The notes under the pieces were generated by a model. That model saw only the letters and a program-made list of their open reading frames with translations. It did not search any database and was not told where the DNA came from. DNA of 64,000 bases from Octopus vulgaris (taxonomy: Eukaryota). Positions 1 through 64,000 of the stretch are shown here, one piece after another. A program made the translations under genes and the position numbers. Every line of letters starts with the position of its first letter. Within the stretch, counting starts at the first letter, position 1. The stretch lies in contig OX597814.1 in NCBI GenBank assembly GCA_951406725.2, positions 177,320,001-177,384,000 on the forward strand, given 5' to 3'.

Positions 1-1037
1 AAAAACTAATATTACTTTTCTTTGAAAGATTTCGCATTATATAACTCGCCAAAAGAAACAGCAATGTCCGTCACTAACTTGGAAACGAATGAAATGAAAA
101 TCGATAGACTGGTGTCACTAACATCTCGAAACAAATAAACAAACCACAGTTATTTTCACAATTCTTATTTATTTGAATTTAAAAAAATATGACTGTTGCA
201 AAAAAAAAAAAAAAAAAGAAAATTGGAGAGAAAAATACTTCAAGTGCTGGCAAAGAAGTCCTTCCTCAGTTTGGTTAAGTAGAAATATCGTCTCACTGTT
301 GATATTCTCTGGAAATTATCAATGATTCACAGTGATTACAACGCATACTCAATCTGCGATTAAATAACAGGTATATGCTATGTTTGTATGAACATGATAA
401 AAAATATCTTTTTCCTTATATTAATATACTGTCTCAAATTAACGAGTGTGAGGTCTAGCCGAATAAATTGATTTCAGTATATTACTGCTATATATTTCAT
501 CGACATCCTTAAAGGAATTAAAACTGAAATTCAGGAAGGTCAGAATTCAGAGCGTAGAGGAAGAAAACTAAATATTAGTTTAGTCCAGAAAATCTGAAGT
601 TTCTGCCTAACCCACACAGTCCTTTCTACGATCATCATAATTTACTTTCTTATATTGACATGAGAAAACGCTGAAAAGATTGAGGAGACAAATTCCTCTT
701 CGGTCAAGCCCTATTCAAACATCTTCAAACTAAATTTTGAGACGGATGAGCACAGGGTGGAGAGGAAGCTACTGCTCTCCATCAAATTTGCTGGAAAGTG
801 AGAGTGACGTCGGTGACCCGAGTGAATGGGTCCGCAGATTTGAGGACACTGCTGGAAGAGGATACTTTCTAGTGGCAGTGAATGTATCCGAGGGTTTGTG
901 AATTCCTCGAGTGGTTACAAGTGGCTATCGTCCTGTTGCGTCTTTCATAACATTTCCTGGTCTAATAATGTTCCTTATACTTGTTTTCTCATACTCCTAG
1001 TTTATGCATCGTCCCAACGGTTTTGTATACTTGTATG

Positions 1038-1084
<47 letters not shown>

Positions 1085-1342
1085 GAATGACAGAACAGTG
1101 CATGCCATCAAAGTGGCTATATTATTATCATTATTATTTACTTTTAATCTGTATGTTTGAAGACGTCGCACGGTATCCCATATCGTGATGTTGTGGCTTC
1201 AAGACTTTGCGTCTACCGGTGGTTTGTACTGTCTGTCAAGTCACAAGGACCCGATAGACATTACTTACGCAATCTTTATTATTATTATTATCATTATTGT
1301 TATTATTATTGATATTGTTGTTGTTTTTGTTGTTGTTGGTAA

Positions 1343-1562
1343 GGCGACGAGCGGGCAGAATCGTTGGCACACCGGATAAAATGCTTAGCTGCATTTTCTC
1401 CGTCTTTTCGTTCTAGATTCAAATTCCACCGAGGTCGACTTTGGATTTCATCCTTTCGGGTTCGATAAAATAAGCACCAGTTGACTACTGAGGTCAATGT
1501 AATCGACTGGCTCACTGTCCCCCCTAAAGTTTTCAAGCCTTGAGCCTATGTTAGAAAAGATT
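1343..1562 (+). mobile_element. SINE family B copy (further decayed copies at about 1595-1760 and 1995-2150)
   Basis: GGCGACGAGCGGGCAGAATCG..TTCAAATTCCACCGAGGTCGACTTTGGATTTCATCCTTTCGGG. Confidence 0.75.
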
Positions 1563-1784
1563 ATTTTTATTATTGTTATGATGTTATTATTAATGCAGAG
1601 GATTGGCGAAATCGTTAGAGCGCTGGTATTTCTACCTGCTTTTTACACTCAGCGTTCATATCCCATCGAAGACGACTTTGCATTTTATCATTTTGTGGTC
1701 GACAAGTAAAGTGCCAGTCAAATGTCAATCAGTTTACTCACCTTCCCTCGAAACTGGTGTCCTTATACCAACATTTTAAGAGCA

Positions 1785-1845
<61 letters not shown>

Positions 1846-2213
1846 TATTATCATTGTTATTATTATTATTATCATTATTATTATTATTATCATTGTTATT
1901 ATTACTATTATTATCATTGTTATTATCATTATTATTAATATTATTATTATTATTATTATTATTGTTGTTGTTGTTGTTGTTATTATTATTATGAAAGCGG
2001 TTAGCTGGTAGATTTGTTAGATTGTCGGACAGAGTACCTTGCAGTATTTTTCCGGCTCGTTACGTCATGAACTCGAATGTTGTCGATTTAAATTTACCAT
2101 TTCTCCCTTTCTGGGTCAAAAAATGAAAAATTCCCTGTAGTAAGTACTGGTGTTGGTTATTATTTATTTATTTATAAGGATTTTTATTGTGTTATTATTA
2201 TTATCATTGTTAC

Positions 2214-2270
<57 letters not shown>

Positions 2271-2653
2271 GGAATATTTTGATGATCTTGAATTTTCTAA
2301 GTTTATGTGAAGTGAAGAAATGAAAATAGTTTCCATCAGGTACTGAAAACGGTTTATCAAATTTTTCCTTTTGGGATCTTACCTTTTTTTTTACTTACTC
2401 TATAGATTCTATCAATTTATATATGAGTATGACAATAATGGCTGTTTGAAATGCAGTACAGAACGGATTAAAAAAAAAAGAACAGCAAAAAATAAAATGT
2501 AAACAAAACCAAAATTATACGAAAAAACATAGGAGAGTGGGTTGAAAAGAAAAATAATTTTCTCTTTCAAACATTATTTCCTATTTTTAAAAAAAGACAA
2601 GAACAACAATATTTTCTGGAAATCTTTCATTTCTTAATTGGATAAAAAAACTG

Positions 2654-2698
<45 letters not shown>

Positions 2699-2802
2699 TA
2701 TAGGTGTGTGTATGTGTGTGTGTATGTGTGCATTCATATATATATATGCATTTTTTATATATATGTATATATATATATATATATATAGGTATATATATAT
2801 TT

Positions 2803-2863
<61 letters not shown>

Positions 2864-3074
2864 TATATATATATATGCATACACGCATACACATACATAT
2901 ATATCACACAATAAATGGATTGTATTTATTTAATGCATTTATTTTTTTATTGAGAGTAAATTTTTCAGCAGCAGAGTAAAAAATATACGAAAAAAGAAAT
3001 TGAAAATTAAGAAACAAAAACAATAAAATTAGATGCTGTTTTTTTTTAAATAGGTATTTTTCTTTATTATTATT

Positions 3075-3230
3075 TAACCGGGCTGCAGTCCCTTTATGTT
3101 TAAAACGCGAAGACATATGGAAGCTGTGTCATCCGCCATCTTGGATTTTCCACGTGCACTATTACTAGTGGCGTAATTTAAGTGGATTGGAATCAACATA
3201 GGATTTAAAACGTGGTCGTAGTTTCGATTT
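3075..3230. promoter_or_regulatory. Possible promoter or first-exon island (YY1-type CAAGATGGCGG on the minus strand, adjacent E-box CACGTG)
   Basis: CCGCCATCTTGG at 3133-3144 and CACGTG at 3151-3156 lie in a CpG-containing, non-repetitive patch. There is no transcript evidence. Confidence 0.3.
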
Positions 3231-3516
3231 TGGTTATAGGTTTCTTATTCTACAATACTAAGTATTCTTTTAAATTTTGATCTATGTCTGTATTGGTTAC
3301 TGGTTTGTTATACATAAGAGAATAGTTTGATTAAATAATATCACAATAAAATAAAAAAACGAAAAATGAAAAAAATATACCTGAAAATGTAAGTTAAAAT
3401 TTTCAATATTAAAAAATAGGAATGGAACCTCGGAGAATTTTAAATATTGAAAATTTTAGATAAAACTCTTGAATCATAAAAGAAAGGATATAATTTTTTA
3501 AAACTTTCTAAAAGAA

Positions 3517-3581
<65 letters not shown>

Positions 3582-3809
3582 CAATTACGATATCTTACGT
3601 GAACCAAGGAACATGTTTTTGCGGGAAATGAAACCCAGTACTTGAATGGTACTTTTTTTCAACGATCTCAAAAGGATGAAGGGCAAAATTAACTCCAGTA
3701 GGATTTGATCTCACATCTTAGGAGCTGGAAGACATAAAGCGAGACATCTTGTCCGCCGGACGCTCTAACTATTCTACTAATCCACCATCCTTAATGTTAA
3801 TAATAATAG

Positions 3810-4020
3810 GGGTTTCAAATTTTGGCACAAGGCCAGTAAGTTCATGGGCGGGGTTAAGTAGATTACATCAATCCTAGTACTTGATTGGTAATTATTTTAT
3901 CGGCACCAAAAGGGATGAAAGGTAAAGTCGTCTTCGGCGGAATTTGAACTCAGAACGTAAAGACCGATAAATTACCGTTGAGCATTTGCCCGGGCTGCTA
4001 ACGATACTGCCAGTTCGCCG
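3810..4020 (-). mobile_element. SINE family B copy (older copy adjacent at about 3630-3790)
   Basis: GGATGAAAGGTAAAGTCGTCTTCGGCGGAATTTGAACTCAGAACG, followed by (TAA)n. Confidence 0.75.
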
Positions 4021-4040
4021 TATTAATAATAATAATAATG

Positions 4041-4092
<52 letters not shown>

Positions 4093-4721
4093 TATTAATA
4101 ATAATAATAATAATAATAATGATAATAATAATAATAATAATAATAATTTCATTTATTTTCCACAAGGGCGAAGGATGAGGGGGACAATACAAAGACAGAC
4201 ATAAAATGTGGGGGGTTTAATAATAATATCTTTTATATTCTTTAATAATGATTTCTTTTAATAACAATAATAACAATAACAATAATAATAATAATTTCTA
4301 ACGTACGCAAATAAGTATAAATTATTATGATTATTAAATTCATTATTGTTATTATCATTTACATTAATGTATGGAATTTGGAACGATTCTTACGCTTCTT
4401 GCTTTATTTTCTTGGCGCGAAAAATTGTAGTTTAATGTTCCGCAGAATGTATTCTAAATTGCAAGAAATGAAAACTACATACAGGTCAGTTTCTGCCATT
4501 GAAGTTCAGCGTCTAGCCAGTAACAGGGGAGATTATGAAGATACATAATTGTGTTGAGTTTTCTCTCTGAATGTAATTTTTGCTTTTTTAAAAAAATTAA
4601 AGTTTATAAATGTAGATTTACACAGACATTTACGCATAATTAGCCAGACGCTACCATGAAAATGTATACTAAAAATTTTGAAGGTGAATACATGCCTTAC
4701 TTGCATGCATCACACACTGAC

Positions 4722-4760
<39 letters not shown>

Positions 4761-5185
4761 CGTACATACATACATACTTACATACATATATATATATATA
4801 TATACATATATACACACACACATATATATACTTACACATATATACACACACATATATATATACTTATACATATATATACACACATACTTATATATATACA
4901 TGTGCGTACACATTTTTGTGTTTGTACATATATCTATATCTATTTATCTATATATGTACGCATCTATATAGACAAGTGTATGTACGTATCAATATATATA
5001 TTATATCCCATACAAGTGGAACTGAATCAACGCATGTCCACGTGAATACCAATCATCTGGAGAGTGAATTCTTCAACAACGTCCAAGTGACACAGGCATA
5101 TAGATGAATATGTTTACATATAGATAAGCATATATGCATTCAGGTTCACACAAATACACGCAATCACACAGACATTATTTGTATG

Positions 5186-5231
<46 letters not shown>

Positions 5232-5348
5232 ACTGCATATCACCGTGATTTCATAATTAGTGCAGTAATGCACTTTTTAATCCTCAGTGCAAGCATAATT
5301 CAAGATTTATCTGGTATGTTGATTTTGTTCATTCGTTATAAATCTTGA

Positions 5349-5449
<101 letters not shown>

Positions 5450-5579
5450 ATACATACATACATATGTTGGTAAAACGGTAAGATGGCCAGATAACCGAAG
5501 AGATGGTGTTGTGGATTTCCACTTCGGCATCCGAAACTCAGTTTTATCTTGGCCATTGAATAATTGTCACGTATTAATT

Positions 5580-5742
<163 letters not shown>

Positions 5743-7542
5743 GTGTATGCATGTAGCATGTATTGCATGTATAGTTGTTTTTTTTTCTTTTCTTTTCTTA
5801 TAGATCAATGACGAGCTTGATAAATATTATTTGTTAAACAAATGGGCAAAAGCTTTAGCAAAACTCACAACAATAACAGCAATTACAGCAACAGCAATGT
5901 CTCAGAATATAAATTTTATCGATATGAGCGAGTAGCATCAACACAGCAACAACAGCAGTAACGGTTATGGACATGAGATCTTGGCTTAAAGACAACTATA
6001 TTAAATGAAACGTTGATGTTTACGAGGACTAAAATGTATTGTTCCGTTCGGCGTAAAATTGATTTAGTAGTGAATAAGAGAGTGATATTCGACTAAATCG
6101 TTTCTCATATCTTTACACGTATTTATTTCGGAAAGAGGAGAGGGAGTGTCTCCTCAGTGGGATTCGAACTCTGAATAGTGTAGTACAAACACTAGATACG
6201 TTAAAGAAACATCTTATAGCAACGCTTGTAACTCAACTAATGATTTCTAACTTCAGAACAAGCGCAGCACTGTTTCAACATATATACGGCAAAGCTATAG
6301 AGCACATTTTGAAGAGGTGGAGAAGAGGTCTGTTCAATTGAATCAAGGCCCATACTTCACTTGAATTGCTGCTTATTACACCGCGAGGAAAAGAATGTAA
6401 AACTCGAAATCTGTGGTATCTGAACTCAGAATATAAAGACACGCAATGAAACACTATAAGGCATTTCGTTCGAGATTTTACCATTTATTTCATTCCACAA
6501 CTCTCCCTCGCTGTAATAATGAATCCATACTGAAGTACGGTTTATAAGGAATGACGTGTGAGGAATGTAGAAGGCTGTCAAGTATTCATACCCTTCTCAA
6601 ATGCATATTTTCAACTAATCACAAATGGTATGACCACAGCGAAGAATCGAAACTGGCTGGCTGATTCTGAGGATTTCTAGCTAACAAGTAGTCTAGGGTT
6701 ATGATCATATAACTGTTCCATGCATCCAGGAACATTTTTTGAGGTGATTGAAAATTAGGAAGCTATGGAATTCATGCCGTATCCAATTGCATTCCTCATA
6801 CAGAGCTTCCAGTATATGATAAAATTGTTATGGTATGGTACGAATATTACGTCATGAGGATGTCATAGACTGGCATAAGGCCACGCATTTGTAAGGAGGG
6901 ATAAAATCTTTTGAATTGACCGACGCCAATATATGACTGGATACTTAATTTTATCGACCAGTCATAAAAAAAGATAAGAGGTTAAGTCAAATCTGCCGTG
7001 ATTTGAAATTAGTGGGATGTTATTCAGTCAATACTGTTAAATAGTGTATTTAGTCCGCTGTTCTCAGTTAAGATGCTTTGGATGAAAAAATAATGATGGA
7101 TAATACGGAGGATGATGGAAGGAGAGTAAAAATAATCCAAATAAACTGTTGTTGTCGTTAAGTTGTTGGTGTTGTTGTTGTTGTTGACGATGATGATGAT
7201 GATGATGATGATGAAGATGATGGTGTTGATGATAATGATGATGACGACGACGACGACGACAACGATGAAGCTGATGATGAAGAGGTGGTCGTGATGGTAG
7301 AGATTGTAGTGATTATAGAAATCCGGTGTATCGTAAGAGATTCAAAAGAATCTTTGCTGAGAAAGTTTTAAATAAGTTTATGACTTTATACCAAATACGA
7401 TCATAATTGCATTCTTACCTGCTCACTCTGCTCTAAACCCTGGCTATATTAATGAGGACGATAACAGTAGCGATGATAAGGACAACGACGATGATGTCGA
7501 TGACGAAGTATGGCGCCCATGAGTCTAATAACACTATTATTA

Positions 7543-7849
7543 TTTTATGTTTGACTTTTGCTTTGCATTTGTGCAAGTTGGATCCAAGTCTCACCCAGAG
7601 ACCTCAAGAGACAACAAGTTAGAAGTTCATTTTGGTGTTATGCCTAGGGTATCATATATTTGGTCTTGAACTTCGTGTTGTACTAGTGAATGTTTAAGAA
7701 ACCATAAGAAAATTATGAGTCTGTTTTAAAATTTGAGATTACATAGACAATATTTTACGTAGGATACAGGCAGTTCCCATGAGCACTTTTGAAATTTTGC
7801 CATTTTGGGGTTTCCTGGTATCTGAGATTTTGCTATCTTTCCTAGGGCA

Positions 7850-7850
<1 letters not shown>
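7543..7850 (-). mobile_element. 3' end of an R4/Dong-like (restriction-like endonuclease) non-LTR element, copy 1
   Basis: Minus-strand translation includes KVLMGTACILRKILSM* followed by a 3' UTR. It is highly similar to 8011-8330 and bounded by (TAA)n tracts. Confidence 0.7.
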
Positions 7851-7906
<56 letters not shown>

Positions 7907-7910
7907 CATC

Positions 7911-7952
<42 letters not shown>

Positions 7953-8010
7953 GTTATTATTATCATCATCATCATCATCACCCACATCATCATCATCATC
8001 ATTATTATTA

Positions 8011-8453
8011 TTTTATGTTTGACTTTTGCTTTGGATTTCTACAAGTTGGCTCCATGTCTCACCCAGAGACCTCAAGAGACAACATATTCGAAGTTCATGT
8101 TAGTGTTATGCCTAGGGTGCCATATATTTGGTTTTGTACATAGTATTGTTCTAGAGAATGTTGAAGAAATCATAAGAAAATTGTTTGTTTTAAAATGTGA
8201 GATTACATTGACACTATTTTACGCAGGATATGGGCAGTTCCCATGAGCACTTTCTTTTGAATCTCTGCCATTTTGGGGTTTTCTGGTATTTGAGCTAGGT
8301 AGGATCAGCACCTTTTCTATCATTCCTAGGGCACCAATAACAAGAGGTACTATTTTAGTCTTCAGGTTCCACATTTTGCTAATTTCTATTTCAAGATCTT
8401 TATACTTGCTCGGTTTTTGGTAGGTCGTGTCAGATACGTTTATACCGAAGGGG
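8011..8453 (-). mobile_element. 3' end of an R4/Dong-like non-LTR element, copy 2
   Basis: Encodes KYKDLEIEISKMWNLKTKIVPLVIGALGMI, the KY..L..E...W...P.VIGALG pattern of RLE-clade C-termini. It is frameshifted and embedded in (TAA)n. Confidence 0.75.
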
Positions 8454-8509
8454 ATTATTATTATTATTATTATTATTATTAATATTATTATTATTATCAT
8501 TATTATTAT

Positions 8510-8870
8510 TGCTGCAGATTTATATAATTGTAGGAATTCTTGTCCTATCGGGTGCAACTCCATGTACCTCAACTAAGAGCGGGTGTGCACTGGGTATTCT
8601 ATTGATAAGCTTTCACAAAATATGTAGTCATGCAGTACCTACAAGTGCTATTTTCTTCATGTTGTGTACGGTTATGATTTCAAGAGTTTACATGCTGCAT
8701 TTTTAATCATACATAATGTTTAATTATACATCATGTGCCTATTATTATAAAGATAGTTTCTTTTTATTATCCCAATATTCTAGTTATTTCAGTTTCGAGG
8801 TCTTTATATTTTTTAGTTTCTCTAATTCTTTTGGTGATATATTATTATCTGTTGAGATTGGCCCATCATC
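8510..8870 (-). mobile_element. Older degenerate R4/Dong-like 3' fragment
   Basis: Minus strand gives MKKIALVGTA*LHIL*K, resembling the same C-terminal motif. It lies between (TAA)n tracts. Confidence 0.4.
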
Positions 8871-8909
8871 CTCGACAACAGTAACCAATTATTGCTGTTA
8901 TTATTATTA

Positions 8910-8965
<56 letters not shown>

Positions 8966-9009
8966 GTTATTATTATTATTATTATTATTATCATTATTAT
9001 TATTATTCA

Positions 9010-9220
9010 GGCGGTGAGCTGGCAGAATCGTTAGTAGGCTGGTCAAAATACTTAGTAGTATTTCGTTGGTCTTTACGCTCTCAGTTCAAATTCCACGCCT
9101 AGACCGACCTTGCCATTCCTCCCTTCGTGGTCGATAAAATAAGTACTAGTTGAGCACTGTGGTTTATGTAATCGAAAATCTCCTCCCTCAAAACTTTAGG
9201 CTTGTGCCTATACTAGAAGG
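9010..9220 (+). mobile_element. SINE family B copy
   Basis: GGCGGTGAGCTGGCAGAATCGTTAG..AGTTCAAATTCC..GTCGATAAAATAAGTAC, flanked by (TTA)n. Confidence 0.75.
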
Positions 9221-9231
9221 GGTTGCTATGG

Positions 9232-9278
<47 letters not shown>

Positions 9279-11715
9279 TGTTGTTATCAACGTATATATC
9301 ACTATCATATATGTGCGTGTGTGTATGTGTGTGTATGCATGTGTGCGCATGTAAGGCATTACATTGGATAGCAATGCATTGCATAATACTATAACTAGTG
9401 TAGTACCCTTAAAAATGTTGTTATTTGTTTGATCAGTATTTCCTGATCTTTCTGCTGTAAGCTTCCTTGCTTCTGTTACTTCTTGTGTGTCTTGTCATTT
9501 TGCTGCACTTCTCTCCAGTCCGCACCCGACATTGGGGTTTTATTTTGATAAAAGTTTTCCTACAGTTCGAAGGCAGATACTGTCTCCGTGATCGAAGAAT
9601 TTTTCATGTGCATGATTTGCAATTACTTTCCGTTCATTTCCTTACTCTTACGCTCTCACTCAAGAAGTCTCTTTCATTATTCTTACGTACGTATTTCGGT
9701 ATTTCATCTTTTCCAGTTTTTATATTCTTAATTATTGTAGCTCAACGTCCTTCTCTGCAAATTGTTTTACAGTAGTGTAGATTTTTAGGGATTTACGACG
9801 GATATGAAAGAAGTAAAATGATAACCCTCATCATCAACTTTACTATCAACCACATTCTCATCAAAATTGTTATCAAGAAATATAAATAGTTCCTGTTTAT
9901 CTACTTGTCTGACTCTCTGTCTGTCTGTCTAATTGACTTTCTTTTCTCACATCAAAACTTGCCCCACCTCTTCTGTTTATTCGCAAATGTCTACCCTTCT
10001 TACACTCTGTTATTTTTCAAAAACGTCACTATCTATATATCTATTAATTTCGCATGCGCTCTCTCTCTTTACGTTCTTTATTTATACTATACTCCATACC
10101 TCAATAATTCTCTCACTCTGATGCAAAGTTCTAACGTTCTTTTCCCCATTTTATAAAATACATTCGTGAAATCTTTCTTACTCTTTTATTCCTGAGCTTT
10201 CTGTGTATGCTCGCCACATTGTGGACGGTAACTTATTATTTCTTCTCTCGCGTCCTTATGTTCCGTCAGTATCTCTGTTAATCTATCTAATCTATTTCTT
10301 TCTTTCATCACTCCACCTATTTCACTACAGACACTGCTTTCTCCTTTGGCATTCACATAGAGTGTAACCAGGTGTTCAAAACCCTATAAACAGCGAATGT
10401 GACACATAATTTGATGTTTTTGTATAGGGAAAGCATTTTCTAATCCTGGCGGTATTTGAAAGAATTATTTTTCATTTGTTTTCGACTGACATTTTGTTTT
10501 TTGATTTGTTCTATTATTTTTCACAATTCATGAAGAAACAAATAAACGTCTCTTATATCTCGAAGACGATATTCTTTGTAGAACTATATCTTAAACCTCT
10601 TGTATTCGGGGTGCAGCACATGTCTACGAAATATAACTCCATACAAATCTGGGTAATTCGCTAATATATTTTAAAGAACATTCTTAGATGATCGGAAACT
10701 TTTTCTTGAAGCTTGATAATGTACATTAATGTTGTCTACTCCTTAGAAGGTTTATAGGAAAGATATTCAAAGTCGACACTTTTGTGGTGACATAGAATTT
10801 CTAAAAAATCTTTTCGTTCGTGAAAATATTTTCATTTTCAGTTTTCCCATTTTTAATAATTCTAGCTGAACGTTCTTGGCTCTGAACAATTTTTTTACAG
10901 TTCGGCAATTTTTCTGAGATCTATTTCTGATGTGTCAGAAATAAAATTGAATCATCATCATCATCATCATCATCACTACCACTGCAGTAGTTTTATCATT
11001 ATTGTGTGTTCTTCACTGCATTGCTGAGTGAAGCTTGCAGTGCTTTTACACAGCGCATGCGCGGAATTATAACGATTGAAGGTAAAATATTTTGGCAGTC
11101 AAGAATTTTTCAATCCTTGCAGTTGTAATTGATTCTTCTGGAATGGTATGATACACAACCACTTATGTAAAGTCATTGGTAGATTATCTACAAGGATACA
11201 CCTAAGCACATTCTACATAAACCAAGATAATGGAGTATGTAAATATTAATAGAGTGATCTCACATGCTATCTGGTTGCCTTAAACAATTCTTTCAGATAC
11301 CAGAAATGAAACACCTTCAACATTTATCCAATGAAACAAGACAATAAAACTGGTAGAATATCACAAGTTATAACCAGCCCAATACTGTTACCTTCCACAG
11401 TTGACATCGACCAGATTTGAACCAAGAACGTAAACCGACATAATTAAATACAGCAAATAAATTTGCCTGATACTCTATGGAATCTATAATACACTACCAT
11501 TCATATAACAATAACACAGTTGATAAATACATAACTGACAAAAGCGATGAAAATGATGACTGTGATAGTTGCGGCAAAGGTGATATGTATTGACATGTTA
11601 ACAATAAAACTGTGATGATAATGACAACGATGATGATTATGATACGCAAAACTAAGAAAAAGCAGTCTTTCTGCGGATCATTGTTTCATCACAACGTAGC
11701 TTGACAATCTGAAAT

Positions 11716-11764
<49 letters not shown>

Positions 11765-11905
11765 ATATGTGTGTGTATGTATGTATGTATATGTGCATAT
11801 ATATATATACGTGTGTATATAGATGCACACACATTGATACACACATGCACAGCACATATAATCCTACCTACACATATGTATTTATGTAAGATTAAAAAAA
11901 ATTAC

Positions 11906-11947
<42 letters not shown>

Positions 11948-12030
11948 TACCCACTCACGCGTGTGTATATTAATACACGCCCATATACAGATATGTATAT
12001 GTCGAAACATATCTAAGTTTTATCTAAGTT

Positions 12031-12070
<40 letters not shown>

Positions 12071-12174
12071 CATACATACATATGAAGAATATCAGTAAAA
12101 AAATGTGAAATAACTATCGAAATGAGTGAACGTCTTCAACCTAAGTACACTTACTGGAGGAAATTACATCTATT

Positions 12175-12212
<38 letters not shown>

Positions 12213-14285
12213 AGATATAATTGGGTACACACACAGTATTTATGTACTACTTTTAAAAATTTGATGTGTAACTCTTAAAATGATTGAAGCGTTAAGGAGA
12301 CCTTAAACTGAGTGTGATTTGGCATATTGGACTTTAAGCAAGTCTGACTATGTACAAAAACTCATCTTATACATCCCCGGGTACATAAAAACGGCGACGT
12401 AAACCGTAGTGGTATTTAGATTCACAACGAAAATGGAATCGCGATTGAGAAAGTACAATGGCATTCTTCTGAGGCAGCGGCCTACTGTGTCTTCTTATCC
12501 TCTGCTACGGTTTAGTCTCCCTTTGTTTAGACGCTGGGACTCTATAGTTTAGAAGAGGAAATTCTGTTAGTGTTGTCTATGTTTGATGAGAGTAATCGTC
12601 TCTCTTATAACTTGTCCAAGAAAATAAACAATAGAAAGGGATGTACATAGAATCGGAACCACTTTGACTGAGGCAACGCCACTCGCCACAATGAGTAGTA
12701 AGAATGCCCTCGCATCTTCATGTATATGAACTGTAGTTGCCTAATAAAAATTCTTACATAGCCAGAAGACTTTAGAAAGTCGAGTCAGCGAGACGTATCT
12801 AAATACTGCAAAACATTTCGTTCGATACACTATTGATTCTAGTTATTTTACTTATCCACAAACCTTTGAAGTAGTATAATAGTAATAGATTAAAAGCGTG
12901 CATTAACTGGTGTGTTACATCGAATTATAGGTTACACCTTGATTTCTCAACCCTGAATTTTTAAGATGACGTGAGAAAACTATAACAAGGAAAGAAGGTC
13001 TTTCTGACTCTAATCTAACAGAGTTAAAAGATGCACATTAGCTACTATCAACTTTAAGTACGAACTGTATACTGGAGCACAACTCTGCGGAATATTATAT
13101 ATTACTTTGTTCCCTATAGCGTAAAAAATGATCGTTTTCAATAACCAAACCACAGAATTTGGGTAAAAGTTCAGTCGATTTAGTTGACTCATTAATTTAT
13201 CGACCTCAGAAAGATTGAAGGTAAACTCGTGACCAAATAAAATTGAATACCGGAGAAGGCAATTTTTCCCACCGCTCCGGTGATTTTGTCACACTCAGCA
13301 ATTTTAAGTAATTGCTTACAACATAGGAACAGGGCCTGAAATTATGGCAGGGATCCACCCCAGTACTTGACTTCTACTTTATTTTATTGATATCGAGAGT
13401 ATGAAATGTAAAGTTGGTTTCGGTGAGATTTGAAACTCAGAACGAACAGATACTTTAAATACCACAACAAATTAAAATTTTTCTCTGATTTTGTAATGAT
13501 CTACCAATCCACAGCCCTTACGGTACTATTAATAATAATCATAATTTTTAAGAAGGTGTGACGCTTCCTGAAAACTCTCAGCCTATAGATCACGGGACTT
13601 CTATCAATTGTGTTTGGAGAGACGAAAGGTAGGATTTGAACCTACTATTTTGATGGAATGTAACCAAATCTGGTAATATGTATTGCTGCTCTAACAAATT
13701 TACTTATCCACTATCATAATATTTTTGTGTGTAATACACTGGAGAACGATTTAAATTTTATATTTCTTTCTCTTCCTTTGAAATATAATCACATAAAAGT
13801 TCATAAATTTTTGTTTTAGATTTAGTGTAAGATTAAACCAAGCAAGGCCAAAACCAAAATTGAAAAAGATTCAAAAATTGCCCCACCTCTATCTCCAAAT
13901 GAAGCACAATGAAGAACAAACTATCGCAGTTTCAAAAATTCAAAGAATAAAAATATAAATATAGAAAATTAATTATGTGACAATGGAAAACTGGTTTCTT
14001 TTCTGCGGCCCAATTGCTCTATATTTTGGTGAGTAAAACCTGACAAATAATATGTAACGAATAGTTTCACCAGAAAGTGAAGAATGTGGTTACAATTTAT
14101 CAATGCATGTAACTCATTTTAATGATAATATTTGTCAGAAATAAAGAATTATAAATACATACATGTGTGTATTCTTGCATGTGTGTGTAGATATATGTGT
14201 ACCACGTACTAAAATTAATGTTGTTTGTAACTTCCTCGTAAAGTAGATACAGATAAAATAAGTAGAAGTAGTGGCAAATGCCACG

Positions 14286-14435
14286 TAAACATGGGTGTTC
14301 CCTAGGAACTTAAAATACTGCTATTTTAACCCTGTGAGGATACGTCCTGTAGTTGGTTCTGCATTACACTGGAAGAGTTGTTCTCCTGAGGTTAAAATAG
14401 CAGTATCGTAGGTTCCTAGGGAACACCCATGTTTA
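14286..14435. repeat. MITE-like inverted repeat
   Basis: TAAACATGGGTGTTCCCTAGGAAC..ATACTGCTATTTTAACC pairs with GGTTAAAATAGCAGTAT..GTTCCTAGGGAACACCCATGTTTA. Confidence 0.85.
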
Positions 14436-14916
14436 GGTGATATCATACGCTACTTCCTAGTATGAATACTGCTTTCATTTCTAATAGAAATTTTCTTGAC
14501 TATTTAGTTTGTTTGTTAATAAACTAAGCACTAGATTGAAATAAGAATAAGGGTCGATATGATTGACTATAACTCTTGAAGATGATGCTACGAGCATAGT
14601 CATAGCCTAATGACCGACACCAGTACAAGAACTGTCGTTAATTTCTCGAATCTACAGGTACGTCAGTTATCGCTTATTTCAAAGTTACATACTCCTGAGA
14701 ATTTCGTTGGATAACATGAAACTCTTTCGTTTTGAAAGTTAACATAAACTGAGCATATAGATTTTTATGGTCATATCTTGAATGCCTTTCACCATATATG
14801 GTGAATAGCACCGTAGGTGCTATTCCATCAGTGCTAGGATTCGGTTTAAATAATATCATCAGCAAATATTATACATTCACGTGAAATGTTTTCCATTCTT
14901 GATGATTAACCCAACC

Positions 14917-15009
<93 letters not shown>

Positions 15010-18000
15010 CCTACCTACCTATCTAACACTTGTCTCGTTATATATATACATACGTAAAGAGACGCGTTCGATATATTAGGATAGTTATCTGTTATATATT
15101 TCCTCTGTGCAATTGTTGTTTTGCAAGTTTAATTTTTGTAATTTGATTCATTATATGATTCTGAATCAATTATTTCGACTCTAACAGTATTATTTTCTTA
15201 TCTTTATAATTAGCGATGTTCTTCAAATACATTTAAAGTATATTAATATCTCTATAAATAGAGTAGCATACTTATATAAATTCTGCTATTATCAACTCAC
15301 TGAGACGCATGTGTTAAAGTTTTTTGCTTTTTTATCAATGACCGTTTAGTTTTAAAGAGCTAATATTTAGTATAAACAGACTTTTTCTTTTCTCAATGCA
15401 GACTTTAAAATGGGTTGATTTATTTGTATTACATATTATTAAAATTGCTTAAAATTTCAGGTAAAAGTAATATGGTTAATTATCTAAAAATTTCTTTTAA
15501 GACGCGAACAAATAAGAATTCTAACCGCAGATACATACATACATGCATACATACATACATGCTTACGTACATACATACATACATACATACATACATACAT
15601 ACATACATACATACATACATACAAACAGACAGATAACACAAACGCATGTTATATCAGGTGCAAAACATTACGCGTTTCCTATGTTGTGTTCTTTTCACTG
15701 CATCTCATCGTTTTTAAATTGTCTTCTCTCCTTCTATTAACATTTGCTTATATATGCGATACGTAACATAAGACATTACACCAATTTTTCAAGATGCCTA
15801 GTAGTTAAAAGGGTTACAATGTTTTGTTTAAAAAACATTAAATATTATTGAATTAAAGTCAGTATAAAGTCTGCTTCAGAGTAAATATCTTAAATTCTCA
15901 GAATGGGCATAATTTACACTCATGACATCGAGGGAAGTTGAAACGTAATGGAATAAAACTATTATCACTTAAGATATGAAGCCTGATCAGCATGTCAGAC
16001 TACTCGGAGTTGATCTTCAGTCCCAGTTTAACCACAAATATAGATTTTATTACTATTTTTGATTTCTACACAAAACAGTTCAATAACCAAGATGGAAATG
16101 AAAAGAAATGAAATGTTACTGATTATTTTGAAGAATATTTTCAATCTATATGAAGAGAATTGGCATTAAAGGGGAATTATAATAGCATTGCCATCTTGGC
16201 TGCACAGATGCTTACCTTTTGTTCAACGACGATTGCTACAACTAAAGTCATGTTACGATAGAGGAGAGTTGATGCAGAGAGTTGATTATTGGATTAGATA
16301 CCGTTTCCAATTCTGTAAATCGTCTAGTTGAGTCTGAATCACATACAGAATAGAACTTCGGTTCCATCCTCGCTATGCAATAAAATATATGCATTTAATA
16401 ATCAAAAATAAGTAGATGATACAAAAAAAATTCCGATTAAATTATCTTACCAATACTTAAAGTGCCATCACGACCCTATATGTGTGTGTGTCTGTGTGTC
16501 CGCGTGCGTACGTGTGTGCGTGTGTGTGCGTGAGTGTGTGTTTATAAAAGTAAAAACATTACTCAAAAATAAGCATAATGCTATCACAGTTATATATTGC
16601 ATCTAATATTGAAGCGTGTTTCAATGTCAGATAACAATTGCTTTTGTTTAATTAAATAGACTAAGAAGTACCCTTAAAAGTGGAATGAAAATATGAATTT
16701 GTGGAATAATTTCTATCAAAACAAATTCAAAAAACTTCCCACATATATACGTAAGTGTTTCTGGTATTGTTGGTTATTACTATTAATTTCTCGCGCTGGT
16801 ATAAGGCCAAACTTATTTTGTTGGGCGTAAAGTCAATTAAATCGTCTCCATCACTTGGCTGTACTTATTTTGTCGACACCTAAAAGAGGAAAGAGAAAGT
16901 TGACCTCGGCTGATTCGGAATCAGAACGTAAAGTGACGTAACTAAATATCGCATGGCATTTTGTCCCACACTCGAACGATTCTACCAATCCATCTTCCCA
17001 TAACTAGTAGAAGCGATAATTTTTTTATCATATTGGACTATGGTTGTCAGAAGGATGATCGTAAGTCGTAAACATACCAAGTAATATTTAGAGCTATTTC
17101 GGATTATACTTGAAATATTTAGTGTTAATATATTAGAAGTACAATTAGAAACTCCCAAGATTAACAAGAATATATCTAAAGAAAGAAAGGAAATAACCTT
17201 TTTGAAGTAATATTTTTAAAATGTAATGATTTGATAGCATTTTTTTCTTAGATTTGCATTTATTCTCATATATCCCTACATGCTTATTCGTTATTGTATT
17301 TATTAGTTTTTGTTTCCATCAAACTAACATTGTAAATATATTTAAGAATATGAAAAATAGGCAATTTCGTTTTCAACTTTCGTTTTAAAACTCGTTCTCT
17401 GCTTTTGAATGTCACGACGACTTTAGATTGAAGGAAGCCTTCCTGAGACATAATAATGTGGTTTAATAGTGTAGATAATAACCACTACAATACGAAATTG
17501 AGAAAAATTAGTTTATCCTGAAAAGTGCATTAGATAGCTTAAATTTGTTTTTATGAAAAATGTTCTATATATATTTATATATATATTCTCTATTTTCAGT
17601 GCAAACTTCCAAATATTCTCCTGATGATTCAGGTAGATTTAGCTGATATATATATGAGAGGATTTTGGTAGCTTAGATTATTTTTAATAAATTCATTTGC
17701 ATTTTAAGAAATACTATTAACATTAGATTTTAAAATACGAAGAAGGAATATGTGTTGCATGAAAAAGAGATAAATCTAAGTATTTGGAAACATATCTATA
17801 TATAATATATGTTGTGTGCTGGTATATATTCAACTGGTGGTTTATATTGATTGCTCAATTATTATAAAGTGAAATGTGGATATTCTGAAGAGACGTTTTT
17901 TGTAAATTAGTAGCAATAGATGTGCTGAAATAGTTTAATAAAATACTAAAGATTTGTTGTATCATTTTAAATATACCCATTGGGAAATAATCTATAAGTA

Positions 18001-18203
18001 ATATATTTTCAGAATTATGTTTGTTGAACGTTTACCACAAGGTATTAAACTATCAATGACTTTGGAAGATATAAAGAAATGGATTTAAAGATTTACTTCT
18101 AAAGAAACAGAGCTTGGAGAAAAGGATAGAAATCAGTTATGCAATGGAAGGAATACGTTCCTTATTTCATTTTTTATCTTCTAACATATTTTGGTACCTG
18201 TCA

Positions 18204-18312
<109 letters not shown>

Positions 18313-18714
18313 TGTGGATACTTATGTTATGTGACTATGGATGTATATGCATCTGTGTGTTTTTTTTTTTCAAATGACGTTTGATTATCACCCACTAATA
18401 ACAATAATAAATAAAATGGTGCTAACGATTCAAATCAATATCTTCTTATGTATCAACTCTATAGTCTAAAAGCTTGTACATAACTAGATTCTAATTGTCA
18501 CAACACAAACTGATAAAAAAAAATAGCATACATTAAGCATTCGCTTTTAAAATAATTTCAACATTATTTTACAAAATGACAAAAAAAAAAAAAGAAAAGA
18601 AAAGAAAAAACGAAAATGAAAATGAAAATTGTTTCCATTGTATGTAATGTTCCTTTGTGAAATATTTTCCACAATATTTCACTTGGTTGATTTCTTGTTC
18701 TGATTCATTAAATA

Positions 18715-18756
<42 letters not shown>

Positions 18757-19846
18757 CATATATATATGTATATATATAATGTGTGTGTGTCTGTGTACGT
18801 GGGTGTGTGTATGTGTGAATGTATGTATATATGTATATATAAAAGTTTTAATCATTTGAGTACGTAAGCATGACCATAACCATAATTCTCATTAAACGGT
18901 AAAAAAGATAAAATATTTAAGATAAGGCTATACTGGACTATTCAGTAAGAGCCCTCAGTACCACATAACGTCGACAATGTCACGAAAGAGAGGTCAATGC
19001 TAGGGAAGATAACTGATTTATTCAGCAGCCTTCTTTTCATGCTGGCGAAGACTGAATTAGTGTCTTATAAAATGATTTATTTGTCATCATGTTCCGGATT
19101 ACACATTTTAAATTCTTTTTGTCAGTATTACAAGTACTACATGTATACACAAAAGCACAAATATGTAAGGGAAATTAATTCTGAAAATAAATAAGAACTA
19201 AAAAGAAATTAACAATAAAAACATCAAAATACATCCCTCAAAACATGTATATATACATATTCATACGTATGTATATACACATATTATACATTCAGAATTT
19301 CTCCATTATATATATATATATATATATAAGTACACACACATATATACATATATATATATGTATATATATATGTCAAATATATAGACTTCAAAGCATACAT
19401 ATCAACATACATATATATATATGTATATATGCATTTTAGCTATATATATGTATGTGTACATATGTAGGTATACATATATGTATATTCTTGTATATGTACA
19501 TGTGCAATTATATATATGTGAATATATACATATACCTGCATATATATGTACATATATATAATATATATATAAATATAATACATATATATATATATATATA
19601 TATACATACAGAGGCATATATGTTTTTGGAACTTATATCATGTTTGCAAATGCACACAATTGAACATGTATTTCATCGATTAGGTTTATTTTGCGTTTCA
19701 AGATAATAATGAATACGTTTCTAATTCAATGGATCTTGTGTCAATTGAATTAACAAAGAAAGCAAAAAACACAAATATTTAATATAAATACGTTCAGGTT
19801 CACAATCACACCACTGGACCTGGTGTTATATGCTCTTACTGAAAAT

Positions 19847-19960
<114 letters not shown>

Positions 19961-20117
19961 CATACATATATACATACATATATATATACATACATATATA
20001 TATACATACATATATATATATACATATATATATATACATATATACATACATATATACATACATATATATACATATATGCATACATATATATATACATACA
20101 TATATATATATACATAC

Positions 20118-20153
<36 letters not shown>

Positions 20154-20291
20154 TTACAAATCTATCAGTATATATATTTTCCTCTATGTATATAAATATA
20201 CACGTGTAATCATCATGCCTACATATATGCATATATAATGATATATTTGTGTGTGTGTATATATATATACACACACATATATATATAATTA

Positions 20292-20323
<32 letters not shown>

Positions 20324-20838
20324 CATCTGCAACATTCGTGAACACAAGGCGATAATTAAATTATAAAGAAACATATAAACCAACCTGCACTCTCTCGTTT
20401 CGTTAAGGAAACAAAAGAAGGGGCATGGGGCACAGGCTGTTATTCCGTTGTATGTTCTTCTCTTCTTTCATAGACAACGAATGAATAGTAAAGTTTAAGA
20501 CATTTAACACATACCAAGTATGCAGTGATCATTTATCTGGGCATATATGCATGAAGGCTTTGTATAACATCGCGCGTGCTAATACGCACACATATACATG
20601 TATACATATACTCACATGTATGATATCTATAGAATATTTTCATCAACGTAAAATATAGCACAGATCACAATCATATGGAATCGCATGTACATATATATCC
20701 ACATATATGAATATATATACACATGTATTCATATATATATATTCATATACATATATTTGTATATGAATTTATATGTATAGACAGACATATATATGACATA
20801 TCTGTATAAGTAATATATATATATATATGCATACATGC

Positions 20839-20899
<61 letters not shown>

Positions 20900-21310
20900 A
20901 TATAAAATATATATATAAACAAATATATATATATATATATAATATATATCTTATATATGTGTACGTATGTATATATAAGCATACTAAAACAAAGTAGACA
21001 CCATACATTTATAGATATCAGTACATGCTAACATATCTTGAATGACAAATAATCAATGGCGATTATTCTTTTAACCTGGGAAAATTGAAGAAAAAAAATA
21101 TACTTTATCATTTTAGATCAATACACCAGTTACCACCACAACACCAATAATAACGAGTTGTAATTTTTGACATGTAATTTGTGACATATAATTGATTAGT
21201 TCATCTTCAAAGATTTCTCTTTCAGGTATGTAATGTAATTTCTTTAGTATTCATTACGTAGTTTTCATTACACCCTCGAACGCGGTATATTTTGTATGCA
21301 TACAATCACG

Positions 21311-21351
<41 letters not shown>

Positions 21352-21360
21352 CATATATTA

Positions 21361-21391
<31 letters not shown>

Positions 21392-21440
21392 CAACATATT
21401 ATATATGTATATATATATATATATATCAACACATAAAGAT

Positions 21441-21473
<33 letters not shown>

Positions 21474-21637
21474 CGCACACATACAAATATATATGTATGT
21501 AAGCATAAATATATGTATGCAAGCATGCATGCATGCATACAGGCGTATACTCGCTTTGTTCTTATTCTTGTGGGCTCTTGTAAACACGTCAATTTATAAT
21601 ACTCGAATAAGAATAAATATTTGTACAGGCGACATTA

Positions 21638-21694
<57 letters not shown>

Positions 21695-21767
21695 GTAACC
21701 ATTCACGCGCTAGCCCATACACATAAATAGTTATAATTATTTGTATACGCGCTAATATGCATACGTA

Positions 21768-21836
<69 letters not shown>

Positions 21837-21918
21837 GCACATTTGTAGATATGTATATGTATGAATATGTATATATGTAAACATGTGTGTATATATATGT
21901 TTATATATGAATATAAAC

Positions 21919-21974
<56 letters not shown>

Positions 21975-22639
21975 GCACGTGTATATATGCAGATCTAGGT
22001 AAATTTTATAAAATACTATTTCAATCCCTCATTTTGATAGTACAAAAAAAAAAAAAAAGAATTTCCGCTTTAAATTTCTCGGTTATCATACGGTGATGAT
22101 CGGTTAAACAGGGTGAAAATATTTTTAGTTTCTACTGATTTATACTCTCAGTTGAGTCAAGTGGTATAATTGATACTTCGGTCTTTTGTATATTATTTCC
22201 AAAGTTCACCAATCTTGAAAATAATATATATATTTGTAGAATGAAAGACACCTCCCCGTTACCAGAAATGTGGAATATTTAGTATTATTGTATACAAGCT
22301 TTGACGAAATATCAAAAGCACGAATATATTGTAGAAAACTCTTTAATACCTTGTGATTTTGTTTCTTTCATATTTATATATAGATATATATATATATTTT
22401 TTTTAGTTTGATTTGAAATGTTTTTCGATCATAATTCGATAAAAAAAAATAAAACACTCACTCTTTTTGTTTCTCTTCCCTTTCACTTTCTCTTCATCGT
22501 TTTCTTTTTCACTCTGTCACCCCAGTCTCATTGCCGCTGTATATAATAGTTCTCTATAATTTTCCGTTTCTCTTCCTTTTCTTTTTCATTCTAGGACATT
22601 GTCCTTTGTATATCTCTTTCACTCTCTCTGTATAATATG

Positions 22640-22671
<32 letters not shown>

Positions 22672-23932
22672 CATACATACATATATATATATATGCATAT
22701 ATGTATGTATATATACACGAATACATACTCATATCTGGGTATATGAATTTATACATTTATATATATATATATACACGTATATATATATGTATATATGCAT
22801 ATATGTACGCAAAGAGATACACTTATGCTTATATTTGTACATGTATATATACACACAAATAGACACATACACACACAAATATATATATGTATATATATAT
22901 ATACACACTTTTCTTCCTTTCGTGTTTTCATTTGTAGGCATACACTTGCACGCTCTGTCATAGCCATACATTACAACATTTATCATCAACTTTAAGCGAG
23001 ATTTCATTTCATTTTAACCAACGTATGTTATGCCTTTAGTTGTTATGGAGTCTTATATTTTTCATTAGCTAATTCATCTCATTTCTGATTTTGGAACCAT
23101 AGTTTAATTAAAATTGTTTCGAAACAATACATTTCCCCTTTACAATTCAACCAATTTTTCATGTCATTTGAATTAAAACATTTAAGGGAATTTTAAGAAA
23201 CAAACACCTTTTCTTGTTCTGTTTTTTCTTTTGTTCAGTTTAATTTTTAATATGTTTTAGTTATACTTTGTTTATAGTTAAGGTACGAAGATACATTAGC
23301 ATTGTCTACTTCTGATAGGTATGTGTATAGTGTATATTGAGTAAAGATATTTTAATTTGACAAAAGCATTTTGCCCTGTGACTGAAATGGATGATGGAAA
23401 GTATCTACCCCGCTTACAGATCAGAAAAGGAAAGAAAAACGTCAAATAAAGAATATCCACAGACCACTTGTGGCAAGAGCATAATTAAGGGGCGATAATC
23501 TCAGCATTCAATGAATCAAGTTAGTGTAGATTGTCTTGACCACATACGCATAAACATATATGTGTGTGTGTGTGTTTGTGTGTATGTGTATATATATATA
23601 TATGAGATGGTTTGTGTGTGTGTCACAATTGTATATTTGCATGTTGTATTTGCCTGTATGTTTTAGGAGTCTGCCTGTATATCTTGTAACACGTGTGTAA
23701 ACGTTTAAGTACGTAAGGCTTATGTGCATGTGCATACGTGTGTTCTGTAGCTAGGTAGGTCGTGAGATACGTAGGTCGGTCGGTTAATGTATGTCTTCGT
23801 GCTTAATTGCGTGCATTCAAGAGAATATGTGAGCTTGTATGCAGATCTGTGAATGTGTCAATATATGTGTAAAATGCATGGTGCCGATTAGGTAAGAATT
23901 TTGATTTTTTATTTCTTTGTTTCTTCTTCTTC

Positions 23933-24000
<68 letters not shown>

Positions 24001-24675
24001 GTATATATACATATTGGGTTCTTGTTATGTTTGAATGAGTAAAAGAAAAATGATGAAAACGTACCAACGTACACACGTACCCACGGAAACCGAATATACA
24101 ATCAACCCACACAAGCACACGCATACATACATAAACATATATACATGTACACGTACATATATATTAACGGAAGCAAAGTAAAGTAGAAATATAATGCTTG
24201 TTGTGGACGAAAGGAATCAGTTGTAAACTACACGCTTCTAATTAACTGGAAGCCATTTTAATATACATTGCTGTTCATTTTGGGTTGATTTTCTTTTTTT
24301 TTCTTTTTAATTCAAATTGGTTGGCGTCGTTTTTTAATAAAATTATCTTTTATTTAGTTTTATTTTTTTTTTTGAAAAATTATTGTATAACGTGTTATTA
24401 AATATACATATATTAAATATATATATATTAAATATGTATATATATATATATATATACTTATATAAATATGTATATATATATATATATATACACTTATATA
24501 AATATATAAATATATATATATATATAAATATGTATATATATACATATATAAATATGTATATATATACATATATAAATATGTATATATATACATATATAAA
24601 TATGTATATATATACATATATATATAAATATGTATATATATATATATATGTATGTATATATATATGTATGTATAT

Positions 24676-24748
<73 letters not shown>

Positions 24749-25429
24749 GTTGCAAAGAACAGAAAGTGTTCTTGTAGATTTATGCAAAAACGATTAAGTA
24801 ATATAGGTACGAGGAAGATATATAAAATTCAAGTTCTTGAAATATTTTTCGATTGTTGGAATACAAAAAAGAGAATGTTCTAACGTAGATATAGGTCTAT
24901 TGGTTGGCAAGAAAGTTAAATTGAAAATTTTGTATATTTTTCATTAGTAAATTTTTCATTTTTTCTTGAAGATTCGGTTACGAAAGAGTTATATTTCTAC
25001 GTTACAGGAAGTTTACTCAAACTTACTCATAAGTTTTCTTTTGTAGTATCAGGAGTGCAATACCTTGAACTCTATGAGTGATTTTCTTACCAGGGACTCC
25101 AAACGATCCCGGATATTACAGAGAAGAGGAAAATTTTCAGACTGCGTGACAACGATGTCTCATTTACAGACATTAATTAGTCAGTAACAGGATATGTGTA
25201 CACCAACGAATCGCAACCAAGCATCTTTCACCTTCTCTGTATCGCAGGAATATTAAGATTCCTCCTGCCCTACGGCATACGTCTCGTCAGGTAGAAAGGG
25301 AAAAATATATAAAAAAAATTAAATATAAATGTGAAGGAATATTGGGGAGTGTCTGTGTTTTTTAGTCTGTGAACAGGGGAATATAGTAATAATAGTTTAT
25401 TTCCCGCATACAATAGAATTCATTTGTGG

Positions 25430-25485
<56 letters not shown>

Positions 25486-25872
25486 CATATATATATGTAT
25501 ACATACATATATATATACATATGTATACATGTATACATATATACTTATATATACACATATATATATATATATACTAACACACACCCACACACACACATAT
25601 ATATTTATATATTTGCTAACATACATATATGCGTACATTTATACATATATGCACTCACATATATAAAAGAAAGACGTGATAAGTTGAAAGAGAAAATCTG
25701 CTCAACTGACTACAATTTCTTTGTTATTGATAATTACACACTACGCTTTATGTACTCGTGTGCACACATAGTCGAGCGCGCGCACAAACACACATGTATA
25801 TCACATAAACTTCGACACACACCTGTTTGCCTGTTTCTCTGTCTCCCTCTCCTTACATATATATTTCAATAC

Positions 25873-25949
<77 letters not shown>

Positions 25950-26080
25950 TATATATATGTTTATATACACACACGTATATGTAGTTAAGATTTTTTAACA
26001 TCTATAATCAGTAATGGTATTTCTTATATATGAGGAAAAGTCGAACATACATTAATGTAAAAGAATATCATTATCTGCAT

Positions 26081-26158
<78 letters not shown>

Positions 26159-26193
26159 TACATAATATATATATACATAATATATATATATAC

Positions 26194-26240
<47 letters not shown>

Positions 26241-26337
26241 TATATACATAATATATATATACATGTATGTATAAATATATCTAATCATATATGATTGTTT
26301 ACAAATGTCCATGTATTCTACATAAATATGTGTATAG

Positions 26338-26376
<39 letters not shown>

Positions 26377-26380
26377 TTGC

Positions 26381-26425
<45 letters not shown>

Positions 26426-27240
26426 ACAACGGCTATCGCTTAATATGAAGAGCAATATGGATTCTTCGATTAAGACACCTACTAACTCTTTGAATTGTTG
26501 TTTAAAGTATTCCGCAGATTCTTAATCTCTTTACCCACTTCTCAAGCTGCATGAATGTAACTCGATATGTGACAAAACTGGTCGTCTGCATCTGAAGTAG
26601 AATCCACTTTCAGGGAGTCCAAACATTTACTGTCTAGCCAATGTCACCGACAATGTAGTTTGGGTCGCCAAGAGCTAATGACATACTTGTCCAAGTTAAT
26701 ATACAGTTTAATCGAATCCAGTCCTGTGATTATGATTATATATACATATATATATATATATATGCTTATACACACATATGTATGTGTATATACATGCTTA
26801 TACACACATATGTATATATATATATATATATATGCCTGTATATGTGTGTGGTTTTCTGTGAGGAAGTGTATGTTTGTATGAATGTGTGTGTGTATGTTTA
26901 TACAGGAATCTATTCTACTGTGTGTTGTAATACTGTTCTTATACCAAGCGGATATAACATATATATATCATATAGCAAATATCAATATAACTCATTCAGA
27001 AGTGGTAGGACGGATACCGCCAGAAATGGCAGCATGTATCTGACTTTGACTTCAGTCATATATTTAACCTCCAAGAGTAGAGCTCAACGTGTAAATGCTT
27101 AAAGCGCGTTTCAGTGTTTCCGTGCAATTTATATTTATGTGTTCTCTTGTAACCTTCTCTTCAGGCATTCTTTCCTGTCCCGTCTGTAAGCCTCTACATA
27201 CATTTATACATCTATATCTATATCTTTATCTGTCTCTCTA

Positions 27241-27276
<36 letters not shown>

Positions 27277-27835
27277 CATGTGTGAGTGCGTACGCATGTC
27301 AGGGTATGTGTGTGTTCGGGTGTATGCATGAGATCGTTGAAGAAATTATGTCGCTGAGTGCGGGTTTTTTAATGATATTAAGCATGGTTCATTTTATAGC
27401 TAACACTCCAGCAAGTAGAGTCGACATAGTCCTGTTCTAATGATACTTATACACTTTGCCATCATATACAATTTGTATACTCGATATATCTCAGAAATCA
27501 TATCCATGTACTTCTTGAAAATAAGCAGTTATGAATGTGTATATATGCAAATATATGAATGTTTACTTAGTGGAATCTCGTGCTTAAATTTAATAAATCT
27601 GTGTTTCTGCGTAGCGTGCGTATAATGTGTGTGTATGTGTATGTGTGTGTGTGTGCGTGTGTGTAATGCATGTGTTTCGAAAGTAAAGAAAAACATGATA
27701 TTAATTTGTATGAAAAAATATTTTATGAACAGAATAGTATTACACTTCGTATGAAAACATGTCATGTACACACACTCACACACACACACATAAATATATT
27801 CATGTATATATTTACAGGTATCTTACGTGTACAAC

Positions 27836-27881
<46 letters not shown>

Positions 27882-28125
27882 TGATAGTTGTTTTTGTATG
27901 TAATGAGGCATAATAAACTAATAAACATAAATGCACAATCCACTTGATAGGTGGAGGTTCTCAGGATCAATAATACAATGTTGATATCATGTGACACATC
28001 CACAAATGACCATACTTATGTACACTCGCTGATATATATGACTATATATAAAAAGACATTATAATACCATTTTGTATGTATTAACGTATGTACAGAACAC
28101 ATGCGCAAATATTCATATATGTGTG

Positions 28126-28174
<49 letters not shown>

Positions 28175-28342
28175 AATACTTATATATTTTACTTGTACGC
28201 ATGTGTGAGTACATATTTTACATGTATACTTGTCTTTCATAAATACATGAATAATTATTTGTGCATACACTCGATTTGCTATTAGTGGATATCAGTATCC
28301 GTGTACAGGGAATTGCTAACAATATTATTTCAGGGTTGATTT

Positions 28343-28381
<39 letters not shown>

Positions 28382-28410
28382 CATACATATACATACATAT
28401 ATATACATTC

Positions 28411-28451
<41 letters not shown>

Positions 28452-28477
28452 TATAGATGCATATATATCTATACTTG

Positions 28478-28537
<60 letters not shown>

Positions 28538-28602
28538 TATGTATACATTTATGCATGAATGTATGTAATCTTATACACAGGAATGCAACTTAAGTCTCTC
28601 TC

Positions 28603-28633
<31 letters not shown>

Positions 28634-29290
28634 GTATATGTATATAACACGTACACACACAGTCCTCTTCACTTGCAGTTGTACTGGAATACATATCGTC
28701 ATATTTGGTAAATAAAAAAATGCCTGTGTTGTGCTTGATATCAACAAGTGCATGGGGTTTTCAGCAATCTCCAGAAACCGGTGGACCAAGAACAACATTT
28801 TTTTGGAGTTATATCATTTTAATCTAAAGCCATCAGAATGATTATGTATGTATGTGTATGCATGTGTGTGAGCGCGCGCGTGTGTACACATATGAATTTA
28901 CTTATGTTTCCAAAATACGTACACATAAAATGCTAACATACACGCAAATATCCACACGCTAACATTATAACGCTTCTGCGCATATAAATCAAGGGTTAAG
29001 ATATGTAATATACGAAAGGTATTCTATATTCTATACTTGTGAATATCATCAGTCCGAGAATGAAAACATTACAACTGACTTCATGACTTTCAAATCAGCC
29101 ACAACAGTATTATCTGTTTTAATCTTCTCGAACTGATGCTTTAATATAGATAATAATATATTATGTTATATTAGGTTATATTATAATTATTATATTAAGT
29201 TATATTATTTTATGTTATATTATATATTACGTTAGAGTATTATATTTTTCAAATGGTTATACATAATAGCAATGGCCATTTTCAGTGGCC

Positions 29291-29794
<504 letters not shown>

Positions 29795-30107
29795 TGACTG
29801 GTCATCAGTGATTCGAACTCAAGTGCACAGCTGATCTATGGAAGCATTGTAGAAATGAGTAATAGAGAAAAAAAAATTAGTAAAAGAAAATTGAATAACA
29901 TACTAAATCATAAAAGCATCTAGTGGCATAGCATCACTTTTTCTATCAGACACGTATATGTTAAACTGCAGATGGCTTTTTCAAAATATATTTTAAATAT
30001 CCGTTAATTCTCACGTGTTTTTGTCTTTCGTCACTGGCATTCGCTAACACAACACACACGTACACACACCCACGCGCACTCATATATACATATATATATA
30101 TATATAT

Positions 30108-30212
30108 ACATCCACAGTATTTCATATATTTATAAACATATTAGATATATATGAACACATATATATCTATATATATATATATACGTACTCACACATATGT
30201 ATATATGTATAT

Positions 30213-30280
<68 letters not shown>

Positions 30281-30392
30281 TATAAAAATATATATATATA
30301 TACATTCACAATATTTCATATATTTAAAAACATATTACATATATATGAACACATATATATCTATATATATATATATAGTACTCACACACATG

Positions 30393-30428
<36 letters not shown>

Positions 30429-30472
30429 CACAATATTTCATATATTTAAAAACATATTAGATATATATGAAC
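30108..30472. repeat. Three diverged tandem copies of an approximately 90-bp unit separated by (TA)n
   Basis: TACATCCACA.TATTTCATATATTTA.AAACATATTAGATATATATGAACA recurs at about 30108, 30301 and 30423. Confidence 0.7.
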
Positions 30473-30475
30473 ATC

Positions 30476-30525
<50 letters not shown>

Positions 30526-30580
30526 ACGTCTGTCTATATATATATATGTCTGTGCACACAGACACGCATATATGTATGTG

Positions 30581-30611
<31 letters not shown>

Positions 30612-31213
30612 GGATATATATTCTCCCACACACATATTTATACACCCCCGCCACACATGTATGTATAAAGATAGATATAAATATGTTCAATATATTATTA
30701 TTGTTATTTTCCCAACCGCTACCCATTTAGTAGAAATCAGCCGCTGAATGTTAGTCATCTGTATATGGAAGTGAATACTTGAAACATTCTGTGTCAGAAA
30801 GAAATACCATTACTATATTGCCACCATTTTCGCAATTAATAGTTCAGTCTCTTCACTTGTTCTCATCTTTTAGTTTTACTTTCATTTAACCCATTACATT
30901 AACAAACACTATTACTTATTTACATATAGGAATACGCCCATCCCTCCCCCACTCTCTCTCTCGCATGCATGCATGCATGTAGACCTACGTCATTATACAT
31001 ACAGACACACACACACATATATATATACACACACACATTTATAAATATATATATATATTTATATTTGAATGTGTGTATATGTGTATGTATATATGCATTC
31101 TAAAGCATTTGTTACTCTTAAACTGCGTTTGAATTTGGCTATTTCATTAACATTTGCCCTTGATTATATTGGTAATGTCTTGGTAAATAGTTCTATATAA
31201 ATAAATAAATTAA

Positions 31214-31247
<34 letters not shown>

Positions 31248-31315
31248 ATACTTACATATACCAACTCACGCACGCAATCCATACAGCGAAATCAAACAGA
31301 CCACTCACATTTATA

Positions 31316-31369
<54 letters not shown>

Positions 31370-31877
31370 TATACATATATATCTAGATAGACATATATTT
31401 GGTTATTTAGACATTTATACATACGTATATATATATATATATATATACATACATATATATATATACACACACTTGTATATAAGTAGTTTACGCTTTTTTT
31501 TTAACATCCATGTATATATATCTGTAATAATACTCGTGTATTATTATTAATATTATTATTATTAATAATATGTATATATTGTATATGTTGTAATATCTGA
31601 ACCTTACTTTTCAATCTGCCTGCAATTGGGTTGCTACAAAATTTGAATTTTAGATTCCGCTCTTCTGTTACCTCCACCAAATGATCTTTTTTCTGTTATA
31701 GATAGGGTTTCAAGATTCATAATTCTTCTTGTTGAAGTTGAAGAGTCTCTGCTTAAATGGACTGTCAAGAGAGGTTTGGTTCTTTAAAGTATTGATATAA
31801 AGTCTTTAAAATGTAAAAAGCTTTTGGCAGAAAGTGAGTAGGTTTTCGTGAACATTGTTTTAGCGTTATATATGTAC

Positions 31878-31941
<64 letters not shown>

Positions 31942-32259
31942 ATATATATATATATTTGTGTGTGCTTATGTGTGTGTGTGTTTGTGATAAACCTTCATGT
32001 TTTGTGTTTTTTTTTCTTTTTTTTTTGAGTGTCATAGGAATAAAAGTTGAGAGTTAGAATATCATAGTTCATACTTCAAATACCTCTTTTTCAGTTCTTC
32101 TCATCGTTCAAACTTTCTTCATCATCTTCTTCTTCACTTTCTGCGTCTTCTTGTTCGTCTTCTTCATCTTCTTCTTCTTGTTATTGTTTTGTGGATAGTT
32201 GTTATTAATAATTGTAGTTTTATTTTTTTTTATTTGAAGTTTATTTGAAATGTTCTGTG

Positions 32260-33345
32260 TTATTTTTTGCCTAAACCAGCTCTCAAGGTCACTGGAACGA
32301 CAACCAGTGAAATTGAAATAATAACGACATAGAAAATAAAGAAAAGGCGATCAAATATCAAGGCAACTGCTTTCCATTCTCTTGCCAGCTTTTCTTTGCG
32401 GTCGGATTCGGCGAGTCGGTACATACTTTCAGTCACAAACTTTCTAATTGCTTTCACGTCTCTCTCAATTTGAATAAGTTCCTTACGTTTCATCAGACTC
32501 TCACAGCTTCCAGAGCCACCGCTAGCAACACAAGCACCAGCACCACCACTAATACTACTACTACCAATACTACTACCTCCTCCACCGCCGCCGCCGCCGC
32601 CACCACCACCACCACCACTACCACCGCCGCCGCCGCCACCTCCACCACCGCCGCCGCCACCACCTCCTCCACCACCACCACCACCATGTCCACCAACAGC
32701 ATGCCCACCACCACTACCACCAACGGCATGTCCACTACAACCACCACCACTATGACCACCACCATGACCACCACCGTGACCACCACCATGACCACCACCA
32801 CCGCCATGGTGGTGGTGGTCATGGCGTTCAGGATGCGCATGGCCGTGGCCGTGACTTCCTCCACCATGACTATGACCTCCACCGCCATGACTATGAGTAT
32901 GGCCATGACCTCCCGCATGAGTATGACTTGGGGTATGAGCATGGCTACCATGTGCATGGCCTCCATGCGCATGACCGCCACTAGCACATCCGGCACCCTG
33001 GTAAACACCGCCACTGCCATGGCTTCTTCCACCACTACTACTACCACCCGTGTGGTAAATCCCAGGACCGTGTCCACCACGATGATGTAGTGCGCGTCCG
33101 CAGCTACCCGGCATGTGCGAGTGGCCACCTGGACCTCCACTAATAATACTTTTGCTGGCTTCATGAGCTTCTCTCCAGCCGTCTGCCAGCCAATTTGTTT
33201 CGGAATCTACTCCGACAAAATGATTTCCATTAGCTGTAGTTCGAGATGGATTTTCTGAAGAAGTTTTCGTCTGTGTGTCTGATTCTGTTACATTTCCCAC
33301 GAGCCTGTTCATAAAGAAGATTCGAGCGAAAATTTCGAATGCAAG
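32260..33345 (-). CDS. nAChR subunit, terminal exon: MX, Gly/His-rich intracellular loop, MA helix, TM4, stop
   Basis: Acceptor tttctttcccgcag|CTT at 33345 (phase 0), with an open frame of 361 codons to TAA at 32262-32260. It ends ...IERDVKAIRKF...KLAREWKAVALIFDRLFFIFYVVIISISLVVVPVTLRAGLGKK, containing the EWKxVAxxxDRLF M4 signature of nAChRs. Confidence 0.93.
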   Translation of the reverse strand, partial: LAFEIFARIFFMNRLVGNVTESDTQTKTSSENPSRTTANGNHFVGVDSETNWLADGWREAHEASKSIISGGPGGHSHMPGSCGRALHHRGGHGPGIYHTGGSSSGGRSHGSGGVYQGAGCASGGHAHGGHAHGSHAHTPSHTHAGGHGHTHSHGGGGHSHGGGSHGHGHAHPERHDHHHHGGGGGHGGGHGGGHGGGHSGGGCSGHAVGGSGGGHAVGGHGGGGGGGGGGGGGGGGGGGGGGSGGGGGGGGGGGGGGSSIGSSSISGGAGACVASGGSGSCESLMKRKELIQIERDVKAIRKFVTESMYRLAESDRKEKLAREWKAVALIFDRLFFIFYVVIISISLVVVPVTLRAGLGKK

Positions 33346-33408
33346 CTGCGGGAAAGAAAGAAAGAAAGAAAAAAATGTTAATGTCAACAATAAGTAGTGT
33401 TCCACTTG

Positions 33409-33439
<31 letters not shown>

Positions 33440-33440
33440 T

Positions 33441-33537
<97 letters not shown>

Positions 33538-33736
33538 TGAAGTGGAAGATGCTTATTACATTCTCGTTATGAGCGGTTTTTATCAAATGCAGTAAATCTC
33601 AATAGCGCATAGGATATTGTTAAATGTGCTGCTTACCATTAACACCAAGTTTTTGATATCTCGAAAGCTCCGTTCCTAATGCGATAGCAATAAGAACCTT
33701 CCACCCTATGCATGTACACATACATACATACACACG

Positions 33737-33831
<95 letters not shown>

Positions 33832-34258
33832 AAACGAAGAAAGGTAAGGTAAAACGAATACAATAGAGGATAAATTTATGATTTATTGAAACCGTCTTCG
33901 CTTGAAGACAAGCTAAACAAACACTTATCGTCAGCTGCAATCGACTCCAGATGAGAAGTGTAAAAATAAATAAATAAATAAATAAACTATAAGGAATCAG
34001 CAATCGCTCTCTTGAATTAACATAGGTTTCAATAAAAAAAAACATCAATTTTCTTGGAGGAAAGAAACCGGTTGTAAACGTGTATTTCTACCTCAATGGG
34101 CGTCATCAACACAGCGTTGTCTTCTCATGTTTCCAAATAGATTTAGTAGTTGACAACGTTTATACTAACTGGCATAGAACAAAACTGAGCATACAATGTC
34201 CAATGGCGTGATTTTCTACAAGGACGAAGTTAGGTACATTAAATACCATGGAAGTTAA

Positions 34259-34322
<64 letters not shown>

Positions 34323-34669
34323 TGTATGTATGTATATATACAATGATACAATGCATACGTTTGGTGAATTTACAAAAACTGTGGTTTTACACCGAATGCC
34401 TTCGCTTTTTGTTATGATACGTGAAAAAAATCAGATTATAGTAGCAGCAACAAAATTTTATTTCACACACACACAGACATGAAATATGATGGTTGTATTT
34501 GTCGTAATATAAGGCGGTAGAATTATGTAAACTGTAGAGGACCTAAGTTATGACTTAATAAAATGTATGTGCTTCTTTATGTTCTGAGTTCAAATCCGCT
34601 TATGGAGTCAATTGTACCTTTGGCCTCCTAGAGTCAGCACAATAAAGTAACATCTATTAGTGTTCAACT

Positions 34670-34807
34670 GGTACTTATTTAATCGACCTCGAAAGGATAA
34701 AAGATAAAGTCGACCTCGGCGGAATTTGAACTCACAACGCACCGACGGGCGAAATGCCGCTAAACACTTCGTCCAGCGTGCTAACGATTCTGCTAGATCA
34801 CTGCCTC

Positions 34808-34887
<80 letters not shown>

Positions 34888-35111
34888 TAATAATAATAAT
34901 GGTTTCAAATTCTGACACAAGGGCTGCCATTTTAAAGGAAGGTATGGGTCGATGTAATCGACCCCAGTGTTCCACTGGTACTTAATTTAACTACCCCGAA
35001 ACGATGAAAGCGAAGTCGACCTCGGTGGAATTTGAACTCAGAACGTAGTGACGGGCGAAATGCCGCTAAGCATTTCGTCCAGCATGCGAACGATTCTGCC
35101 AGCTCGCCGCC
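34670..35111 (-). mobile_element. Two SINE family B copies separated by (TAA)n
   Basis: Reverse-complement family B motifs (GTCGACCTCGGCGGAATTTGAACTC) at 34670-34806 and 34901-35111. Confidence 0.8.
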
Positions 35112-35163
<52 letters not shown>

Positions 35164-35479
35164 CCTAGCGCAGCGACATAGTTTCCAGTTTTATCATTTA
35201 TGGCCATGATCAGTTTCTGTTGTGATTTAATTGGACATTAATTTTTAGCTTGAAATATTCACTCTCACACTTCAATTATTATTTTTGCGGGTAACATTGT
35301 ATTTTTTCTCTATGTCTTTCCCTGCTTCCATCTTTTTCTTCAATTCTTCTTCCCTTCTGTCTTTCATAATTCCTTTCTACTCTCTTCATTTCCACCTCTT
35401 TCCCCCCCTTCTTCTCTCCCCTTCACTTCCATCCATCGTGCCTCCTTTCTTTCTTTCGTTATTTCTTTCTTTCGTTATT

Positions 35480-35523
<44 letters not shown>

Positions 35524-38030
35524 ACTTTCTTTCTTTCGTTTGTTCGTTCTCTCTGTCTTTCTTTCTTTCTTTCTTCTCTGTCTCTTCCTCTTTCATTATA
35601 TCTCCTTTCTATCTCTTTCTCTCCTCTCTCTTTCTCTCACACACCGATGCACATAATTACATATTCACATGCACGCATGCACACTCACATACGGACACAG
35701 ACGCATATGGACATGCAATGACACATTCACAAATACTACCTCACACACACACACACAAATACATACGCGCTAAGACACATACAAATTACTATATATGCAC
35801 ACAAAAGTACGCACTTACATACGTATACTCGCATATACGCACTAAAACACACACACACACACACATACATGTATACACGCAATCTTACTCATTCTAATCT
35901 CTGTTCAGACCTGCTCAACTATCAGTAATCATACTCGATGACCGAGACACTTTGAAGTTATGGGAGCAAAAGCCGACACATCATGACCTGGTTTGGTGAA
36001 CTGGAAAGAAGTAGAGAAAAGAAGACTTAAGTTACCGAGTAAGGCGGTCTTAATATTATTCTCGTGAATGACACTTCCCATATTGTGAACTGTTTTAATC
36101 AATATATGAGCATATGAAATAATCCAATTGGTTAGTTCGTTCGAAATATGAACACTTAACTCGTAGCTAATCTGCCTCTGAGCATGCATCCCACGCATTG
36201 CAGAAGAAATTCATTCTTGAAAAATAAAAAGTATTGCCGTAAGGTGAAGTTCTGTAATGCGAAACTTATGTACCAATCGATTTCTATATTACGTAAGGTG
36301 GATGACGTTCTTGATATATAATATGAAAGTGAAAGAAAAATGGGTTTCGCGCTACAGAACAACGTTACAAGGTTTACAAGAGTGCTTTGTTTCTGTAACG
36401 TGCATGGTGCCTGTAACTTGTAGCATACGTCATCTAAACAAACTTATCCGTTTCTATTCCTCATGTCCTTCATAAAATGTTTCATGTTCTGTCCCCAGGA
36501 TCATTGGACTAATCACTTTCACAAAAATCTTTCCTTTCTGCGCAGATTTTTGGAGTTCTCCCCTAACCTGATGTATTTCATAAAAATATCAACGATGTAT
36601 AAATATTCACGTTGGATATATCACTAATCTTCAATGGCCTGTAAAACTTACGGGTATTGCCTCTGTGTACTTATTAAATAATCAAAAATGTTCATGTAAT
36701 TAAACATGCCTAATTTGCCGACAGACGACAGTTAAAATCCCCAGTTGGCTTAATTTTCGCTGTAAATACTATCAACAGATATTTAGATGTTATTCTTAAA
36801 AACGCTTTTTATAACATTATTTTAGCATTTGTAGTTTTCTGTTTAAGAATATTGCTAGTCGTTTTGGATGTAATGAAACGAAGGCGAGATAATGTATTTA
36901 TTTGAAGAAAAAAAATAAACAAAGAATGGTAGTGTGTCACTGGGGTTCTTTTTTATGAAGTTCAGTGGAGTTTGAACGCGGTGGTTTTTGTCACCAAATC
37001 CGATGTCTTAATTAATTATTTTGTTACCATATTTCTGTTGAAATACACTGCATTTATTTCAATTAATTTTGAAAATAACGAGGAACTCAACTGGTGCTAA
37101 GAGCATAAATTAATATAAAACTTTGAGCGGAGATTTTAAATTAGATCAATTTAAATAAAAAGTTTATATCGTAAAACAAGGGGCAATCTATGGCGTTTTG
37201 GTATCAAAAGGGTTACATGAAGTTTTTGTTTTACTAAGGGATGACTTAAACAGAATATACACTCTCTACCTTAGACAGACAGGCTATATTCTCGATAACC
37301 AGATATAGAGAGTTGTGAATTTTAAACAAGACCAACAAATTCAAGCAAAATATAAGATAACTACGACTCTGATGAATTTGAACTCAGAATTAGAGAGACG
37401 CAAGATAAAAACACTCTGAGATATAAACTACTGCGTTTCCACCACCCTGCGACTTCAAAGAATTCGAATCAGTGCACAAAATAACGAAATACTTGATAAC
37501 TAGCAGAAACCGTGAAAATTCCACAGGTTCTTCAAAAGTTATTTGATAGTTGGAGGCTTAATAAGAATCATGAAATAGATTTTGAATAAAATTTATATTT
37601 TTTTCTGAAATATTTGCTTCTTGAGATGGTGTAAAGTCAACATAGTACTGAAACTAAAATCTTAGGGGAAAACATCTGTTATATACATATGACACCTTTC
37701 ATACCATGAAAATAGATAATTTATTATATTTATCCTTATGTCATCAAATAAATAATCTAATCTATGGACAGAAATCTTTGACATGATCTATCTATGATAA
37801 TTAGCTAAAGTAGGACTACTTATTTTCGTATCAGAGAAAAGTGCACATATCTGGAATCCTCAGTCCTAGTGACTGAACTACAGTAGCTGCCTTACTGAGG
37901 TGTGAATTTCTAAACACACGTGTAACACACAGACACACACACTCCCCCGCACCCACACATATACACACACATTACACATTTTTTTAGAAATTCACACTTT
38001 AGTGAGGCAGCTGCTCTACTTCATACACAC

Positions 38031-38061
<31 letters not shown>

Positions 38062-38197
38062 CGCATTCATGCACACTCACGTATACACACACAAGAATTT
38101 ATATATATACATGTATATAAATATCTCTCTCTCCCTCTCTCTGTATATATCTATATCTATCTATCTATATGTATGCATATATACATACATACATACA

Positions 38198-38285
<88 letters not shown>

Positions 38286-38350
38286 GGGGTATTGTAGTTC
38301 GCTTGAAGCATTGTATATTGTTTGTAAAAAAATGTCTTGAATGGCACAAC

Positions 38351-38585
38351 AATGCACTCTAATGACAACAATAGACTATAATAACTGTTATAATTTAATC
38401 ATCGATATTCTGATATAATATATCAGAATATAAAAATTGTTTCTTCAGATATCCCTAGGATAGCAGTGACTCGATCAATTCCAAGAGATATCTGAAGAAG
38501 GAATATTTATATATCGAAATATTATATCAGACTATGGATGATTAATTATAACAGTTATTATAGTCCATTGTTGTTATAGTGCATT
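38351..38585. repeat. Approximately 235-bp imperfect fold-back (inverted repeat)
   Basis: AATGCACT..ACTATAATAACTGTTATAAT..TTCTTCAGATATC pairs with GATATCTGAAGAA..ATTATAACAGTTATTATAGT..AGTGCATT. Confidence 0.85.
38487..38528 (+). ncRNA. Minimal hammerhead-like motif in the right arm of a fold-back element
   Basis: GAUAU CUGAAGA A ...GAAA UA UU AUAUC: stem I GAUAU/AUAUC, canonical CUGANGA and GAAA, palindromic AAUAUU. Stem II is weak. Confidence 0.45.
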
Positions 38586-38604
38586 TTTGATTCGATTCAC
38601 ATTA

Positions 38605-38667
<63 letters not shown>

Positions 38668-38729
38668 TATGTATATATATATATATGATATATATATATA
38701 TATATATGTATATGTATATATATATATAA

Positions 38730-38767
<38 letters not shown>

Positions 38768-38839
38768 TATATGTATATATATATATATATATGCATATAT
38801 GTATATATATATACATATATGTATATATATGCATATATG

Positions 38840-38872
<33 letters not shown>

Positions 38873-38886
38873 GCATATATATATAT

Positions 38887-38920
<34 letters not shown>

Positions 38921-38946
38921 ATATACATATATATACATATATATAT

Positions 38947-39022
<76 letters not shown>

Positions 39023-39119
39023 CACACATACATACATATATATACATATATATATACATACATACATATATACATATATATATATACATACATATATATA
39101 CATATATATATACATATAC

Positions 39120-39150
<31 letters not shown>

Positions 39151-39159
39151 CATATAAAA

Positions 39160-39388
39160 GGCGGCGAGCTGGTAGAAACGTTAGCACGCCGGGCGAAATT
39201 CGTAGCCGTATTTCGTCTGTCGTTACGTTCCGAGTTCAAATTCCGCCGAGGTCGACTTTGCCTTTCATCCTTTCGGGGTCGATAAATTAAGTACCAGTTA
39301 CGCACTGGGGTCGATGTAGTCGACTTAATCCCTTTGTATGTCCTTGTTTGTCCCCTCTGTGTTTAGCCCCTTGTGGGTAGTAAAGAAA
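39160..39388 (+). mobile_element. tRNA-derived SINE family B, well-preserved copy
   Basis: GGCGGCGAGCTGGTAGAAACGTTAG head, GAGTTCAAATTCC B-box, and central GTCGACTTTGCCTTTCATCCTTTCGGGGTCGATAAATTAAGTACCAG. It has many homologs in the window. Confidence 0.85.
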
Positions 39389-39451
39389 AATATATATATA
39401 CATATATATATACATATACATACATACATATATATACATATATATATACAT

Positions 39452-39533
<82 letters not shown>

Positions 39534-39723
39534 ATTACTGAAAACAAAGAGGAGAGTAGAGATTTCTTCACATCCAAAACATTTTATTAAAAATGTTTTC
39601 TACAGCATATATAGCAATGACCAACATTTGTTTCACTTGCAGTAATTACACATTGCTCCGTATGCAATTATTCATCCTCGTCACTGCAATTTCATCAAGA
39701 GTCCATCCCGACGCTTTCAATTA

Positions 39724-40130
39724 ATTGATAGGGAAGACAGACTGTTCTGGAAACTTTATTAATCACAACGATCGTTTCGGCATACTTCTACAACACTCCG
39801 TAGTGAGAGGGGAACGGCATTATGAAATTTAATTCCCCCTACAGTACAGACGTAATCTCATTTGGGGACATTATATATTTCTAAGTTATAAAATTTTCGC
39901 TCATATCTGTACCTATCAATGAAATGTAAATTTTATAACTTAAAATCCTGTATCGAAATGTAAATTTTATAACTTAGAAGCCTAGTATGTCCCCTGATGA
40001 GATTTCTTCTGCGCTATGAGGTGCATGCGATTGTATCCTTTCCCCATCAACTAGCGAGCAGTACAGTAGTGTGCCGAAACGATCGTTGTGATAAATAAAG
40101 ATTCCAGTACACCTTGTCTTCCGTATCAAT
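39724..40130. repeat. Approximately 400-bp imperfect fold-back (inverted repeat)
   Basis: ATTGATA.GGAAGACA..ATCACAACGATCGTTTCGGCA..GGGGACAT..CTAAGTTATAAAATTT pairs with AAATTTTATAACTTAG..ATGTCCCC..TGCCGAAACGATCGTTGTGAT..TGTCTTCC.TATCAAT. Confidence 0.85.
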
Positions 40131-40261
40131 CATTTAGAATATACTCAACGTGCACCGAAAAATTCTTAACGTAGATCCCTACAACCAAACTCCATTTACC
40201 GCAGGTAATGCCTGGTAGCCGTAAGCGGGACACACCTAAATAAGATTTGGATGGCAAATTT

Positions 40262-40672
40262 TGGCTGTGTGGTAAGTAGCTTGCTTACCAACCACATGGT
40301 TCCGGGTTCATTCCTATTGCATGGCACCTTGGGCAAGTGTCTTCTACTATATCCTCGGGCCGACCAAAGCCTTGTGAGTCGATTTGGTAGATGGAAACTG
40401 AAAGAATCCCGTCGTATATATGTATGCGTGTGCGTATATGTGTATGTGTCTGTGTTTGTGTTACTGTGTTTGTTCCCCCAACAACGCTTGACAACCGATG
40501 CTGGTGTGTTTACGTCCCCGTAACCTAGCGGTTCGGCAAAAGAAACCGATAGAATAAGTACAAGGCTTCCAAAGAATAAGTCCTTGAGTCGATCTGCTCG
40601 ACTAAAGGCGGTGCTCCAGCATGGCCGCAGTCAAATGGCTGAAACAAGTAAAAGATTAAAAAGTAAAAGAGT
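40262..40672 (+). mobile_element. tRNA-derived SINE family A (CORE-like segment), near full length
   Basis: TGGCTGTGTGGTAAG head, CCGGGTTCA B-box-like segment, CACCTTGGGCAAGTG core-like motif, internal TG/TA microsatellite, and GAAACAAGTAAAAGA tail. Homologs occur at 46194/47915, 52300, 55911 and 56601. Confidence 0.85.
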
Positions 40673-41200
40673 ATCTAAACTTAAATCTTAATTATATATG
40701 TGTGTGTGTGTGTGTGTGTGTAAAGACAGTTGTCCTGCGATAAATATAAATGTTGTGTATAACGTATTGCAAATTCACTTGTGCTCCAGAATTACAACGT
40801 TGGCTATAATAGACCGCTGCAGACGTCTAATGGTTTCTGCCATCGCCTGATACGAATTTACAACTGGATTACATTAGCCTTATAAATAAATTCCTAGTAG
40901 TCTCCCTTGATTTTCTTGCATCGAATTACTCGTTTAGATAAATACTTTTTCTTAACCCTCATTAACTAAAATTTCTTGCTCAGGGGTGTTAGCATTCATT
41001 ATGTTATTAATTTTCGGAGCTGCAGATATCCTAGAATATTTCTCCCCACGTCTATATTTTGCAGAGATATATCATAGTCGGTGATAGAATGTAACTTATC
41101 AATCACTCGACAGTTAGCCCGACATGCCCAGGACACTTATAAGCGTTAGAAAAATAACAGGTAAACATGAAGCATATATGCAACATATGGATATACTTAC

Positions 41201-41316
41201 AGTCTTGAGAAATTGTGGCACTTCCCCTCGGGGTCCATAAAAGGCCATGTTGACGACAAGGACGTTTAAGAAAGAAGACAAAGTGATAATCACCATGTTG
41301 AAGCAGTAGTAAATAC
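41201..41316 (-). CDS. nAChR subunit, TM3 exon
   Basis: Acceptor ctgtttcttttcag|GT ATT and donor ACT|gtaagt; 116 nt, phase 1 to 0. Encodes (G)IYYCFNMVIITLSSFLNVLVVNMAFYGPRGEVPQFLKT, a typical M3 helix and post-M3 segment. Confidence 0.95.
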
Positions 41317-41877
41317 CTGAAAAGAAACAGAGAATATAAACCTACATGAAGAGACAAAGGAAAAATGTATCAGTGTAAACAATATATTACAGTTCAAATT
41401 TATTCTTTACGTTCACTGCTGATGATTTTTCACGTATTATTTGTGTAAGCAAGTGGCAATAATGAATAATTTCAGAATTAATCATTTTTGCTGGCTGAAT
41501 GAACTAGAGCAACGTGAAATGAAGTATTTTTCTAAATAAAATAACGCATCGTTTTGTCCAGGAAACGAAAACCACAAATTTACGGTCATTAATGCAACTT
41601 CCTTAACACCAAACCACAGGCCTTACACATATTACAAGAACGCTGCTTAAATTGTCACAATTATTCACAGGTCCAATTACTCGTTGCTGTTAATTAAAAT
41701 TGGCTTTTTTTTTTTATAAAGATATAAAAATGGTTTGGCCTGGAACATATTAAGAGTTGATGTGTTGCAGTTTCATTTTTGCATGTGCAACATGATGCGG
41801 ATAATTCTTTACGCGAACGCACGCAAACAGACACGCACACACACACACATATATATACACACATACACATGCATATA

Positions 41878-41949
<72 letters not shown>

Positions 41950-42221
41950 TTGTATATCTCTCTATATATATGTACGAATATGTATATAATAAAATATAAA
42001 ACGATATAGCATATATGTGTGTGCACGCGTGTGTTAGTGTGGTAGCGCGTGTGTCAACGAGTCCACCAAATTCAAGTTCGACTTTTTTTTTATATTAAGG
42101 ATATTTTATATCTCTTCCTGTTTGTATAGTTTACGACAATAACATTCCTAAACGTATTGAGCCATTGATGTCAGTGGAGCTTTACAGTTGCATCGTTAGA
42201 ACAAATAGATGATAATAATGC

Positions 42222-42645
42222 TTTCTACTGTAGGCACGAGGCCTGAAATTTGGGTGGGTGGGGGTTGGGGATGAGGGATAGTCGATCACACCAATCCCGG
42301 TATTCAACTGATACTTATTTTATCGATCTCGAAAGTATGAAAGGCATAGTCAACTTCAGAATTTGAAGCCAGAACATAATGACGGACAAAATGCCGCTAA
42401 GCATATTGCCCGGCGTGTTAAAGATTCTTATTTCTTTATTGCCCAAACATAGAGTGAACAAACAAGGACAGACAAAGGCATTAAGTCGATTACATCGACC
42501 CCAGTGCGTAACTGGTACTTCATTTATCGTTCCCAAAAGGCTGAAAGGCAAGTCGATCTCGGTGGAATTTGAACTCAGAACGTAGCGGCAGACGAAATAC
42601 CGCTAAGCATTTCGCCCAGCGTGCTAACGTTTCTGCCAGCTCGTC
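42222..42645 (-). mobile_element. Two tandem or nested SINE family B copies
   Basis: Two reverse-complement matches to the family B body; the younger one spans about 42430-42645. Confidence 0.8.
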
Positions 42646-44288
42646 GACTTAAGTGATGGTAATAGTTGGATCGTTCTTTGAGCACTTTGCTGTCGGCTGC
42701 TGAGGAATATCTCAATATTATTGTCATATTGTAAATTCAAATCTGAATTCAAAATCTGACACTGTTGTGGCTTCTAGTTTTTCACCAGAACCTATAAAGC
42801 CCAGTGCTCGGTGAAAGGGATTATGGCCACCAAGAATTTAGGGAGATTCGTCTATGTTAGAAATTATCTTTTCATGTTTTGTTTGTAATGGATTGTGTGT
42901 GGCAAAATGGTAGGACATTCGAGAAAATATCTGACAAAGTAATTTTCCAAAACATTAGTCGTTTTCATTTAGCACCAAACTTATTAACAGCTATAAAAGC
43001 TCTCGCCTTCTATTTAGTTACGTGATTTTAGATTCTGATTTAAAATCCTCTTTGGATTTCTATTCTGCTAGTAATCCTTCCGAAATATATGCAATATATA
43101 CATCCATCCATCCATCCACCCATCCATCCACCCATCCATATATATGTATATATATATATGTTAGAGTGCTACAATATGCATTCTGTTTAATGCGATGTAT
43201 CTTTATAGTGATGCATGAAACTGTAGTATTGTTGCAGATAAAGCGCTGTTTGACTAAATGCTTTGAAGTATTTAATAATATTCTTTTATGCCCAATTTCA
43301 AATTCTTTCTGGATTGTAATTTTCCTTTATGCCTATGGTATCTAAAATAATTACTCATCATGAATTGTGGATAATACAAGAGAGGCGAAATTGGGACCTT
43401 ACTATTTAAGAAATCAGTATTACATGAAGGGATCTATTTTGTAAATTTTCATGTTATCTTTCGGCATATTAGCTTGCAGTATGCAAACATTTCGCTAAGT
43501 AAATCTACTAAAGTGTTTTCATAAAGTGATACTAATCACTTAGTAACAATCACAGTTGATACACCAACTTGGTTTACGTTGATAAATTATCTTGTCGTCT
43601 ATTGGCAAATGAATATATTATTTATTTGCAGAGCGTACAGGTTTTTAACTTAAGGAAGATTTTAATGGTAAATTGAAATGTGACAGACATATGTGGTGTA
43701 ATTATCAGATGGGTAGAAACATTAGCGCAATCTGTTCGTTGGCTGACATTTGATCTAAACGTCCAATGAAACAGGATCTACAAATGTTGAATAGTCGTAT
43801 TAATAACTATGGAGAATTTTAATATGCTGTGACAAGCCGAGCAGATTAAATCATTGATTTGTTTTTGACAAATTTAAGCTATCTTGGTATTTCTCATTTG
43901 GAAAGAACCTTTATATGTTAACAACAGAAAAATATATAAAATAATATCGAAAGTGCCAGTTTTCCAACACATTAGGTGCTTTTAGGCAGTCTATTAATAA
44001 GAAATAAATTAGAATGGTAATTTGCTCTCAATGAATCGTAGTAATGTTTGTTGAGGAGAAAATTCAACCGGGAATAGGTAAGCCGAGAGAAAATATGAAT
44101 TTAAGAAAATGTTAATAAAAAAGAAGTATAAATAACAAAACGTACAAATTTAAAAGCTTTTGATTTTCGACAGAATTCAGAATTTTAGATTCAATTAAAC
44201 GGCTAAGGACATTACTTAGAAAGTGAATGTATTGAATGTGACATCTGGACATTTTTATGGGTCGTTGTTTGTTGAAACAATATACACA

Positions 44289-44348
<60 letters not shown>

Positions 44349-44575
44349 TACACACACACACACACTATCTGTATGTTACAAAGAGAGAGAAATACTTGGG
44401 AAAGTATTTTTTCATATTGTTTTCAGTTTTGAAAACCGTGGAACAATTTAATTTCCTTCCTACTCTTCGAACAAAGTGAAAAAGTGGGAATTACCACACT
44501 AATAAACAACACGTTTGCTACTTAAAAGAACTAATATTAGCTTACAGACCTATAATATACAGATATAAAAGTAGC

Positions 44576-44613
44576 ATGAGCTACGGTTTATATATATATA
44601 AACCGTAGCTCAT
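44576..44613. repeat. Perfect 38-nt palindrome centred on (TA)n
   Basis: ATGAGCTACGGTTTATATATATATAAACCGTAGCTCAT is its own reverse complement. Confidence 0.9.
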
Positions 44614-44638
44614 ACCACTTTATATATATATACATGTA

Positions 44639-45627
44639 TACGACAGAGAATCAAAAATTATATACGCACTCTAGATTTTTACAATGTATTTACACAAAAG
44701 CAGCGGTTAAACAAGTACGTTATTTTTCTATATAATCGCCATCTTTTTCGATGCATTTGATCCAGCTTAATCCATTTGCGTAATGGTTTCAACGGTCTGA
44801 GCGACCGTGTTTGGGCGTGCTTTATCATTCAACAAGAAAATTTTCTTAGACAATAGGCTTCGGCGTTTGGTGCGAATTGCTGGCTTCAGTTTGTTGGACA
44901 GCAAAGCACTCTATCCTGTACTGTTGATCGTACATCCCTTTTCTAGGTAGTCTTCCAGTATAGGCCATTTGATTCCCAAAAAAGTGTTAGCATCACCTCT
45001 CCCGCAGATGACTGAGCCTTGAATTTCATTGTCGCTGGTGAGCCAGGATGTTTCCACTCCATACTCTTTCTTTTGGATTCTGGACCAAGGATGGACCCAA
45101 AGTTCATAAGGATGGACCCAAAGTTCATCTCCTGCGACTATTGTGCACAAAAATTCCTCGCCCTCATTGTTGTAGCGATCGGATAAATGTTAACAGGCCT
45201 CAAGACGTTTGTGCTTGCGCTCTTTAGTAAACTCTCTTGACACACATCTGGCATAGACTTTATGGAAGCCGAGCAAAATCATGACTAATCAGCAGAGAGC
45301 GAGCTGCCTCATCGAAAATAACTTGCCGGTTCAGTGGTTGAGGTTGACGGGCTTCCCCGAATTGTGCTAAAATCCTCCGATGAATTTCAGAACCTGACAC
45401 ATCTTTCAGCAGAGAAATCGGATCAGTGTTCTTTGTTCTTTTTGGTGCACATTGCGAGTGAAGCGGCCCTGCTTATACTGTAAAGTTAGAAAGAAAAATG
45501 GCGCTTTCAGGCTCAAATTTCGATCACATGATCACAATAGTACCAACTATAAGAACGCATGCACAGAAGGCAGAGAATAAAAATATGTTATGTCGAAAGT
45601 GCAGATAATGTTTGACTTCCCTTCGCA
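44639..45627 (-). mobile_element. Tc1/mariner DNA transposon relic
   Basis: Frameshifted transposase segments IVAGDELWVHPY and PESKRKSMEWKHPGSP..KFKAQSSAGEVMLTLFW match the mariner GDE.W / SAGKVM.TVFW motifs. Degenerate TIRs are TACGACAGAGAATCAAAAATTAT and its counterpart ending at 45627. There is an internal 21-bp tandem duplication at 45087-45128. Confidence 0.85.
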
Positions 45628-45711
45628 TATATATATACATATACACATATATATACACATATAATATATATATACATATATAATACACATACATATATAA
45701 TACACACACAC

Positions 45712-45771
<60 letters not shown>

Positions 45772-45871
45772 CATATAGAAACTGTACAATATATATATAT
45801 ATATATATGTACATATATAATATACATATATATAATATATATAATATGAATATATATATATTATACATGTA

Positions 45872-45903
<32 letters not shown>

Positions 45904-45959
45904 TATATATATAGTATATATATAATATATGTATATAATATATATATATGTATATATTC

Positions 45960-46161
45960 AAAATGTGACCGCGTGTGTACCGTTGTCGATTTTTTTCCCT
46001 CTGTCTTCCGTCCTCTGGATCTTTCCTTCTCCTCGACGAAGAGTTCCGCTCGAAACGTTAAACCCTCCTTCTTCCCTTCCTTTCTGAGAGACGAATAATA
46101 CTATATTTGTTCCACGTCCTCGCGTTGTGTTTTCTCTTTGTGTTTTCACGTTTGGATTAAC

Positions 46162-46163
<2 letters not shown>
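45960..46163 (+). mobile_element. Approximately 200-bp hammerhead-bearing repeat (Penelope-like terminal repeat or retrozyme-like), copy 1
   Basis: aaatgtgacc..gtgtgtaccgttg..cgacgaagagttccgctcgaaacgttaaaccctcc..gttccacgtcctcgcgttg..gtttggattaact, clearly homologous to 48161-48353. The 5' strand of stem I is deleted in this copy, which sits between (TA)n tracts. Confidence 0.65.
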
Positions 46164-48120
<1,957 letters not shown>

Positions 48121-48160
48121 TACATATATATATATATTATACATATGCGTATATATACAC

Positions 48161-48348
48161 AAATGTGACCTCGTGTGTACCGTTGGCGATTTTTTTTCCT
48201 CTATCTTTCCTTCTCCTATGTTTCCGACGAAGAGCTCCGCTCGAAACGTTAAACCCTCCTTCTTTCCTTCTTTCCTGAGCGTCCAATAATACGGTATTTG
48301 TTCCACGTCCTCGCGTTGTTGTGTTTTTTTGTGTTTTCTTGTTTGGAT

Positions 48349-48353
<5 letters not shown>
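48161..48353 (+). mobile_element. Approximately 200-bp hammerhead-bearing repeat, copy 2
   Basis: Direct-repeat homolog of 45960-46163 with different indels. It contains the motif at 48220-48254 and is flanked by (TA)n. Confidence 0.65.
48220..48254 (+). ncRNA. Minimal hammerhead-like motif (Penelope-associated dimer type, variant core)
   Basis: GUUU CCGACGA A GAGC UCC GCUC GAAA CG UU AAAC: stem I GUUU/AAAC, stem II GAGC/GCUC, palindromic ACGU in place of stem III. The core has C at the conserved U4 position. Confidence 0.6.
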
Positions 48354-48405
<52 letters not shown>

Positions 48406-48578
48406 GTAAAATTAAAATCAAAATGAGGGTGAAAAATTTGATATTAATTTGATAACATCAATTTTAACACCAGTGGTCTAGCATGTATATAATATATATA
48501 TATTATATCTATAAATAATATATATACATTTATTATATTCATAACACATATACATATAATATATATATACATGTAATA

Positions 48579-48609
<31 letters not shown>

Positions 48610-48790
48610 CTTAATAATTAGGGTTCAGCAAAGATTTGCTTTACCACATACCGAAGTTTAGAAATAGCAGCCAAAATATCTTAGCTATTTCTTCTACTTT
48701 AAAAAGGGACTCCTAGAGAAACCAAAATACTTGAAAACAATTCACATAAGCAGAGAGTAAAGCAACTAAAATCAATCAATATCTGGTCAT

Positions 48791-48871
48791 CCATGGACGC
48801 GCGTTTCGGAATTAGGTTGGCATAAAGAATATAGAATTATACTTTACCAACAATTTTCCTCATCAGCATGG
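48791..48871 (-). ncRNA. Type I hammerhead ribozyme with intact core, on the sense strand of the nAChR intron
   Basis: Minus strand reads CCAUG CUGAUGA GGAA...UUCC GAAA C GCGC G UC CAUGG. Stem I is CCAUG/CAUGG, the core is CUGAUGA, stem II is GGAA/UUCC extended by GUUGG-UAAAG/CUUUA-CCAAC, and stem III is the palindrome ACGCGCGU, with a GUC cleavage triplet. Confidence 0.85.
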
Positions 48872-49373
48872 CATTCCTCAATAAGTCGAGGGTACTGGAA
48901 TAATTGAATATATCTCTCCACCTAACGGTATCAGACATATCATATTCAGTGTTAGTACCGCCAAACTCAAAATATGAATGAGGTTCGTTTAGCTTCCCCC
49001 GCACATCCGCGTGTATCTTCAAGTAAAATACTACAGAAAAAAACCTGCAGTTTGTGACAGACAAACATACATACACATATATATGTGAACAAAAATTATC
49101 TATTGATATTTCTTTATGAACGTTCATCACGGTAACGTGTACAGAATTTTTGTAGAGAGAGAGACGGTGACTGGATATTATCAACATTTCAGCTTGCCCT
49201 GGTAGCTTACGGTATTTTAAAAATTTGAAGCAATACCTGCATGATGTAGAAAATCAGAAGTACTGTAGTATTGTTCTATATATCACTGCTCAACCACTTC
49301 ATTGTACGTGTATTGAATATGTACAATCACATATAAAGATTTGCGTTTGAAAAATGATTCCATTTTCATGGCC

Positions 49374-49427
<54 letters not shown>

Positions 49428-49523
49428 TCAATAATAATATAGGGTGAAATTAATTAATTTAGAATAATCATCAATTTCACCAAGTAGGTTTCGGCATGTA
49501 AAAGCCCCATTCAAGGAAGGTTT

Positions 49524-49598
49524 AAGTAATACTAAGTAATTAAGGGTTTAGCAACGATTTGAGGCAAATCGTTGCTAAACCCTTAATTACTTAGTATT

Positions 49599-49602
<4 letters not shown>
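49524..49602. repeat. Perfect 38-bp hairpin with 3-nt loop
   Basis: AAGTAATACTAAGTAATTAAGGGTTTAGCAACGATTTG agg CAAATCGTTGCTAAACCCTTAATTACTTAGTATTACTT, with no mismatches. Confidence 0.95.
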
Positions 49603-49637
<35 letters not shown>

Positions 49638-50133
49638 ACGAATACAAACAATATATATTTCCACACTCATACACAGACACAATCATATACATATGCACTT
49701 GTATATGTATGACATACATATATACATATATACGCATGAAAGTGTACGTACTCACACGACTTCCCACACATAATTACATATCTTAATTAAAAGTAATACT
49801 TTTTGTTTTTTCCTGTGCAGTCTTCCGGCTTTTTCTCGTATTACTGAGGTTATTTCCTCAACATCTGATTCCATCACACTTCATTTAAAACATTCTGTCC
49901 AATTTACAAACCGTAAGCTATTTGAATTCAGTTTTTTCTACAATGCTTTTAAATAATATATATTTAATGTTTATATTATTCTCACTTACGCTTCATTGTT
50001 TTGTAAGAATAGAATTTTCATAAAAAGAACATATTAAGTGGCTACCAAACCAGAAATTTAAATAGCAGTATATAATTATTTGCATGCCTACACTCACACA
50101 CACATATATACATACATACATACATACATACAT

Positions 50134-50176
<43 letters not shown>

Positions 50177-52752
50177 TGCTTATATACTACTTATACACAA
50201 GTATATAATCAACGCACTCATATATTTATAACATCTTGTTCACTATAAAAAGATTTGTTAAAGGTTGTAGTATGGGCCAGAAAACCTATGATTATATGTC
50301 ATCTGTATCAGGGTTGACGTAGACCTAAGCAACTGCAACGTATATGAAAACTGAATTTTGAAAGCAGGCAAAATAACATGAATACTGTAAAAGTCTGAAT
50401 CCTTTATGAACAGTGATGCATAGTCCGGTTATAAACAGTCCTGCAAGACATTGTATTCGACACTGTAACGCTGATATGTTCATGTGTCATCGATTATCCG
50501 AGACTGAGTGAAATTAAAAATAATGGAAGTTCAGCGGCGTCACTATATGCTGGTTAACTCTCCTTAAGTTCTGATTCCAAATTCCAAATCCTGGTAGTGC
50601 TAATATTGGCTTCTATGAATATAGCGTAGAAAATTTTATTGCCAGTAATATAACTTGGAAAGATGCTACCTGCTACACATTTCTACTAAAATGTGTGTCC
50701 TATAACGATACAAACACGTCCTCGCAGATACATATAACCTCAAGCTTAACTATTATAACAAAATGCATGCAAAACTGTGGAGGACCACCCTCGCAATATG
50801 ATTGATTAAAGGTACATCTAATACTACACAGGTTTACCTAAAAAAATATGTCATAATTACATTTACAGACACGTGATATTTTAAAATATAAATGTGTGGA
50901 AACACCTAATGTAGCTATGCAACGGTTTATATCACGGTTTAAATCTAAATGCGGTAAATATATTTAATATGACTTCAGATTTTTGTACCTGCTCTCGTAA
51001 ACATAACTAAAATATCGGTATTTAATCGTATATTTCAACTTTTCTCCAATAATCTTAAAAATGAATGAGGTAACACCAATAAATATATATCCAATTATCT
51101 GGCGAGAAATTTTTTAAACACATTAAAAGTCATATGTATAATTAATGAACTCCTCGTAATTAATTATATATATTAATTCGTGGTACATTTTGTAAAAAGA
51201 GAAAAAAAACGATGGTTTGAAGTGGCCTACATAAACGCTGGCTCGCAATGGCCTACTTCAATGGAAAATATGAAAATGGATTCTGGTCTAAATTCACAAA
51301 ACACCAGTACTCAATTTTAAATGTTTGAATATTGTTTTCTGTTGATTAAGAACAACATCCCATGTTTTTATGTAGTTATAAATGAGACACTCATTAGAAT
51401 TTAGGCCATTCGTTCTTTTTTTTTTTTTCGAAACGTATACATGAAGGGAAATTATATACTACAAGCCGTGATAAGAAATCGTTTCACGTTCTTGAAATAC
51501 TGAGAGCTTACTTCTTGTTGCTCTCTGACACTCGCCACATATTATGTTATAATGTTATATTATAGCGCCATGACATTTAGCTGTGTGATAAGCGAACAAA
51601 CATGCATCAAAGTTACGTTAAACCTGCCATTTGTGAAAGGTAATAATATCAGGCAATATATGTACACACACGCACACACACACAGACACACACACAGATA
51701 CACAGACACACACACACACACACACACACACAGATTTGTTACATGTAAGCCAGTTATTTAATAAATTGTATATGTCTACTTAGCATTATGAAAGAAATAT
51801 GAAAGACGAGAATATTATTTCAATACTAGTCTCCCTCTAATAAATTATTATTTCCAAACTTAGACTAATTTATCTACTTTGGTTAATTTATAGCATTTGT
51901 GTTATAATTCTGTGTTATATAGAAACGTAGATTAATTTATAACAGTTGTGTGAGATGAGTTCTGTGATATTGAGGACAGTGCTCAGCATAAACTAGTCTG
52001 TGAAGTTGCTTCTATGTCCGATGTTTAGCTACTTTATTTCACTAACATCAATAATGAATTTTAAGCATATACATTTCGCTATCCAATGAATTTCATTCTA
52101 TGCGGGAAATCAATATAAGAGAGAACTTGTAGATCCAGAGTAGCTGCTTAAATAATGCGTATTCGGGTTGTAGACGTAAGTGTTGTACGTTCGCTTCTTG
52201 GTTTATGCGTTTGTAAGTGGGTGATTCACTAATGTAAGTTGGAAGGAATGTCTCTTATATGTAACGTGTTCGAGTTGTAACATAATATGTTACAGTCCCA
52301 CTTTCAGTTTCCGTCTACCAAATCCACTCACAAGGCTTTGGTCGGCCCGAGGCTATAATTGCTCCAGTTCACTCAAAAGGCAGTTCATAGAAATAATCCA
52401 ATTTCAGTGATTTCTTAAAGAGGCATAAATAAAGAATATTCAGATGGCAAGTTTATAAAATAAAAACATGGAAATAAATGCAGTAGTGTAATGAGCGCAA
52501 GCAAGTGGTAACAAGGATTAACCTTGCATATGAATGGGAACCAAATATATATGTATGCGAGACAGGAAAATTGTATGTGTTCATATAAATTGAAATTTAT
52601 ATGAAGTAGAGTGGAAACTAATATTAATCAAATGAGTTGCATGTAGTTGGTGGAGGAAACAGAAAACGCGACATGTCGAAGAATCCACAACTAGTTTGAA
52701 ACTGCCGCTTCGCTGGTGTACTGAGTTTCTTTCAGCTGAAGCGGATCCCTGC

Positions 52753-53332
52753 CGTTTTATTCATACGCTTCCGGATCTGATTAGCTGGACTCTTCAACTG
52801 CACAACTGAATTATGCCACAGCAACAAACTAAATCTTTCCTGTCTCACTATACTACCCTCCTGCAGACTTCAAGTCGACATAAACAAGAAAAAGGGGAAA
52901 TGCAAAGCAAAGGAAGAAAAAATACAAAGCGAAATATTCCAAACAATGGCAAAAGGAAAATACATTGCATACATGAGCAGTCACCAAATATCCACACACT
53001 GGAAAAAACAACATGAAAGTATTAAGAAAAGAAAACAAGCATGCAAAAAAGGGTAATAACAGGCACTAAGGGCCAGTTCATATACAAATAGTTTCACAAA
53101 GCCTCTCGGGCCAGTGGACCGCTGCGAGTTGTTGTAGCGTATCTTGGTGAAGGTGGGGGGTGACGTTTGTGGGACAGTGTGTGTAGGGGGTGTATATGTG
53201 AGCGGTGTGTATGTGATGTGTATATGGCTTCGTTTTTTTCATACGCCTCCATCTTGTATTGGATGGAATCTTCCACAACACAACTGAACTATGCCACAGC
53301 AATAAAATAGATCTTTCCCGTCTCGCTACACT
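52753..53332. repeat. Pair of diverged approximately 100-bp direct repeats (52753-52854 and 53231-53332)
   Basis: Both contain CGTTTT..TTCATACGC..GGA.TCTTC..CACAACTGAA.TATGCCACAGCAA.AAA.TA.ATCTTTCC.GTCTC.CTA.ACT. Confidence 0.7.
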
Positions 53333-53681
53333 GTCTCTGTTTGAAAGAGACTACAATTTTCGTGGTTTAATCAATAGTTGCAGTTGAAAAATAAATGACT
53401 TCAGTTGCCTGAAAAGATAATTGGTAAAGTAGCTTTTGAGATGTTACCTTTCAAAAATTCCTTCCTTAGTTTATTAAACTGCATATTAGTCATAAATCAT
53501 TTTAAGAGTATTACTTCTGAAAACTTAACGCTTCATCTAACGGGATGTTGAACTGCTAAGCATCACGGCACAAATTCTAAAGGTAAATTTCCGGGATTAC
53601 GCACTTCTGTTGTTTTCAGATACGTATTTATTGCTGTATTTCTTAAACTATATTTACTTAAAATGGACAACAAAATCTTAC

Positions 53682-53765
53682 CAAGCAAAGGCACGGTTGA
53701 TGCTGACGGTAAACTGGATTCCAAAATAACCAAGAGTAAGAAAAACGCCACAAAAATGTTAATAC
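53682..53765 (-). CDS. nAChR subunit, TM2 (pore-lining helix) exon
   Basis: Acceptor ttttatattctag|GT ATT and donor CTT G|gtaaga; 84 nt, phase 1 to 1. Encodes (G)INIFVAFFLLLVILESSLPSASTVPLL(G), the M2 helix and M2-M3 loop ending in VPLLG. It is in frame with both neighbouring exons. Confidence 0.95.
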
Positions 53766-55611
53766 CTAGAATATAAAACAAATAAAGAAACATAATTAAT
53801 ATAGTTAACATTAAGAAAATTCTACACATTTAGTCTTTTCATTTTGCAGAGAGCAACAATTCAAAGAAAAAACTTGTTACAAAGAAAGAAAAAATTAAAG
53901 TTCTTGGTTAATTGACGAGTGAAGTCATTTGGTTTTCCGTATTAGTATGAAGATGATAGAAATGATAGGAAAATTTTCAGCTTCCTACCAACATGAGAGG
54001 TTTACTTAGACCCCAGCGGCTCAGTTGGCAATTAGATCAGCGACTAGTTGATATTGACTGTGTGTAGGAGTCTCAAATTGCAGAAAAATCCAAGAACAAG
54101 CAGGAACACGTTTCCCGAGATAAATTTGAAATTATATCTTAGCCTGTGAAAGAGTTACAGAAACTATGAGTGATTTTCTCAACTTCTTCGGCTCGCGTAA
54201 ACGACACTGTAGAGAATACTAATGCCCACATCATTTAACAGATACCAGCCAAATTGAAATGGAACAAAACTGTTCATTATGTAGTTGCCGTTAATGCTGT
54301 ATCTAGCACAGTTTCTCAATTCTCTTTAGTCCCCTGCTATTCTCTCTCACATTCTGAAAGTGAAACTGAAATTAGAGGAGACCATTATGCTCTCACTATA
54401 AGTAGATGCACGAAAATTCTGTCCGTGTAAAAAAAAAAAAAGTAACTGTTAGTGTGATCTTTTATAACTAGTTGTACTAAGCGAATAGCTGCTTTAATTT
54501 TACGTACTTCCACCATCTTACCAAATAAGCTATTTCATTTCAAAAGCTTCCAGGATTCAGAGTAACTGTCTTTTTCTGTGACCATCAAGGACCTTCATGA
54601 ATTGTTACTCGGCGTTGCTGGAATACAACTAACAAGTTTAGGATTCTATAATGGGTATTTTTATGTTGAACATTAATGTGTTGAGACAAACAGTAATCTT
54701 TCCATTAGTCCGCCAAAGCGAAGAGTAAGATATGTTGTATTCCACCAGAAATCAAATTGGATAAAACACATCTCTGTTAAAATTTCTTTTGAATTCAAAG
54801 AAAATTTATGAAGAAAACAAAGTTGGCGTTTTCTTATATCATAAAGTAAAAAATATCAATGAATACAGTCAAGAATACACTTCAGAGAATCCCGAAAAAA
54901 AATCAAACTTTTCACATTTATCTGCATTGCAAAAACAAAGTATATGCACATAAAAAATTCCTTACGTAAAGTCTTGTTATATGTTTAGTCATTTAAGTCT
55001 AAAATAATATGTTTCAAAATCTTCTAAATATTTGCTCCACGAGCAACACCATCTACGTCTTTGAGGATGTATTTGGACACACACACACAAATAGTTAAAA
55101 GGCAAAGAGGATAACTACGGACAATTCCGAAACTTCATGCTGCTAATTCCAAATTATAAGATCAAAATTTATACCTATATCTGTTGAAGCGCTTGGCTTT
55201 GTCTGTATATCCCTAAATGACAATCTGATTAAAGCTAGGGTTTTCAGAAAACGAATTAATTCAATTAACTTGCACATTGCAAATACAATCTGTAAGTAAA
55301 AATATGCAAGAATTTTCAGAAGTTTAAAAAGTGACTTGGCTTTTGTTATCTACTTTCCAACGATGGAGCTTTGCATCTTTGTTAGAAATCAGCTCCTTCT
55401 CCAGAAGAAGAATTCAAGTAATATATATATATACATATATATACAAACATATACTCACACAAACATACACTTATATGAATTTAAAGAGAGACAAAAAAAG
55501 AGATGATATATATATATATATATATATAATATATATATGCACACACACAAATATACAGACTTTATAACATATTTAATATACATATATATATATACATACA
55601 TATATATTTAC

Positions 55612-55654
<43 letters not shown>

Positions 55655-55786
55655 CATGTAAGTATATATATATATACATGTATATGCATATATGTATATA
55701 TATTCATAGATATATATATATACGTATACATATATATGTACATATATGTATATATACATATATATACATATATATACATGCATATA

Positions 55787-55821
<35 letters not shown>

Positions 55822-55910
55822 ACATATATACATGCATAAATATATGTACATATACATATATACATATATATGTATGTATGTATATATATATATATATATA
55901 CACATATATA

Positions 55911-56002
55911 GGCGCCGGATTGGCTGTGTAGTAAGTAGCTTGCTTACCAAACACATGGTTCCAGATTCAGTCCCTCTGCGTGGCACCTTGGCCAAGTGTC
56001 TC
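55911..56002 (+). mobile_element. SINE family A, 5' fragment
   Basis: GGCGCCGGATTGGCTGTGTAGTAAGTAGCTTGCTTACC...TGGCACCTTGGCCAAGTGTC matches the family head. Confidence 0.8.
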
Positions 56003-56600
56003 CAAATACATAGGCTCTGAGCACATGAGCCTCGAAAATCAGAATGATTGTAAATGAGAAATCACGATAAAAAGCGAGAGGAAGATCACTGCAAAAGATT
56101 GAGTTGTGATTTTAATTTCCTTTCTTTTCTTTGTACATTTCTTCACCCTTCCACTTTTTGAATCAATCTTCTCATTTTTTTCGTGATTTGTCATGTAGTA
56201 GCGTACTGATTTTTGAAAATAAAACAGACCAAGTTCTCAGAGCCTCGCGACTGCTTGGAGACACAAGGCATGTTATAAAAACCTACCGAGACATGTCTCC
56301 AAATCAAGAACCTATAAGTAGCTCGTAATTTTTATACTGTATACATTAAGTGTTGTTTATCTCTCATTGGATAGATGAGTTTTTTGTTGATTCTATCTTA
56401 CCGGAACAGTAAACTACACACACACACAAACACACGCACACGTACACACACACATACACATATACACACATTAACTGATTTGATGTTATATTAATAATAC
56501 AAAATATTGTTAAACATGTGGTCGCATGGCATATGTTTGTCGTTAAATCTTTATTGCAATATAAATCTAGACAATACATATCATTAATTTAGTAAAATAC

Positions 56601-56834
56601 TCTTTTACTCTTTTACTTGTTTCAGTCATATGACTGTGGCCATGCTAGATTACCGTCTTTAGTCGAGCAAATCGACCCAAGGACTTATTCTTTTAAGCCT
56701 AGTACTTATTTTATCGGTCACTTTTGCCGAACCGCTAAGTTACGGGGACGTAAACACACCAGTATCGGTTGTCAAGCGATGTTTAGGGGAACAAACCCAG
56801 ACACAGAAACATATACACTCACAAACATACATGT

Positions 56835-56869
<35 letters not shown>

Positions 56870-57175
56870 GGGGGAGTTTAGGAAAGAGACAAAAGACGAA
56901 GACAGGTGGTGTACAAAACAAACAGATGTATTAGTATAACGCTCAGGAATAGAAAAAGTCTTTTACGTTTCGAGCCTACGCTCTTCTACAGAAAGGGACA
57001 CAGAAAACAAACGACGGGCTTCTTTCAGTTTCCGTCTACCAAATTCACTCACAAGGCTTTGATCGACCCGAGGCTATAGTAGAAGACACTTGCCCAAGGT
57101 GCTACGCAGTGGGACTGAACCCGGAACCATGTGGTTCGTAAGCAAGCTACTTACCACACAGCCACTCCTACGCCT
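56601..57175 (-). mobile_element. SINE family A, full length, with a hammerhead-bearing insert at about 56870-57010
   Basis: Reverse complement of the 40262-40672 family, with an extra approximately 140-bp segment inside its microsatellite. Confidence 0.85.
56960..56995 (-). ncRNA. Minimal hammerhead-like motif (variant core), on the sense strand of the nAChR intron
   Basis: Minus strand CUUU CUGUAGA A GAGC GUAG GCUC GAAA CG UA AAAG has the same architecture as 48220-48254. The core has U at the conserved A6 position. Confidence 0.55.
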
Positions 57176-57304
57176 TTAAGAAATTTATGCACATCTTAAT
57201 ACACTCTTGAATCAAAACTTTTGAAATTCGACGCTGAATAAAGAAAAAAATCAATAGAAGAAAAATATACAGTAAAAACAATAAAAAACATTCGCATTAC
57301 TTAC

Positions 57305-57680
57305 CCAAAGCCATCTTGGCTGGGGATTCCGGAGGTATCCAGAAGAGAACCAATGTAAGAGTTGAAAGTAAAATGCACGGCAAAATCAATAGGTAGTTGT
57401 AAAAGGCCGAACGCCGCCTGACCTTAAGTGTAAAAGTCAGATCAAGATATGGCTCTGGACAGCAAGTATAATACTGTACATTTCGGCGGGCAGGAGCTTC
57501 GATTATTTCCCATGCATTACTGGGCATGTATTCAGACAGATCGATTTTGGTTAAGTTGTCCAGAAAATTAACATCCAGTTTATTACCGTCGTACGTCCAT
57601 GACCCAAATTTTAGAACACATTCTTGTTCATCAAATGGAAAATGGCTGATGTCTATAGCACATGAACTTTTGTAGATAAC
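57305..57680 (-). CDS. nAChR alpha-type subunit, exon encoding Cys-loop, loops B/C, TM1 and the M1-M2 linker
   Basis: Acceptor tttatag|GTT at 57680 and donor TTG G|gtaagt at 57305 (376 nt, phase 0 to 1). Translation: VIYKSSCAIDISHFPFDEQECVLKFGSWTYDGNKLDV...QYYTCCPEPYLDLTFTLKVRRRSAFYNYLLILPCILLSTLTLVLFWIPPESPAKMALG. It contains the C-x13-C Cys-loop, loop-B WTY, loop-C vicinal CC and TM1. Confidence 0.97.
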
Positions 57681-58399
57681 CTATAAATATGGGACGAAAT
57701 AAGTGATGTCATCTTTTAGCAAGACATTATTGACTTACGATAAAGTAAAATCGTTACGAATATAATTATTAAATTAATATAATTATTAAATTAAATTAGA
57801 GATTTGATAAGCAAAAATCCCCAAAACTGACACAAATATTGGTGGTTCTAAGAACATTTTGTCTCTCTTGGTTTGGGGTTCATAAAGTGTTTAATGCGAT
57901 TTTAATTTAACTTAATGCTTATAACAGTAACACATATATTAACACAATATCGTCGATTTAGATTTAAAGAAGAGAAAAGAATTTAAAATCGTTTATTGTT
58001 TAATATAACACCAATTTCAAAGAAGGTAGAAACTCAGATGCCGACTTTATTCACAGTAGAGAAATTGCTAAAAACTTACATCACAATATAAAGCATCAAA
58101 ATCAACAACAGCAAGAAGAAGAAGAAGAACAACAACAACAACAAGAACAACAGCAACAACAACAACAACAGAAGCAGAGGCAGAAGCAGCGATTGACTGC
58201 AGGAACTCGGTATGTGATTGTTAATTCTTTTATCAACCCCTCGAGGGTGAAATGCAAATCAAGCTCCCCAGCATTCCCATTCAATCCCTAAAGCGACGTA
58301 ATTGAATATCACAAGGCTTTTAATCTTGCTTTGAAGCAATTCTGTTAGTTACTACAATCGATAACACCAATAATATAATTCGTTCTACTTAAACACAGA

Positions 58400-59290
58400 A
58401 GGTCTGAGATATTTTGGCGGTGAAGTGAAGTGAAGGGGCGGGGCTCGTCGATTATGTTGCTCTCAGTAGTTGACTAGTACTTTATATTATTGACACGAAA
58501 AGAATGAAAGGCAAAGTCGACCTCGGCAGAATTTGAAATCAAAATGTAAAGACTCAGAAAAAATGTCGGTAATCACTTTGCCCGGCTTGCTCTAACGCTT
58601 CAGCCAGCTCGCCGCTTTTAAGAAGTTTTTTTTCTTTCTGTTATTGAAACTTATCCTGAAATTTTATGAGGAGTGGCTAGTCGATTACATCGACTCTAGT
58701 ACTCAACTGGTACTTATCGAATCCGAAAGATGTAAGACAAAATCGACCTCCACATTTGAACTCAGAACGTAACGCCAGAAGCAATACCTATTTCTGTATT
58801 ACCTACAAGGGGCTAAACACAGAGGTCACAAACAAGGACAGACACACGGATTAAGTCGATTATATCGACCCCAGTGCGTAACCGGTACTTAACTTATCGG
58901 CGAGCTGGCAGAAACGTTAGCAAGCCGGGCGAAATGCGTAGCCGTATTTCGTCTGCCGTTACGTTCTGAGTTCAAATTCCGTCAAGGTCGACTTTGCCTT
59001 TCATCCTTTCGGGGGGTCGATAAATTAAGAACCAGTTACGCACTGGGGTCGATGTAATCGGCTTAATCCGTTTGTCTATCCTTGTTTGTCCTCTCTGTGT
59101 TTAGCCCCTTGTGGGTAGTAATGAAATAGGTACTTAACTTATCGACCCTAAAAGGATGAAAGACAAAGTTGACCTCGGCGGAATTTGAACTCAGAACGTA
59201 CGGCAGACGAAATACCGCTAAGCATTTCGCCCGCCGTGCTAACGTTTCTGCCAGCTCGCCGCGAGCATTTTGTCCGATGCATTAAAGATT
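58400..59290. mobile_element. Nested cluster of SINE family B copies
   Basis: A plus-strand copy (58900-59128) sits inside a minus-strand copy (about 58787-59262) with the 16-bp TSD GGTACTTAACTTATCG at 58884-58899 and 59129-59144. That copy in turn sits within an older minus-strand copy, and another old copy lies at about 58400-58617. Confidence 0.85.
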
Positions 59291-59830
59291 CTACTAGCTT
59301 ATTGCCTTATAATAAATAAATATAATCATACTGGCCCAGGATCATCTTGCGTGTGTTCATAATATTGACGAGAACATTATATTGGAAGTAATCGACTGAA
59401 ATTCCTATTCCAAAACCAGGTTTCAAATCCTGATTGTATAAATTTCACATTATGTAACGAATGTCATAAATAGAAATGCAAGAACATTATATAGGCTTCC
59501 TTTCTCTCTTATTCAAATCGGATGTATTCTGCTTAGCTAAGAAATCAATTATAAAATTACGTTGCGTTATTTTCGGAGAATATTCCGTTATGGATAGTGT
59601 GGTAGCTATTTTGGTCCCGGAGGTTTGTGACTGGCAGTTTAATTTCAATGGGTAATGGAAAGACCGCTTCTTTTCTCTTCATTATCAATGTCAGTGAAGT
59701 AAGCTGTCATAGCAACAAAATTCCACGTCAAGAATCCAAACTTTAGAGAGCTTTTAAGATAATCTAATCTAAAGGGAGGGAATCTTGGAATTACGGCTTC
59801 TTTTACCTTATCGAAATATCTGTTTTGTAC

Positions 59831-59881
<51 letters not shown>

Positions 59882-60312
59882 TGGAGGGAGAAATTTAGCA
59901 GCACGAATATTTCCAGAAATAATTATTGTTATATATTTTATTTGATCATTTTCGCCTGTAAATGATAGAATATTTCATTTTAATAACCTCCATTATTTCT
60001 AGTCTTTGTTAGAGAATCAAATATTTCTTTAGAACAGCGTCAATGACTAGATCATCTCTGTGTTCTATGTCATCTTGACTTAACACATTTCAGAATTTTT
60101 ATTTAACTTCATAGATCCAGTCTCCAGAAACATTTAGTAGCATCAACGAGAATGACCACATCGATATATAGGTAAAACTGGTAATAAATTTACCGTCTAA
60201 AAGAGAGTTACTAGGGTGAGCAGAAATAGTAGCGCTTGCGATTGAAGGCCGTTGTTATGTTGCGATTTTATGTTTCGATATATAATCTTAAAATGTGCAA
60301 TACCCAGACTTA

Positions 60313-61851
60313 TACGAGTGTTATACTGAATGTAATGTAAACGCAGGCATAACTTTTTATTTTATTGCCTGACATAGGAATTTCAAATTCTATATGTTGG
60401 TAGGTCAACTCTTCCACTATATATATATATATATGTACTACTGCGACATAATTTCTATCAAAAGCAATGCATTTGTATTATTGTGGACCAAACTTTCGAA
60501 TTCGCTTTGAAAATACTCAGGTATGCACTGCTGTACCCACTTATCCGTAGCCATTTTCACCTTCTCTATGTCATGAAATCTTTGTCCTTGGAAACTGCCC
60601 ATTGTTTGATCAAGCGAGTAGAAGTTGGTGGACGCTGGATCAATGATATACGGTGTATGGGGAGGGTGCACTGGCAGGTCCAGTTTGCCAATTGTCTGAT
60701 ATGTAGCCAAAGACGTGTGATGTCATGCATTGTCAGAGTCACTGTTGATAGCTTCTAGATTCTTTTTTGGTTCTTGTTAATGGATTCGTTAATCATTTTG
60801 AGTGTCTCAATGTACTGCTTGCTGGTTACAGCACTATAGCGTTCTAGAAGATCAAGTAGAATGACTACCTTGTCATCGTACTCACACCAAAAAATACAAT
60901 TACTATGACTTTCTGTGGAGGTGCAATTGGCCAGTGGTTAGGGCAGCGGACTCGTGGTCGGAGGATCGCGGTTTCGATTCCCAGATCGGGCGTTGTGAGT
61001 GATTATTGAGCGAAAACACCTAAAGCTCCACGGGGCTCCCGCAGGAGGTGGTGGCGACCCCTGTTGTACTCTTTCGCCCCAACTTCCTCTCACTCTCTTT
61101 TCCCGTTTCTTGAGTAACGCTGCGATGGACTGGCGTCCCGTCCAGCTGGGGGGAACACATACACCACAGAAACCGGGAAACCGAGCCCATGAGCCTGGCT
61201 AGGCTTGAAAAGGGCGCATAAATAAATAAATAAAAAAATGACTTTCTGTACTGTGTTTTGGCTCTTGCTATTTTTAGACCTTGCAGAAAAGGTGTGAAAC
61301 CATTCTATGGACTGAGCATTTCGTTCCGGATCATAAAGAAGCGCTCACGTTTTGTGTCATGTCATCAGATTGGAAAAAAATCTCTTCATTGACTGCAAAC
61401 CCTTTCAACAGATCAAAGTAGACTTCCACCATCTCTATCTTTTAAATCGATTGCTAGGTACCGAAGTACCGACTTTCACATACTTGCCAATACTCCAAAT
61501 ATTTCGCCACCTTCTGCAACGTATTGCGACCAGAGCTGTGCACCAAGTTGTGCACCAAACACACAGATCCATCAGTGTATATTGCACTTGTCAAAGTTGT
61601 CATCTATGCAACAGCCTGCAGACTTCTATGGATGTCGGACAGCTATCATTCCCACTTCATAAAAACTCGATAACATTTTGCTGCTTCCCCTCAGAAGCCA
61701 GCATTTGCATGCGATGAAGAGCAGGAAAAATAGTTATGCTGCTGTTGAGAATGAGTTGCTCTACCAATATGCACGAGCTGTTTGAATGACCTGTGTCTGT
61801 TAATAAAAAAAGTAATGCCTACTTTTGTATTAATTTTATATAACCCTCGTA
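60313..61851 (-). mobile_element. Tc1/mariner DNA transposon relic interrupted by a SINE
   Basis: TIRs TACGAGTGTTATA..AGGCATAACTTTTT and (reverse complement) TACGAGGGTTATA..AGGCATTACTTTTT with TA ends. The decayed C-terminal transposase HPPHTPYIIDPASTNFYSL..FQGQRFHDIEKVK resembles HPPYSPDLAPSDF. Confidence 0.8.
60917..61237 (+). mobile_element. tRNA-derived SINE (third family) with 12-bp target-site duplication
   Basis: A-box-like TGGCCAGTGGTTAGG and B-box-like GGTTTCGATTCCC, internal CTGCGATGGACTGGCGTCCCGTCCAG, and a (TAAA)n tail. The TSD ATGACTTTCTGT is at 60905-60916 and 61238-61249. Confidence 0.88.
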
Positions 61852-62244
61852 TCAGCGGTGCCCATTCATTTGATTGTACCGCATCTACTTACGAAACTTG
61901 TCTTTTGCTACATTTAGAACACAATAAATCATTCTGGTTATGGAGAAGAAAATGCCAAGTCAAACTTTAGAGGCTTTGAGCTCGAACATTAGAAGCTGAA
62001 AAACATTTATCTCTATAATCTGTCGAAGTTACCGCCTCCTCCCATTATTACAAGTGATCTAAACTAACCTGAGAATAATACCTTCCGACGTTATTCAACA
62101 TTTTCTTTTAATGTTCTTGTGTTTTAGAAATAGTTTGCTTAAAACCGACACCGAACATCGATAGTTTAGCTTTCTCAGTTAAAATAACGTTCAGAGAGAA
62201 GTAAGGAAGAATGCGATAGAGAGAGGGAGAAAAAGAGAGGGAGA

Positions 62245-62281
<37 letters not shown>

Positions 62282-64000
62282 GGAGAAAGAGAGGAAAAAA
62301 TCCCCGCGGAAATAACGATAAGACTACGAGAACGAAAGTATTGATTAATTTCTATAGCCCATTTCCAATTTACAGATGTAAAATGTCTGACACCATGTTT
62401 TATCTTTGTCAACATCCGTTTGGCATCAGCCTCGGTATTAGGCTGTTTGCAATTTCAGTCGTAACGGCATTCAGGCTAATTCAGCTTGTGTTACACGTAG
62501 CCGTAAACATGGAAGCGAATCTAAAATAAATCATTTATTCGTAACGTTAGCTCAGCCATTTTACTAGACTCGATCTATCTGTTTCTTCAAGAGAAGTTTA
62601 CCACAGAGTTTGCTGAATAAATCAACTGGGAACTTTACACTCACAACGCCGAACAAGTCTGCCAACAGTTAATAAATAATTATAACCAGCAACAAACACA
62701 AAAAGAGAAATGATCATTGTATTTCGTACATGATTTCTAACTTATGCACAGTTTAGAGAAGGGGCCTAATCAAATACATTGTACCAGCTTGACTGAGATA
62801 TATTTTATCGATGACAGACGGATGGGAGGCAAAGATAAATTTGAACTAAGGCAGTGTAAAGAACAAAGTACATATTGTAAGTGTTTCGGCGCTCCTGTTG
62901 TTTCTGCTATCCACTAACCCTTTATAATAATTATTAGTGAGACTCGTGGAAATTCCACAGAACAGAGAAGATTAAGAGAAGCTATTTAAGAAAGAAAGAA
63001 TGATTTGCATTTATATTTGTATCTTGCTAAGTTAATTCACTTTCAGTCACAGTAATATATGATTTTAAAAACTCCCTCTGATAAGCACTTTATACTTCTT
63101 CAACAAACTTTTTAACCATCTAATTCCCCTCTTCATGCGTTTAACATTTCTCTCTTTCTCTTCACCTCTCACTTCCGCTAACCACATGGATGGCGGCATA
63201 ATGCATCGGTTGGCTACCTGTTCTCTCACACACTCTCACATTCCCTCTTCCCCTATCTCTCTCTCTCTCTCTCTCACTCCATCTCCTCCTCTGTAACAAA
63301 CTAAAACGTAAACTGTGAACGAACAGGTAGAAGAATAATATAATAGATTTATTTCAATAAAATACTTTTCCCTATCAATACATCTCCACCTCGCCAAATA
63401 TCACCATCACTATAGTTTTACTTACTGACAATTCAAACGCTATCTACCTCTTTTTTCTTTCTTTCCTTCTTTCTTTCTTTCTTTCTTTTTCTCTGTTTCT
63501 TAATGTAACTGCCTCCTCTCTCTCTCTTTTTATTTAACCTCACTACCAGAACATCAACCTCTGCTAAACATTATATCTTAAACATATCGCTTTCTCTTTA
63601 CTTTTTCCTCCCCACCCTACAGCACGCTGTTAACACTTCTCCCTCCCTCTTTTCTTTCACCATCTTTTTCTCTCACCTATCGCCTCTGCCTTCAACTAAC
63701 TACGTGACACATTTGGCCTTGTTATGCATATTTCTCTACTTCTTTCTCACGTCTTTCTTCTCTACTCACACTCCACCCTCTCTCTCACTTGTGTTCTACC
63801 TCTCACCCACTCCACGTCCCTAACCAACTAAAGTATAACGGGTGAATGAACAAGTAGATTATTATACATTCTTGGGGAAAGGCAATAGAGTGGTCAATCT
63901 CAAGACCGCCAATAAGAAAACAACTCAGGTTATAGGCGAGCAATTTAAGAGTCCTGTTCTGAAGTTGTTCATAAGCGTTTCTGAAGTCATTAGCAAAACT

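What the first reader, a model, noticed from the sequence alone, without database searches (positions are those of the whole stretch)
32505..33138. Approximately 210-aa glycine/histidine-rich insertion in the intracellular M3-M4 loop
Seen: between MX and the MA helix lies a low-complexity domain with roughly 37 His by hand count. These occur as HxH ladders (HAH, HTHSH, HGHGHAH), HDHHHH and GGGH repeats, followed by a near-pure run of about 36 Gly and scattered Cys. The frame stays open for more than 600 nt and the Gly codons are mixed (GGT/GGC/GGA), unlike the pure microsatellites around it, which suggests it is maintained as coding sequence. Established: HxH-rich tracts bind Zn/Cu/Ni (e.g. 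ZIP/ZnT transporter loops), and Gly/His-rich squid beak proteins undergo pH-dependent coacervation. Inference: five such tails under a pentameric chloride channel could act as a cytoplasmic metal or pH sensor, or as a phase-separating clustering module. I do not recall this being described for a Cys-loop receptor.
Basis: partly seen in the sequence, partly recalled or inferred. Interest (0 to 1): 0.75.

Follow-up and report, generated by a model that had tools for sequence, protein, structure and literature searches.

The report
Histidine-glycine tail on octopus inhibitory receptor
An octopus acetylcholine receptor subunit of the chloride-channel type carries a 210-residue glycine- and histidine-rich stretch inside the cell that is also present in the argonaut; it is likely a floppy, repeat-grown extension that the channel tolerates, and whether its histidines sense zinc or acidity is untested.

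Summary
The PAK motif and a tree place it with Lymnaea AChR-K in the lophotrochozoan anion-type (AChRB) group. The tract is real coding sequence. Contigs from probable RNA runs read through its His-rich two thirds. The Argonauta orthologue keeps a 232-residue version, also with 37 His. All 20 measurable gastropod and bivalve clade-mates have short loops with 1-4 His. It diverges faster than an ordinary loop, changes length in frame, resembles the genome's (GGT)n arrays, and its HDHHHH codons are an inverted copy of neighbouring Gly/His codons. Best reading (0.5): a slippage-grown, disordered, tolerated extension whose first 68 residues are under real constraint. Rival (0.27): a metal-binding modulatory domain. 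Beak-type coacervation lacks its GHGxY motif. 'Five tails per channel' is doubtful, because the gene is probably AChRB2 or B3, reported silent as homomers. One run shows a 279-nt in-frame shorter form with non-splice ends. Squid orthologues could not be read. My paper searches and the scan's earlier notes show no description of this loop.

The parts
57305..57680 (-). Exon: second half of the ligand-binding domain (Cys loop, loop B, loop C with vicinal Cys), M1 and the PAK motif
   Evidence: AG/GT ends read; identical to public Octopus models
53682..53765 (-). Exon: M2 and M2-M3 loop (84 nt)
41201..41316 (-). Exon: M3 and post-M3 stretch (116 nt)
33139..33345 (-). Last exon, 5' part: MX helix and conserved loop start (69 aa; 63 of 69 identical in Argonauta)
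32935..33138 (-). Tract block 1: 68 aa, 13 His and 2 Cys; the best conserved part (57 of 68 identical in Argonauta, 13 of 13 His kept)
   Evidence: coordinates computed from the residue indices printed there
32806..32934 (-). Tract block 2: HxH ladder ending in HDHHHH (43 aa, 17 His; 20 of 43 identical in Argonauta)
   Evidence: coordinates computed from block lengths
32786..32824 (.). Perfect 17-bp inverted repeat with a 5-nt spacer: the HDHHHH codons are the reverse complement of the adjoining Gly/His codons; predicted RNA hairpin
   Evidence: (I9)
32575..32805 (-). Tract block 3: GGGH repeats and poly-Gly run (77 aa; pure run 32685-32575); length-variable
32506..32574 (-). Tract block 4: Ser/Gly/Ala linker into MA (21 of 23 identical in Argonauta)
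32260..32505 (-). MA helix, M4, C-terminus and stop (79 of 81 identical in Argonauta)
32034..32259 (-). Start of the 3' UTR, covered by contigs of probable RNA runs
   Evidence: pieces reaching 32034 or 32084 in 4 of 4 runs

Best explanation
The tract is a real, in-frame 210-residue Gly/His/Ser stretch in the M3-M4 loop of an octopus PAK-type nicotinic subunit, shared with the argonaut, and is likely a disordered extension grown by repeat slippage and fold-back copying that the channel tolerates rather than a dedicated sensor. Shown: position, frame, composition, presence in two Octopus models and Argonauta, absence from 20 of 20 measurable gastropod and bivalve clade-mates, in-frame length changes, and the inverted repeat. 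Predicted: disorder. Inferred: the subunit joins (probably heteromeric) acetylcholine-gated chloride channels; the tract hangs in the cytoplasm between MX and MA as a flexible tether; selection keeps frame, small polar residues and the first 68 residues, while the core drifts by in-frame indels. Because His codons (CAC) and Gly repeats (GGT/GTG) are reverse complements, a (GGT)n-rich stretch can generate His runs by inversion, which would explain why Gly and His come together. Any effect on the channel would be through bulk, trafficking or desensitisation, as for other Cys-loop loops.
For: Faster divergence than an ordinary loop between the same two genera: 57/68, 20/43 and 52/77 identity with many gaps in the tract, against 131/142 and no gap in the paralogue's loop. 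Length differs in frame: 211 aa here, 232 in Argonauta, 141 in the O. bimaculoides model, and +24 nt in both organism-B runs laid. The same site is expanded with other repeats in Babylonia (Gly/Ser) and in Plakobranchus and Elysia (Gln-Gly). GGGH-type DNA arrays occur at 4 other places in this genome, inside GGT/AGT/GAT mosaics with no recognisable gene context. HDHHHH is a perfect 17-bp inverted copy of its neighbour and is not kept in Argonauta. AlphaFold2 of the Argonauta orthologue gives pLDDT under 50 for residues 404-636, with an ordered channel on both sides. No Pfam family matches the tract and it has no second copy in the genome. Large M3-M4 loops are dispensable for 5-HT3A assembly and function but tune expression and desensitisation (PMC3335078, abstract) and GlyR efficacy (PMC7995613, abstract).
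Against: His content is kept strikingly well: 37 His and 4 Cys in both genera, with the same distribution along the tract (7,12,14,4,0 against 7,14,12,4,0 by fifths) despite 47% identity in the ladder. All 13 His of block 1 are retained against 24 of 31 other non-Gly residues (Fisher p=0.09; over blocks 1 and 2 together p=0.45). Block 1 is non-repetitive and 84% identical, so it is not neutral filler. The order His block, Gly/Ser spacer, MA helix is the same in both genera. His density (20 per 50 residues) exceeds all 103 other PAK-type rows with a readable loop (maximum 12). Only one outgroup genus was available, and no DNA of it, so no dN/dS.
Confidence: 0.5

Rival explanations
1. The His-rich two thirds is a selected cytoplasmic metal-binding domain (Zn2+ or Cu), held about 60 residues from the MA helix by a Gly/Ser spacer; metal loading would compact or cross-link the tails and change gating, assembly or clustering.
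For: 37 His and 4 Cys in both genera, 15 and 19 HxH, 13 of 13 His kept in block 1, conserved block order. In poly-His/poly-Gly peptides an HDHDH-type motif is the primary Zn(II) site and poly-Gly modulates access (PMC9472272, abstract). HxH loops of ZIP/ZnT transporters bind metal (recalled).
Against: His enrichment among conserved columns is not significant (p=0.09 and 0.45). Almost no acidic co-ligands (1 D, 1 E). The most 'metal-like' motif, HDHHHH, is a fold-back copy and is absent in Argonauta. Both organism-B runs read Arg at one of its His. Any such peptide would bind metal in a tube; free cytosolic Zn2+ is very low (recalled), so binding alone would not show function.
Confidence: 0.27
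2. The tract is an internal pH sensor: protonation of 37 His raises its charge and alters chloride flux through the MA portals or gating during acidosis.
For: Computed net charge rises from about +5 at pH 7.4 to +16 at 6.5 and +27 at 6.0, assuming pKa 6.3. MA-helix charge affects conductance in 5-HT3A (search listing only).
Against: The last His is 61 residues from MA (48 in Argonauta). Most of the charge change lies below the usual cytosolic range (recalled). No data.
Confidence: 0.08
3. The tails phase-separate like squid beak proteins and cluster receptors at synapses.
For: Long, predicted-disordered, Gly/His-rich, multivalent if several subunits carry it.
Against: 0 GHGxY motifs in all three orthologues and only 2-4 Tyr, whereas beak-protein phase separation needs repeated GHGxY and Tyr clustering (PMC6884462, abstract and section 8 part 1). 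The copy number per pentamer is probably below five.
Confidence: 0.07
4. Most mature transcripts lack the His-tail end and poly-Gly core (exitron or deletion allele), so the full tract is rarely translated.
For: One X11 contig joins 32849 to 32569, 279 nt shorter and in frame. The O. bimaculoides model lacks about 70 residues of the same core. No contig could be shown across the poly-Gly core, which the tool masks (32523-32765).
Against: The skipped part begins CC and ends AG, not GT-AG or GC-AG. It is seen in 1 of the 6 RNA-guess runs laid, and that run also holds the long form. X12 and X13 read past 32849 without a branch. The 3' contigs of X1, X2 and X8 carry 89-95 further letters that do not lie on 32815-32936. 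The skipped part holds a strong predicted hairpin (z -4.7), so a reverse-transcriptase jump is plausible. Block 1 and most of the ladder remain even in the short form.
Confidence: 0.08

Closest known systems
Lophotrochozoan anion-type nicotinic receptors (AChRB group; Lymnaea types B/F/I/K; octopus AChRB1-3 of 10.1101/2025.04.02.646353)
   Same: PAK motif before M2; Cys loop and vicinal Cys; groups with Lymnaea type K (P0077) at SH-like 100; one of three PAK genes found in this genome, matching the three of the preprint.
   Different: M3-M4 loop of about 336 residues with 39 His, against 110-156 residues and 1-4 His in 20 measurable clade-mates. No function has been shown for this subunit; AChRB2 and B3 gave no homomeric current. 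That type K itself conducts chloride is recalled only (the 2005 paper is not held).
Long low-complexity M3-M4 loops of other Cys-loop subunits (schistosome PAK subunits, Elysia subunits P0057/P0069, Anopheles P0203, Babylonia P0056)
   Same: Independent loop expansions, some with a Gly run followed by a His run.
   Different: Those His patches are 10-15 residues; schistosome loops are long (376-395) but with at most 7 His per 50. The octopod tract is far larger and denser.
Squid histidine-rich beak proteins (HBP-1/2)
   Same: Gly- and His-rich, disordered, cephalopod.
   Different: Secreted structural proteins driven by GHGxY/Tyr (PMC6884462); this tract is cytoplasmic with no GHGxY; no homology test was run against HBP sequences.
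[quoted passage not shown]
   Same: His ladder next to a poly-Gly run; HxH arrays.
   Different: Composition only; no sign of homology. pHpG peptides are short and extracellular (PMC9472272, abstract); the ZIP/ZnT comparison is recalled.

Membership tests
Cys-loop nicotinic alpha-type subunit | C-x13-C loop and vicinal Cys in loop C | tested here: met
   Read in the exon at 57680-57305
Cys-loop nicotinic alpha-type subunit | Ligand-binding domain plus four TM helices with MX and MA | tested here: met
   Pfam PF02931/PF02932 on both orthologues (the last exon alone is weak, E 0.05); AlphaFold2 model; best PDB sequence match alpha-7, E 1e-82
AChRB anion-type group | PAK motif at the M1-M2 linker | tested here: met
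   definition
AChRB anion-type group | Phylogenetic placement with Lymnaea anion-type subunits | tested here: met
   FastTree, 88 rows: sister to 25 gastropod, bivalve and unnamed rows including Lymnaea type K, SH-like 100; long stem branch, no bootstrap
AChRB anion-type group | Acetylcholine-gated chloride current | not testable with these tools
   Shown for AChRB1 only; B2 and B3 silent as homomers
Beak-protein-type coacervating domain | Two or more GHGxY motifs with Tyr clustering | tested here: not met
   0 GHGxY in window, Argonauta and O. bimaculoides tracts; requirement
Beak-protein-type coacervating domain | pH-dependent phase separation | not testable with these tools
   needs purified loop
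His-rich metal-binding loop | Clustered HxH arrays | tested here: met
   15 HxH here, 19 in Argonauta, 13 in O. bimaculoides
His-rich metal-binding loop | His conserved above neighbouring residues | tested here: inconclusive
   13/13 against 24/31 in block 1, p=0.09; p=0.45 over blocks 1-2
His-rich metal-binding loop | Metal binding at physiological concentration with a functional effect | not testable with these tools
   needs assay
Exitron | GT-AG or GC-AG ends inside coding sequence | tested here: not met
   The observed 279-nt skip begins CC and ends AG
Exitron | Recurs across libraries | tested here: inconclusive
   1 of 6 RNA-guess runs; contigs drop rare variants and the core is masked

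The most novel reading that the evidence does not exclude
Octopods have built a histidine-ladder metal or proton sensor into the cytoplasmic domain of an inhibitory acetylcholine-receptor subunit: a modulatory subunit that couples intracellular Zn2+ or pH to cholinergic inhibition, with its His count tuned by in-frame length variants and possibly by A-to-I recoding inside an RNA hairpin formed by the His and Gly codons themselves.
Probability: 0.17. Interest if true: 0.78.

Novelty: new variant of a known kind. Interest (0 to 1): 0.38.

Why it matters
If the loop senses metal or pH it would be, as far as my searches reach, the first such cytoplasmic His domain in a Cys-loop channel, in an animal whose optic lobe uses acetylcholine for inhibition. 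If it is tolerated filler it is still a clear case of microsatellite slippage and inversion building a 200-residue Gly/His domain in a conserved channel. There is a practical point either way. The public O. sinensis models (3 of 3 seen) and the O. vulgaris model of this gene lack M4, and the tract can drop out of cDNA contigs, so a reported failure of this subunit to give currents deserves a check of the construct used.

Tried and rejected
Squid/cuttlefish orthologue of the last exon: two protein searches found none (MA-M4, lengths 132-420, 0 of 27 candidates, MX-loop start, lengths 30-393, 0 of 2). The HMMER search of 50% representatives gave no further close row among the best 150. One unnamed single-exon row (P0125) groups with the octopod gene but has no loop. 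So the age of the tract is open: at least the Octopus-Argonauta ancestor. No RNA holder was listed as on record; all 'RNA' labels are the tool's guesses. X17 gave only short repeat pieces. Holes in X1, X2 and X8 over the tract prove nothing (tool filter). The joint 32801-33029 (side 20 nt, 67 letters between) comes from another transcript and was rejected. The donor that the O. vulgaris model uses inside the tract (about 32876, inferred) is read through by X11, X12 and X13 and was rejected as the main form. The alternative C-termini of the public models were not found in the window. Origin from another gene or element: no second match in the genome. An open frame alone was rejected as evidence (another sense frame is open). 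The first tree did not finish and was redone with FastTree. Five clade rows (P0078, P0037, P0011, P0091, P0061) could not be parsed for loop length and are left out of the 20 of 25. The protein atlas gave no result. No complex prediction was run. No dN/dS: no Argonauta DNA was available.

Full report
Observation. The minus strand from 33138 to 32509 encodes 210 residues: 104 Gly, 37 His, 25 Ser, 13 Ala, 4 Cys, 2 Tyr. The poly-Gly run is 37 codons with one Ser. The tract lies inside a 361-codon last exon that starts at a canonical acceptor and ends with MA, M4 and a stop. Shuffles keep such a frame open in 0.02-0.16% of 5000 trials, but a second sense frame is also open, so this is weak alone. 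A better sign is where the poly-Gly run departs from GGT: 6 of 8 blocks at codon position 3, against 20 of 84 in 15 other (GGT)n arrays of this genome (p=0.006; 5 of 39 in the 5 arrays not picked by a Gly/His pattern; blocks are not independent).

The gene. Three upstream exons lie at 57680-57305, 53765-53682 and 41316-41201, with AG/GT ends and matching phases; further 5' exons lie beyond the window. The protein has the Cys loop, vicinal Cys in loop C and a PAK motif before M2. The LBD exon is identical to public Octopus sinensis and O. vulgaris models. With the N-terminal part of an O. sinensis model the full chain would be about 720 residues. In a FastTree tree of 88 rows the octopod rows are sister to 25 gastropod, bivalve and unnamed rows that include Lymnaea AChR type K (SH-like 100, long stem, no bootstrap). 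Of 30 LBD/M1 loci fetched from this genome, 18 gave a readable M1 linker and 3 of these carry PAK; an M2 search found the same three genes. A preprint (10.1101/2025.04.02.646353; abstract, passages and sections 8, 15, 19 read; supplements not seen) describes three octopus AChRB genes. AChRB1 is an ACh-gated chloride channel; AChRB2 and B3 gave no homomeric current. Its O. bimaculoides AChRB1 accession lies close in number to proteins of the P0020 cluster, which is a different paralogue. That link rests on my recall of how RefSeq numbers pair, so 'this gene is B2 or B3' is an inference.

Is the tract transcribed? All runs are contigs and their RNA label is a guess. X13 has one 1194-nt contig that runs from 32770 to 33344 and carries 543 more letters beyond the acceptor. 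The tool masked the intron, so those letters are not shown. The intron has long (TC)/(TA) arrays within 200 nt that a short-word contig would not cross, and the three upstream exons sum to 576 nt, so I infer a spliced transcript. X12 covers 32820-33344; X11 covers 32766-33340 in two pieces. On the 3' side, 4 of 4 runs reach 32522 from the UTR; X1, X2 and X8 carry 89, 92 and 95 further letters that do not lie on 32815-32936, consistent with entry into the masked poly-Gly run. No contig was shown across that core. Against this reading, one X11 contig joins 32849 to 32569: 279 nt shorter, in frame, skipped ends CC and AG. It appears in 1 of the 6 RNA-guess runs laid. The skipped part holds a predicted hairpin (-60 kcal/mol, z -4.7; 2 of 200 synonymous shuffles fold as well). 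A reverse-transcriptase jump or a deletion allele is more likely than an exitron. Both organism-B runs carry two extra GGGH units (+24 nt) and two sense A>G differences (32810 His>Arg, 32999 Gln>Arg); X12 of organism A lacks the one it covers (32999). Editing and species difference cannot be separated.

Orthologues. Argonauta hians (P0124) has a 232-residue tract with 37 His, 87 Gly and 4 Cys; the O. bimaculoides model (P0127) has 141 residues with 31 His and lacks the poly-Gly core, which may be real or a model artefact. Identity to Argonauta by block: MX and loop start 63/69; block 1 57/68 with 13/13 His; ladder 20/43; GGGH and poly-Gly 52/77; linker 21/23; MA-M4 79/81. The loop of the paralogue is 131/142 identical, without gaps, between the same genera. 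His counts by fifths are 7,12,14,4,0 and 7,14,12,4,0. His retention over other non-Gly residues is not significant (p=0.09 in block 1; p=0.45 in blocks 1-2). In 20 of the 25 clade-mates that could be measured the loop has 110-156 residues and 1-4 His; Babylonia, Plakobranchus and Elysia rows expand the same region with Gly/Ser or Gln-Gly repeats. Among 103 other PAK rows with a readable loop (isoforms included) the densest 50 residues hold 12 His, against 20 here. Shorter Gly+His patches occur in Elysia subunits and an Anopheles subunit. No squid or cuttlefish loop could be read.

Origin. The tract has no second copy in the genome and no Pfam match. GGGH-type DNA occurs at 4 other places, inside GGT/AGT/GAT microsatellite mosaics with no recognisable gene context. 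The HDHHHH codons form a perfect 17-bp inverted repeat with the next Gly/His codons; the reverse complement of that neighbour translates as a His-Asp-His run. This motif is not kept in Argonauta. I infer growth by slippage and fold-back copying at an expansion-prone site. AlphaFold2 on a 54-row alignment models the channel (pTM 0.53) and leaves residues 404-636 of the Argonauta protein unstructured; low confidence here also reflects the lack of aligned rows.

Mechanism. Best explanation (0.5): a disordered, tolerated extension on a probably heteromeric inhibitory receptor, with real constraint on frame and on block 1. Cys-loop loops can be replaced by a few alanines yet tune expression and desensitisation (PMC3335078, abstract) or efficacy (PMC7995613, abstract and opening paragraphs). 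Rival (0.27): a selected metal-binding domain, favoured by the kept His count and block order, and by pHpG peptides binding Zn(II) at an HDHDH-type motif (PMC9472272, abstract). pH sensing (0.08): charge rises from +5 to +16 between pH 7.4 and 6.5 at an assumed pKa of 6.3, but the last His is 61 residues from MA. Beak-type coacervation (0.07) lacks GHGxY (PMC6884462, abstract and section 8 part 1 of 2). Mostly skipped (0.08): see above.

Novelty. The family is known. I found no description of this loop: searches (Creative Commons PMC and bioRxiv only); 'histidine' occurs 0 times in the AChRB preprint, in 10.1101/2025.06.15.659772 (passages) and in PMC13174522 (passages). PMC6896357 and PMC9962794 (passages) add only family background. 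The Lymnaea paper of 2005 is not held and is cited second-hand. The preprint's supplementary alignment and tree, which I could not see, bear on the gene's name and the construct tested. The scan's earlier notes hold nothing like this sequence; one note reports a His-rich insert in another gene of this genome (unchecked). Verdict: real and unusual, new variant of a known kind, function open; interest 0.38.

Noticed in passing
L047:6500-6720 (G000:C6:1756502-1756709): The third PAK gene has two tandem M2-type exons 126 nt apart with different M2-M3 loops: candidate mutually exclusive pore exons.
   Followed up: no
window 32810 and 32999: Two sense A>G differences (His>Arg, Gln>Arg) in both organism-B runs, the only substitutions listed over about 570 nt; both A are predicted paired. 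Argonauta and O. bimaculoides have Gln at 32999 and O. bimaculoides His at 32810. Recoding, species difference, or quasi-palindrome correction at 32810.
   Followed up: partly
P0001, P0122, P0123, P0002: Public O. sinensis and O. vulgaris models of this gene end without M4 (the O. sinensis ones also without MX); only the Argonauta and old O. bimaculoides models are complete.
   Followed up: partly
window 53682-53765: The M2-M3 loop is one residue shorter than in the P0020 paralogue, and M2 differs at several positions near its outer end.
   Followed up: no
P0056, P0111, P0063, P0057, P0069, P0055, P0203: Independent low-complexity expansions in M3-M4 loops of gastropod and mosquito subunits, several with a Gly run followed by a His run.
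   Followed up: partly
window 32231-32232: A two-base 3' UTR difference separates organism-B runs (X8, X11) from organism-A runs (X1, X2).
   Followed up: no
window 34608-35190, 42318-42736, 59066-59306: Several copies of a dispersed repeat with similar translated text lie in the introns; likely a common short mobile element.
   Followed up: no

What the first reader, a model, noticed from the sequence alone, without database searches (positions are those of the whole stretch)
53682..57323. Alpha-type nicotinic subunit with an anion-channel selectivity filter (ESPAK)
Seen: the M1-M2 linker and M2 read PPES-P(-2')A(-1')K(0')-MALGINIFVAFFLLLVILESSLP, with PAK encoded at 57323-57315. The cation-selective GEK glutamate ring is replaced by Pro-Ala, and 20' is Ser rather than Glu. 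The ACh-binding alpha features (loop-B W, loop-C YTCCPEPY) are intact. Established: -2' Pro with a neutral -1' residue is the GlyR/GABA-A anion signature, and anion-selective nAChR-clade subunits are known in molluscs (e.g. Lymnaea LnAChR B). Inference: this is an inhibitory ACh-gated chloride channel subunit, rather than one of the atypical octopus chemotactile receptors, which lack the canonical ACh-site residues.
Basis: partly seen in the sequence, partly recalled or inferred. Interest (0 to 1): 0.7.

Follow-up and report, generated by a model that had tools for sequence, protein, structure and literature searches.

The report
Known octopus chloride-type acetylcholine receptor subunit
This octopus gene encodes an acetylcholine-receptor subunit of an already described family whose tested members pass chloride, so it likely helps silence nerve cells; it is probably a published gene that gave no current on its own in frog oocytes.

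Summary
The PAK codons lie at 57323-57315, the exons splice as read (contigs of 4 of 4 runs), and the ACh-site residues are intact. The finding is ordinary: 101 of the best 120 homologues carry ESPAK. The gene falls in the published lophotrochozoan AChRB clade, in the LnAChR K subclade (100/100). This genome has three such genes, matching AChRB1-3 of a 2025 octopus preprint. There AChRB1 was shown to be an ACh-gated chloride channel, while AChRB2 and AChRB3 were silent as homomers. Accession order suggests this gene is AChRB2 (inferred, about 80%). The 20' Ser argument is not diagnostic. Two points are new here. A 211-aa Gly/His tract sits in the M3-M4 loop, seen only in octopod orthologues. 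The public O. sinensis and O. vulgaris models lack M4, so the full 706-aa subunit may never have been tested. An earlier scan note describes a paralogue elsewhere in this genome.

The parts
57305..57680 (-). Coding exon 5 of 8: Cys loop, loops B, F and C, M1, M1-M2 linker, start of M2
   Evidence: both splice ends seen in contigs of 4 of 4 runs
57315..57323 (-). Pro(-2') Ala(-1') Lys(0') anion-type filter motif
   Evidence: read directly; PPESPAK is identical in LnAChR B, I and K and in both octopus paralogues
57597..57599 (-). Loop-B Trp of the ACh site
   Evidence: W in 54 of 54 aligned rows
57447..57470 (-). Loop C YTCCPEPY with vicinal cysteines (alpha-subunit mark)
   Evidence: CC in 54 of 54 rows
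53682..53765 (-). Coding exon 6: M2 and M2-M3 loop (84 nt; 13' Leu, 19' Glu, 20' Ser); the only M2 exon in the window
   Evidence: loose-end match; M2 profile scan gave one hit at 44 bits, next best 2.5
41201..41316 (-). Coding exon 7: M3 and start of the cytoplasmic loop
   Evidence: tblastn, AG/GT ends and frame; length fits the spliced contigs
32260..33345 (-). Coding exon 8: MX region, long cytoplasmic loop, MA helix, M4, stop TAA
   Evidence: open frame of 361 aa; spliced contigs enter at 33345; MA/M4 helix predicted in the Argonauta orthologue
32509..33141 (-). 211-aa Gly/His/Ser low-complexity tract in the M3-M4 loop (104 G, 37 H, 26 S; run of 22 Gly)
   Evidence: present in O. bimaculoides and Argonauta orthologues; pLDDT below 50 in the model; one spliced contig reads into it as far as 32849

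Best explanation
This is an intact, spliced, eight-exon octopus gene for a 706-aa alpha-type nicotinic subunit of the AChRB (PAK) clade, LnAChR K subclade, which likely contributes to an acetylcholine-gated chloride channel, probably as a partner of AChRB1 or AChRB3 rather than alone. Shown: gene structure, complete ACh site, PAK filter, clade. Inferred mechanism: ACh binds the aromatic box at subunit interfaces and the M2 helices open. The Pro-Ala-Lys ring, which lacks the -1' Glu, admits Cl- and hyperpolarises or shunts the cell. The disordered Gly/His loop would affect trafficking, anchoring or modulation, not selectivity. It is probably the published AChRB2 (LOC115229990).
For: Exons 1-4 lie outside the window at G000:C1:177389591-177596006; the eight exons give 2121 nt with one stop and match XP_036363179 at 348 of 361 positions. 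ACh-site residues of loops A, B, C and D are all present. The PAK clade is 100/100 in IQ-TREE (41 rows) and 0.83 in FastTree (90 rows, with more divergent members); the K subclade is 100/100 and 1.0. AChRB1 from O. bimaculoides shifts reversal potential in low chloride but not in Na-free solution (preprint section 8). LnAChR B and SmACC-1 are described as chloride channels (passages). The genome gives three PAK receptor genes and the preprint names three. AChRB2 assignment: the O. sinensis proteins of the other two genes are XP_029637701 and XP_029639166 (1465 apart), matching LOC115212977 and LOC115214201 (1224 apart) in order. The O. bimaculoides AChRB1 clone XM_052969792.1 fits XP_052825752.1 of the B-clade paralogue if the XM-XP offset is 144040. 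A silent subunit that shifts a partner's EC50 has precedent in nematode LGC-47/ACC-1 (passage).
Against: No current or ion selectivity has been measured for this subunit or, in what I could read, for any K-subclade member. If it is AChRB2, it gave no current to the preprint's 18-ligand screen as a homomer. The gene-ID match rests on accession arithmetic: an independent anchor failed, the offset was not verified, and the preprint's supplements are closed. Heteromer formation is untested ('heteromer' occurs 0 times in the preprint). The octopod branch is long (0.34-0.41), so function may have drifted.
Confidence: 0.7

Rival explanations
1. It forms a homomeric ACh-gated chloride channel, and the published silence came from a truncated clone or poor expression.
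For: All 3 O. sinensis models and the O. vulgaris model retrieved lack the MA/M4 segment; the older O. bimaculoides model lacks the loop A/E exon. The 633-nt repeat tract could hinder cloning (inference). It has both principal and complementary (loop D Trp) site residues. O. vulgaris AChRB1 itself expressed less robustly than its O. bimaculoides orthologue.
Against: The cloned sequence could not be seen. The authors used three octopus genomes to catch annotation errors. AChRB3 and DopC2 were also silent, and the AChRB3 candidate's public model does include M4, so silence needs no special cause.
Confidence: 0.17
2. This gene is AChRB1 itself, the proven ACh-gated chloride channel of photoreceptors and optic-lobe neurons.
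For: It is one of only three PAK genes and lies on the same contig as the B-clade paralogue; no table mapping LOC IDs to sequence was seen.
Against: Both accession arguments point to the paralogue at C1:63.4 Mb, which is also the LnAChR B counterpart (71.6% versus 57.7% identity over the trimmed alignment).
Confidence: 0.06
3. It has diverged to another ligand or to cation or mixed selectivity, or it is a non-conducting accessory subunit.
For: Long octopod branch, 19' Glu, an M2-M3 loop one residue shorter than in LnAChR B or K, an unusual loop, and probable silence to the 18 ligands screened.
Against: Complete canonical ACh site and an unchanged PPESPAK; 19' Glu occurs in 31 of 139 PAK subunits, including LnAChR K.
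Confidence: 0.06
4. It is a cephalopod chemotactile receptor.
For: Only that it is an octopus nicotinic-family gene.
Against: It has 7 introns and keeps loop-B W and CC. The intronless C15 cluster genes sampled (6 of about 22 matches) carry GEK (6 of 6), lack both residues in the 5 where that region was read, are about 26% identical (2 compared) and form their own clade.
Confidence: 0.01

Closest known systems
Octopus AChRB1-3 (bioRxiv 10.1101/2025.04.02.646353)
   Same: Same clade and PAK motif; three members in O. vulgaris, three here. This gene is probably AChRB2.
   Different: AChRB1, the functional one, is probably the C1:63.4 Mb paralogue, 58.7% identical. This gene has 13' Leu, 19' Glu, 20' Ser and a 336-aa M3-M4 loop against a median of 136.
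Lymnaea LnAChR K (ABA60389) and the molluscan K subclade
   Same: Same subclade (100/100), 60.4% identity over the trimmed alignment, PPESPAK, 19' Glu.
   Different: No Gly/His tract in LnAChR K. I could read no functional data for K.
Lymnaea LnAChR B (ABA60381) and Schistosoma SmACC-1
   Same: Nicotinic-derived chloride channels with the Pro-Ala motif; LnAChR B has the same PPESPAK and is 57.7% identical.
   Different: Different subclade; LnAChR B has Glu at 20'. SmACC-1 itself was not identified among my sequences; an S. mansoni PAK subunit (57.8% identical) was used in the tree.
Vertebrate alpha7 nAChR (best solved structure)
   Same: Fold, ACh site and M1-M2 linker length.
   Different: Cation-selective GEK filter; about 35% identity.
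GlyR / GABA-A and nematode ACC chloride channels (PAR motif)
   Same: Pro-Ala-basic motif linked to anion selectivity (passages).
   Different: A different branch of the superfamily; convergent motif. This gene has no inserted residue relative to alpha7, whereas GlyR has one (recalled).

Membership tests
Nicotinic alpha subunit | Cys loop, ligand-binding domain and four TM helices | tested here: met
   Pfam LBD and TM; M4 in exon 8; model and fold search of the Argonauta orthologue
Nicotinic alpha subunit | Vicinal cysteines in loop C and the aromatic box (loops A, B, C, D) | tested here: met
AChRB / LnAChR B-F-I-K / SmACC clade | PAK (Pro-Ala) motif in place of the -1' Glu | tested here: met
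   definition from passages
AChRB / LnAChR B-F-I-K / SmACC clade | Groups with LnAChR B, I, K and the flatworm PAK subunits inside the nicotinic branch | tested here: met
   100/100 in IQ-TREE, 0.83 in the wider FastTree set; LnAChR F was not among the named sequences
AChRB / LnAChR B-F-I-K / SmACC clade | ACh-gated chloride current | not testable with these tools
   Shown for AChRB1; AChRB2 and AChRB3 silent as homomers
Octopus AChRB2 (LOC115229990) | Sequence identity with the published gene | tested here: inconclusive
   Accession order supports it; no ID-to-sequence table was reachable
Cephalopod chemotactile receptors | Intronless gene | tested here: not met
   Eight exons over about 244 kb; the intronless feature is from a passage
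Cephalopod chemotactile receptors | Altered ACh-site residues; membership of the CR clade | tested here: not met
   the C15 genes are taken as CRs from their intronless cluster and missing residues, not from a name given by a call

The most novel reading that the evidence does not exclude
The full-length 706-aa subunit has never been tested, because the usual gene models drop M4. It is the unidentified inhibitory ACh receptor of the optic-lobe medulla, and its octopod-specific 211-aa Gly/His cytoplasmic tract is a metal- or pH-sensitive, or condensate-forming, module that tunes or clusters a chloride-conducting nicotinic receptor.
Probability: 0.08. Interest if true: 0.6.

Novelty: already known. 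Interest (0 to 1): 0.22.

Why it matters
The family and its chloride selectivity are published, so the filter motif alone adds nothing. What is useful is a corrected gene model. The O. sinensis and O. vulgaris public proteins lack M4, so a published 'no current' result for what is probably this gene deserves a retest with the full-length protein and with its two paralogues. That bears on an open point in the preprint: which receptor carries cholinergic inhibition in the optic-lobe medulla, where AChRB1 is scarce. The Gly/His loop is a curiosity with no function shown.

Tried and rejected
Gene-ID mapping. A full-text search for the three LOC IDs and three XP accessions found only the preprint. 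The readable supplements of PMC9712504 did not hold the IDs; one PDF was not searchable. Searches for papers pairing XP with LOC, or XM with XP, numbers found 0. A tyrosine-hydroxylase anchor failed: I took one of three hydroxylase genes for TH from a recalled motif, and the search returned 4 proteins, none octopus.

Further PAK genes. The degenerate pattern gave 7 matches; 4 lie in non-receptor frames.

A second M2 exon in this gene: none in the window.

Extracellular and MA-helix net charge did not separate PAK from GEK subunits usefully; dropped.

In one search my loop A column was the second Tyr of the motif. The correct column is Tyr in 52 of 54 rows.

Support labels printed were shifted by re-rooting; values quoted come.

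No run holding the exon is on record as RNA, so expression rests on spliced contigs only. Positions 32523-32765 were skipped by the tool as repeat, so the poly-Gly core is not covered by contigs. The 32801-33029 joint has a 20-letter side and was not counted.

ESM Atlas gave no answer. A search for prior mention of a His-rich loop in an octopus nicotinic receptor listed 11 of 13 papers, none on this by title or abstract start. No complex was folded, since two nicotinic subunits would tend to pass by likeness to solved pentamers. van Nierop 2005 and 2006, the 2015 octopus genome paper and van Giesen 2020 were not held.

Full report
Observation. The window is AT-rich animal DNA. On the minus strand, an exon at 57680-57305 encodes the second half of a nicotinic ligand-binding domain, M1 and PPESPAKMAL (Pfam; alpha7 best among solved structures). 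An 84-nt exon at 53765-53682 completes M2. The PAK codons are at 57323-57315 as stated. Contigs from 4 of 4 runs laid end at both exon borders, and the loose letters on the 3' side match the M2 exon. These runs are RNA only by the tool's guess, but spliced contigs imply a transcript.

The gene. The protein is identical over this exon to annotated Octopus sinensis and O. vulgaris proteins. Two more exons lie in the window, 41316-41201 (M3) and 33345-32260 (loop, MA, M4, stop), all with AG/GT ends in one frame. Four exons lie upstream, the first about 200 kb from the second. Together they give 2121 nt and 706 aa with a single stop. In two runs one contig of the same length and depth appears in both, and its coordinates fit exons 5-6-7-8 joined. 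One of them reads into the Gly/His tract as far as 32849. ACh-site residues of loops A, B, C and D are all canonical. A model of the Argonauta orthologue has the usual fold with the loop disordered (mean pLDDT 66), and its best structural match is alpha7.

How common the motif is. Of the best 120 of 342 homologues listed, 101 have ESPAK, 4 ESPTK, 12 GEK/GER and 3 other. They come from molluscs, annelids, a brachiopod and flatworms. In this genome, of the 30 loci, 3 have PAK, 17 GEK/GER, 3 other motifs, and 7 were not readable at that site. A genome-wide pattern search gave 7 matches: these 3 genes and 4 non-receptor hits. Among 139 PAK subunits, 20' is Glu in 53, Asp in 47 and Ser in 9, and 19' is Glu in 31.

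Tree. FastTree used 90 rows and 313 columns. IQ-TREE used 41 of those rows, chosen by me for run time. Supports were read by bipartition. PAK subunits form one clade (100/100; 0.83 in the wider set). The three octopus genes fall one each into the LnAChR B (96.8/98), LnAChR I (99.2/100) and LnAChR K (100/100) subclades, and this gene is the K member. Intronless C15 genes taken as chemotactile receptors are a distant separate clade; the two compared are about 26% identical. Several own-genome rows are single exons, so deep nodes among the cation channels are not reliable.

What is published. For bioRxiv 10.1101/2025.04.02.646353 I read the abstract, sections 6, 8 and 19, and passages; its supplements are closed and bear directly on gene identity. 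It reports AChRB1 (LOC115214201) as an ACh-gated anion channel (EC50 1.9 uM) and states that all genes of the group carry PAK. It says the two other O. vulgaris members, AChRB2 (LOC115229990) and AChRB3 (LOC115212977), gave no current as homomers. PMC4055736 (passages) defines the Pro-Ala nicotinic chloride clade in Schistosoma and Lymnaea. PMC4193815 (passages) cites LnAChR A and B as the cation- and anion-conducting types. PMC13174522 (passages) counts 457 molluscan AChRB sequences. PMC9962794 (passages) gives a nematode precedent for a silent partner subunit. PMC6896357, PMC8414863, PMC9712504 and 10.1101/2025.06.15.659772 (passages) added little; the last reports AChRB absent from cephalopod venom glands. 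The primary Lymnaea papers were not held.

Which AChRB is it? This step is inference. The O. sinensis proteins of the I-clade and B-clade paralogues are XP_029637701 and XP_029639166. If gene and protein numbers were issued in roughly the same order (my assumption), they pair with LOC115212977 (AChRB3) and LOC115214201 (AChRB1), which leaves AChRB2 for this gene. Separately, the AChRB1 clone XM_052969792.1 fits XP_052825752.1 in the B-clade cluster under an offset of 144040 that I could not verify. An attempt at a third anchor failed. I put AChRB2 at about 80% and 'not AChRB1' at about 94%.

Mechanism. Shown: an intact alpha subunit with the same intracellular filter as a paralogue proven to pass chloride. 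Inferred from Cys-loop channel knowledge and from the paralogue: ACh opens a pentamer whose Pro-Ala-Lys ring lacks the -1' glutamate, giving chloride flux and inhibition. Because it was probably silent alone, I favour co-assembly with AChRB1 or AChRB3 (untested). The main rival is a homomer missed for technical reasons. All three O. sinensis models and the O. vulgaris model retrieved lack MA/M4, and the older O. bimaculoides model lacks the loop A/E exon. A clone built on them could not work, but I could not see what was cloned.

The loop. The M3-M4 loop is 336 aa (33% Gly, 12% His), against a median of 136 aa (5%, 2%) in 162 distinct PAK proteins, which include isoforms. Only the O. bimaculoides and Argonauta orthologues share both enrichments. 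The 12 longer loops belong to flatworm proteins and are not Gly/His-rich. Among 141 further representatives, the richest 100-residue stretch held 34 Gly+His, against 61 and 64 in the orthologues. No full-length squid or cuttlefish orthologue was identified, so 'octopod-specific' means only 'seen in octopods alone here'. Flanks are near-identical between Octopus and Argonauta while the tract drifts, which fits a tolerated repeat expansion better than a conserved module.

Verdict. Real, correctly read, and an already known gene of a known family. Interest 0.22, mostly for the corrected model and the retest it suggests.

Noticed in passing
window 32509-33141 (-): 211-aa Gly/His tract in the cytoplasmic loop, shared with O. 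bimaculoides and Argonauta orthologues and not seen in the other PAK subunits examined.
   Followed up: partly
public models P0003, P0124, P0125, P0004, P0129: Four models lack MA/M4 and one lacks the loop A/E exon. The terminal peptides of the O. sinensis and O. vulgaris models were not found in the window.
   Followed up: partly
L003 (G000:C6, about 1.63 Mb), proteins P0149 and P0206-P0216: The I-clade paralogue has two M2 variants (13' Val or 13' Leu) among its isoforms. The Leu variant is 28 aa, like this gene's only M2 exon, against 29 aa for the Val form.
   Followed up: partly
window 46530-47390 (+): 286-aa open frame in the intron that looks like the C-terminal part of a LINE reverse transcriptase (resemblance recalled; no Pfam hit).
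   Followed up: no
window 44911-45189 (-) and 60438-60722 (-): Short frames resembling mariner transposase fragments (recalled resemblance; no Pfam hit).
   Followed up: no
L026 and L029 (G000:C21, about 36.2 Mb); L023 (C1, 180.19 Mb): Nicotinic-type genes with unusual filters: SKER in L026 and L029, FADK in L023, in place of SGEK.
   Followed up: no
G000:C15:56.9-57.4 Mb (L033-L038): Tandem cluster of about 22 long open frames of divergent nicotinic-like genes, consistent with the chemotactile receptor cluster.
   Followed up: partly
L049:620-650 and 910-940: Inverted repeat of several hundred bases that by chance encodes PPESPAKM on both arms; not a receptor exon.
   Followed up: yes
G000:C1:177396182-177595929: First intron of about 200 kb. 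The public isoforms differ at the N-terminus, suggesting small alternative exons.
   Followed up: no
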